A stretch of DNA of 64,000 bases. Source: Ginglymostoma cirratum. Lineage: Eukaryota. The translations under genes and the position numbers were made by a program. Where the stretch lies: positions 14,054,535 through 14,118,534 of the forward strand of contig JAHRHZ010000013.1 in assembly GCA_024137785.1 (NCBI GenBank), written 5' to 3'. Below the pieces are notes generated by a model. It did not search any database and was not told the DNA's origin. It saw only the letters and a list, made by a program, of their open reading frames with translations. Position 1 is the first letter of the stretch. Every line of letters begins with the position of its first letter. This document shows, in pieces, positions 1 to 64,000 of the stretch.

Positions 1-132
1 TGTTCTGAAGAAGGGTCTAGGCCCAAAACGTCAGCCTTCCTGCTCCTCTCATGCTGCTTTGCCTGCTGTGTTCATCCAGCTCTACACCTTGTTATCTCAG
101 ATTCTCCAGCATCTGCGGTTCCTACTATCTCT
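1..132 (+). mobile_element. Penelope-like terminal repeat fragment with hammerhead-like core (G12 mutated)
   Basis: CTGAAGA-A-GGGTCTAGGCCC-AAAA-CG-TC-AGC followed by the family tail also seen at 4230, 44534, 55507 and 57125. Confidence 0.75.
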
Positions 133-576
133 CAAGCATTTTTAGCCTGTGTGTCTAGACCTGTGGGTTTGTGACTGCCAAAATCTATTGTGCACAACAT
201 TTTAGCAGAACAGGGATAAAGCCCTGATATTGACAGGGAAATAATATCAGAGGAGGCACTGTTTTGCTTTCAGGAAATCTGGAAGAATAGGTTTCTCCCA
301 TACATTTACGAATGTAACAACAGAATCTGATTGAAAATTTCCACATTGATAAATTGACAAATAGTTGATTTTTGATAAAATTGATGTAAGTTGGCTTTAA
401 TTTTGAGACTTTTGGCATTTTTCTTTCTATGCAACTGAAACCCACTTGATTTTTGGGGGGCGGCAGGGATGGCGTTAAAATTACCACCAATAATGCAACA
501 ATTTCAGATGGAACTGAACACAAGGCTTTGGAGTGAAAAGCTTCAAATTATTCATGTTGGTCAAATGTATTCACAG

Positions 577-685
577 AATGAGGTCTCTCTCTTGAAGAAT
601 GAGGTGACACAGCTGAAGCAACTGTTGTTGACGCATAAAGACTGTCCAATCACAACAATGCAAGAGGAGACACAAAGCTACCTGA
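577..685 (+). CDS. CREB5: CREB5 penultimate coding exon (end of bZIP leucine zipper)
   Basis: tcacag acceptor at 571-576 and gtaagt donor at 686. Translates NEVSLLKNEVTQLKQLLLTHKDCPITTMQEETQSYL plus 1 nt, matching the recalled CREB5 sequence NEVSMLKNEVAQLKQLLLTHKDCPITAMQKESQGYL. Confidence 0.95.
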
Positions 686-2974
686 GTAAGTAAAACTCAA
701 CTCATTCAAAAAAAATTGAAGAGAATTTTCAGCTTATGACTGGCACTTAATTTCAGAGTGGCTGATGTACCAATTTCCATTAAAATTGATAAGTGTTATG
801 ATAATCTGCAACATTAGTCCATGCCCCTGTGATAAATTAAATGGTGTGTCTTTGAGTGTTTCAATAATCGAATTATTAAGTACTTTATAAATAACATGAC
901 TGTATATTTTATGCCACATTGGAGTTTTGAGTCACAGTAGAGGTCTGAGTCACATTGCTGAGTTTATCTAGCATTTTCTGTTTTTATTTTAACATCAGTG
1001 GGATGTGTTCCTTGCCAACTATTCAGGTGATGGAGTAGTACACCTCTGCACCCCACTCCTATCTGAACAATCCCTGCTTCACTCTACTAGTGGTTAAAAG
1101 GTATCACACAGCATGGTACTTTTTCTAGCAGGAAGCAAACTCATATCCCTCCTTAAAATAGCCAGGAAACCTGACAAGATCAGAATGGAACTATAAAACA
1201 TCAATACACCCAGCACTTCACAAAGTTCAGGATGTCTGCCATACAGGTATCCCCTCAGTTTAGCCAAACTCCAGGAATTATCCTCAAATTATCCCAATCC
1301 CCAAATATTGTGTAATTCCCAATATCTGTTAACAACAGCCCTTAACTGCCAATGTATTCTTGTGTCTGTACCTTATGGCAAACAACAATAACTTCACAAA
1401 ACATAAGCACATGTTCTGTTTTTCTTAAAGAAGACAAAAATTCATTCACAATGGAAAAACACACAATATGATGTACATAAAGATGAGGTTCCAAGGGAAC
1501 ATGGTGTTTGTTGAATTTGGGATCCTAGTAAATATACTATTCTGTGAATTTGGGAGGTGAATGTAGAAATTTCATCTTTTGTGTCTGTTATCAAGACGAA
1601 TACCACTTTATATAAAAATGTAGCAGGGCAAAATTCTTTAGGCTCCAAAAACAGATGTTGAAACATGATGCACATTTATCCATTGCTTCTGATTATGGCA
1701 GTATACAAACCTCATGCTGCCCAGTCATTTAAATGATTCCTTCCCCTCCTGCTTCCTTATCTTCTTTCTCCACCTTCTCCTTCCTTCCTTCCTTCCTTTC
1801 CCACCTTACTGTGCTCATGGTAACCCCACTTATGTGTTTTTCTCCTTTCAGACATCTAAGTACTTCAATCTTGCTAGGACAGTAGAGTGAGAGAAAGATG
1901 CACAGAAAGACACTAATTTAAAAAAACTGTCATTCACTGTCACCCTGAATTACCAACTTAAAATTCACATTGGTGTTACAGCTTTCTGATAGCATAAAGG
2001 GAATGTACCATCTGCAGTTTAGTCACCACAGTGAACCAGACGACGGCTGGTGGGCAATAAGAACATTTAGAGATAGGATCTGCCAATGGCATCCACTGGC
2101 AGGACAGTGGTTAGTGCTCATGATCCTGGAAAAGTCAAGCACTGACTCGGCAAAGGGCTTTGTCTGGAGCTCGGAGTCTGTCCGTCCTCTCCAGAGTGAA
2201 AGTAGAGTGTGCTCCATGAGAACCTTTGTTGAACCATCCATGGTGGGGCCAATCTCTTGGCGTCCAGCACAGCACAAGCAGAAGGCATCCAATGTCTGTG
2301 TGTTTCATTGGAAGTTCAATCTGCTTTCACGCCAACTGAACTTGCAGTCATCCAGGTTCACGTTGCAACACCTTCTATAGATACCAAAGTTCAAATGTCT
2401 TGTGGGGGTATCACAGCAATCTAAAATCCAGTCCACCAACTCGTTACTGTTACGTCCTGAGAGACTGCTCCAGGCAGTGGCACTTGTACTGTGCAGCATG
2501 AACAGTTCTCTCTAGGGAAGACTGCATTCATCCTTTCACCACTCTCACTTTGCCACTGCCCTTGCTGTTGCCTATCCTCCTGCCATTTCCTCCAGCTTTC
2601 CACCAGCTATATTGCAGCCACAGAATTAGCACTGTGTACGATAAACAAAGACACATGGAAGACAGACAATAAATAAATAAATGGAAGAGCTAGTTAAACT
2701 TTTGAATGAAATCTAGGATTAATTGCGTTCTCAGTTTGGAATGTCTCTTTTGTGGTGGCTTCTTCTATCCTGTTGTCAAGTGGACACTGTAATGTTCAAC
2801 CGGAGTGGGAAAGTAAGGCGTGGGATTGTAAGTGAATGAGGTACTGCTGACCGAGAAGTCATTTCTGGACAGCCCAGTCAGAAAGGGAATATTCAGGTTT
2901 CTTCCTCCCTTTGCCCCCACTTCTCTTATTCAACATGTCACTGTCTGTCCAATGAAAAAAGATCAAGCTCTAAT

Positions 2975-3640
2975 AATGGTAAGGTTGTGCAGCTTACAGA
3001 AGATAACAACAAATCTTGACACCCCTGCTGACAAGTACTGCAGAGCTCCTCTGGAGGACTTCAGGTGGAGGAAGAAATTTAAATCAACCCACTGGATTGT
3101 TCAATCACATTTTATAGGAGAGCGTAGTTTTCATGATTGGCAGGTAGCCCTTATTGCCCAATAGCCACCCTCTAGTTGTTGTTATGGCTGAAGTGGCAGA
3201 TGATAAGGAAACCTGTTGAAGAATGAAGGCATCCTGAGTTCTGCCAGAATGCTGAGCATTGACCTGTATATGCTAAATCTGACACCAGACGACTAAAGGA
3301 GTGGAATCTCTTCCAGTAGCAGTACATCTCAAAATTAACATGTGGTGTCTGCAAAATGATATGTTTGCAGTCAGTGGCACCTTACATCATGGGAACCTGC
3401 AATAAAATTGTGCATTCCATCTGTTTCTGTCTAGGCAGAGAGAATGAAATGCATTCAGTTCTCTTTGTGTACAGGACCTTTGTGACTTCTCTTATATAAC
3501 GGTAAATGGCAAAGTGGGAGATATTGTAATTATCTCCTGTTCCTGCCTAAAAGGAGCCCAGTGCTTTAAAGTTGATACCCATTGATAATGGCATCCCTTG
3601 TCCTACCCTAAAGCTCCAGTGGCAGACCTTCGAGTATCTC
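2975..3640 (-). mobile_element. PIF/Harbinger transposase (HARBI1-like) relic
   Basis: Minus-strand motifs in the expected order: ISHFAIYRYIREVTKVL (~3473-3523), DCKHI (3358-3372), KRFHS (~3298-3312), DAFIL (3219-3233), GWLLGNKGYL (3141-3170), LHNL (2981-2992). Frameshifted, with stops. Confidence 0.8.
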
Positions 3641-4229
3641 CTTAGTTAATCTCTGAGGCATTGTTTCTTGCTAAAGTTGAGGTAGGAGTTCGAAGAATGG
3701 CTTCATGAGGATCTTTGAATGAATGGGCCTCCTGGTGAGATCTCTCTTCCCTTATTCCTCCTTCGTCTTTGAGAATGTTCTCCTCAATGTCACTTATGCC
3801 TAATGTCATACCGCAGGCCTAGGGAGGGTGCAAACTCCTGCACCATTGTCTGGAAGCAAGTGGTCTAAACAGAATTCTTGAAATCAGTCCCTAATACTTT
3901 AGAACCTGCCACTTCTCCACTGGTGGACTTTATCAACTTTAAATAGTGTTACAAACACCACAGACTTCTACAAACCCAGTGATAGCCAATGGAGATCAGT
4001 CAGCAGCCAACCTGAAGGTAGATCATTTCAGATAGAGCTGATGACGATCCTTCCTGATGCAGAATGCATATTTAGCTGTCTGTAAAATAAGAAAGGGCAC
4101 AACTGGAGTGTTCAGTTCCACAATAGCAGAGCTGACATCAACTCAGCTGGCTCATTTCTTCCTTGCTTATGCAGGACACAAGATGCTTTCTGGTGTTGCT
4201 CGGAGGAGGATAGACTGATGAGAGGCTGA

Positions 4230-4314
4230 TCTAGGCCCGAAACATCAGCCTTGCTGTTCCTTTGATACTGCTTGGCCTGCTGTGTTCATCCAGCTCTACA
4301 CCTTGTTATCTCAG
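4230..4314 (+). mobile_element. Penelope-like terminal repeat fragment
   Basis: ctaggcccgaaacatcagcc...ttcatccagctctacaccttgttatctcag, same family as 1-132; CTGAAGA box missing. Confidence 0.7.
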
Positions 4315-5409
4315 AGGCCAATAACTGTCCATTTAAGGGCATCAAGCAGCTACTGCTGCTAATAACCAAGTGGTGCACATGGGTACTCCAAGTGCCGATC
4401 ATGACAAGGAAACCCCGGTGATGTTACTTGCAGGATCCTATGGGGGGAGGTTTCTGTGCAAAGGTACTTGATGCCGGATCAAACGATCTTGCTGTGGGAA
4501 ATGGAAGTGCCCACGAAAGTACCCTCCTTCCTTTCTGCCAATTTTCCTTCACAACTCCCTCACTTGCACCCTCTGCCCTGTGATGGCTTTTCCAGCAGCA
4601 CCCACCTTCGGCTGGATCCTTTCCCAATCTGAACCTCAAGTGAAGCTTAGTACTGGAAGCAGACACCTACTCTGCTGAGTACACAAAGCTTGCTGGCTCT
4701 ACATTGATTGGTGCTCTCAACAAGCAGGGCATTCGCCTCAGGGTCCTTGATTCTAGGGAAAATCTACCACTGGCCTATTAAGTGCCTGAGTGGCAAATAA
4801 TCCTGTGAGATTTATCAAAAAGATGCATTACAGGAATCACTCAGTCTCTCCAGCCAGTGTCTAAGACCACTGTCACCTCTGCAAGATTCTCAACTTTATT
4901 TCTAAACGAAAATGGCACCCATAGCGATAAAAATAAGGGAGCTATCCAAACAAATGTTTGCAGCCACAATGCACAATAAGTTGAAGAGCCTTTGAAAAAA
5001 CATAATTGGTTAGCGTTTTTGGTTCAATCTTTTGGGTGACGAATCATATCAGAAATGTTAACCTACTTCCCTTTTAACCTTTGATCAGCATGCTCTATAT
5101 TTACAGTGTTTCATTTCAGCTTTCCAGGACACATCTGGCATTTCTTCCCGTTCTGTCAGTACACGTGAAGTAATGGCTGTTTTAAATTCAGTAGGAAATG
5201 TTACTTTCAGCTCAGCGAGGCATTTTGCAAAAGGAAAGTAATTTTAAAAGAATATACAGGTGGAATATAGTTTAGCACATTCTATTTTGTGCCATACACT
5301 CTTCAAGCTGACCAGTTTGAAGCATGTTGTTTGAAAAAAGAAGTGTTTTGAAAATCCTTTCAAACCATGTCTTGACCAACATTAATTCTGAGTGTTATTT
5401 TTTTCCCAG

Positions 5410-5573
5410 GTCCTGAGAACAGTCAGCCGGGAAGTCCCATCCCTGCTTGCTCTCAACAGCAAGTCATCCAGCACAATTCAATTAGCACTTCGACTGCTGT
5501 CAATGAGGTTGTAGGGAGCTCCACTCTCACCCAGCTCACCAATCAGAGAACAGACCTGAACCCCATCCTCTAA
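5410..5573 (+). CDS. CREB5: CREB5 terminal coding exon
   Basis: Translates (S)PENSQPGSPIPACSQQQVIQHNSISTSTAVNEVVGSSTLTQLTNQRTDLNPIL*, matching the CREB5-specific C-terminus ending RTDLNPIL; TAA at 5571-5573. Not listed in the ORF track. Confidence 0.95.
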
Positions 5574-8500
5574 ATACTGTCTTTCATCAGGAATGTGCTG
5601 GCAGAGAAAATAAAATCTTTTATTCCATTCAGGACTTTTGGAACAACAACGTAACCTTGGAATTAGATATAATTTTGAAAAAAAAAGACAAATTGCTTTT
5701 CATTTTAATAGTTATCAAAATGCTCTTTTTTTTACTTTAGTTATGAAAAAGGGAAATATGCAATTAACGTGCTAATAGCTTGGGAATGCTTTGATGCTTT
5801 TCTCATAACTTGCTGGTACCAATTTGAAGGTTCTGCTAAAAAAATTTTTTGAACTTTTTGAATTTTATTACAATATATTTGTATATAGTCTTCATCTATT
5901 ATCACCGGCAAGATTTAGCAATCTAACATGATTTGCAAATTAGCAACTACATTGAGGCACCAAACAGTATGGCCACCACTAAAGGGAAGCCTCCAAAGTA
6001 TACTATGGACATATCCCATAATGCAGCCTCTGTTTCTTAAAATTGTTTATTTGCACTGAAAATCAAACTTTATGAATTGAGATTAAAGATGAGTTAATAT
6101 GATCAGCACAACATATTGAAATTTCCATTATTTCAATATTAAGAAACAAGATATCATCTGAACTCCCTTCTCAATATGAGCCATTATGATGACTAAATTA
6201 TAAATTGTAATTTTCATGGTCTACGTCATATCTTAGTCTATTTTTCAGACATAATTCCTCCATTTATATGAGTTCTTGTTTATCTAGCATCATCTTTTAA
6301 GATTCGCAGTAAGAATGATCAAGTAAGCATCTCCACATGGTGTTTAGTTACATCTTGTTGACATTAGCCTCATAGATCAGACTTGCAGGCTACAACTATA
6401 GTGATTACACAATCACTAGTTTGTCTGAGCAAAATCTGCTGCCTAAATCTTTCTGATATGTATTTTGGTAAGAGAATAGGGAAAGAAAGTCCCAGTTATG
6501 TCATGAATCTGTTTTTCTATCAAACTGAAAAACTATGTACAAAGCCAACTATTTACAATTCTTCTTAAACCATCGCTATTTATTTGAAGCAGCACGAAAC
6601 AATTCAAAATAGTTATAATGTCTTGAAAAGTGTTAATGCTTTTTGAGGCTAAAGCCTGGTAACTGAGAATTTTAAAGTAATTTGTACATGTTGGTATTTA
6701 GTTATTACTCAAAAAACAGTCAGAGCAGAGGTATTTCAACAATATTAATAGTTCAGTGAATTGGATGATGAAATGCACCTTTAATTCAATCTTTATTTAT
6801 TAATGGAAGCCACAGCTCATTAATGTTAAATTTGCCTTGACTGCCTCAATAATAATAAACTTTATCACATGAAAGCTGGACCCACCTTCTATTGCCTAAC
6901 CTAGAGCAACAATGTGAGTGATTTAAATCTCATTTTAGAAATTCTTTGGAAATGGACTCATTATGGCACAACATTGAATGAACGGTAGTTGATTCCGCAG
7001 TCATGCACTCATGCCAAGGAACCACACTTGCAGGTAGTGCAGTTCAGAAAATAGTGGGTCTACAGCCCTGGCTGTGGAACCTTACTTGCACTTAATGTAG
7101 GTGCCACTTCTTATTGGGAGGGGACAATCATGGCAATCATTTTTAAATCTAGAGCGGGCAGGCACGTAGGAGGGGTTTGTTGTATTGGCCAAAAGTATTT
7201 ACAACTCCACCAAGGACATTTTGTATCCCATGCCTCATTTAAATTAAGTCATCCACTTTTTGCTGAGCTCAGCAGGTACCTCATCTCCCACCAAAACTGG
7301 CAGAGTGACAGAGGTACAGGAGGGAACAGAAAATGAAGTGGAACTGTTCCATTTAAACTCCTCTGCTGCTCTATGACCATAAAACAGAGCAAGTTAAATT
7401 TCCCCATGCAATTCATCCCATCCTCCCTCCGTAACATTTTGATGAGTGTACTGTGTCTCTGGAGGATGGACATCAGCCCTTTAGCCTTTTTCTGTCCTTT
7501 AGCCTTTTTCTATTGACCTTCTTATTTTGTGAAAAAAAAGCCATCTCCATATTTGGTGAAAATTATCACAATGCCAAATAGTGAAAGATCAAGTCTGGAA
7601 AGTTAAAATTTAGGCACCAATTTGTATTTGTTACTTTTCAGCTATCTTACAGCAAATGCTCAAGTATAAGTAGTGTGTTTTCATAAGATCAGAGTAAAAT
7701 GTCCATTTCTTGGCATTTGAATTAACATTGTAAACCAAGAGACTCATATGAGCCCACAATGCAAATATCCACCCATTCCCTACAGGGAAGAAAAGAACTT
7801 CACACATGCACTGAACTCGTAATTTAATATCCATCTGTCACATGGAGTGAATTAGGCTAAACCCAATTGCAAACCCTTTGGGATTGGATTCCATTAAATG
7901 ATCCTGATCCAAACATAACACAACCTCTTAGGGAAGGGGTGAGGTTTTGCTACAAATTTAGTGTTAACGTAGTATATTACTGAAAAATTTTAAAGCTCTG
8001 AAGCACTGGAAAGTAACTTACCCAAAACACTATGTGCTATAATCTTTCTCTAAGGCCTATTCTTATTTTTAAAAAGCTAATGCTTTTAAAGAATTTTGCA
8101 GATGATCACACTGGAAATTGATCCTTCCAATCCAAGATTAGATTCACCCTTAACAGTTTAAAATCAGATTTCTTCTCTGTGAAGAAGAGACATTTGAAAA
8201 GATCAGAGGCATTATCACACTGAAGTGAGTGATACACTGGACATATGACAAAAGAACCACCTACCTATTTGAATAATTCACTATCCAAAGGAGAAAACAA
8301 AATCATATTTTCATTTTTGGATTATTGACTTTGTTTTCAAACTTAATAAAGTATAACTTCTAAATGAAAATACTGTGATTAGCAAGCAGGAAACAGAGAC
8401 AGGACAAGATGCTAACTATTAACTGTTAGCAGTTGGCAACATTTCTAGAGGCAAATGGGGACATCAATACCATCTTTTAAAGGCCATACACAAGTTACGG

Positions 8501-11500
8501 ATCTTTCATAGTGGAGCAAAGCCCAAAATATTTAACCCCAGATTGTTTGAGACGTTTTAAAAGGGTGAATCAAATGTCAAAAGTGCTTATAATCGAGTTA
8601 CATATCACTTGTGACCCTAGAGGTTGAGTTTGGTCTTTAGCTTCTCATGTGTATGTCTGAACCATTTAATACAAGGCTGCTCTGCACCCTAAGCGGATTA
8701 CTATTTCAGTAAAATGCTTGGAATGGGTAAATGTAATCTGTCCTGTCAAGTCCTTTCCTCCCACAGACCATGAACAATCCACTTTGACAGGACTGTGCAG
8801 CTCCATTAAATGATCTAAGAAAATACTATATGAAACTTCTGTCAGCTGCAGGTCTCTTAAAACTAAATAATGGCCAGAAATTGGCCTGGGCCTTATTTCA
8901 ACTAACATATCCCTGAACTGAAGGCCTGAAGATCAATAGGATTAGTCCTTGGGCGTCATCAGTGTTCTCATATAAACTGCTAACTCTGGTTGTGATTTCA
9001 TTGGCAGCAACCTTTAGATAATTTCCCAATGCCTGCATCTTTCGTTGCTAATTAATTCCTTGTTGGGGTTTTTCAACAGGTGTTAGATCCACTTTGCAAT
9101 TTTAAATTACTCAATCTCTGTTCTTAGGTATTTGATCTCTGTGTCTATAAAAGTAGTCCCACAAATTTGTGATTGCATACCAATGTCTACCCAAATATAT
9201 CTAGGCCCACAGGGAATGGAAGAAAGAGTGTTAGTGTGATGAAATTAATTTGGATTTTTGGTGCACGCATCAATGAAAATCAGCACAACTTTAATGGATA
9301 GATATCTATCAGGAGTTATAACTTGTCTTCTGAACTTGTATAAAAAAATGTCTTTCTATGTTTGCAGACAATCTCCGGCTAAGCTACTTTAGAAAACTAT
9401 GCCCATCTCTATCTTGCATTACGCAAAGCCATTAAGAATATTTTGCAGTTGATGTGATCTATGTCCCTCTTGAAAAATGACAGCCTTAAATAAATTCAAG
9501 GGTACAGAGTATGCTATTACTAAAAGCTATTGTTCTTCCTGTGAAAGCAATGGCAAACACAACTATACAAAAGAAAAGGAACTAAGTATTTTATATTGGA
9601 AACATTTACCAGGTACTGGCCATCCCCTTTAATATAATCAACAAAGTCAATCTGTGGATAAATGAATAGCTTATAATGTTACAATAATATAATCAACTAG
9701 AATTTCAGAAGACATCTTCAAAGTTAGAATCAACTAGTATTAAATTTAAGAGTGGTTTTAAATGTAACTTTTGCCATTGAATTAATTTTACTATCAGCAA
9801 CATCTTGTCCTCATTAAATATCAAAGCTGCATTAATTGGATTTTACCCCAAGTATGATTGATTCTTTGCATCACATTACCTTCATAAACGAATCATTATT
9901 CATGTGGCATATTGAACTATAACAAAGTTTGTTTACTTCCTTGTACAAATACTGCCCGAAGGGGTTGTGTCCAGGTTTCAAACAAAAATCTGTCAACTTA
10001 AACAGAATTCAAAGAGAAACAAGTTCTTTATGTCTGTGCAGCTTTTTACTGAGTTAAATTTTCCCCTGACTTTTTTTTTGCTGTTACTTTTAATAATTAA
10101 GCATGTTTAACTATTTTCTTGTTATCTTCTTCAGTCTAGATTATCTGTCATCCATCATTCTAAGTGCCACATGTGACAATTGTTCTTCTGAATTTGTAAC
10201 TGATTTTAATCTATTGGAAGAGAAGGCATGCATTATTGATGTTTAATATTATTGGACAAAATGGTTTGATAATAAGCTAAGACAATGAGCATACTGTGCT
10301 CAACTTAACATGAATTGTATTTGTGCACTTTTTTTTGTTTCGTGTATAATAATGATGATGGACCTGTAACTTAAATCTCACCCTTCAAGGATCTACAACT
10401 GATACACTGGGATTCAACCTACCTGTTTTTGGTTGCACTAATGTACCCAAACTAAATTGCACAGTATTCAGCAAACTGAGACCACCTCATTGCACATCTA
10501 CATTACGGAACAATTGTTTACGCTGCTTCACATCTAAATTCCTATTGTAATAATCTTTCGCAGTGCATTATTGTAACTGCACAAATTAACCCTGAACACA
10601 TTCCTCTATTTGTAAAACATAGTTTATAGGGTCACAATTATAAAATAATTGTTTCCCTACAATTGTGGGTATAATTCGAAAATGAAAAGATGGAACAGGG
10701 ATCAGAGGGAATTTGTGCATTTTTGTTGTAGACAAATGCTTTGTTTGAAGGCTACATTTCTGAAAGTGAGTACAACCACAGACCATGATAAACTCAAAAA
10801 TTATGGACAAAACTATATTGGATTCTAATGAAACAGAGACAGGATCAAGAACAAACTTTAATTCATCCAATGCAAGAATTGCTTTAGTTATGAACATGAT
10901 TTCATAACAATTTAGTGCAGCAAGGAACAAATCAATTTCTTAGTTACTTAGTTTCAGTATAATTTCATTTTAAACCACAAAACCACGTTCTACTTTGTAG
11001 CACAGATGTTAGCTAATACAAAACATTTTCTGTAATATCATATTTCGCCTATTTCAGAACAAAATCTGAAAACGTGGTGTGCATCAGATAATGTTCAGTC
11101 ATAATGTTATCATCACATTGTAAATACAGATTGCTCCTCATCTGCAGGTGTGTCTATGATATTCATAAAACACCAATACTAATTGGGAGTCTTAGCATCT
11201 TCAATACTTTTTGATAAGCCATCAGTTTATGCAAAACAAAATATGGAATATAAATTGTGAACTCTCATTCACTGTTAGGGACCAAATAAAAATTAGTCAA
11301 GGTAGTCACAGTTTATGATGATGTTGTTATGAGGTGCTATCTGAATGTGTACAGTAGTTAACATTCCACAGAAATTTGATTTAAGATTTTGAGCTTTAAG
11401 ATTTTTTTAAACTGTGATTTGTTGAGAGAACTATTATTTGACCCTCTTGCTAACTTTCTCAAGCAAGATTATCCATTTTCTTTTAAAATAATTTTTGACT

Positions 11501-12795
11501 AACGTCTAATACCAGCCATAAAATGGATCAGTTTTGGTCCAAGAGATGTTTTGCTCTAAGTGCAATGATAAAAATCCACATCCCATGTTTTGGAATTCAT
11601 CAAGTTTTTGTATTCTTAAGTAAGAATTGTCTAATGGATTCCCACGTTGTAGAAAGCATTTAATTGAAAGCACTATGAGCACAATTATGTTAGATATAGA
11701 CGTTTAGAAATAGAAAAGATGTTCTCTTTTTGTGTTGAACAATCGTAATCAGCTTTCCATAATGTTTTCTTGGAATGGTTATTACTAGAAAGCTTGACAA
11801 AAATGTATCAGTGTGGAGAAGTGATATATTTTCATTGCTTGTGGAAGATTTGAAGCATTATTAGAGGCATGCGGGCACTTTAGGGAACATAGAGGTTTCA
11901 CGTCACAAGCTCTGTTTTGGAGACACTTTCCTGAATCATACCTACAAGTTCCTCAATCCTGCCATAAAGGTAGTTAAACAATTGCCACCATTGTTTTTTT
12001 TAAAAAATGCAGATACTTGGTTGTAAGTAGTAAGAGAACAGTGCAATTTTAAAATTTTCTTGTTAAAGTGGCGTTTCACCTTTATCAAAAAGCACTGTGA
12101 GAGGTGGACCACCCCACTCTAGTAGCTCAGCTAATTGGAATCAATGATGTGTAATAGCATTGTGCTTCGAAAAAGAAATGCATCGAAACCTATTTTTTCT
12201 GAAGTCACATCACTGCACCTGAATACACTTTAAAAATCACAGAATTAAATTGGACCATGTGTTTGGAGTCAAACTTGTGAAATAACAGCTTAATCTCTGA
12301 ACACATCAGCTAATCATGGAGACAGTATACCTTTTAACCCATCTGGGATACATTTCAAATACATAAATGTGGATCCACATGCTATTGAAGCTGCTTCCAC
12401 TTTTTCAGAATGTCCCATACTGTTTGTTCAACAATTCAGTTCAACTGCTTCAAACTATTCAAACAATATTGTGACAAAATACATTCTGTCTATGCCAGCA
12501 ATTTGCATTCTGTCTCTTTAAGCTTTGGTACTCATTGGTATCACAGTGTGGACAACATTCATCTTGTTTCCTTCTGAAGATGTTTGTTAACCACTTTCCT
12601 TGGTACAAGGAATAAATATTTGGTACATACTTGTAAATACTTGTTTTACAGCACTTATTTTTTTGTTATTGTATTTTGAGCTTATGCTTCATGAGCATAT
12701 TCATCATTGCAAGTAATGACGATTAAATCTGTTGAGCTAGATTAAAATTTTACATTTGAATATTGCTGAATAAAGAGACGTGTTGCTCATATTGC
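5574..12795 (+). other. CREB5: Inferred long CREB5 3' UTR
   Basis: AU-rich with no recognisable TE for ~7 kb. Contains TGTANATA elements and ends in U-rich tracts with AATAAA at 12611 and 12769, just before TE sequence resumes. The end point is inferred. Confidence 0.55.
12769..12774 (+). promoter_or_regulatory. Candidate distal polyadenylation signal (alternative at 12611-12616)
   Basis: AATAAA preceded by TGTA/U-rich elements and followed by a short GU-rich gtgttg. Confidence 0.5.
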
Positions 12796-13605
12796 ATGAA
12801 TCAAGACAGCTGAATGAATGCCAAATTTCAAACAATTGCAACAAAGGACACTACAGTAGAAAAGGGTGCTAATTCGACAAGTGAGGTCTGATTGGCCAAG
12901 GCTTTGCCTTGCAGAGAGCAATGATAAACAATAGGCACTCCAGCTCCCAGATAATACAAATAAGGCTCAAGGCTTGAATATATTTCTCTGGTTTGCACTT
13001 ATCAGCTACTATATATGAATTTATGTTGCTTCTAGCAAGCAAAAATGAGCCACAAATTAAATCAGTTGTTAATGTAGCTCTTAGTATGCTCAGAATTGTT
13101 CAGCCAGTGTATCTGAATTGCAAAATCACAGCTAACAGTTAATGTTTTGTTTTGGGTTTTGGAAAAATGAGCTGGTTAACTACATTTTGAACTCTGTCTA
13201 TTATGAACAACCAAAGATGGCCATGCAAGTGCTTTTTTTCCACCAGTAGAATGCTGTCATTTTTCCTGAAAGACTTTTTGCCTACCTCACAATTGAGCAA
13301 CAGTATATATGAATTTAAGTACCAGTGTAATGCTAGGTACTTAGGTCGTATGCCCTATTGATTGGCTGAGCAAATGAAACAGTGTGTTCCTCTGAATGCC
13401 CATGTTAAACAAAGTACTGAATATACATGACTAATCTGTGCTTGTAAACCCTAAAGCAAAATGTTTCTTGTTAGATGTGATTCCATGATTGGGCAGCACT
13501 TGCAGAATAATTCTGAATATTACTGTTAGAAGCGTACAAGATTGAAAGCTTCAGCAACCTGTCTGTCTTTTCAGCAATATTCAAGTTCTGTACTACCAAG
13601 TGACA
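12780..13605. mobile_element. Penelope-like element relic with GIY-YIG endonuclease region in two inverted halves
   Basis: Plus strand ~13247-13390 reads RMLSFFLKDFLPTSQLSNSIYEFKYQCNARYLGR...MKQCVP, then CDSMIGQHLQNNSE. Minus strand 12960-13135 reads CDFAIQIHWLNNSEHTKSY...LEAT..IH, the overlapping and following part of the same domain. Confidence 0.7.
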
Positions 13606-14104
13606 ATTTTACATTTCTTTCTCATCCGGTTAGTAAAGATGTGCATTTGTAAAAATGTTAAATATCACTGCAATACAATTAATAAAGCACTCCGGCAATG
13701 CGGATAGTACAATGAACAGTTATTTCAGAATGTTTATTTGCACCTAATAGCGGTTGCAATTACTAGGACTTCCATTGTGTTCCTATTTAATCTTCAATCA
13801 CACCTTCATTTCACACCCCCAAACCCCAAGCATTGTAAAGCCCTTCCTTTTCTCTCTGGCTCAGAATCTCATCAAATCAGTGGCTTCTTGTAGTTCATAG
13901 GACAATTCAATCCCGGTAAAGTTAACTGATTTTTTGTTACTATTCCATTATTAGGTTCAAGCCGAAAGCTTTGTAGTGGACCTATTTATGCACCCACCTG
14001 ATTGTTGGTTAATTTATAATTTTACACATCAAAGCATCACAGACATTGTCACAACAATTTTGGTAAATTAAGTGGTGGCTGAATATGTAAACTATTAACA
14101 TTGA

Positions 14105-14550
14105 AACACAGAAAATAGTTGCAAGAGTAGACATTTGGTCCTTTGAGTCTGTACCACTATTTAATATGATCAAGGCTGATCATGCAATCTCAGTATCCCA
14201 TTCCCGCTTTCTCTCCATAACCCTTGATCCCTTTAGGCGCAAGGGCCAAGTCAGTTCCCTCTTGAATATATCTAATGAACTGGCCGCAACAGCTTCCTGT
14301 GGGACAGAATTCCACAGGGTCACAACTCTGAGTGAAGAAATTCTTCCTCATCTCAGTCCTGAATGTCTTACCCCTTATTCTTAGACTGTGATCCCTAGTT
14401 CTGGACTTCCCCAACATCAGGAACATTCTTCCCACATCTAGCCTGTCCAGTCTCATCAGGATTTTATATGATTCAAGAGACACCCCCTCCATTCTTCTAA
14501 ATTCCAGCAAGTACAAGCCCAGTCAATCCAGTCCTTCCTCATATGTCAGT
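14105..14550 (-). mobile_element. CR1 LINE 3' fragment
   Basis: ORF 14190-14516 LEFRRMEG..ESYKILMRLDRLDVGRMF..KSRTRDHSLRIRGKTFRTEMRKNFFTQ is the typical CR1 ORF2 C-terminus, followed by a CR1 3' UTR. Confidence 0.9.
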
Positions 14551-15639
14551 CAAAGGGGAGAATTAAAACCTCTGCCTTATCCTGTTCAATCTTCACATCA
14601 CTTAGACACTTTATCAAGGAACAAGCTAGCAATCTGCCAGACAAATATTACTTATTCAGATGTCTACAAGTAATTTCTTGACTGAGATTTATATGTGTTT
14701 AAATGGTCTGCATAATGTAAATGCTCCCTATGATGCAATACTGTTAATTATTTAACAATGTTTCATTTTTTGTACATTAGCAATGCTTCAATACAAAATA
14801 TCATTAAATCACAACTTCCTTGAATGGATACAAATAATCATGCATTTCAGACTTGTCTTCAATATTTAAAAGCACAGTTTTCTTGAAATGGTGTCAATTT
14901 TGATTAACTTAAAATGTTTTTGAAGAAAATGCATATTTGGGTGGTGACATCCGTATGAAACAGCATGGACAAAGGGACTTTTTCCAATAGATTACATCAT
15001 GAAAGGTGTTTTAAATCTATAAATGAAAACCTGGGGAAAAGCCATGACAGGCAATGATCCATGAAACTGCAAGGTCACAAAATGAGTAGAAGAATAATTA
15101 AGTAATTATGGATAAATATCTTCATAAAAGAGATGGATGATAACCAGCTGGACATCAAATTGATTATTATTATAACAGGCTGAAATTATCAAGTATTCCA
15201 TGAGATATGGCAAGGTAGATTACTTGATCATGCATTTCAGCCATTGGTAGAAATCCTGAACAGATTTGGAAGAATATGGGTGGAATATAGGATCATGAGT
15301 TGTATTCAAACTTCCAATTGCTTAGACCCACTTTAAAAATTATTAATTAGAGAGACCAATCAGAGAATCTAAAGTACATCTGGGATTGAATTCAATTGTG
15401 GAAGGGAGATTTCCATGGTTATGCAGTGGAAATGTGGATTGGATTAAGTTTGCTTGTTTTCCTTGTGGTTTTAAGGAGTACGCTTCCCAAAAATCAGAGC
15501 CTAACAGTTCAGGAAAGTTGTATATGCTTTTTCAGACCCTTAAATTCTGAAGATTTACTCTCAATGAGATTTATAATTAATGTTGAGGCACCTTGCTGTA
15601 ACAGTGGATAAACCCTAGAATGTCAAAGAGAAAAGAAGA

Positions 15640-16450
15640 AGAAGCAGCTTCACTCACGTAATACCTTTAACATAGCAAAAATGCCCCATGACTTCACAGG
15701 AACATTACCAGAAAGGATTTGGTAACTAACAACGCATGGAGAATTATAAAAGGGTTAGGGTTAGGGTTATATTGTTAATATATATTGTTAATAAAATATT
15801 GTTCAAAGAGGCAAGCTATAAGAAAGCACAAACAAGGTAGATTAGACACAGAATGCAAAAAATATCTGTCAATTTAAGTAGATGTCCATATATTTCTAGT
15901 AACAATTAACCATTTCACTTCCACTATAAGTGATCACCCCTTAAACTAGAATTGAATGGATCATAATGTCATACTGTGCAGATAAGGCCATTCATTCCAT
16001 TGAGTCAGCACCAGTGTATCTACACTAATTGCACTTTCTAACACTTTGCTCATAGCTTTGAATACTTTTTAAAGGTTGTGAGGTTTCTCACCCATCCCTC
16101 TAGCTGAAAATAACCTTTTCTCAAATCCCCTCTAAACCCTTCACCTTAAAATTATGCAGAGATCTCAGGAAGATGTGTTACTTGAGAATGTTGCAAAGCT
16201 AGTGAGAGGTAAGGACATGCAAGGATTTGAAAACAAGGCTGACAGCTGTAAAATTGAGATATTGCTGGACCAGGATCAGACGAAATCATGGACCGTAGTG
16301 GTGAGCAGTGACTGAGTTAGAATATGATTAGCTGGCTCAACTTTATGGAAGCTGGCAGTCAAACAGGAAAGCAATGGAATAGTCATATCTAGAAGTAGCA
16401 ATAAGGGACATGAAGATTTTAAGCTGAAAAAAGCTGAAATAGGTATGGAG
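15640..16450 (-). mobile_element. L2 LINE 3' relic with a nested CR1 tail (~15955-16158)
   Basis: Minus strand ATSRYDYSIAFL near 16365-16400 resembles the L2 motif VTSRLDYCNSLL; L2-type tail near 15640-15720. Confidence 0.55.
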
Positions 16451-17819
16451 CTATCTCACTCACACTAGCACAATGTTAGTACTCTGCTGTGGGTATGGTT
16501 TGAGGTACTGTGGTTTATTTGCAATTGCTTATTTTCTGCTTGATAATTAAATCTGCTATCTATTATGAAATCTTTATGGAGGCTAGCTCAACTTTGCTAA
16601 AAACAGCTGGTTTACAATTAGAACCAGAGGCAACAAAATTCAAACAAGTATTGTTGACAATGGAGTAACCATACAAATGCAAGCACAGTTTTAAGAAGAG
16701 TATTATAAACATGCCTCAAATACGATAATAAAAACCATAGAGCAATGAAAACTTCAGAAAGTAACAATCATCGAATATTGCAACTATGTTTAATTTGTAA
16801 GTTAGCACTTAATTTACATGAACTGTTAAAATACTTATAAGGATGAGAAATATCTACTATCCATGGGAAGCTAATTCAGTAAACTGACACCAGGAAAAGA
16901 CAAAAATTGAATTGCCTTAAGCAAGTATTGAAGCTAGATCTGGTTCCATGATTAATAACAGATGAACTAACATGAGATTATTTGTAAGGTAATCAGGTAC
17001 AGAGATTGTGATAATACTTGATGTTTGAACCCAGTTACAATAACTGCTTTGCCAACCCTCCCTACCATTCCCACCAACCCATCCCCTCCAAATAATGAGC
17101 ATTTGCAATTGTCTCAATTTGAATTTCATGTTCTATTGTATTAGGGGAGTACCTCTTTCAAATTTAGAGGAGTTCCTTGCAAATATGAGGGATTCTCCCA
17201 GTCTTTGACTTTAGTGGGAGCCCAAGAGTACTTAGATCTATTTTATTTGCATTAAGTACATTGTGTCATTTATGCACAATTAAAATTAAAGGGTCTAGAG
17301 AAACTGGATAGGGAGAAGGTGAACTCATGCAGTGACACAAACTAGTTGCTGAGGTCCGAGTACTCCTAAAACTAGTATCACAACGGCCATAATGATAACC
17401 ACTCCAAAAATGAGAAATGAATATGAGCAGTGGTGAATGGGTGATTGACATCGCTGAAAATAAAACCTGATTCAACAATCTTCTTTATAACTGGATGTGA
17501 GTATTGTACCAATGTGAAACGGTTATGACCATAAGTCAATGGTATGGTCTTATTGGGAGAAATCTGCATAACACCACAGAGAACAAATCAAAGAGAGTTC
17601 TTCAGATTAAGGATGACTTTTGTTGTCATGAGAATCAAATGTCTTACTTAAAAATCTCTCCATGACCGCACGTCACCCTATCTCAGAAGATTTACCAGCT
17701 GTATGCACTTCCAATTCTGATCTCTTGTGCTTCTTCAACTCCATTCACTCTATCATTTGTAATTACGGATGGAATCAATGGTCTGAGCATTGTGTACTGT
17801 CACAGGATTGCATGAGAGG

Positions 17820-19660
17820 CCTGGTAAGGCCTATCTTGATGTCACGAGCACCTCAGGTGATATTTGTTGCTTTTGACCCAAGATGCGATGAGTTTCTCAC
17901 TAGGCAGTGGCAAGTTGTCAATAAGGGGGATTATTGTTTGCTTAATTCCCTTCCAATTGGCCCAACTCACCTCATTAATATTCACCAAATCTGTCAAACA
18001 AGCTCCACATCAAGAAATGTCAACATGGAAGACAGAGCAGGTAGCTGGTGACTTCAGCTTGCCAGTTACTCTGAAGGAACCACACCCCCAGCACCCCCCG
18101 GCCACGTGTTAGCCAAGTGGCACCAATGTCTTAGGGTATGCTTCATGAGCACCAGTCACACGTATCCTACAATCACAAACATTGGCATTGGACATATGTC
18201 AGTCTCTAAGAACCCTCACAACATACATTAGGTCCATGGTACAGGGCATGTCTGCTCCTTAACGTTGCACCTTGGGCTGTACCAGCAGCTATCACTGTAA
18301 TGCTGTAGCAAGAAACACTGTGCACTCAGGGACACACACCCAGCTTATAGACTGGAACAGGATCCATGTCCAGGTTCTCACTAGCCGTGATGGAGTTCAC
18401 TCACTCCGAGCCTAGCTAGATGCTCACATTATCCTTACCTTTGTGCGCAATGCTCCCCAGCAGCAGATATCAGGCTCGGATTACTGCTGCCTTGCCTTGC
18501 TGTTCAGTGCAGACACAAAGGAACAAAACTTGTCATGTTTGTCAGCATTGTGGGCTCCATGTCTTTTGCAGGGACTGTGTGCAGCATTGTCTTCCAAGAG
18601 TGGAAGCCAATCTGCTCATACACCAATTTGGCACTTGCATATCTTCCCAGCATCTGTGCCACCTTACGGGGCACGTTGATTGTCCTTTGTCAACTCAACG
18701 GAGATAGCCTTAGCTTGGGGGTCCTAAAGCAGTGAGTCAGCCTCTGATACCAGCCCAAGGGCTTTCACAATGGTCAGTCAGCTGCTTGATGTAACCAGAG
18801 TCAAGATGGTCTCCACAAAAGAGGTGGGGAGCTGAATATCAGACACTCCACCACCCTCTTGACTGTTTCTGCCCCAGTGTGGCTTGATTTTCTCGTCGAT
18901 TGAGAGGCTGAGAGGGACAGGTATTCAAGGCACATAAAGTGAGTGGCTCAGCTGTTACACTTGAAGTAGGTAGGGAGGCATCCCGAGCAAATGTGTAGGC
19001 AGCATTGGGGGCATGCTGGCAAGGCGAGGATGGATGAAAGTGAGTGAAAAAAGATGTTGCAGGCAATAGAGTGATCGAGTATGAGCCTTGGTGGGAGGTG
19101 GGTGCAGTATTAGCGATATAGTGAGTGTGAGATATCGAATAAAGGATGGTGGCATTTATGTTGGTACAGTAGAGAAGGAAATTGAACTTCTTCCAACAGA
19201 CTGCATGATCATCTGTCATGGCTTCCCACTGCTGGTCCTGGGGGCAAGAGGGAGTCCTGTGCCAACACCACCCCAACTAGCAGAACCTCCAGGTTCCTGC
19301 CCACACAGCAGGGCATCAATACACACTCCAACTGCCATGCCTGGGTAAATGTCAGGAACCATGCAGGGCAGCTCTGATTGACAGTACTTGTCCAGGTACA
19401 CAATAGTCTCCTCAAGCTGGGTTGGTCAGAAGGGATGCCAGTTAATTCTGAAATATCCAGCAGTAGCAAAATTTTTCTGGGAAGAGCACACAGTAAGATG
19501 GGATTGGAATCAGAGGGGAGACCCACCTTCGGGGCTTGATGGGTTGTTGGTGAGGTGAGTTCCGTAAGATCTGGCAAGAAAGGTCTCTCGGTCTCACAGT
19601 GGAACAAGCATGAAAATCTCAAAGCAGCTGACACTTAGCCAAAAACTTTAACCCCGTGAT
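17820..19660 (-). mobile_element. Harbinger-related element carrying a Myb/SANT-like accessory ORF relic (copy A)
   Basis: GRNLEVLLVGV...QQWEAM...CWKKFNFL on the minus strand; collinear with 40690-42720 (shared aactcacctcattaatattca and other blocks). Confidence 0.55.
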
Positions 19661-19674
19661 TTCAGCTGCCCAGT

Positions 19675-19881
19675 TGCTAAACTCTGAAATTTCCTCTTGC
19701 CAAGCCTTCCCTCATCATTTAAGGTTCATGTAAAACTGGCTCATTGACCAAGGTTTTGGTGACCTGTCCCAATACCTTCTTAAGTGACCCTCTGTAAAAA
19801 GACATGTGATAATGCACCTGAGAAGTTCCTCGGGGCATTTTACTATATTAATTGCGCCATAGAAATACAAGTTGTTGTTGT
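19675..19881 (+). mobile_element. L2 LINE 3' tail
   Basis: ttgaccaaggttttggt...tagaaatacaag followed by a (ttg)n terminal microsatellite. Confidence 0.55.
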
Positions 19882-20597
19882 AATGATCTTACTGGGGCTT
19901 TTTTTTTTAACATTATTTATAATCGGGGTTGTTGCTTGTTTGAAACAGATGTATTATTGAGAATTTGATGAGAAAGGTTATACCTTGATCTGCTTTTCTT
20001 TTCATAAGGCAGTTATAAAAAAGCGACCTTTAGCAAAGTTAGGATTAACACCTGGTGAAATGGTTTTTGGATCACAAAGGTTTTCCAAAATGCCTGAAGA
20101 TGCTGAAGTACTATAAAGTAGTAAATAATAATAATTTTTTAATAAAGTCTGCAATTTAAAATGCTCCAAATTCAATCATTGTAAAGTCTATTTGTGGGGA
20201 CTATTTGAAAGGTGATTTCCCATACAAATGTTTGACTTTGATACAACTCGATTGTTCAAAAAAAAAGGAAAGGAGAATGAATGGAGTTAATGTTAAGCTA
20301 CAGAAATAAGTGGAATTGTGTCAGATGAGATGCCCAATCCATCTCCAATAAACCCACATCTGGGGGTAATGGAGATGAGTCAAGCTGTGGGTAATCACTT
20401 CACTCCCAGAAGGAGCTTGTTAATTTAAATACTTTACAAAGTCAGGTTTGTCAGGCATCAGAAAACACAAAACTCAAGGGATTCGGGCAAAGCTTCAGGG
20501 AGAAAGTAAGTACCTTTACAATGCCAGTTATGTACCAGCAGAAACAGGAGTATTTAACCCCACAGTTTCCCCAAGCTGGCTTTCTCCTCTTGATATG

Positions 20598-20900
20598 AAG
20601 GGGTTGGTCATATTATGGTACTGTCCCTAGACTAATAATCGAGCAGCGAAAGCTAATTTGCTGGGGATGTGGGTTCAAATCCTTTTGCAGCTGGAGGAAC
20701 TTACATTCGGGTAATTAAAAAAAACTCTGAAATTGAAAGCTAATTTCAGGAATGTTAAACACGAAGCTATAATTGCCATTAAAAAAACCCATCTGGTTCA
20801 ATAATATCCTTTCAGGGAAGGAAAATCTACTGATTTTTTTTGTGATCTACATATGACTTCAGACCCACAGCTACATTTATTCAGGCTGAGCAACGAAAAT
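20598..20900 (+). mobile_element. Degenerate tRNA-derived head of the SINE/LINE family seen at 49944
   Basis: B box ggttcaaatcc, then aaaacccatctggttca...cagggaaggaaaatct shared with 50115-50165. Confidence 0.65.
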
Positions 20901-21947
20901 CTGGCTATACCTTGCTATAAATCCCATGAACAAATGAAAACCCTGCACTTTAAAACACTGTTCCGTACAAAGACCTTCTGATAATGGATTACATGTGGCC
21001 ACCTCCAGGAAGGACCTTGACTCAAAAATGATTTCATGAGCTCCCTGTAAGCTTCCTACCAGGGGCTGAAAACTGGTTTGAAAAGCTATACCTCCCAACC
21101 TGGGTAGGGATATTGTTAAAATAAAATCCCTTCCAAAACTCCGTGCATCATGCAGAAAAGTCAATCTATATCCCTAGTAGATGGTGGAAAGGATTTTACA
21201 AAATAATGCCAGCCCTATCACACCAGATAGTTTCTGGTCATCTATTTTACGAGCATTACACACTTTCTTCCTATAATTGTTTTATTTATGGTGTTTGGTG
21301 CATTTGCAAGAAAATTAAAATATTGTTGGTGTTGAAGTGTTTCTGATATGCTATGTTAAGAATGACAAATTTCTGGCCAGGATTCCAGAGTCATGATTCA
21401 TTCTGAGAGATGTTCATAAACTGCTTAAGATTCATTCTTCCAATTTATGATGTCATGAGAGACATTTAATTGAACAGAGTATTTTAACTCCATGCTGACT
21501 GTCTGCCATTCTGTTCATACCCTGAGGTGTTTTCTGGAAACTGTACGGTGATAACTGTGAAATAACATTGAACACAGAGGTTATCTGTTCAATGCCTCAG
21601 TCTGGATTTCTATGGAAACAATTTAAAAATTGTCACTTACGAAAATAGCATCGATGTGAACCTCCTTTCTTGTATAGAGTAAATTTCAATGGGAACCATA
21701 CCATGACAAAGCAAACGTAATGTTCATTTCTGACTGGGTTATTCATGATTGTTTTATTTGCATATTAAATGATAAATCAGCATCCTTCAATATTTTTGGA
21801 AATTATAGGGATTTAAATAGTTTAATTGTGAGTAGAAAGAATCTTTAAAAGGTGACACTGCATTTCACTGGAAGTAAAGTGTACAATACTTCAAACTGTT
21901 ACTGTTAGGATTTTTAAAAAATTCATTCCTAGGGTGTGGACATTGAT

Positions 21948-22223
21948 CATAGAATCCCTCAGTGTGGGGGTAGCCATCCGGCCCATACTGACCCTCTGAA
22001 GAGCATCCCACTCAATCCCTGTAACCCTGCAATTCCACTGGCTAATCCACCTAGCCTGCACATCTTTGGACTGTGGGAGGAAACTGGAGAACCCAGAGGA
22101 AATCCCCACAGACATGGGGAGACTGTGCAAACTCCACATAGACAGTTGCCCAAGGGTGGAATTGAACATAGGTCACTGGCACTATGAGGCAGAAGTGCTA
22201 GCCACTGAGCCACCATACCACCC
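21948..22223 (-). mobile_element. HE1-type V-SINE
   Basis: tRNA head GGTGGCTCAGTGG...TTCAATTCC, V-domain gtggagtttgcacagtctccccatgtctgtgg...ggtttcct...cctcccacagtccaaagatgtgcagg, and CR1-like tail gattctatga. Confidence 0.9.
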
Positions 22224-23046
22224 ACAGTGCAATGCGAATAGCAAGGCCAATATTTATTTCTTGTGCCTAATTACTCTTCAGAAGTTTGTGGTGAGCTTCT
22301 TGAACTGCCACAGTCCTTACAGTGTAGGTACAACCACAATGCTTTAGTGAGTTAATTCCAAGGTTTTGATTAAGTGAAGATAAGGAAGCTGATGAAACTT
22401 AGAGGGAAGAATGCAGTTGTTAGTATTCTGTGTTTGTTCTTCCAGGAGCTGAATGCTTCATTTGTCTCTTAAACATAAACATAACAATCATGCATCAAGA
22501 TTGGATGAAACAAAAATGTGTTTTTTGTTATCTGAAGTGAAGACTTAACAGTATATATTGTATTTTGGGTGTTATCTGGGTGGTGAAGAATATATGTCTA
22601 ACACGTACCATCTGCCACTGTAGTACTGAGTGTACACCATGGGACAAATGTTGAGGTGGTAGTGATTGACAGCAGTTAAGATACCTCTTCATGAAGGAAC
22701 GTACACTTCATCTCACAACACTAGAGATCACAGTAGAGTTGTTGTTGAAGATGCCTTGATGAGTGTTGGACTTGTCCATGGGTGAAGTGAATGGTTATTT
22801 GAGGCAGCAGTTTCCACAGTCAGAATCGGAGCCTTCGTACTCATGGCAACCAGTTAAGATAATGAAGAGACTCATGGAAATCTTAGTGGGAAAGAGAAAA
22901 CTTGTTATTCAGCAGAGTGTAGAAGGGAAAGTCTGATCCCACCATAATCAAAGGTGTTTTAAATAATTGCATAATACATTATATACAGTGCAGTTAACTA
23001 ACAAACAAATGTTAAAAATGTAGTTGAATTCCTTTAGACAAATGGC

Positions 23047-23533
23047 TGTAAATACTAGAGAGAAGCCCCATCCCATCAGCGAGGGGATTGAAGGATAAAT
23101 AATGTAAACACCAAGGACCACATGCCGTGTAACAAGGAGTATAACAGAACCTTGTGAAAGGACACCAGAAAACAGATCACATTGGAAGGGAATATTTGCA
23201 AAACATTACTGCATTATTATGACCTTGGGAAGATAAACAATCGCAGCTTCACAAGGTGCCAAACAGCATCTGCTCACTATGACGCAGCAGGTAAATGTCT
23301 GGCAAGGGGTATAACGGTCAGAGGGGAGGTGCAAAGCACTGGTGTCAATGTTGCATGCAATCATTGTCGAGCAAATTGTATAAATACCCTGTAATTTATT
23401 GGGAGAGAGGGGGCGTCTTGGAGTCTGTCTCCAGTGACTTCTTTCAAGCTGCACGGTAAGGAGCTCCATATAAAGATTGATTGGTACTGCTGAACACGAG
23501 ACTCAAACTCCTCTTTAAAACCTTTCTCCAACA
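23047..23533 (+). mobile_element. Candidate solo LTR
   Basis: TGTA...AACA ends, TATAAATA near 23379 and ATAAA near 23470. The flanks atggc/atgag match only partly as a TSD. Confidence 0.4.
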
Positions 23534-24369
23534 ATGAGTTACAGCAGTACACCTTATTGATGGTGCACAATGCTGCTACTTGTGTATTGGTAGGGGAGGG
23601 AGTGAATCTTTAAGCTGATGGATGGTTTGTCAATCAGTTGGGCAGATTTGTCCTGGAAGTTATTGAGCTTCTTGAGTTCTGTTGGAACTACATTCATTTG
23701 GGTGTTGGCAGGTTCTCCAGCACACTTCCGGTTTTGCCTTGTTGATGATAGAAACAACTTTAAGGAGTACTAAGATGAGTCAGTTTATACAGAATTCCCA
23801 GTCTTTGAAATGGTGAAAGATCAGAGACCTGAAACTTTTGCTCTTCTCTCAGATTCTGCCTGATTTACTGAGCATTTCTGGCATTTTTTTGTTGTCAGAG
23901 TACTTTCATGCTGCGTCCTATTTAATTTCTGGTCAATGGTGATCCCTGGTAAACTAACAGCTGGGAATTGAATGTAAGTGGAAAGTGGTTAGACTCTTTC
24001 TTGTTAGACATGGTCAGTGGCTGACATTTGTTCAAATCTGGCTGCTCGCAGGCAAAGACTAATCTAGTATCTATAGAGTTCCAAATGGAGCTGTACACTG
24101 CCCAATCTTCAGTGGACATCTCTACTTCTGACCATATGATGGAGGGAAAATATTTGGTGAAGCAGTTGAAGATGGTTGGCCTAGACACTACCTCAAGGAA
24201 CCCCTGAAGCAATGTCCTGGAGCTGAGATGATTGATGTCCAACAATGACAGTCACCTTCTTTTGCACCAGGTGTGACTCTTAACGAGTGGATAGGTTTTT
24301 CCTTGCTTTCCATTGAGTTTAGTTGTGTCTATGCTCCTTGATGCTGCACTCAGTCAGGTGTTTTCTTCA

Positions 24370-24746
24370 TATAGTCATACAGTTATAGAGTCATAGAGTC
24401 ATACAGCACACAAACAGATCCTTCAGTCCAATCAATCCATGCTGACTATGTTCCCAAGCTAAACTAGTCCAAACTGCCTGCATTTGGCCCACATTGCTCC
24501 AAACCCTTCCTAATTCATGAATATATCCAAATGCCTTATAAATGTTGCAACTGTATCTGCATCCACCACTTCCTCTGGTAGGTCATTCCACACATGAACC
24601 ACTCTGTGTAAAAAAGTTGCCCCTCATATCTTTTTTAAATCTTTCTCCTTGCACCTTAAAAATGTGCCCTCTAGTTTTGAACTCCCCCACCCTAGGGACA
24701 AGACTCTTGTCATTCACCCTGTCTATGCCCCTCGTGATTTTATAAA
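24370..24746 (-). mobile_element. CR1 LINE 3' end
   Basis: YKITRGIDRVNDKSLVPRVGEFKTRGHIFKVQGERFKKDMRGNFFTQ and terminal (tctatgac)n octamer repeats. Confidence 0.9.
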
Positions 24747-24749
24747 CAT

Positions 24750-24836
24750 AAGGGTTATATCCGAAACGTTGACTGCTCCTTCTCTCCAGATGCTGCCTGG
24801 CTTGCTGTGTTCTTCCAGCCTCCTGTTTGTCTACCT
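24750..24836 (+). mobile_element. Penelope-like terminal fragment (related subfamily)
   Basis: A-GGGT-TAT-ATCC-GAAACGTT-GAC followed by gatgctgcctggcttgctgtgttcttccagc. Confidence 0.7.
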
Positions 24837-27800
24837 CTTTCATTTCACCTCTTGAGTCCAACCTTTTTTCCATGTTCGGACCAGTGCTGTATTGACAAGC
24901 TAAGTAGCCCTTGTAGAACCTAAGTTGAGCGTCAGTGAGCAGGTTATTACCGTATAAGTGCTGCTTGTTAGTACTGTTAATAATCCTTTCCAGCATTGTG
25001 CTGATGATTGAGAGTAAACTGATGTGGTCATAATTGGCCAGAGTGGATTTGTCCTGCCTTTTGTCGATAGAGGACAAGTAGACAATTTTCTACATTGCCA
25101 GGTAGATGCCAGTGTTGGAACATCTTGGCTAGGAGTACAGCTAGTTCTGGATCAAAAGTCTTTAGAACCACAGCTGGGATAGTTTCAGGAGTCCATCGCC
25201 TTTGCTGTATCCAATGCCTCCTGCCAATCCTTGATATCGTGTGGCGGAAATAAAATTTGCTGAGGATTTGCATCTGCGCTGCTAGGGACGTCTAGAGGAC
25301 ACCTGATGATATACTATTCCCTTACTACCTCTGAGGGGTCTGTATTACCTGTGACACAGAACAGTCCGAGATGATGATGGAAGAGTCAGCAATGTTGGCT
25401 ATAAGATGTGATTGGGTGAGTTTGGCTGCATCAGATAATCGGTAAGACGGTTGTCCCAGTTGCATCAAGGGTCCTCAGCTAATAGGTACAGCAGGCGTGT
25501 CAATGTGCCTTTGTTGTGTCTGTTGCCTAGGTGGTCTATCAGATTTTAATTAAATTTGACTTTTCATCATCATTTGATGCAACTGAGTGGCTTGCTGGTT
25601 CTTTTTAGAGGACAGTTAAGAACCAAAATGAAGTTCGGCATTGACCAAATGATTTTCCCAGAAGCTGCTTTTCCAATCTCAGTTTAGCCAAAGCTGACAA
25701 GCCACTTATATTGTGACAATCACCAAATTGTTGTCATGATAGTCATGGACTATATGTAGTTACATCAACTCTTAAAACTTCTCAGTTCAACCACAACCTT
25801 CAGATGATTGGAGGAAAGTTGCTTCTAATAATTTTGATGTAGATTTGGATTATTAGAAAGACAGAAGCTGTTTTGACAACATGAAACATTATGAGTGCTA
25901 GAATTTAGAGTCTCCCATCAGCATCTTTTAAGTATCCCAATTTTTACATGCTCTAAGCAATTGTTGTTTTTAGAGATACTTTTTGCATTATGATAAAACA
26001 GCTTTATAAATGTTTATGCAAAGAATTACAAACTTGGCATACATACATGCCTGATGTGTCATGAGGCGTTCCCATGTGCCAACATTTTTTTCCTGAGTTG
26101 GAAGATCTGCTGTCATCTCCTAAATAAATTTACACTAAGTATTTTACAAAAGCTTACAAAGCTGCTATTTAGACAGTTTTAAAATCCAGTCTAGACAACT
26201 CAACAAAAAGAATATTGTCCTCCTCTCCCACACAAGTTTTTTCTTTCTTTATTCATTGCCCTCATATTCAGTTGTAGCAACTTGTCTTCTGTCAGTCAGA
26301 AGTCTGCTGAATGGGTAATAGAGGCACCATCCTAAAATCATCAGAGGTGCCATAGAAATGCAAACATTTATTTTATTGTGATTTGTGGTGTGATTACTTC
26401 TCATATTAATGTTTATCCTGCTATGAAGAAAGGAACAAAGAGTTGTAGTGCAATCTGGTCAGTTGTCAGAGGTATATGTGAATATGTGTTATTATTAGAG
26501 TTTCAATTATAACCTTCTGAGCATTGCACTGACATGATCTGAGTAAAATTAACAATAAATGCTCTTGGGATTTGAATGTATGAGATGCCATAGCTTGACT
26601 GCAGTTGCATATTTGCCACAGGTTCAATATTTTCTCCTTCCAAGCTCCTGCATTCTCTTGCGGTGAGACTTCGGTGAGGAGTCTTATGGTTGACTGAGAT
26701 GTGAGTCGGGTGGGACTGGTCTATCTGCAGTTGGTATTTCAACTGCTCTGATTTCAGGTCACATGGAATATTGGGGTAGATTTTCAATTCATCAGTCGGG
26801 TACATAACGGGCATTACAATTGACCATAATGGAAACCAGCTGAGTTTCACTTCCATTGAAATGATTACAAATTAAATTAGGTAGCTTCTATAATAGGCTG
26901 TGGTGGAAGTGATCAGAAATACCAGATTGATATCAGACAGCAAGTCGAAAATTCACCACCCTCTCCGGTTTCTTTAAATACTGAAACACATGATACTCTA
27001 TAATAATAATGTGCAATCAGCGGAGGAGATAGTTGAGGTTCTATGTCATCTCATTCCAGTTCTAAGTTCAGTGGCTGTGTCATTGTCTAATTATATGTAT
27101 CCTTTCTTTACGTACAGTACACTGCCAGCACATGGTGGCTAAAAGGATTCTTCTTTGTTCCAATTCCTCACCTATAAAAGATGTTTTCCCATGTCAGACA
27201 TGTGAAGAGGATTAGACGGTGGGGGCTGGTTTGGAGGGAAGAGGCAACATTAGAAATGCAAATAAGATTTTTATCTCCTTGTAGCTATAATGACAGTGAC
27301 TCCAGATATCACCTCTCCTTATATTTAAGTCTATGTTTAACAATAACAATAACAATCCTGTCTTTCCTTTGTTCTCATCGCTAATTCCCTTTCTTCAGCC
27401 TTAATCTGGGATTCGACTTAAAGGCTTCACAGATCAATGACGTTGCTGTAGTTGTAATTGTCAAAAATATTGCTTGGCAGATCTAAATTGAAAAACTGAA
27501 TTGGTTTTAATGAACATTTGTATGTAGCTATATAGTAACGCTGCTAAAATGTTGTTTCTGCTTAGAAGTTTGCAAAAGATTTGCAAAAGGTACAACTCCT
27601 GCTTATGAAAACATTGAATAAAGTACGGTGACAGAATTATCAGACATATTCTAGAAAAATAGTTTTCTTGTGCAAGCACTTGATATTCAGCCAGTGACCC
27701 CCAGAGGCTGTCTGCAGCAATACCCATAGTAATCATTGCAACTCATTTGATGACACATGCAGCACATATACCAAGTTTAAATCATACGGATAGAGGTTTG

Positions 27801-28949
27801 CTCAGTTACGCATTTCAGCAGAAAGAACAGAAGTGAGCAAACTATAGATAGACTTTGTAACTCCTTAGATGGTACACTGTGTCTGTATGAATTAACATGG
27901 TGAATGGTAAAACTCATTCATGTCCTGAACTAAGCAATTGTAAATAATGTATTTAAAAAGACCTCGGGTTGAATACCCAGGTCCCAGTTATTGCTGCCTG
28001 GTATCAGTTTACCCTAAGTAAGAAAAAGAAAATGCTGGAAATATATAGTAGATGCATGAACATCTGGAAAAAACAGATTGACTGATAGATTTTTAATAGA
28101 TTCTATGGTATCTATCCAAATATTCAACTATCTTTTTTACTTTCAGGCATTGATAGAAAACTGGTGCATTTCCAGCATTCTGTTTTCATTTCAGATTTCC
28201 AGTTTATTTTATTTTAGCCATAAAAGGTCAGATTGTGGTTTTGACACTCCTTTTCCTGATAGAATAACACAGTGAAACAGTACAATGAAAGGATTATTTG
28301 GGCACAAGTCCATTGCAAAACGCCACACAATCTTTGAATACTGTTTCTAATCACTAACCAGAATTCTAATGAGTATTTAAGAGGTGGAATTTCTGCCTCA
28401 AACCAAGTTTGGACATTTCTGCCTAGTTGCTGAAGCAAAATTTGTCAGTGGGACAGTTAGTTGAATGCCCTGGATTTTCCAATGTCAGATCATTTGTATA
28501 ATTATTCATATCTGTTTTGACCTTGTGCATGGAACTGCTTAATGCAGGACGCAAGACACCTATCCTGCTGATCAAATTTAAAAGGATGTGGATACTTAAG
28601 ATTAATGGCTGTGTAGGAGAGCAATTATTGGTTCAATTTTACAAAATACCAAAAACTATTTAATTATGTGTAACCTGTTCCAAAGTTTGATGTGGAGGAA
28701 GAAAAAAGTTTAAGGCAAAATAGAGAAAGAAATCTATTATGGAGTTATCAAGCAGAAGCTGTGGGCAAGTAACACAGCCATAGTGTGTCACTTAATACTT
28801 TGTGAGGACTGGCAAGATGGATGTGTAGTTACACAAAGTGAACATGAAGAAGATTGCTTTGTTTCCTATGCCCGTACACACTTTTCAAGGCAATAGCAAT
28901 GTAGCATGCCTAGAAGGTGACAGCCTACTCCAGATTGTGGACCAGACTG

Positions 28950-30400
28950 GCATAATTTAGGGCTCCAACCTTTGGGTTCAGGGCCATGATTGAGACCTGC
29001 ATTGCCAATTTTGATATAAAATTGATGCACCCACCTCACTGCTCTAACTGTAACACGGCCAAGCACTGAACTGCTCTCTGTAGCAATGCTGATTTCCTCT
29101 GTGCACCACAAGGACTTTCTGGTGAAAACACAGACTTCCTACAAGAGTGGAAATGCCCAGAATGTTCCATACAGCCTTGGAATTGGCAGTTGTGCAGGAA
29201 GACGTCTAATGATCTTACACTGTTGCTCAGGGAGAGTAAATCTATCTGCACTCCACATCTCACATCCACCACACCAACCAACTCTCATATGCTCTGTGCA
29301 CAATCTCATACCCAGAAGCACATGCTGAAACAGAAGAATTTAAAGAATCGTCCCTAATTGCATCCAATCTACATACATTATCCTATCATGCCAATTACAT
29401 ACTCCCCTACACACCTCTGCAAAACTACAGCTATTCAGCTAGGTCAGTTGGCATACTGACACATGACAGGGTGAAACCCCGCAAGACTGGTGAAAGGACC
29501 AGCATGCCTGTATCTCCTCCATACCCTTGAGGAGATGGTCCACCGATCCATTGGCATCACAGCCACAGGCACCCAGATAAGTCATCAGCCAAAAGTGGGC
29601 TGCAGCCAAGCCAGAGAAATAGGGTAGGTCATGTGCACGCTCCTGTAGGCTATGATCACAGGCAAGGGATTTAGATAAGGGCTGCTTTGGGATGGGCAAG
29701 AGATGAAAGTTGGTTAATATACACCCTCTGAGATGCTTAGTGCATTGGCAGGCCAATCACTGGCTAGGAGCATGGAAAATCCAGAACCATCATGACTAAG
29801 GGCATAGTACTGAGTGTAGAACTGAACGTTTCCATCTTGGAAGTGATGGGCATCTCCAAGGCCATACTAATGGACTGACCCATGTGGTTGCTGCTCTCCG
29901 CTTCCAGTAGAACACAGACAAGGCTCTCCTGACCTATCGGTGCTGCAGTGGGAGCTCAGGCTGATGCCATGAGATCCCTGGTAGCTGGGACATGTGTTTA
30001 GACCACTGCTACCCAGCCACACACAGATGCCATTGTGGATGTAGATATGAGTGGCCTAAAGAGCCACACAGGCTCTAAAAGCAGCTTAGCAGAGATTGGT
30101 AACATGACCCTTCTGTTCCCTCTCAGGATCAGATCCAGATCACTCACGCTCCCATCATTATGATTCTGTCATTGCATGTGTAGTTGCTGGTAAGCTAGCC
30201 CTGCCGCAGACTGTTGTCAGTCATGAAAATGGCTCCAATCTGAAACTGGGCTCCCAAACCCCAGACGTTCTCCAGGTTACCATCAGTGTCACCATCAGCG
30301 AGAGCCAGCAGCCTTTCATCAGCTATGCTGCAACATTTGGAGTAGAACAGAGTAGGAGTACTAGACTAGGTAAGGAAATTTGTGAAGTAGGTGCTAAAAG
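28950..30400 (+). mobile_element. Harbinger-related Myb/SANT-like ORF relic
   Basis: WQLCRKTSNDL near 29184-29216 resembles the QCRKKFNDL motif of Harbinger accessory proteins; GC-richer block. Confidence 0.4.
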
Positions 30401-30415
30401 TATGATTAGTTCAGG

Positions 30416-30605
30416 AATAACAAAGAATGGAGCTGGAGGAACACAGCAGGCCAGGCAATATCAGAGGAATAGGAAAGCTGATGTTTAGGGTCGGGACTCT
30501 TCTTCAGAAAACCTCTGGTGCCGCCTGGCCACACAGCCTGCTGTGTTCCTCCAGCTCCACACTTTGTTATCTCTGACTCCAGCATCTGCAGTTCTTGCTA
30601 TCTCA
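30416..30605. mobile_element. Foldback Penelope-like mini-element with 14-bp TSD
   Basis: Inverted arms; TSD atgattagttcagg at 30402-30415 and 30606-30619. Confidence 0.85.
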
Positions 30606-30829
30606 ATGATTAGTTCAGGGTTTGTTTTGTATTATTAATGTGCTGATTGATAACGTTGTTGCGTGAAGTGTTTTGCCTTTATTGAGTGATGTTGACCAAG
30701 GAAATTTCATGATAAGTAGTCTGAAATGAATATACTATGAGAGAAAAGTGAACCCAACTTAGGGCTGGGCAAGTTACTATTAACTAAAGCAGTGTCACCA
30801 AGTAACATTCTCATCCCTTCCGTAGTGGA

Positions 30830-31680
30830 TGCGCTGTTGGTAAAAAAAAATGCCAATGTAACAATTGCATTTGTAAAAGGGAAGGATACAAAAAACAGGT
30901 GACTATAAGCTACTTAGTTTAATACTTGCTATGAGAAAAATGTTAGTCTATTATAAAAGATATAACAGCAAAGCATTTAGAAATAATAATAAAATAATTT
31001 AGAAATTATAATATAATCAAGCTGAGTCAGCATGAATTCACATAGGGAAACCATAGCTGACAAATTTATTAGAATTCTCTGAGCAGGTAATAAGTAGGAC
31101 AGATAAAGAGGGAGCAGCAGATGTAATACATTTGGATTTCAAAGCACTTTTGACAAGGTACCACACATTGGGCTATTTAATAAGATAAAAGCTTATGGTG
31201 TTGGAGGTAGTCCATTTACATGGATGGAGTATTGGCTAACTTATAGAAGAGGGTGGTGAATTTTTGGGATAGCAACCTGTAACTAGTGGAGCTTCACAGT
31301 GGCTGGGGCACAATTATTTACAACATATATTCATGACTTGGATGAGGAAAGTGAACAGTTGTAAAAAAAATCTATTTCAAGTACAGCCAAGTTTGCCGAC
31401 GACAGGAAAATAAGTGGGAAGACAAGTGGCGAGGAGAAGTGGCGACAAAGAGACTGCAGAGGGATGAAGACAGGTTAAGTGTGTGGGCAAAATCTTAGCA
31501 GATGGAATATAATGTCGGAAAAGGTGATGTTATGCATTTTGGCAGGACGAATATAGGAGCTGAGTATTATTTAAATAGGGAAGTACTGCAGATAGCCACA
31601 GAACAGAGGAATTTGGAAGCCTTCAAATACATCACAAAAAGCTAACATCCAAGTTCAACAGGTAATAGGGAATGCAAATT
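30830..31680 (+). mobile_element. CR1 LINE reverse transcriptase relic
   Basis: DYKLLSLI, SQHEF, LTNLLEF, DVIHLDF, FDKVPH, YIHDLD and KFADD motifs in order. Fused at ~31680-31900 to an antisense fragment of the other LINE family. Confidence 0.9.
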
Positions 31681-31953
31681 GAACACCCTGAGATACTGCT
31701 GCGGAGACATCCTGGGAGTTGAAGCGACTGACATCCAATGACTACAACCACCTTTGTTAGTGCCAGGTATTACTCCAACAAGAGAAAGATTTCTCTCTGA
31801 TATCAATTGACTCCAAACTTGCTCAAGCTCCTTGATGCCATAGTCATTCAAATACAGATTTGATGTCAAGTGCAGTCACTCTCACCTCACCTCGGATTGT
31901 CCTCACAGTTCAATGACATACCAAGAATTCCTGAAAGTAAAGTGCAACTTCAT

Positions 31954-32066
31954 TAAGAAGAGTCCCGACTTGAAACATGAACTTTCCTGCTCCTCTGATG
32001 CTGCCTAGCCTACAGCTCCACACTGTGTTATCTCTGACTCCAGCATCTGCAGTTCTTATTATCTCT
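31954..32066 (+). mobile_element. Penelope-like terminal repeat fragment
   Basis: aagaaGAGTcccgACTtGAAAcat, then the family tail ending atctct. Confidence 0.75.
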
Positions 32067-32574
32067 GAGCAAGGTGCTGATGGCCTGGCTTTATGTATTG
32101 AACTATATCTCTGCAGAAGTCAATCCCTTTGAATGAAGAGACAAAATGTTTAGAAGCCCTATAATAATTTAGTTCAGGAATTCTTCTCAGACCTCCAGAG
32201 AAAAGTGGCAGACTGCGTAGGAAAAAGGTACCAAGTCTTTTGAACGGTTGTGAAAAAATTCTATTTCAAGTACTGTTTTAGTCACAATATTAATGAAGAA
32301 CAAAGTTGATTATTTTAATAGATTTGTTTGAAGAGGCATTAAAGGGACGTACATTGGTTAGTCCTCAAAAAAGGGTTGTGAGGTCATGATGTGTGATTCA
32401 GTCACATCTGTTGAATAAATTGTGTGACACATGATAATCTTGAGTTTGACTGCTCATTACCATGCATTTTCATTCCCACAGCCCTCCAGACACTGTTTAA
32501 TGACTGCACGCTTCAGTAGGGGCCCCAACTGTTTTATAAAAAGGCATATTGTGGCTGCAGCAATTTCTGAGAAT

Positions 32575-33085
32575 CATTCTAGTTGGTGTCAAGTTTCTTG
32601 AGTTCTGTTGGAGCTACACTTATACATGCAACAGGAGAGTATATCATCACACTCTGACTTGTGCCTTGTAAGATGGTAGACAGGCTTTGAGGAGTCAAGA
32701 GGTCAGTTACTCAGAATTCGTAGCCTCTGTCCTGCTCTTGTGGGCATAGTATTTATATGGCTGATCCAGTTCAGTTTCTGGCCAACAGTAACCACCAGGA
32801 TGTTGATAGTGGATGATTCACTGATGGTAATGTTATTAATTGTCCACGGATGATGGTTGGATTTTACTTTAGCCAGAGATTGTCATTTCCTGGCATTTGT
32901 GTGGCACGAGTGTTACTTGCTACTTATCAGTCCAAACCTTAATGTTTTCCAGGTCTTGTTACGTTTGAACATGGACTGTTACAGTATCTGAGGAATCATG
33001 AATGGTGCTTGGCATTGTCCAATATCCGTGCTCCTGACACTATGATGGGAAGAATGTCCTTGGTGAAGGAGCTGAGATGGTCATT
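32575..33085 (-). mobile_element. Fragment of the tRNA-headed LINE family (RT C-terminal region)
   Basis: Collinear with 23660-24190 (agtttcttgagttctgttggagctacac, ttctggccaacagtaacc...). Confidence 0.7.
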
Positions 33086-34136
33086 ACCTGACATTGTGGT
33101 GTAAATGTTTTCAAATAACCTTTTTAGTGGTACAGATTAGTACCAATTTTCCAGAGAGGAAAATTGCAGTTCTGCTTTTCTTTTTATCATGATGCAATGC
33201 ATCTTTCAAATACTGAGACATTTAATCCTGCCAGTTTCTTCTATAACAAACATAGCAACAGTAGGCAGACATTGTAATTCATTCTCCATGAACCACATTA
33301 GGGCATTTCTGAACCAGCAAGTAAACGCAGCCTCTTTCTTTTTGCAGTTCCCTTTCTTTCCATTGATTTCAATTTATTGTGTTCTCTGGTCCTACTTTCA
33401 GTTCCAATAGTCATTCTTTCTCTGCAGAGGTGCCCAGTCTGGAATTCGAAACAGGGCTGAGATTTCTCAAATGTGAGCTTGAAGACTCCCCTCTCCAATT
33501 AGTGGATACTGCACATTGACACTTCAATGCATTACCCCGGTGTGAAACTCTATTGAGTCAGAACCAGAATATTTCTCCAAACCTTAGAGTAACCTTAGAG
33601 GTTAATTTCTTGTTGTCTATTTCTTTTTGCGTAGCCGGTATTTGCATGTGAAAAACAATGTGTCAGTTTGTGATGTTGCTATGGAGTTCTTTTCTCATTT
33701 GTTTTTCCAACTCCACCCAATAAGTTGTGGCACACAGTACAGACGGTGCTGTGGGAATGAGTGGGTGCTTTCAGCTGAAGCTCCACCAGCTGCAGTAGGC
33801 TTTCTTGTAATTTGTTGTTTCAAGAAAGTGATGAATATCTGCTAATCAATTCATTAACATCCCTCAACAGCCCCGCCCCTCACTCCCATCATGCAGATGA
33901 CCTGTTGCCTTTGTATTGCAAAACATCTTACACATTGTTCAACAAACAAAACAATTTCAACAACTCTGTGACTAGCTCAGATTTAATAGAATAAGGTTTC
34001 CCCCTCCTGGATAATGCTCTGACTTTCATGTGGTTTGTGTATAGGGGAGAGGGCAATGCGATTGTGATGGGGTAGGCAGGATGTGCAGAGGAGTAGCTGG
34101 ATGCAAATACAGCAATGTGCCTGAATAACGATTGTA

Positions 34137-35020
34137 CGGCTGGATTTCATGGAACTAGGGGGTGACCGACCGACCGACCGACCTACCTACCTACCTACCT
34201 ACCAGAAGGAAAATTGGTCCCTAGTTCCACCCCTCAGTCGTGAGGTCCTGCCTTTGAAATCTGTTTTTTTAAATTTCAAAAAACATGCTTTATTCATGAA
34301 AGTATCTTTAAATACATATGCAGTTACTAAACCAGTTTTGTTCTGTACAGGAGCATATGAAAAAACAAATAAACATTGGAGATAACAAGGTGTAGAGCTG
34401 GATGAACACAGCAGGCCAAGCAGCATCAGAGGAGCAGGAAGGCTTTTCAGAGATAGTAGGAATATTGACTCTTTGAAAGCTGCTAGTCAATCTGATTGGT
34501 GGGCAGCTCTTGTATTCCCTATGGTGTCAGGACTCACTGGCAAGCACTACTGGGGAAGCTAAGCCCATTGGAGGTCATGGTGAGCATAGACAATAAAGTC
34601 TTGGGATTTTAGAGCACAGAGGGACTGGAGTGCCTTGAGAGAGTCAGAGGGCAGTGGGGGACCCGATCTTGAAGGCCAAGTAGGGACAAAAGTTGTAACA
34701 TCTTGAGGAAAGAGTGTCCTCAATGCACATTGGGCAGCCCCTCAAACATGTGCCTTTGCATTCTGGCCCACCAACTACTGCCCACTTTGTCATGGCCGTG
34801 GAATTAGGTTGAAGCTCTTAATTGCCAATTAATTGTACGGTTAAGGGCCTCATTAGGCCTAAGAGTCAGCAGCTTGATGGGTGACTTAACCACACCCCGT
34901 ATAATATGGAGAACAATTGGGAAGGAACTGGACTGGGCACCTAATATATTTTACATGCTACCTACCCATACCAAAGACAGACCTTGTGTTTGTACAGGTG
35001 TGGGGCATAAATTTCAGTGC
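34137..35020. mobile_element. Candidate Harbinger-type MITE containing a nested Penelope fragment (34379-34460, minus)
   Basis: Degenerate inverted ends ggctggatttcatg / cataaatttcagtgcc. Confidence 0.4.
34163..34203. repeat. Compound (GACC)n(TACC)n microsatellite
   Basis: Seen directly. Confidence 0.9.
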
Positions 35021-35279
35021 CGGGGCGGGTCTGAAGGAAGCTGAAGAAAAGCCAGAAAATTAAAGGAGAAAGATGCTCAAACTGTGTCTTTCAATTTGAC
35101 ACAATACTTCATCCTGGATCCATCGTCTAAGTCTACTCATGTGTACTCTAACATTAATCAGTATTACCTCCCTAGTTTGAAGGTAGTCTCTTGACTTGCA
35201 ATCTCTGCTTTTGAGGGACAACTTGCATTAGGGGGTTGAAGTCAGAGGTAACATTTACCGTTATGTAGAAAAACATTTT

Positions 35280-35315
35280 GTGTGTGTGTGTGTGTGAGTG
35301 TGTGAGTGAGTGAGT
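35280..35315. repeat. (GT)n/(GTGA)n microsatellite
   Basis: Seen directly. Confidence 0.9.
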
Positions 35316-37234
35316 GGTCTTCATGAGGGTTAATAACCATTTCTTAGAATCAACCCATGGCATTATTCAGCTGTTGGGCAGCTGGTAGCTGTAGTCTGTT
35401 ATTCAAGCTTTCTGATTTTTATAGCGGCAGTATTTTTGACAAGAAATATAACATGCCTGTGTATGACTCATTGTTTGGAGATAAATATATACGTGTTGTA
35501 TTTAAGTGGGCTTGTAATTCAACTCTTTGATCTCATAAATGCCACGGATGGCAAGTCCCAAGGTTGCCAGCTGTGGATATTGATTTTTTAAAAATTAAAT
35601 ACAACAAAGATAATGACGCTGGTAGTAAGTCAAAAATGAAACGTACAGCAGTAATGAATGAAATATGGGGTAGAGTAAATAAACTTTTATTAAGAACCTT
35701 AGGACATCCAATCCAATGTAATTAAAGGGAAAGCTGTCCTGAATGTTGAATGGAAATTTATTAAATCTAAAGTGAATCTCAACATTAAGATCCCATAAAA
35801 ATCAGTTTCAAAAAATTATGATAAACATTAATTTCTTCTTTTGTTCAGTTCAGATGTCAATTTTCATTTTTTTTAAAGCTGTGAGTGCTGTTGACATCGT
35901 CTTGGTACTGCTTGGAAAGTATTAGTAAGCCTTACTAAAGAAGCTGAACAGGCATCAGCAAAGCAACAGTCATAACACCAGGAATGATTCAGTATTATCC
36001 ATATATGTTCATTTAATTCCAACACCCTGACAGAAACAGTTAACCCTTCGAAAATCAGCATCTATGTTAGTATCATGTGCACTTTTTAACAAATAAAACT
36101 ATTCTTGAAACCAGTTGTAAATTGACAAAAAAAGTTTGTTGTTACTAGATTTTGAATCGGTGCAACTTTAATATTTTTAGAATCACGTTTTATTTTCTGT
36201 CAGCAGTTAGGGTGGAGCAAGGAAATAGAGGTGAGACGAGTTGGGCCCACTCCCTGATACATAAATACTGACTGAGAAGATTTCACAGTGGGGCCTATCA
36301 GGGCGCTGCCTGCTTAGTGGAGGTACACAGTCAAGAGAAATAATTTACATGTTAAATGGGGGCAATTTCTTGTGTTTGATTGCATTCTTGGCATCAGAAA
36401 AGGGGCCCACTGCCACTGGCAGCAGTTGGCAGCTTTATGGAGGCAGCATTGCTGCAGCACCCAGGGGACATTTAGAGTTTGATGCTCCTTTCTCCTAAAA
36501 TATTGCTCAGGGGCTTTCCCCTCCAATTGGAGAATCCTGCAGCCCTCTCCCCTCTTTAATTATTACTTTGAAGTCTCCAATTTGCTCACCTTTGCATTCT
36601 CTGAGCTGCCTCAGCAATGTCTCCTTGTCTTTGAAGGCAGACTCTGAGATTACCCCTGTGTCAGGTTCACTCCTGGAACTGCTCAGGATTTGGTTCCAAT
36701 GTCAGGACTTCGAAGGCATCTAGAAAGTTTAGTCCCTTATGTCTTTGGGAGCTAGTATCTGCGACTAAGTTATTTTTCATGATTAGGTCCCGATTAAAGG
36801 AAATCTTCTCCAATATGTCAACACTAAAATTATCCAGTGTGGCCATTAGGATACCTCCAACATCTTCAGTAAAGTAAAGAAAAAGACCATTTGGTTCTTC
36901 ATGGTTGCTCTATTACCCTGAAAGAACTATCCAGTTAATCCCAATTACCAGCACTGCAAAATTTTCCTTTCCTGTCTGTTAATTCTCTTTTGAAAGCAAA
37001 CTATTGAATACATTTCCAGCATCCTTTCAAACGGTGACTTTCAGATCATTACAGTCTGAAGTGATTGAGAAACACATCAAAATTTATCGTGTACTTAAAA
37101 TATTAGAAAGTTCAGTTTTGCGTAAAACAAAAGATGCAAATAAGTAACAGCGATTTTCAAAGGTGCGCACTTCGGATGTAGGTGTTGTTGCCCATTGTTG
37201 TCCCAAGTCTGATACATTGCAGCAACTTACTGGA

Positions 37235-37495
37235 AACATTAGAGGGCAGTTAAGAGTCCGCCATGCTGATGTGAGACTGGAGTCACATAAAGATTGACCA
37301 ACAGAGTTTCTTTCCCCAAAGGAACGTCTAGGTTTTCGTAACCATCTGACAGCTCATAGCCACTTCTATTTGCTTACCAGTTTTTATATTTATATGTTTT
37401 GTTTTGCATTGAATTTAAATTCTCAAACTGCTGTGCTTTGTTTTTAAACCAGGTCCATATTAGTAGCCCAGTAATATAAACCCGACACTAACACA
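37235..37495 (-). mobile_element. Degenerate SINE of the 51271 family
   Basis: agagggcagttaagagtc...ctggagtcacat...attgaatttaaattc, collinear with 51345-51540. Confidence 0.6.
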
Positions 37496-37614
37496 CTCTC
37501 ATCACAACCCTTCGTGTTCAATATTTCTTGGAGGACTTAAGTGCTGAAGAACTGCAGGAAAATTGATTTTTAAAGAAAAATATTTTTGATATATCAGGAA
37601 AGGCTTATTTAAAA

Positions 37615-39665
37615 GTATTTCTCTTGCTTCCTACATAGTATTCACTTCATGAGTCCACTGCTTGTAGTCTATTTGAATTGATTTATGGCCTCCAAACTCA
37701 TCAAAGGAAAGTTTTTTGTCTTGAAGAATGAGTCTTCAATGTTAGGCCATGTATCCATGTTCTGAGAGCAGCTCAGGACAATCTAGCAGGTAACTAACCT
37801 CAGAATACTACAACCAACCATGAAAAAAAATGAGCTGACGAGCTTGACCAGGCCCTGAACATTTCAGTCGGTGAATAAGGGCTTAGGATTACTGCCTTTA
37901 CAAGGTGAACCACTGAAAGCATAGTGCAAGGGTCCATATTGGATATCAAAATGATTGGGAAAGCAAATGATGCAATTGATACTCCAGATCATCAGGAAAA
38001 AGGATTGGCTGTGTTCCATCAATACATTGAAGCTATATCACTATCAGGAAACCAGTATAGATGTGTCAGGTGATAAAGAAGGGGAAAATGAAAGAAACAG
38101 TGAGGATGATGTAGAAGAGGGCCTAGACAATTTTTATATTGGACTACCTACTATCTGGTTAACTAACACTAAAATGTTAATAAGATTTGACACCTTTCGT
38201 AGCTTCACAGCTTTCTTATTTAAAGACCAAGGAACAAAACAGGGTTACTCACTGAATTTAAAGGCATCTATAAGGAAAAACTAATATATACAACCTTAGT
38301 GAACATGATGTGAATATGTGAGAATCCTTTCTTATAAAACAATATTCTTATCACGTAAATCCAAAGAAACTGGCCCGGAAAACTGAAAATTGAAACCCAA
38401 TATATGTTGGAAAGCCGTCTAACTGAACCCAAGCAATGCAGATGGAGTTCCCCAGTAATAGAGATAAAAGGTACTGCAGATGCTGGAGAATCTGAGATAA
38501 CAAGCATGGGGCTGGATGAACACAGCAGGTCAAGCAGCATCATAGGAGCAGGCTCATTCCCCAGTAATGTTAGCTTGATGGTTTAACTGAATTCTGCACA
38601 ATCTACTGAAAGGTCATTACAGTATCAAAGTCAGGGACCTACCCAATTGCTTGCCTTGGAAACTTTATTGATGAAGTTAGCAGGTTTTTTTACCAAAGCT
38701 GATTTGTTATAGATATACTGCAAAGATGCTTTAATATGTAGAACTAAACATATATCAACCTTTGTCACATCAGGTGATCTTTTCCAATGCTAAGTGATGC
38801 CAGTTGGGTTAAAAAATGTTCCAGCACCTCCCCAAAGACTGATAAACTAAGTAGTAGCCAGTGTTCATAATTGTGTAATTTATGTTGACGTTATGCTGGT
38901 ATAGAGTGAAATATGAGAGCATCACTTGCAACAACAAGAGGCTTTGTTTGGGAATTTACAATCATCTGATTTAGTGATAAACCATGCCAAAAGTGAATTT
39001 GCAAAGTTGCGAGTAACTTGCCTCAGGGAAATAGTAGGATAAGGGCAAACTTGTGACCAAGAATAATTAAAGTACAAGAATTAATGGATTTCCTTGATGC
39101 TAGAGCTTAATGAAAAGTAATAGGAATTTTTGGGGAAGCGTATTTTCTTTTGCAGGTTTGTACCAAATTTCAGCAATATGGCCTGTCCACTGACAAATCT
39201 GCTTCAAAGTAAATGCAAGGCGATATGGTCAAGCATCTTTGGAAAAGATTAGATTTGGCTTGATCAATTAAGCAGTGCCGACTGCCCTGCATTTCACTAA
39301 GTCCTTCAAGGTATCAATTGATAATGAAGATTTGGGTGCGGTTCTGTTACAAAAACACAGTTCGGGCATTGAGAACCCAATAGGATACTTTTCTGAAAAG
39401 CAAATTCAACATAAAAAGAATACTCAATGCTGGAAAGAGAAACCCTGGGATTGCTACAGGCTCTTAAACAGTTTGAAGGATGTTCATCGTGGCCGCAGAG
39501 AACAGTTGGTATACACTGATCATAACTCATTAGCCTTTGTCGAAAAATACAAAAATAAAAATTCCAGATTGTTTCAATTGTGTTTGCCATTACAGCCTCA
39601 TCTTTTCAAGAGTGTTTTCCCTGTGATGTGAACAATGTAATCAGCAGTGTTTTGTCAAGAATATA
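37615..39665 (+). mobile_element. Ty3/Gypsy LTR retrotransposon pol relic with INT-RT-RNaseH order (Gmr1-like)
   Basis: Integrase end HEST..FELIYG (37648-37690) and LLPLQGEPLKA*CKGPY (37889-37940). Then RT VMPVGLKNVPA..QRLI..CVIYVDV..AKSEFAK (38790-39010). Then RNase H FTKSFKVSID..GAVLLQ..PIGYFS..VYTDHNSL..NSRL (39290-39570). Confidence 0.85.
38460..38556 (-). mobile_element. 5'-truncated Penelope-like tail with 12-bp TSD
   Basis: TSD ttccccagtaat at 38448-38459 and 38557-38568. Confidence 0.85.
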
Positions 39666-39717
39666 AACTTGCTTGATTTGTGTAACTGCTAACAATGTAT
39701 CAGAGATCACTATATAA

Positions 39718-40260
39718 ATTGAATGAATTAGCTTTTACTGTCATGTACTCATTTGCATGAGTACGTGAAAAGTTTACAAGCTGCCGCTTATGGTGTCATC
39801 TTAGGTACAAATGTACCTAGGCACAGAATTTTAGTACAAAGCAGAAAAGTAAATAAAGCAGGTTAAGAAATTACACATCCCAGTCCCACACAGTAAAAGG
39901 TAGAAAAACAAGAATTACAGCTAATAGTTTAACATCGCAGTCTGTACGTGCTTGGCCATGTTGGGCTTGCACTCCTCAAGGGCTTGATGCCACACTCACT
40001 GTCGCCTCAGGGCTGCCTGCTCCCACTGTCACTGCCTTGGGGGTGCTTGTTCCTGATCTCACTGTCTCAGGGCTGCCTGCTCCCACTGTCGCTGCCTTTT
40101 CCTGCTCTCACCGCCTTGGAGCTGCCTGTTCCTGATCTCACCGCCTCGGGGCTGCCTGTTCCTGATCTCACTGCCTCGGGGCTGCCTGCTCCCTTTCTCA
40201 CCACTGCTTGGGATGTCTGCCATTGACAGTGGGGACCATTCTTGCCATGGACTCGCACCT
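39718..40260 (-). mobile_element. Non-autonomous retroelement with Rex1-like 3' tail and internal tandem repeats
   Basis: Reverse complement has gtacctaagatg...cttttcac...gagtacatgacagtaaa, shared with 62150-62245 and similar to the Rex1 tail at 44410-44455. Confidence 0.6.
39995..40212. repeat. ~30-bp minisatellite (~7 degenerate units)
   Basis: Unit gggctgcctgttcctgatctcaccgcctcg. Confidence 0.85.
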
Positions 40261-40689
40261 CACATAAGGAAAGTAAACTAGACTAAGCAAACAAGTTGTG
40301 AAAGAACAGGAAAATATGAAAGAAATAAAGATAAAAGCATACAGAGCAGACAAGTTGCATGCGAGCAGGAGCCTGCTGCACTGTGCTGCTACTCTGCTGC
40401 CACATTTTACAGGTTTGAAGAACAAATAAGATGGAGTGTTTGAATGTGGCTTCATTTTTTTTGGTTTTGTCTACAACGTAAAATGAAACATTAAAAAATG
40501 TTGTTTTATTTTTCCAAGAATTATATTACAAAGACACTTCATATTTAGTGCTTCTTGGAGGGGTTAACTTTTGAAGTATTATGGAAAAAATGATTTATTT
40601 CAAGCTCTTGAAGATGCCTTGACTAGTTTCTTAAAAAGAGGTCACAATGAACACAAGTTCCTGGAAACTGCAGGCAGAATAGGCCTGAA

Positions 40690-42720
40690 AGGGTGGGCTA
40701 TGGCAAGATTAGAGGCAGAATTGCACTAGAGGTCCAACAAGGCCTCACTTGACTTAGGGCACAACTTGCTGTATCTTTTGTGCATCTGTTAAGTGACATG
40801 GTGAATTACTCACAATGCAACAATGACTTGGCAATTAAGAGGGATTACAGCTTGTTAAATGCCTTATTAACTCCAGAACTCACCTCATTAATATTCAGGT
40901 TCCTATCTTACCCAAGGTGCCAATCAGGCTCGACATTGAGAATTATGGACAAGGAAGTCAGAGCATTCAGCTCGTCACTTGCTCTATGCTGGGCACTAGG
41001 CACCAGTGTTTCAATGGCACCTGCCACTCTCAACCCATGTTCACATATACAGAGTTCTGATAAAGAATCACTGGACCTGAAACATTAGGTCTGCTTTTTC
41101 CCCACAGACTTGCTGAGTTTCTGCAGCTATTTCTGATTTTGTTCCACATCCACAGACATTGGGATTTGATGTGTACTCTAAGGACTCTCATGACACATGT
41201 CCATTCACTAACATGACACTTCTAGGTTCCAAAGCTGTACCTCATATGACACCAGCAATGATTACACTATTGTAACACTGCAGCAAGGTTACTGTGTGCT
41301 CAGGGATACACATCCAGCTCATTGCCCACACAAGGTTGTTCACCATATCCAGCCTGTTCACCTCCTATCATAGCACCCATACTCACCCTGGATGCTCACA
41401 GCATTCTGCCTGGCCTGGTCTTTCCTCTTTACACTTTGCCCTTCAGCCAGAAATCCTAGCTTCACGGTGCTGGTGTCTTTCCCTGATTTCTCATGCAAAT
41501 ACAAAGCCAGAAAGCTTGTCATAGTTGTCCGCATTGCTCAGTCAAGTTGAGGGTAACAGGTTTGTGACTGGTGTGGCACAGTAAGACAAGAACAGCCTCT
41601 GATACCATTGCAAGGGCTTGGACATGGTGAAACAGCTATTTGGGCAGTTCAGCGTCAGGCTGTTTTCCACACAAGGGGTTAGGAACTAAATGTCACTCAG
41701 GCCACCATCCAGCTTCACTTTTTTTGTCCTGTTGTAGACTGTTTGCCTCCTGGAGTGAGAGACAGGCAGATATTTAAGAGAGATGAATGTACGTAACACA
41801 GCTGTTACTTTGGCTGCAGGTGGAGAGGTGCCTGAAGAAAGGGAGTAAGCAGTGCAGAGGGCATGTGGGGTTAGTGATGTCAGGGGTTGGGATGGGTGAT
41901 AGTCAGTCAGTGGGGGAAAACATTACAGGTAATGGTGAGAGTGGTGGTGTATGAGCCTTGGTGGTAGGTGGATGCAGTAGCAGAGATAGTGAATGTAAGA
42001 TATCTGAGAGAGGATATGACACTTACGCTAGTAAACTGGAGAAGGATATTGACTCCCCTAGATGGCTGAGAACGGAGCCTGAGAACGGTGGCAACTTCTG
42101 ACCAGTCTGGCATGTTCTGGTATCATAGCCTTGGCTACCAGTCCTAGAGGATGAGGACCTCTCACCTCTGCGCCATTCTGTTCAGCTGGACCTCCAGGTC
42201 CCTGCCTGCAAAGTAAGGTGCCAAATTTCCTTTTTCCACCATGTCCAGGGCAAATGTCAGGAACTATGCACAGCAGCTCTGATAGTACATTGTATATGTC
42301 TGTGTGTGTGATTTTGTGTGTGTGTGAGCATGTGTGTAAGTGTGTTTTTGTGTGTGTATGAGCATGTGTGTGTATGTATTTTTGTGTGTGTTTTTGTGTG
42401 CATGTGAGCATGTGTGTGTTTTTGTGTGTGTCTGAACGTGTGTGTGTGTATTTTTGTGTGTGAGTGTGAGCATGTGTGTAGTATGTGTGTGTGTGAGTCT
42501 GCATGCATGTGTGTGTGTCTGTGTGTGTGTTTGTGTGTGTATGTGTTTGCGCCTGAGTGTGCGTCTGTGTGTCTCCTGTCCCACACTGCTAGAGGTATCA
42601 CAGTTATTGAGTACATGCAGAGTAGTTTGAGTGAAGCAATAAATTTCACTTCTGCATGGTGGACCTAGCTGTTCCTCTACTGCTTCAGGCAAACCACTGA
42701 ACACCCTTGTGTGGGAGAAT
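40690..42720 (-). mobile_element. Harbinger-related Myb/SANT-like element (copy B)
   Basis: GRDLEVQLNRM...PDWSEVAT...GVNILL on the minus strand; collinear with 17820-19660. Contains a PLE fragment at ~41052-41143. Confidence 0.55.
42290..42575. repeat. Long degenerate (TG)n microsatellite
   Basis: Seen directly; it produces the spurious His/Thr- and Cys/Val-rich ORFs. Confidence 0.95.
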
Positions 42721-44400
42721 TATTGTAAATCTTAACTGTTTTTACAAAGACCTGTGGCAATGTATTTCATATCTTGAGATGCAGCAGATCCAAAATATGA
42801 CAAAATATATATATATTCCAGCATCTGCAGCACCTTTTATCTCTGATATAATGTTTGTTACTTTTTCTGTTAGAATGTAATGCAGAAAATTCCCACAAGG
42901 ATTTTCTAAATTAATGTTTCTACCAACTTTTAACACAAGGGAAATTTTATACTTTTTAATTTGGGTGCTTCCGCCTGTGAGGTCAGTTTGATTTCATTTC
43001 ATTTTCTACTACACATTTGTCCTCTTTACATATTTTTCCGGTATATTCACTGTCGACAATATGAGTCATATGTTACAAAACTCCACAAGCAAATTTGTTA
43101 AACTCATTCTTTTGAGAACCCACTGCGGGAATTAGCAAATCGAGTCTAATCTCTGCTAGGGTTGAATGTGTGCGTTTTAATTATAATGACTGCTGTTAGA
43201 GCAACTCTCATCCAGGTGTTTCTTTTGGCAAGCTACACTGGCACCTAGTGTCAGCCTCTACAATTTGCTGTGAATTTCCAAGCAACCAATTTCATTGGAA
43301 AACCGGTAGTCATGCATTAATTTATGCTAAGTTGCACTTTTATTTTACATTTTATATTGTCATCAGCAGAACCATGACTCATAGGTCAGTTTCATTTATA
43401 CATTTCAGTTGTATTTGAATCATATCATTTTCACTTGACACTAGCTGCAGGCTCTACCACTACCAGAGACACTCAGACAACTGACCCCATTATGAATCTG
43501 ATGGGTGTTCAGTCTTTGATTTTTTTTGATACGTTAATGGTTGCTGGCAGACATTTCTCCTGTCCAGACAAGCTGTTAATTAGTAATGGGGATGCTTTGA
43601 TAGAAACCCTAGTTTAGCCATGAATTTGTCACAATGAAGTGCATCTATACTAATTGATTGGCAGCATGATGGTTCTCCAATTGCTGTTTTAGTTCAGAAG
43701 CTGGGAGACTGGTGTCTGGGAGCCAGCACCTCGTGTTTAGACTGACAATTCCTGTAATGTGTCAGAAATCTCATGAACCCACTTTATCCATGAATTAATT
43801 TTGAATGGTCCAGGCTGGTTAGGGGCACTGAGTGATGATACAACTGATATCAAGTGTTGAGGGAGTGTTTGATTTTACTACTGCTTTGTTGTTAGGATTG
43901 CATATTCTATGGTCACTGCCAGTAGAATTCTTTCACTAACAGCTTCTTAGTTTACGTTTCTTCAAATGTTATGGAAACATGAGCTAAACTCTTTGATCTG
44001 CTTTAAGCCTAACTCTTTGCTGAAACACGAACTGGCCATCAAAGATGGAGAATAACATTTTGTGAATTCTGGAATGTAGTGGCTGACAGAAAGAGAGATT
44101 TCATGCAGCCTGATTGCATTCATAGCCCACAGCACATAACACAGAAAGCTGCAAGGAACATCAATTGGCCACAGTGATTAAAACATGTCAGTAAATCAGA
44201 AGTCTTCACAGAGTAGAGGAAGAAAAGAGTGCCCAGAAAGTTCACCAGTGGGAACAGCATGAGGAAATGGGGTGTGGTCATTGCTATTAAAGGATCCCAC
44301 TAATGAGAGCTAGACCCAGCCAATATCACAGAGCATTAGAAATAGAGCATAGCTCTTTGTAAGTATGAAGCATTCAAGGACACTGAGGATTAACAAGATA

Positions 44401-46380
44401 TTTTTTCAACGATCGATTTATTGTCACACGTACCCGAGTACAGTGAAAAGCTTTGTTTACGTGCAGCACAGGCAAATCATAGTAAGCAAGGGTGTACAGA
44501 TCAAAGCTTGTAAAAAAGACTTAGACAGAGGCAACAAGGTATAGAGCTGGATGAACACAACAGGCCAAGCAGCATCAGAGGAGCAGGAAGGCTGACATTT
44601 CGGGCATAGACCCTTCTTCAGAAGGGTCTAGGCCCGAACATTCAGCCTTCCTGCTCTGATGCTGCTTGGCCTGCTGTGTTCATCCAGCTCTACACCTTGT
44701 TATCTCGGCTTCTCCAGCATCTGCAGTTCCTGCTATCTCTTAGACAGAGGCATACGGGTTACATTGCACAGGCTGTGCACTAGGCGAGATCAACATTAGC
44801 AAGATCAGCATTATTTGAGGCTAGACAGCCCGTTCATCAGCCTAATAATGACTGGGAAGAAGCTGTTACTGAACCTGCTCGTGTGTGTGTTCAGGCTTCT
44901 GTATCTTCTGCCTGATGGAAGAGGTTGTAGGAGGTCATTACAGGGGTGGGATGTGTCTCTGATAATGTTGGCAGCCTTTCCGTGGCAACAAGTCATGGAA
45001 GTATAGTCCATGGATGGAAGGTTGGCTTCCATGATAGTCTGGGCTGTGCACACCACCCTCTGTAGTTTCTTATGGTCCTGGGCAGATCAGTTGCCATACT
45101 AGACCGTTATGCACCCAAACAGTATGCTTCTGTAGAAGACGGTGAGGGACCTTTTGGACATGCCAAATTTCCTGAGCTGCCTGAGGAAGAACAGGCATTG
45201 TTGTGCCTTCTTGACTGTCACATCTACATGGGAAGTCCAGGGTAGGTCGACAGTTATCATTACTCTGAGGAACTTGGTGCTCTTCACACTCTCAACCTCA
45301 GCTCCATCAATGCAGATGGGGGCATGTTCTCCTCCTTTCTTTCTGAAGTCAATGATCAGTTCTTTAGTTTTGCTGACGTTGAGAGAGAGGTTGTTTTCAT
45401 TGCACCCTGTCACCAAGCTCTCCATCTCCCTTCTGTATTTTGACTCATCATTGTTAGATATCTGCCCCACTGCGGTGGTATTGTCAGCAAACTTTTAGAT
45501 GGTGTTCATTTGGAATTTGGCAACACAGTGATGGTCTCAGAGTTTTGACATCAGTCTGGAGGTGATGATGGTGTTGAAGGTGGACCTGTAGTCAATGAGC
45601 AGGAATATACATAGGTGTCATTGTTGTCCAGATGGTCCAGATGCAGGGCTAGGGATATGGCATCTGCAGTGGACCTGTTACATCAGTAGCCAAATTGTAG
45701 GGGATTGAGACAGGCTGGGAGACTGGAGTTGATGGGGGCCATGACCATCCTCTCGAAGCACTTCATGATTATTAACGTCAGAGCTATTGGGCAGTAGTCA
45801 TTAAGGCACACTGCATGTGTTTTCTTTGGTACGGGGATGAGGGTGGCCTTCTTGAAGCAGGTGGGGACTTCGGCTTGTAGGATGGAGGGGTTGAAGATGT
45901 CGGTGAAAACCTCGGCCAGCTGTCCCCACAGGATCTGAGTGCTCGGCCGGGAACGCTATCCGGGCCTGTCACTTTCCTTGGGTTGACTCACAGGAAGGCC
46001 GATCTGACGTCTGCAGCAGAGACGGAGGAAACGAGTGTGTCCGGGGCTGTTGGGCAGGTGTCACCATGCCACTGGCATTCTGCTCACACCGAGCACAGAA
46101 AGCATTGAGCGAGTCAGGGAAGGATGTGTCTTTGTCCACTCTCTTGCTCTGCTTCATTTTGTGTCCCGTAATATTGTTTAGACCTCGCCATAGATGGTGG
46201 GAGCCTGTTTGGTAGGTTTGGGCCTCTAACTTGGTCCGGTACTGCTTCTTGTCATCCCTAATGTCTTTGTGGAGGTCACATCTGGATTTCTTCTTTTGGG
46301 CTGATTGATCCAACTTGAATGCTACACGTCTGGTCTTCGGTAGGGAGTGGATTTCCTGGTTCATCTAAGTTTTATGGCTA
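44401..46380 (-). mobile_element. Rex1/Babar LINE, 5'-truncated
   Basis: [33 protein letters not shown], and ISNNDESKYRRE..NNLSLNVSKTKELIIDFRK..KKAQQCLFFLRQLRKF (DUF1891-type region); tail cttttcactgtactcgggtacgtgtgacaataaa. Confidence 0.9.
44534..44738. mobile_element. Foldback Penelope-like mini-element with 14-bp TSD and intact hammerhead core on the minus arm
   Basis: TSD cttagacagaggca at 44520-44533 and 44739-44752. Minus arm 44592-44621 reads CTGAAGA-A-GGGT-CTAT-GCCC-GAAA-TG-TC-AG. Confidence 0.9.
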
Positions 46381-49300
46381 CTGTGGCGGGGGAGGGGAGC
46401 ATATAGCAGACCCACAACAGGCTTTCAAATTAACTGATTTCACTGACACACCAATATCATGGTTGCTGCAAGAAAACCAATTTTAAATGAATAGAGGGTA
46501 GATGTATCTATTCGTTCAGGTGCAATACCATGTTGAAGTAAAAAAAAATTCTCAGGTCATACTCCATTCAACACTGGAGCACAGAAGGTGTTAGCATTAG
46601 AATGAGTAAACAGAAGCACACTACACTTTGCCCCAGTAGAAGAAAGAACACAGATACATTGTATTCAAACCTAATCATTACACTTCTTTCTTAAGTGGAG
46701 ATGCTTGCCTGGCTTTGCACATACCTTTTTTAGTAAGCACAACAGACGCTTAAGTTGACCAAGCGTATCAAGAATCACTGTGACAGAAACTCCGGCCTGG
46801 AGGACTAGCGAAACACAATACAGATCCTACGTTTGCCACAAAAGGAAAGCTAGAAACAGTTGGGGGGTTTCTTGCTGGAAGCCCCAAAGATGTAAGTGAT
46901 CATCTATGAGAGGGAAGGTCATTCTAGACCTAAGTTTGCTCTTTCAGGACAGAGAAGGAACGTAAGACTCATGCCATACATTTAGTGGAAATAAATATCT
47001 TACCCTTGCAGTAATCTTGGATATGAATGCCACTGTTTGTGAAATCTTTACTAAAACCTTTGAGCAAAGTCATCCCTGTTTTCGAAGAAAGTTACAAAGC
47101 TATAGCTCTCAGAAAACGATTTTATGCCTTTGAAACTACCCATAAAGTGGTCTTTCAACAACTGCAAGCTGCTAATGGAAAACCATCTTTAGGAAAGAAT
47201 ATGTTTAAGTTCAAATTCAATCAGACCAACAGTCAACACGCAGAAATTGTTTGTGCGCAAAAATGGTAGCTCGAGTCTGTAATTGAGTCTAATCAACAAA
47301 CTATGGAAACATTCAAAAGATTTTTCAGTAAAGTGGTAGCAGTCCTAATTGTTAGAGATGTGGATACTTGGAGAAGCTTTTAGATCAGCATCAAAAGGAG
47401 CTTGATCAGATCAAAGTTAAAAAAAAAGAGTTGGAACATTCCACCTAGAAAGAGGCTAATAACCTAAAAGCCAAGGTATTAGCGATCATACAACACTATC
47501 AAGTGAGTGTTCTCATCCAATTGATACAACAAAGAGATAGCTTGATGGAGAATAAGCGTACTTTCATGGAAACATTCAGAGGTCCAGCCTTACTGTTAAC
47601 CATCAGCTAAGGAAAACCTGCTCCAACCAGAATAACAATACCAATAATTTTTGTCTGTAGAGCAGATTCACACTAAAGCAAGTGTGGCCCTAATACAAAT
47701 ATCTATAGAAAGTGCATTTCCAACTGTCATCAGGGGATGTTCTCCTCCCCTTATGACAGGCTTGGTCTTTGTTCTTCTTTTCATTCCCCCATTTATCGCT
47801 TGCAACACAGAGACAGAATGTCAGTTTGTCATCTTCCTCTTCCATCAGTTGTAATAGTTCAAATGCTGGAGGGTGGTCTTTTCAATTACTTTTTCCATGA
47901 TTGGTTCTGAGGTTGCTCAGAGAGAAGATGAGTTGCAGTGTGAAACAACCATCTCAGTGATCACCTTCCAGGACAATAGCAAGGGAGTCCTTACATTCTG
48001 TGCATATGTGTAAGTGTTATGTCATAGTGATGTTAGCTCACATGGAAATGGAAGCTGAGTTCATGCAGTTCCAGAAAATGTCCTCTCTCACTATCCCATG
48101 TTACAGTTATATCTAATAAAGGCTGTCACTGTTTAGTCACCTAAGTCTAGACTTGATCTTACTACATTTAGTGTTCTGTTCTTCTGTTGTCTTTCAATTC
48201 CAAGCACGATGGGACAATGCACAACATAATCTTTTGGGTAACAGACTAGCAGAATGAACCTCTGCTATGGTGAAATCTTGTTGCCTTTTTATACTCATTT
48301 TGGAAGATTAACTGTAAGAACATTTTGACTAGCTGTGCTTCATAATTTCGTAACTATTGCTTAGTTCTTTCAGATGTTGATTTTTATTTTCACTTCCTTT
48401 TCCTACTGCAATTATAATTATTCATCTCCCTTTTCAGGACATATTTTCTGAGATACACAACAGCACCTTTTGGATAGCAAGACCATTCATTAGAAATTTG
48501 CTTTGACCTCAGAGATGGAGGGTGAAGAGTATTTAGGCCAAGAACAGAGACAAATATATTGACATCAGAGGACAGCGCAATAGACTTCAACCAACTCAAG
48601 AAGCTGGAGGCATAATTTCCTGGATGTATCTTTGGAGTTATACCTTGATCACTTCATCCTCTACAAGAAGGTAGTCAGAGAATGTTGCCTTCTGCAAAAG
48701 TGGGAACTCTCCAAACCTCTTCTGTAACAGCCATGGCTTCCCCTTTGTGGGAAAATTTAAAACTGTCCTTAACACTTATCACTTTTGTAAATGGTGTATA
48801 ACACATTGAAGAGTATGCATTGCACACTGATGAATAGAGTTGTTTACCAGGGCAAATGAGTTTATGAGATTTCTTAAGTATCTAAATCATCAATAGAGGA
48901 GTGTCCTTCATTTATTCAGAATAGCTGGTTTCCTAACAATCAGGACTTCACTAATGGAATCCAAGTGGATAGAGAGACTCCATTCAACAATGCTGTTATG
49001 ACAGGAGTCTGATTTTCTACCCCATTGTCTCCAGCGGATGGAAAATCAGACGCTGTAAATCTGTGACATCCTGATTGATGCTCAACCCTCCAAATAAACT
49101 CTTCAATGAAAAATGGTGGACAAGCAGGAGTAATGGTTCCTTCCCCTTCAATTTGCAGTTTTTCCTCTTTCACCTTCTTTGTTTCATGCCATGCAAGTCT
49201 GATTGTGAATGTAGTATATTTCACCATGCCAAATTAATGTGCAAGAATGAAACAAGTTGTAGCCAAGACATCTGTGTAATAAATGGAAATGGAAATCTTT

Positions 49301-49469
49301 AAAAAGATATTTGCCTTGAGATATCGTTGTTGTACAAATTTATTTTGTACGTTTGAGATGCATTTACACAGAACTTCTGCTATTTCAGCTATAGGGAAGG
49401 AGAAAGCCCAAAGCTGTTTTGAATATTCTTGGAAGACAGTCTCTCATTCTAAACCAACTGAGCAATTGA

Positions 49470-49843
49470 CATCTCAAAGCACTTTAGGTCAGCGAAGTAC
49501 TTTTAAAATGTAGTAACTGCTATAACATACAAAACACAGTAGACAATATGGGCATAGCCATCTCCCAGCAATATGACAATGACCAGATTATGTTTTTGTG
49601 ATGTTAATGAATGAATAAATATTGGCCAGGACAGCACAGTAAAGACCATGCTCTTCTTTGAAATAGTACCATCCTTTAATTTGACCCAAGTAGGAAGATG
49701 GGTTTCTGAAAGATGGTACTTCCAAAGGTGGAACAGTCCCTCAGTGCTGTGATAAAGTGTCAGCCTTAATTTTTACGCTTGAGTCAGACTCAAACCTAGA
49801 GTCTTATAACTCTCAGGTAAGAGTCTACCAGCTGAACCATGCT
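49470..49843 (-). mobile_element. DeuSINE (SacSINE1-like)
   Basis: Deu-domain-like ataaatattggccaggac...ctcttctttgaaatagt, tRNA head at 49780-49843 and an L2-like tail. Confidence 0.75.
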
Positions 49844-49943
49844 GACAGTAAACTTGTACTTTCTGGTTATATTGCAAAGGCTGCCATTGATCTATCTGAG
49901 GAAATATATTATCATAATAAGCCTTTGGCCTTCCATAAAATTT

Positions 49944-52357
49944 GGGGAAGGCAATGCCCTAGTTGTATTATTGCTAGGCTATTAAACCAGAAACTTAATG
50001 AATGTTCTGGAGACCCAAGTTCAAATCCCACTATGGCAGATGGTGGAATTTGAATTCAATAAAAAAAATCTGGAATTAGAATCTACTGATAACCATGAAA
50101 TCATTGTTGATTGTCAGAAAAACCCATCTGCTTCACTGATGTCCTCCAGGGAAGGAAATCTGCCATCCTCACTTGTTCTGGCCTACATGCGACTCACAGC
50201 AATGTGGTTGACTCTCAGTTGTTCTCTGAATTGGCCTAGAAAGCCATTCAGTTGTACCACTCACTACAAAGTCTCAAAGAAATGTAACCAGACAGATCAC
50301 GTTGAACTAGGCACCAGAAAAGACAACGGCAGAAACAGCCCTGCCTACCCTGCAAAGTCTTCCTCACTAACATCTGGGGGATAGTGCCAAAATTGGGTGA
50401 GTGTCTCACAGACTAGTTAAGCAACAGCCTGACATAGTCATACTCATGGAATCATACCTTACAGACAATGTCCCAGACACAACCACCACCATCCATGGAT
50501 ATGTCCTGTCCCGCCAGCAGGACAGACCCAGTAGAGGTGGCAGCTCAGTGGTATACAGTCAGGAGGGAGTGGTTTTGGGAGTTTGAACATTGACTCTGGA
50601 CCCCATGAAGTCTCGTGGCTTCAGGTTAAACATGGGCAAGGAAATTGCCGATTACAATATACTGTCCTCCTGAGTGCTGGTGAATTGGTCCTCCTCCATG
50701 TTGAACAACACTTGGAGGAAGCACTGAGGATGGCAAGGACAGCAAATGTAACTCAATGAAGCCCCACCAAGAGTGGTTCAGCTGCAGTCCTACTGATCGA
50801 GCTGGTTCAGTCCTAAAGGACGTAGCTGCTAGATTGGGTCTGCAGCAGGTGGTGTGGGAACCAACAAGAGAGAAAAACATACCGGACTTCATCCTTACCA
50901 ATTTGCCGGCTGCAGATGCATCTGTCCATGACAGTATCGGTAAAAGTGACCACTTAACAGTTCTTGTGGAAACAATAACTCTATTGTGTTGTGTGGAACT
51001 ATCACCGTGCTAAATGGGACAGACTTCAAACAGATCTAGCAACTCAAGGCTCAGCATCCAAAAGGTGCTGTGGGCCATCAACAAAAGCAGAATTGTACTC
51101 TAACACAATCTGCAACAGCAAGGCTCAGCATACTCCCCCATTCAACTATTACCATCAAACGAGCCAATCAGCCCTGGTTCAATGAAGAGTCCAGAAGGAC
51201 ATGTCAGGAGCAGCACCAGGCATATCTAAACATGAGAAGTCAATCTGGTGAAGGTACCAAACTGTACCACTTTTTTCCTTTGTTCATTCACGGGATGAGG
51301 GCATCGCTGGCCAGGAAGCATTTATTGTCCATCGCTAGTTGCCCGGAGGGCAGTGAAGAGTCAACCATATTGCTGTGGGTCTGGAGTCACATGTAGGCCA
51401 GATCAGGTAAGGATGGCAGTTTCCTTCCCTAAAGGACATTAATGAAACAGATGGGTTTTTCCCGACAATCAGCAATGGATTTATGGTTATTATTAGACTC
51501 TCTTAATTCCAGATATTTATTGAATTCAAGTTCCACCATCTGGGATTCAAACCTGGGCCCCAGAACATTTTCTGGGTCTCTGGATTAACAGCCCAGTGAT
51601 AATACCACTAGGCCATCGCCTTCCCTTGTATGCCAAACAGCATAAGCATACGGGATCTCACAACCAACAGATCAGATCTAAACTCTGGAGACTTGCCGCA
51701 TTCAGTTGTGAATTTTGGTGGACAATAAAACAACTCACTGGAGGAGGAGGATCCACAAATATCCCCATCCTCAGTGATTGAAGAGCCCAGCACTTCAGTG
51801 TAAAAGATAAGGCTGAAGTATTTGCAGCAATCTTCACTTAGAACTGCTGAGTGGATGATCCATCTCAGCCTCCCACTGTGGTTCCCAGCATCACGGACGT
51901 CAGTCTTTAGCCAAATTGATTCATTCCACGAGACATTAATTAACAATTTGAGGCTATAGGCCCTGACAACATTCTGGCAATAGTACTAAAGATTTGTGTT
52001 CCTCCAGCCAAATTTCCAGCACAGTTACAACACTGGCCTCTACCCAACAATGTGGGACATTGCTCAGATATGACCTGTACATGGAATCTAACCTGACCAT
52101 CGACTGTCCCAGCAGTCTACTGTCAATCATCAGTAGAGTGATGGAAGGTGTCATCAACATCTATCAAACAGTATCTATTCCCCATTAACCTGTTCAGTGA
52201 TGCCCAGCTTGCTTTCTGCCAGGGTCGATCAGCTCCTGACCTCATCAGCGATGGTTCAAGAAGGCAGCTCACCACCACCTTCTGAAGGGCAGCTAGGGAT
52301 CGGTAATAATGTTGGCCAGCCATTAATGCCCCTGCCCCATGAGTGAATAAAACAAAA
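49944..52357 (+). mobile_element. CR1-group LINE with tRNA-derived 5' head, APE endonuclease and internally deleted RT
   Basis: A box and B box (gttcaaatcc 50019-50028). Endonuclease motifs PDIVILMESYL..GYVL..QDR..RGG, EPTREKNIPDFILTN and IGKSDH. RT start and 3' tail aaggcagctcaccaccacctt...gagtgaataaaa. Confidence 0.85.
51271..51625 (-). mobile_element. tRNA-derived SINE made of the head and tail of the LINE it sits in
   Basis: A box TGGCCTAGTGG (51605-51615) and B box GTTTGAATCC. Body is collinear with 49944-50228 and tail with 52287-52350. Confidence 0.85.
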
Positions 52358-53850
52358 TTGTTGAATGATGAGGCATATCAATAAAGGATGGCAACTACTG
52401 TTGCTGACTGCTTCTTTTCTATGCTGTTTCTCAATCCATCAATTTCATCTTTGTCTCTCTGTCTCACAATAACAAATGTTAATAATACAACCTCTATCTC
52501 TTAGATATTGGCAATTAAAATGTTTACTTTCTCAAATGATCACCAAGAACAGTCAGATGAATAACAACTTTCTGTTGGCTTCAAAATCTACCTTGCACCC
52601 TTTGTTTTGAATGCAGTCATCCCATTTTTCTCTTGCAGCTTAATATGCCTGCTGAACGTTGTAGAATACAAATGCTACAGCATACACTTATTCTTTTCTT
52701 ACCAGCTTTCTCATGTGTGTACATGTGCATAATAAATGCTACCTGAGCATATTTTTTGATATTTCTCCTTATTGCTTTTGCTGAAATGATTTTGAAAAAC
52801 AGCTAAGAAAATCTGCCAGATACAACAGAAAAATATTCCAAGGGCTCAGCTGACTGTATTGATATATTGTTGGCTTCGAGCCATCATGTGAAATTCGATG
52901 CAGTGCACAAGCATGAACTGTCCTGTCAACATTTAGCCAGCAGAATAATAGCTCTAGATTAGCAAGATGAATTTCAAACCTAGCCCTTCGAAAAGATTTA
53001 AATGAAGCCACCTACCATGAAAACATTAGATAAATTTGCCCTTTGTACTGTGAAATGTTAAACACTGCACAGTATTTGCTTGAGAATCATGCCAGAAATT
53101 GCAAGTACTATGAATAAAGTAATGATATATTTTTCCTCTCAGAAAGTCTTCTGATTTAATGAGTGATTTTTGGGTGGACAAGACAGCTGTCAACACCCTG
53201 AAAATCTGGATTACATGAAACTTCCTTGACACTCTCTCAGTCTGCTGCTGTAAATTTGCTGGAAAGACAGCAGAAACAAGTTCTCACCATAAATTACAGA
53301 AGTGGAACAACTCTAACAACGTTTTGGGTCTAACTGCAACATTGAATGCAAGATGTAACTTCCAAATTACTATTGAAATTCTTAACAGTTTTCCTCCTAA
53401 TGGTTACAAAGATTATCACTGTATGGATAATTTAATACTGGATTGTGCCCTGGTGATGGTGACAAAGGACTTCTGAATGCTCTACATTTAATACTGTAAT
53501 ATGTAGTTGTTTATTAGTTAGGAGGTAATTGACCATCCTTGCTCACAAAGGGAAACTGTAACTTAACATCAGCCATGCAGACAGGGCCTCTCACTGAAGC
53601 AGTGCTGCCATTCAAGGGCAATGTATAATTGTAAAGAGGAACAATTGGTCTATTTTGGTGCACAAAAGACACCACAACACAACTGGTATTTCCACACTAA
53701 TTCCAACTCCAGTGAGCCATCTTAACAGTATTCACAAAGCTCCGGTGTTTGCTGGATACATTTTACTTTTCATATGTCTGAGTGTATTGTACGCTCTCCT
53801 CTGAGTTTTGTAATGAGAAAGCAAATATGAATAAGAAACAATTTTCAAAC

Positions 53851-54136
53851 CATAGAGTCATAGATTCATACAGTGTGGAAGCAGACCCTTCGGCCTAACC
53901 AGTCCATGCCGACCATAATCCCAAACTAAACTAATCTCACCATCCATCGCTTGGTCCATATCCCTCCAACTCTTTCATATTCATGTACTCATCTAAGTGT
54001 CTTTTAAACACTGTAGCTGTACCTGCATCTACCACTTCCTTTGGAAGTTCATTCCACACACGATGTAAAAAATTTGCCCCTCATGTCTTTTTTAAATCTC
54101 TCTCCTCTTACCTTAAAAAAGTGCCAATAGTCTTGA
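53851..54136 (-). mobile_element. CR1 LINE 3' end
   Basis: catagagtcatagattcatacag terminal repeats; collinear with 24385-24680. Confidence 0.85.
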
Positions 54137-55506
54137 GTAACAACAGGTTGATAAAATACTAAGTGCAGCCTGCGTGAACAGAGCTCAGCCAATGCCAATT
54201 TTGGTTGGTAGACCAATGCCACCATTATGAGGTTTAATTCCTTTTGTGTGTTATTTTATCGCATTGATTAGTGTCCTTGCATTAAATTCCAATCACTGCT
54301 ACCTTTGACATGACTGCTAACTATTTAAATAAGCACAGAGGATGTGAAAACTTGCAATCACAGCAAAGATTCACAGGAAGTCCTTTTTTTAAAAGGGACA
54401 ATGTTTGCAGTGGAGTAAAGGGTTAATGATAGCTTCACTCTAAGATTAGCGCCTGAGCGTGTGCATAAAGAACTATTGAGAGTGGTATCAGATCATATTG
54501 AACCAGGACCCAAGCCTGTAGGGTTTTAGAGATTTCATCTCTTACTATTGCTTAAATTTACCTAAGTTCAACAGACCATGTTCATCGTCATTCCCCTGAG
54601 TGTACACATGATCTTACTACACAGTGGCAATGGTGAGCACACCCACAGAACTGGAGGCAAGTGACAAGGAGCTCCTGAAGTGAAGACTAGCAGCAGTACC
54701 GTGTTACCCTGAAGAACAAGGCCAGGCTGTGTTCTGACCATTGTCATTGGGGAAATCCTGAACAGCAGGCCAGGGGCGGGTGGTGGGAAGATTTCACGGC
54801 TCGCCTAGGTATGACAGCACGGTGTGGAAAACTTCACCCAATACTGACAAAATGTGAGAACAGCAGTAAACATGGCTAGCTGCAAAAATTCAGCCTTTCA
54901 CCTTGCGTAATAAATTGTCACAGATCAGACGCCTTCAGATAAATTGGAAAAGAAAGAGCCCTTTGAAGATCAGAATAGCAGAAGGTGTGAGAGAAACAAA
55001 ATGCAGTCAAGTCCATTAAAGGACCTTAACTGTGTGAATTCTGCCCAGACAGTATTGCGGGGAATCATGAGCACAAAGCAAAAGACCATTTCAGAGCTGG
55101 ATTAGTAGCATAGAATATTACAAATAGACATCAGTACATTGTAAATGCCTAGGATTGAGAGGATGCTGAGAAGCAGAATGAATTCCTCTTAGGGAAGTAT
55201 AAGAGGTCCACTTCAGGCTTTTAGCTCTCCTGATAATGCAGGCAGGCACACATGTTGAATTCTGGTAAGCAGATATTATGGGTAATAGCAAGAAAGCTAA
55301 TTTTAAATTTGATGTTGGGCCGATGTAGACCTTCTTTCAGATGTAATCCATAGTTGAGGCCAAAACATTCTCCAATGGCTTCCATTAAGAATGGGAGCTC
55401 AGAGAGTATTATTAATATTCTCTGCCACATGGGTCAGAGAATTAACAAACCACTCATTAGTAATATTGTCTAAGCAGTGACCCTGGACCATCTAATCTTG
55501 GATTCA

Positions 55507-55735
55507 GAGACAGTAAGAACTGTCGATGCTGGAGTCAACGGTAACACAGTGTGGAGCTGGAGGAACACAGTGGGCTAGGTAGCATCAGAGAAGCAGGAAA
55601 GCTGACGTTTTGGGTCAGGACCCTTCTTCAGAAATGAATACAGGTTTTCTGAAGAAGGGTCCTGACCCGAAACGTTAGCTTTCCTGCTCCTCTGATGCTG
55701 CCTGGCTTGCTGTGTTCCTCCAGCTCCACACTGTG
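55507..55735. mobile_element. Foldback Penelope-like mini-element with 14-bp TSD and two hammerhead-like cores
   Basis: TSD taatcttggattca at 55493-55506 and 55736-55749. Plus core 55649-55678 reads CTGAAGA-A-GGGT-CCTG-ACCC-GAAA-CG-TT-AG. Confidence 0.9.
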
Positions 55736-56184
55736 TAATCTTGGATTCAAATACTATTGCTCTGCTATTTCTTTTGAGCAGGATCCTGGCAAAACTATAG
55801 ACAAAACATCTGAAGGTTAAGTAACTTCCAACATTGTGGGCGAAGTGCAAAAGGTAGATGTCTGTAATCTTAAAGCAGTGGAAGAAGGGTTTATAGCAAT
55901 TTAATGACAAATTTAATGACAATTAGTCTTAACAAAGAGTCTCTTATTTTTAAGGATTTATATCAGTTCTGCCATTTCCATTTTGTAACAAGAGATCTAA
56001 TATGCTCAGTCTTATTGTTTGTTGGATCATTTCAACTCTGACAATCTCTTTCAAAATATTTTCTGTGTTGTCTCTGATGCTTCAATATACTTTTTAACAG
56101 GATCACACATTTTTTTTTTCACTTCACTGTGGCAATATTTGTAAATCGTACACTTTTAACTCCCCCAAACATCAATGAGATAAA

Positions 56185-56352
56185 TAGCTGGATAATTTGT
56201 TTTAGAGGCATTGGTTGAAGGATAAATATTTACCAGGACACCAGAAGTGCTCCTCTTTGATAACTTTAGGAGAACTTTTACACCAATCCTGAAAGTCAGA
56301 TTGGTTCTTAGCTTAATGCCTCATCCAAATAACAGAACCTTGGACAGTGCCA
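56185..56352 (-). mobile_element. DeuSINE fragment
   Basis: ggttgaaggataaatatttaccaggacacc...ggacagtgc, similar to 49600-49745. Confidence 0.6.
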
Positions 56353-56551
56353 TCAGTTAGTTCACTTGGCTGGACAGCTGGTTTGTGACGTAGGTGTTGC
56401 AACAGCAAGGATTTAGCTCCTATTCCAGCCGAGCTTACCATGAACTTTTTGACCTTACCCCTTGCTTGAAGTGTGGTGACCCTTAGGTTAAACTCACCAC
56501 CAGTTGTCTCTCTCGAATGAGAAAGCAGCCCCAGGGTCCTCTAGAACTATG
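56353..56551 (+). mobile_element. tRNA-derived SINE (family shared with 60350-60563)
   Basis: ggctggacagctggtttgtga...ttaaactcaccaccagttgtctctct...gcagcc. Confidence 0.7.
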
Positions 56552-57124
56552 CAGATTAATAGTTTCTGTAAGTCAATATTGGCAAGATCAATATTTGGCT
56601 TTTCATTAGCTTCTTGTAATTACTGGACAATCTGTAGGTGAGCTCTTTCTGTGTTGAGAAGTTTTTCTCTGATTATGTGAAGTTAGTGTTGATTTCCTTA
56701 CACTTTATTCTAAACGTGTGTTGCACACAGATAAGTTTTGCTACTAAATTGGGCATGTTATCCACAGCACCTGAAGCAATATTATGATACTGATTGTATG
56801 TTTTCATTGTTATAAATTTTTTACACAATATATACCAGGAGAAATGCATGTTATAAGGTGTAGTATGGCTCATATGATGTGATACTATGTATCCCTGCAA
56901 CAGTTACTCAATGATTTTATGTGCAATTTACACAGTTAGTGATCAATATCAGAGTGGGCTGAACTAAATTACATTTCTTGACATTACTTACTGGTTCACA
57001 GGCTAGGAACAATCATTTAGACGTACAAATTAATAAAGCAGTCGCATGAACGGTTGAAGGAATGTAATACAAAATTTTGGGAAAGAGTGCAATGTTAATA
57101 CACAGAAACCTATATATATATTAG

Positions 57125-57290
57125 AGATAAAAAGAACTGCTGATGCTGGAGTCTGAGATAACACAATAAGAAAGAATCTGGTCGGGACATTTCTTCAGAA
57201 AAATGAAGAAGGGTCCTGACCCGAAACGTCAGCTTTTCTGCTCCTCTGATGCTGCCTGGCTTGCTGTGTTCCTCCAGCTCCACCCTGTGT
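57125..57290. mobile_element. Foldback Penelope-like mini-element with 14-bp TSD
   Basis: TSD tatatatatattag (57111-57124) / tatatgtatattag (57291-57304). Plus arm reads TGAAGA-A-GGGT-CCTG-ACCC-GAAA-CG-TC-AGC. Confidence 0.85.
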
Positions 57291-58373
57291 TATATGTATA
57301 TTAGTATATCTAGATGAATATCAATAAATTTAAATCTTTCGTTCCCCATTGTAGGAGTCTGATTGCTTATTTATGTGGTTGTATGTATACGTTATTCAGT
57401 ATTTTTTCATTACCTCAAATTTTGCAGCACTAGGTGACTGTCTAGTTGGTGTAATAGTTTCAGCAGCCCTGAGGCTTCCTGTGTAATGAAGCCATTTTCT
57501 AATTTGATTACTGGTAGCTGCACTTGGTAGGGAAGCTTGATTTGTGCAACTCTTGGACTGGAAGCATATCGTGTGCCAATGATATTGCTTGCAATATTTT
57601 CCTATTTTTCCTGATCTGCCTCTTCAACACGAGTGTTACAGCAGCATTGAATAGAGATTCTTTGCAGTGGTGAAAACTTAGAGAAAAAAGTATTTGCATT
57701 GGCTGGCAACTTAAAAGAAGGGTCCCTACAGCCTCTTCACATTCTACATGTTCTGACAGCACTTTGAATTATGGCGCTGTAAAGTACCTACCCAATCTGT
57801 TAGTTTAATTACTGTACGGCTTGATTTGATCATTTATTTTTAGGCTATGGCAATTTTTTTTTCGCTAGTAAATATGCAGTTTTTGCAACTGCGTTCACTG
57901 ATCCCTGTCACTCAGTTGTTGCCAGCATGAAGCATTTTTCCAGTGGCATAGATCAATTTCCTGAATTTGAGTTTCAAATATTTGGCATCTTCATGTGTAA
58001 TAAAACATTATGAGCACAAGGTGGCAGAGTTCTATTTACATATTCATCAAATTTTACCTGGAAATTCTTAAAGCTGCAAATGATCTTCTTGTCTTCCTCC
58101 TGTTACTTGAAATATATTCAGGTGGGGCATCATGAGATTCAATATGGTTGAAATAAGCAGCCTGTGTCAATCTTTTCAATTGTCCTAAACTGAGAAAGAA
58201 CTGTCTATGCATTGACACTAGTAGGGAGTGGAATTGCTAATTTGTGTGGAAACATTTTTGATGGCGTTTTAAGGCAAAATATTTTGTAAATGAGGTGTGT
58301 TGGAAGTGCAGGCAAATAATACAATAATTGGACACATCAAAACACTTTTGATCAAGTTACCTCATCAGGTACT

Positions 58374-58811
58374 GAAAGCAAAAATTGCTGGAAATCACAG
58401 CGGGTCAGGCAGCATCCGTGGAGAGAGAGCAAGTTAACGTTTCGAGTGCAAGTGACTCTTCATTACAGCTCATGTGAAGCGTGGAGGGGGCAGCATTTAT
58501 GCAATAGTTTGGTGGTGGAGTGCTAGGGCAGAAATGGTGCTGATAGTGCAGATTAAGCGATCAGAGTGTGAGAATGGCAGAACAATGATGTGTCCGATTG
58601 CCAAACTGGAAAGAACAGACAGTCCTACTAGAATGGGGGGAGGGGAGAGAGGACACAGTGATAGAGAATTCAACAAGTAAAGCCAAAAGGCAGGGAATAA
58701 ATGGGAGCGAGTTCACAATCTGAAGGTGTTGAACTCAATATTAAATCTGGAAGTAAAGTGCCTTGAAAGATGAAATGTTGTTCCTCCAGTTTGCATTGTG
58801 TTTCGCTGGAG
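58374..58811 (-). mobile_element. Penelope-like element 3' end: endonuclease C-terminus, UTR and hammerhead-like motif
   Basis: Minus strand SSETQCKLEEQHFIF..GTLL..NIEFNTFRL* (typical RKLEEQHLIFRLGTL.P.GLN motif), followed by TAATGA-A-GAGT-cacttgc-ACTC-GAAA-CG-TT-AAC at 58432-58470. Confidence 0.8.
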
Positions 58812-58819
58812 ACAGAGGG

Positions 58820-58911
58820 TGGTGGTTAAAGGCTGTTTGTGCACTGGAGGCTGGAGCAGGGCTCAGTGCTGGGTCCCTTATTCTTTGTGATATACATAAA
58901 CAATATTGAAG

Positions 58912-58962
<51 letters not shown>

Positions 58963-59890
58963 CGGGAGTGGGTGTTTGAATGGTGGTGATTAGTCTGTGA
59001 GTGACACAAAGAAGGTCCAGGTTGTTGACAATGAGGAAGAATGTCTTAGATTAGAGGAGAATATAGGTAGATTTTCGGATGGACAGATCAGTGGTAATGG
59101 AATCTAACCCTGGCAAGTGTGAGGTGATGCACTTTGGAAGGTCTAACAAGATGAGGGAGTACTCAATGAATGGCAGGACTCTAGGAAAGTCAGAGGAACA
59201 AAGGGATCTTGGGGTGCTTGTCCACAGATCCCTGAAGACAGTCGGAGATGTTAATAGATAAGTTATGAAGGTAAAGGGGACACTTGTCTTTATAAGCTGT
59301 GGCATAGATTATAAGAGCAGGGAGCTTGTGTTGGCACTATATGAATTTTGGTTAGGTCACAGCTAGAGTATCGTGTGCAGTTCTGGTCACCACACTAAGG
59401 GAAGGCTGTGATGTGCTAGAGAGTCTGCAGTGGAGATTTACTAGGATCTTGCCTGGGATGGAGCAGTTTAGCTATGAAAAGAGGCTGGATAAGCTCAGGT
59501 TGTTTCTTTTAGAGCAGAGAAGGCTGAGAGGGGACCTGATTGAGGTACAATCACAAGGTGAAGGGACAGGATGGATAGGAAGCAGGTATTAACCCTTAGC
59601 TGACGGGTGAATAACAAAAGGGCATAATTTTAAGGTGAAGGGCCAGAGCTTTAAAGAGGGTCAAAGAAAAGAGCATATTCACCCAGAGGGTGCTAGGAAT
59701 CTGGAATATATTCTGGGAGTGGAGTTAAGGCAGTAAAACTCAGAACATTTACTTGGATTTACATGGATGAGAACTTGAAATCTCATAACATTCAAGGTTA
59801 TGGGCCAAGTCCTGGAAGGTGGGACTAGAGTAAATTTAGAGTGGTTTTTGTTAGTATGCACTTGATGGGCCGATGGGTACTCATTTTGAG
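58820..59890 (+). mobile_element. CR1 LINE 3' half
   Basis: QGSVLGPLFFVIYIN, NPGKCEVMHFGRSN, EEQRDLGVLVHRSLK and LEYRVQFWSP motifs, then a CR1 3' UTR. Confidence 0.9.
58914..58961. repeat. Perfect (GT)n microsatellite, about 24 units
   Basis: Seen directly. Confidence 0.95.
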
Positions 59891-60349
59891 TTCCACGTTG
59901 GGAATTCTCAGTGTTTAGTTTGCTTGCGGCTGGTATTAGGGATGTAAGTGCATATGCATGTAAGTGAGGAGGCAACATGCACGGTTGATAGGGCATTAAT
60001 GAGCAATAATCCCTTAAACATTAACTCAGTGTTGCTTAGTGAAAATCTCTCCTCAATGCCCAGAGCCTCCTTAACAGCTGCAGTGAGTTATTCCCAGTGT
60101 TAAGATAGATCTTACGACACTTTATGAGTGACTTTCCCACATTTCTCACCATAGCCCATGTTGTTCAAGCCCCTATATGATTCCACCCCAAGAGTCTAAC
60201 ATCCAGTGGCAGGGATCTGGCTAATAAAGAAAGACGGAAAAGCCTGGCTAGAAGATATTTGAGAGGGGATCTTAAAGAAGTTCTCAAGATTCTTAGGTAT
60301 ATGGAGAAAGCAAATCCAATACATCACTTTGAAGTCAATTGCAATATTT

Positions 60350-60563
60350 AATGGTAAAATCACCATCGTCATACTAGACCATAGGCTGCTTTTTCATTAG
60401 AGGGAGACAACTGGGGGTGGTTTAATCTGACGGTCGCCATGCATCAGGCGAGGGGAGAGGTTGAGAAGGAGAGTCCTACATGGTAACCACAGCCAGTACA
60501 GGAATTGAACCCATGCTGTTGCCATCCTTCTGCATCACAAACCAGCCATCCAGCCACCTGACC
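60350..60563 (-). mobile_element. tRNA-derived SINE
   Basis: B box ggttcaattcc on the minus strand; collinear with 56353-56551. Confidence 0.75.
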
Positions 60564-60821
60564 TGGGCCAAAGGAAAGATATTCAAACTAAAATCAGTGG
60601 ATTTGAAACTGATATACGAACCTGCCATGAATCAGGTGACTGTTCCCTCATCCGGCAACTTCAGAATGATGGGCAAATAGGGTTCAGGTCAGTTGTAAGA
60701 CAGCACTTACATCAAGATGCCTTCTACAGACTTACAGGCCCGGGAGGTCAGCATGCAGTTTAAATAAGTGTGGAGTTTCATCATGGTCACGGTTAATCCC
60801 ATCAGCTGAAAGGTGGTTTTT

Positions 60822-60836
60822 CCAGCAGGGGTCACT
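60822..60836 (+). promoter_or_regulatory. Candidate CTCF core motif
   Basis: CCAGCAGGGGTCACT versus consensus CCASYAGRKGGCRCY; motif match only. Confidence 0.3.
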
Positions 60837-61599
60837 GCATTGCAATCAGACACATTAACACAAATTGAAGTCTGTCTAATTAAGATTGTTTACCTTGATT
60901 TCTATTGGCTTTCTTACTGAGTATAGCTAACATCTCACAGACTGAGGAATAGCAGATCCTGTTGGTCTATTTAGTTTCGTCCCCTGTTAGAAAATACATT
61001 TACCAACTAAGTTATTCTACAGGTTTGTAACTCTAACTTTTAACAAGCTGGATTTTTACACTAGAAAGTTACTCATTAGTGAATTGTAAAATGAACGAAA
61101 GGGAAACATGTGATGATTAAAACTGAAGTCTGCAATCCAGCTGCATCCTATTTGTAAGAAACAACATTTAATTTTCTTTACAAAAAAATTCTTTCATAAA
61201 TGTAAACTAGTCTTTACTTCTATATGGATGAAAAATCAGGCTGTTGAACATTAATTCAATAACCTTGTGAAACACAAAACTGAAGATAAACTTGACAAGA
61301 TGAAAATCTACAAAAGGTTATATAAGCAAAGCAAGAAGACTGTAATTAGAAGATTAATAAATAATTGAAACCAAAACCAGATTATTTTAAAATTAAAACC
61401 AGTCTTGTGGCCTATCTAATATAGAATTAGGAATATGTTGCTGCACCTTAATGGTCTTTTAGATGCACTTTCCCTCTAAGTGCTGTGTTTCCCCAACAGT
61501 AAAAATGACCATTAGAAATATCTGCCAGATGTACCTTACCTGAAATCAGCTCAGTGTCATTTTTGTCAAGTTTCATAGAAGGTTTCTCTCTCTGAGGCC

Positions 61600-62262
61600 T
61601 AGTGACGGTCAAAATGCTCCAACTTGCGCACCTCTTCTGTTATTTCCCATTTTCTTTTTTTTTTGCCCCTTTTTTCCCCTTTGTGTCGGGTCCCGGCCTG
61701 GTCTCTCAGCGGCTTGTGGCAGCTCTCAGCCTGGTGTCTTGGTGGCTTGTAGTGGGTCCCGGCCTGGTCTCTTGGTGTCTCTTTGCCTGGTCTCCTGGCG
61801 GTATGTTGGCTGGTCTCTTGGCAGTTCATGACGTGCAAGTGATCCTGCCCAGGCACGCTCCTGAGGCACTGGGGGAGATCAGAGAGTCAGCAGTCCCAGC
61901 AGTAGTGACGGTATCTGCAGTGGTGGTGTCGAGAACAGACAGCCAATGTTTCCCCGGAGAACGAGATAAGCGGAAAGCTCACCAAAGACTGTTGAATTCT
62001 AACTTATTCATTTATTTTCCTAGTTTAAACTACGAAAGATTTTAACGTCAACTATTACCTATTTCCTTATTTTTCTACTATTCTATGAAGTAATGCTTAA
62101 CTTTTTAACTCCCATTTTTCTTACTATTTTGTGCCTAAATTTTTTTTGTACCTGGGTACCTAAGATGGTGCCATGTGTGGCAACATTATACACTTTTCAC
62201 TGTAGTTCTGTACTTCTGTACTTGAGTACACATGACAATAAAATCTAAAATCTAAAAATCTA
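61600..62262 (+). mobile_element. Non-autonomous retroelement with Rex1-like tail and internal repeats
   Basis: Internal repeats gggtcccggcctggtctct; tail cacttttcactgta...gagtacacatgacaata followed by (aaatcta)n. Confidence 0.6.
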
Positions 62263-62899
62263 ATTGTGTTTTTTCTTGCAATTGTCCCAAAATCACCTCA
62301 TTAATTATGTACGACACTGTTTTTGAGTCCCATTCACCTGATGAAACCCAATTCTCTCTCTTGCTGTATATCAAAGTACTCATCATTGCCAGGATATCCC
62401 CAGATTCCTGATGTAGGTGCCACCTTTGAGCCCCAGGGATGCACCCAGTCAATTGTTGGCAGTCCAGGGCTGCTCTTTTCTGTGCACATAGTGTGACAGC
62501 TTCCAGAAACCAATGCTTCTCAGAGCACAGAAATGGCATGGCTTTCACTTCCGAGCATAGATAAGTGCGCATTACTTCACCTATCACTGTTTAAGCAACA
62601 AGCCACGCAGATTATGTGTTCATAGCCACATGCCATTTTACATTCATCTCTAAGTCTTTGCTGCTCTTTCCCCTATGCCTGCTGTAGCCCATTGTTCAAG
62701 GTGGGACCATCACATTGTGAAAAGCCTTCAAACTAGTCACTTTTACTAAACAGCAATCTTCCAAGGAGGAGAATGAGGACATTGAACAGGAGGAACCTTG
62801 TGCATGATAGAATATAGGAGTAACAAGTGCAACAAGCCAACGAGGATTTAAGTGACACTTGGTTCCAGTCGATGAGAGCTGAGAGCAAATAATCATTCA

Positions 62900-64000
62900 C
62901 AGTCTGTTACCATTAAATGAGATCATGGTTAATCTAATAATCCTGCTTTTTCACCATAACCCTTAATTTCCTTACCAATTAAAAATCAGCCTTTAAGATG
63001 CTTAATAACTCAACCTCGACATCCCCCTCTGGTGGAAAATTCCACAGATTGACCACCCTTAGAGAGAAAAAGAATTCCTCTTCCCAAATGTTCGACTCCT
63101 CATAATGAGATTATACCCTCTTGTCCAAGACTTTCTCTGCATACACCCTCTTAAGCCCACTAAGAATATTATGGTTTTTAATGATGTTTCCTCTCATTTT
63201 CCTAAACTCCAATAATTACAAGGAAATACCGCCAAAAGTAAAAGATAGAGGGGCAGAATTAGGCCATTCAGCCCATCGAAGTCTGCCCTGCCATTCAATC
63301 ATGGCTCTTATGCTCCTCACCCATTTTCCTGCCTTCTCCCCATAACTCTTCAACCCATTACCAATTCAAAATCTGCTTAATCTCTCCTTAAATTTACTGA
63401 CTGTCCTAGCATCTATCGTACTTTGGGGTAGTGAATTCCACAGATTAACAACCGAGCTGGTTTGTTGTTCCGCAGACGTTTCATTGCCCTGCTGGGTAAC
63501 ATCATTAGTGCAGCCTCCGATGAAGCGCTGCTGTGTTTTCCCACCTGTTATTTAAACTCTGGGGCCTAAATAACAGGTGGGAAAACACAACATCACTTCA
63601 TCAGAGGCTGCACTGATGATGTTACCCAGCAGGATAATGCGGAACAACAAACCAGCTCAGCGAGCCAACCAACCACAATGTCCACAACCCAAGCTACAAA
63701 TCTACTTTAAAACCTTAGAGATTAAAAACCCTTTGTAAGAAGTAGTTTGTCCTCAACTCTGTTTTAAATTTGCTACCCCTTATCCTAAGACTATGACCGC
63801 TTGTCCTAGAATGCCCCACAAGAGGAAGTATCCGCTCCACATCTATTTTATCTATATCTTGAATACCTCAATTTGATCTCCCCTTATTCTTCTAAATTCC
63901 AGAGAGTATAGGCTTAAACTTCTCTTCATACGACAAACCCTTCATCACTGGGATCAATCTGGTGAACCTCTTCTGAACTGCCTCCAATGCCGTTACATCT
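62900..64000 (-). mobile_element. Two adjacent CR1 LINE 3' fragments (~62900-63220 and ~63245-64000)
   Basis: CR1 3' UTR aggccattcagccc...ccattcaatcatggct and gaattccacagatt in both fragments. Confidence 0.85.
63454..63716. mobile_element. Foldback Penelope-like mini-element of a second family, 14-bp TSD
   Basis: Arms 63454-63554 and 63567-63658 are inverted copies; TSD acagattaacaacc (63440-63453) / agagattaaaaacc (63717-63730); CTGATGA...GAAACGTC core. Confidence 0.85.

Follow-up and report, generated by a model that had tools for sequence, protein, structure and literature searches.

Four short insertions in a 64,000-nt stretch of the Ginglymostoma cirratum genome (hereafter the window) each consist of two inverted copies of one repeat, and one of them, foldback B, carries a candidate minimal hammerhead ribozyme where its arms meet. 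The question raised by this locus is whether such foldbacks move as a discrete, non-coding, ribozyme-bearing unit, as the first-pass annotation of the window suggested, or are made anew at each insertion by a larger element. All four were found exactly where that annotation had placed them, as hairpins of ∼170–230 bases with two inverted arms. Positions within the repeat unit are counted from the first T of TTCTGA (window position 3), with C3 at position 3 and the predicted cut at 30/31, and papers are cited from their accessible text. The arms of this family in the window are as follows.

30402–30619: foldback A with its target-site duplications (TSDs); insertion 30416–30605, perfect 14-bp TSD; minus arm, unit positions 0–94, G12 lost; plus arm, positions 59–130; filler of 25 nt
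44534–44738: insertion of foldback B, perfect 14-bp TSD on both sides
44520–44533: left TSD of B, 14 bp, perfect
44534–44623, minus strand: untailed arm of B, pseudo-LTR (pLTR) unit positions 1 to ∼92
44592–44623, minus strand: predicted minimal type I hammerhead motif of B; C3 at 44621, extra A, 4-bp stem II, GAAA, C15.2 changed to U at 44597, predicted cut between 44594 and 44593, stem I of 2 bp
44620–44623: junction overlap of B, a 4-nt microhomology (AGAA) common to both arms
44620–44738, plus strand: tailed arm of B, unit positions 7–130, tail at ∼44707–44738
44739–44752: right TSD of B, 14 bp
55493–55749: foldback C with its TSDs; insertion 55507–55735, perfect 14-bp TSD, filler of 9 nt; minus arm tailed, G12 changed to A; plus arm untailed, core intact, C3 at 55649
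57111–57304: foldback D with its TSDs; insertion 57125–57290, 14-bp TSD with one mismatch; plus arm from position 4, without C3; minus arm, positions 87–130 and rearranged filler
3–132, plus strand: single tailed arm of the same family, the reference unit, position 1 at window 3
4230–4315, plus strand: solo untailed arm starting at position 14
31955–32066, plus strand: solo tailed arm, older, with an internal deletion
34379–34444, minus strand: untailed arm starting exactly at 31, the first base past the predicted cut
38460–38552, minus strand: solo tailed arm starting at position 37

The standing of these foldbacks as insertions was borne out by the TSDs and, for B, by empty sites in paralogs of its older host repeat: among 13 loci matched in a search with the flanks of B, seven carry both flanks, and in two of these (L173 and L174) the flanks overlap by 13 bp, equal to one copy of the TSD. 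The host repeat, an older interspersed repeat, occupies window 44400–44960 outside B and is 72–86% identical to its paralogs at several loci. The two arms of the window foldbacks have different end points in the unit, position ∼97 in one and ∼130 in the other, an asymmetry that the first-pass annotation did not note. The claim that the arms meet at or near the CTGAAGA box holds for B and C; it fails for A, with a plus arm that begins only at position 59, and for D, with a minus arm made of positions 87–130 and a rearranged piece. A foldback of a second Penelope-like element (PLE) family at approximately 63456–63690 carries on each arm a hammerhead whose stem II is longer, and its arms join ∼55 nt upstream of the box of that hammerhead, close to a TAAATA motif; thus arms that meet at the box are not a general rule. 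Two segments, 24745–24819 (plus strand) and 58387–58447 (minus strand), are from related but older PLE subfamilies that differ in stem II sequence and have the same GAAACGUU core. The window also contains degenerate long (TG)n microsatellite tracts (42280–42575 and 58910–58960) and a 30-bp tandem repeat array (40003–40223).

The proposed fit of the core consensus to a hammerhead was confirmed at the level of sequence: a minimal hammerhead descriptor returned 53 matches in 964 kb of sampled genome against 0, 0 and 0 in three shuffles. The minus arm of B does keep all core residues, as had been claimed, with the qualification that C15.2 of the ACGU palindrome is now U and that stem I is only 2 bp because the other arm replaces its upstream sequence. 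Among the eight arms of the four foldbacks, all core residues are kept only in B-minus and C-plus; G12 is lost in A-minus and C-minus, and the remaining four arms are missing either the beginning of the box or the motif altogether, the plus arm of B being without the CUGA start and having a broken GAAAC. The extra A after A9 is real, but it is already a described feature of PLE minimal hammerheads (PMC4209133). The motif also resembles the type I hammerheads of metazoan PLEs in that paper in CUGANGA, in the position of the extra nucleotide at 9/10.1, in the G10.1–C11.1 pair, in the palindromic 15.2–16.2, in the lack of loop III and in occurring mostly as dispersed single copies; stem II is 4–5 bp here compared with 7–8 bp there. 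Stem I of this predicted ribozyme is 4 bp in the youngest shark subfamily and 2 bp in the others. The Rfam hammerhead models, which the annotation had put forward as a check, gave no match at E ≤ 5 in the window, where only sub-threshold miRNA hairpin matches were returned.

Among arms that cover the core, 69 of 96 have it intact, and stem II pairs are kept in 94–98 of 100. G12, which lies in a CpG, is changed in 21 of 138 arms, similar to other CpG sites (37/280), and non-CpG core changes amount to 2.2% compared with a 3.6% background (P = 0.012, raw), or 1.8% compared with 3.2% (P = 0.06) with subfamily and end clipping controlled. Stem changes within the family are one-sided only (U-G/U-A, two pairs), and differences between subfamilies fall in N7, in loop II and in wobble pairs, which fits constraint on a master lineage, without two-sided covariation. 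The predicted fold of B is a hairpin (z = −19), and a hammerhead fold, when forced, is predicted to lose to the hairpin by 38 kcal/mol for B, 53–54 kcal/mol for C and 10 kcal/mol for A, so that by these folding models the motif is likely inactive within the foldback.

The arms are the pLTR end of a young PLE that encodes RT and a GIY-YIG domain, which upholds the Penelope origin given by the annotation. Longer copies continue upstream into a C-rich UTR and then a GIY-YIG domain (PF01541, E = 7.9e-6), and a 948-aa frame in locus L161 contains RT (E = 3.5e-5, below Pfam's cut-off) and GIY-YIG, with the motifs DKG and YIDD and a CX4CXXC linker. The features of the Neptune clade are present: RT and EN are joined by a CX2-5CxxC linker, two cysteines lie in the stretch from GIY to YIG, and DKG occurs; the linker is assigned to Neptune and Nematis alike in PMC8557442. 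By tblastn no RT and GIY-YIG ORF was found within the window; such an ORF belongs to the parent and not to the short insertions (stubs). The unit lies downstream of EN; among 30 N-terminal loci found with BLAST it also sits directly upstream of the start of the ORF in 20, four of these abutting N. In four ORF-continuing copies the ATG is at unit position 169–170, and hence the ∼130-bp repeat is both pLTR and 5′ leader; for a fifth such copy, L199, the ATG was read as 245 because the anchor there was an upstream motif. The family is young and huge: the EN search gave 136,445 first-look candidates, of which the 150 that were scored have 97–100% identity, and 189 family arms in 964 kb correspond to ∼200 per Mb. 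The hammerhead is this parent's own motif and would travel with the arms passively.

To describe the ends of the arms beyond the window, we used a sample of the 4.36-Gb assembly (289 scaffolds) that comprised 98 stretches of 10 kb at round coordinates, two more beside the window, 40 further stretches adjoining N-free ones, and the window itself, in total 964,366 readable bases; the first 100 stretches and the window are 46% N. It held 202 arms; 29 of them, whose 5′ end lay at N or at the edge of a locus, were left out, and for the table of stop rates 13 arms of <76% identity and duplicates were also removed, leaving 152 unique gap-free ends. Hairpins appear to break this assembly. Runs of 10, 100, 400 or 3000 Ns that look like assembly gaps are often found at arm junctions, and long foldbacks may therefore be under-sampled. 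Runs of 400 Ns lie between arms in L045, L091, L093, L104, L120, L130 and others, and in some cases each side carries a copy of the junction.

The 5′ ends of these 152 arms are not random. Of 70 arms at risk, 34 stop at −5 to 0, that is 1–8 nt before C3, a rate of 0.081 per nt and ∼40 times the background, and stops remain frequent at +1 to +12 (37/107, 0.029 per nt) before falling to 0.009 per nt at +13 to +21 and to 0.0012 per nt at 22–28. The positions 29–45 give 15 of 132 (0.0067 per nt, ∼3 times background, a few of them artefacts of divergent families), and the remaining bins define the background of 0.0015–0.0024 per nt. Immediately upstream, at −20 to −6, none of 36 arms stops, and 36 of the 152 arms extend past the boundary. 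The same boundary is found in 41 of 97 solo arms, in eight of 16 ORF-continuing copies and in 11 of 21 young copies of one subfamily that were picked by their 3′ part and counted by eye. Because solo, young and ORF-continuing copies all have it, the boundary is a property of the family and not of the foldback.

An initiator-like CCATTTC overlaps the boundary, and we take this motif, presumably matching the initiator consensus, to be compatible with a transcript start. It is also conceivable that RT, on a longer or multimeric template, stalls at the first run of Cs lying upstream of the hammerhead and that the boundary is no RNA 5′ end. The boundary does adjoin a run of five Cs and 36 of 152 ends pass beyond it, yet the further C-runs just upstream stop none of the 36 arms at −20 to −6 and only six at −100 to −21, and we regard such a stall as rather improbable. 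A splice acceptor was rejected as the cause, the nearest pyrimidine tract with CAG being ∼20 nt upstream, where no ends fall.

The 3′ ends are bimodal, with 75 of 195 at 88–104 and 64 of 195 at 120–135; a TATCTC sequence precedes both places, and loose ends in RNA-seq coincide with the same two (∼97 and ∼130). In 36 of 41 classifiable pairs one arm is short and the other tailed, and this one-sided extra segment is the known PLE ‘tail’. TSDs of 13–16 bp flank 29 of 48 pairs compared with one of 150 control intervals. An inverted 5′-truncated copy, a one-sided tail and a TSD are together the mark of an EN+ PLE insertion, and the same head-to-head copy, 30–40-bp tail on one arm and TSD are described in PMC8557442, PMC3846280 and PMC2377424, as are junction microhomology or palindromes and pLTRs from partial tandems. 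The foldbacks thus have the architecture of an EN+ PLE insertion in miniature, the stubs being the shortest insertions left by a very abundant Penelope-type element. Unlike the insertions in the accessible text of those papers, the whole insertion here is often just two pLTR ends (123–245 bp) with a sharp 5′ boundary, and what is added to the known architecture is a quantified 5′ boundary common to stubs and ORF-continuing copies. The density of these insertions in readable sequence is ∼35–50 per Mb.

The idea of a discrete unit can be judged from the junctions. In its favour, 31 of the 35 unique gap-free foldbacks measure 123–245 bp, 10 of them have both arms at the boundary and 16 have one (nine have none), which makes 26 with at least one, and the 20-nt junction of B has 620 exact matches genome-wide, some of them assembly duplicates. 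Clustering of junctions and lengths had been proposed as the sign of such a unit, and the 5′ ends do cluster near the box with junction positions that are non-random; the junction sequences themselves are heterogeneous, with microhomology of 1–10 nt or filler, many carrying filler instead of overlap, and arm lengths range from ∼30 bp to >1.5 kb. By eye, all 35 of these foldbacks have different junctions, and with overall lengths from 123 to >1,400 bp the uniform length and internal sequence of a MITE-like element were not found. The B junction occurs with the boxes of both subfamilies (15 versus 18 in the first 33 matches listed), more than half of 29 loci chosen as B-like carry other junctions when compared by eye, and a second pattern gave 994 other short-gap junctions in one subfamily group alone, many of which use a TTTC microhomology. 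Long-arm foldbacks with the same asymmetry exist (e.g. L129, L170 and L176), the core is kept in only two of eight window arms, the hairpin is predicted to sequester the motif, and of 2841 RNA reads on locus B, 2839 match it only in part, the left flank having almost no depth. That the foldback is a discrete, non-autonomous element with a ribozyme and is copied as a unit is already largely refuted, and we consider it very improbable. Instead, the foldbacks are likely assembled afresh at each insertion from two ribozyme-bearing leader copies and do not move as a mini-element of their own.

On the whole the junctions lie elsewhere than at the predicted cut. Only four of 173 ends fall at 29–33, no clear genomic step in ends was seen at position 31, and a second class of ends from cleaved RNA, suggested by the local gap at 22–28, is unsupported by the genome-wide listing: among 100 of the 994 short-gap junctions looked at by eye, the shorter arm crosses the cleavage site in ∼59, stops at 31 in 7–11 (confounded by a T microhomology) and stops at 33–36 in about a quarter. 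The arm at 34379–34444 (minus strand) is directly preceded by a tail-end fragment (∼positions 117–134), a single case that is possibly a tandem or circular-type joint. A pairing of the box with the tail end, predicted in the youngest subfamily (L199:1190–1332 and the unit of L185), would join the 5′ end to the distal RT start; it was rejected as a general feature, with z = −0.9 in one subfamily only and, by eye, no conservation in the others. Dimer cleavage of PLE minimal hammerheads has been described (review PMC6765202), and since head-to-head arms place the motifs on opposite strands, a single transcript of a foldback cannot give the tandem pair needed for it.

Within a pair, the arms match each other at 283 of 318 subfamily-diagnostic sites (89%, compared with 56% expected), and thus they were made together. 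Alleles that are rare in the family are common to both arms at nine sites in five of 24 pairs, which fits one template, self-priming or later conversion equally. A mirror arm could in principle arise from the same parent, again as a one-off event, if at the quasi-palindromic box the cDNA primed itself or folded back, or an antisense template was copied; the 1–10-nt microhomologies at the joints, the agreement of arms and the shared rare alleles speak for this, and PMC3846280 argues for self-priming from palindromes at inverted junctions of rotifer Penelope elements. By itself, self-priming gives no reason for the split between ∼97 and ∼130 in 36 of 41 pairs nor for the 5′ boundary in 41 of 97 solo arms, and many joints carry filler, so we hold this route to be unlikely.

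We regard it as probable that each foldback arose in a single event as an insertion of two short pLTR-end copies, for which both nicked target strands prime RT in the leader RNA and both cDNAs run off. The geometry, the ends, the TSDs and the parent are observed parts of this mechanism. Nicks would be made 13–16 nt apart in the target, and both nicked strands would then prime cDNAs inside the leader at ∼97 and ∼130, which by analogy may be internal RT start sites because such sites were shown in vitro for the anole Poseidon element (PMC11167929), where two internal RT starts account for the tail. The cDNAs would run off the RNA 5′ end near −3, the boundary at −5 to 0 being the putative transcript start, and their ends would be trimmed by 0–15 nt before they anneal by microhomology or are end-joined with filler; long copies may come from priming in the downstream pLTR. 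In the Poseidon work both strands were cleaved and extended in vitro and uncleaved RNA was the main substrate, and the templates here would likewise be mostly uncleaved RNA. The best reading of the stubs is hence that they are abortive run-off cDNAs primed from both target strands. Poseidon of Anolis carolinensis has the same two 3′ ends ∼100–130 nt past the hammerhead and, in the accessible text of PMC11167929, no RNA-seq ends at the cut; it is described there without the CX2-5CxxC linker that the present family has, and the ORF here starts ∼40 nt past the tail and not inside stem II as in Poseidon.

Transcript data were compared with this reading. RNA-seq reads on the pLTR come equally from both strands, 91% run into unlike sequence, and no pile-up of starts or ends was seen, which the library type may not show; that a transcript start is not seen was counted against run-off. 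No pile-up of RNA ends was found at the cut site in runs X16 and X17, the latter uninformative with 387 reads, and X16 gave no sign of a transcript of its own from locus B. The contig runs X1 and X4 cannot show ends, and joints and loose ends at 1233 were left out because they arise artefactually from a 1-nt indel in the copy used as reference.

Non-LTR retrozymes (bioRxiv 10.64898/2026.07.22.740005) are, like the stubs, short, non-coding, pLTR-derived and hammerhead-bearing. They are head-to-tail tandems with a ribozyme in each unit, whereas the stubs are head-to-head with variable joints and mostly broken cores; head-to-tail units each with a complete hammerhead were not found in the window foldbacks, where two of eight arms are intact. 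In our searches of open-access papers we found no account of such Penelope stubs. Judged as a find among ribozymes or as a new mobile element, the foldbacks are ordinary.

Their meaning lies in what they record of the parent, since the stubs likely mark the start of the element's RNA and the start of its copying. How inverted pLTRs and the tail are formed and what the hammerhead does in PLEs are open questions in the accessible text of PMC8557442 and PMC11167929, and the minimal insertions of this young family, hundreds of thousands in number, offer exact predictions for in vitro work: an RNA 5′ end at −5 to 0, RT starts at ∼97 and ∼130 and a stagger of 13–16 nt. More tentatively, and with our confidence a little short of an even call, the stubs may be the PLE counterpart of retroviral strong-stop DNA, formed by two RT primings in the 5′ pLTR and run-off at the capped 5′ end. 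If this is true, ∼100,000 genomic foldbacks would map in vivo the transcript start, both RT starts and the 13–16-nt endonuclease stagger, and uncleaved RNA would be the template of a Neptune-type element.
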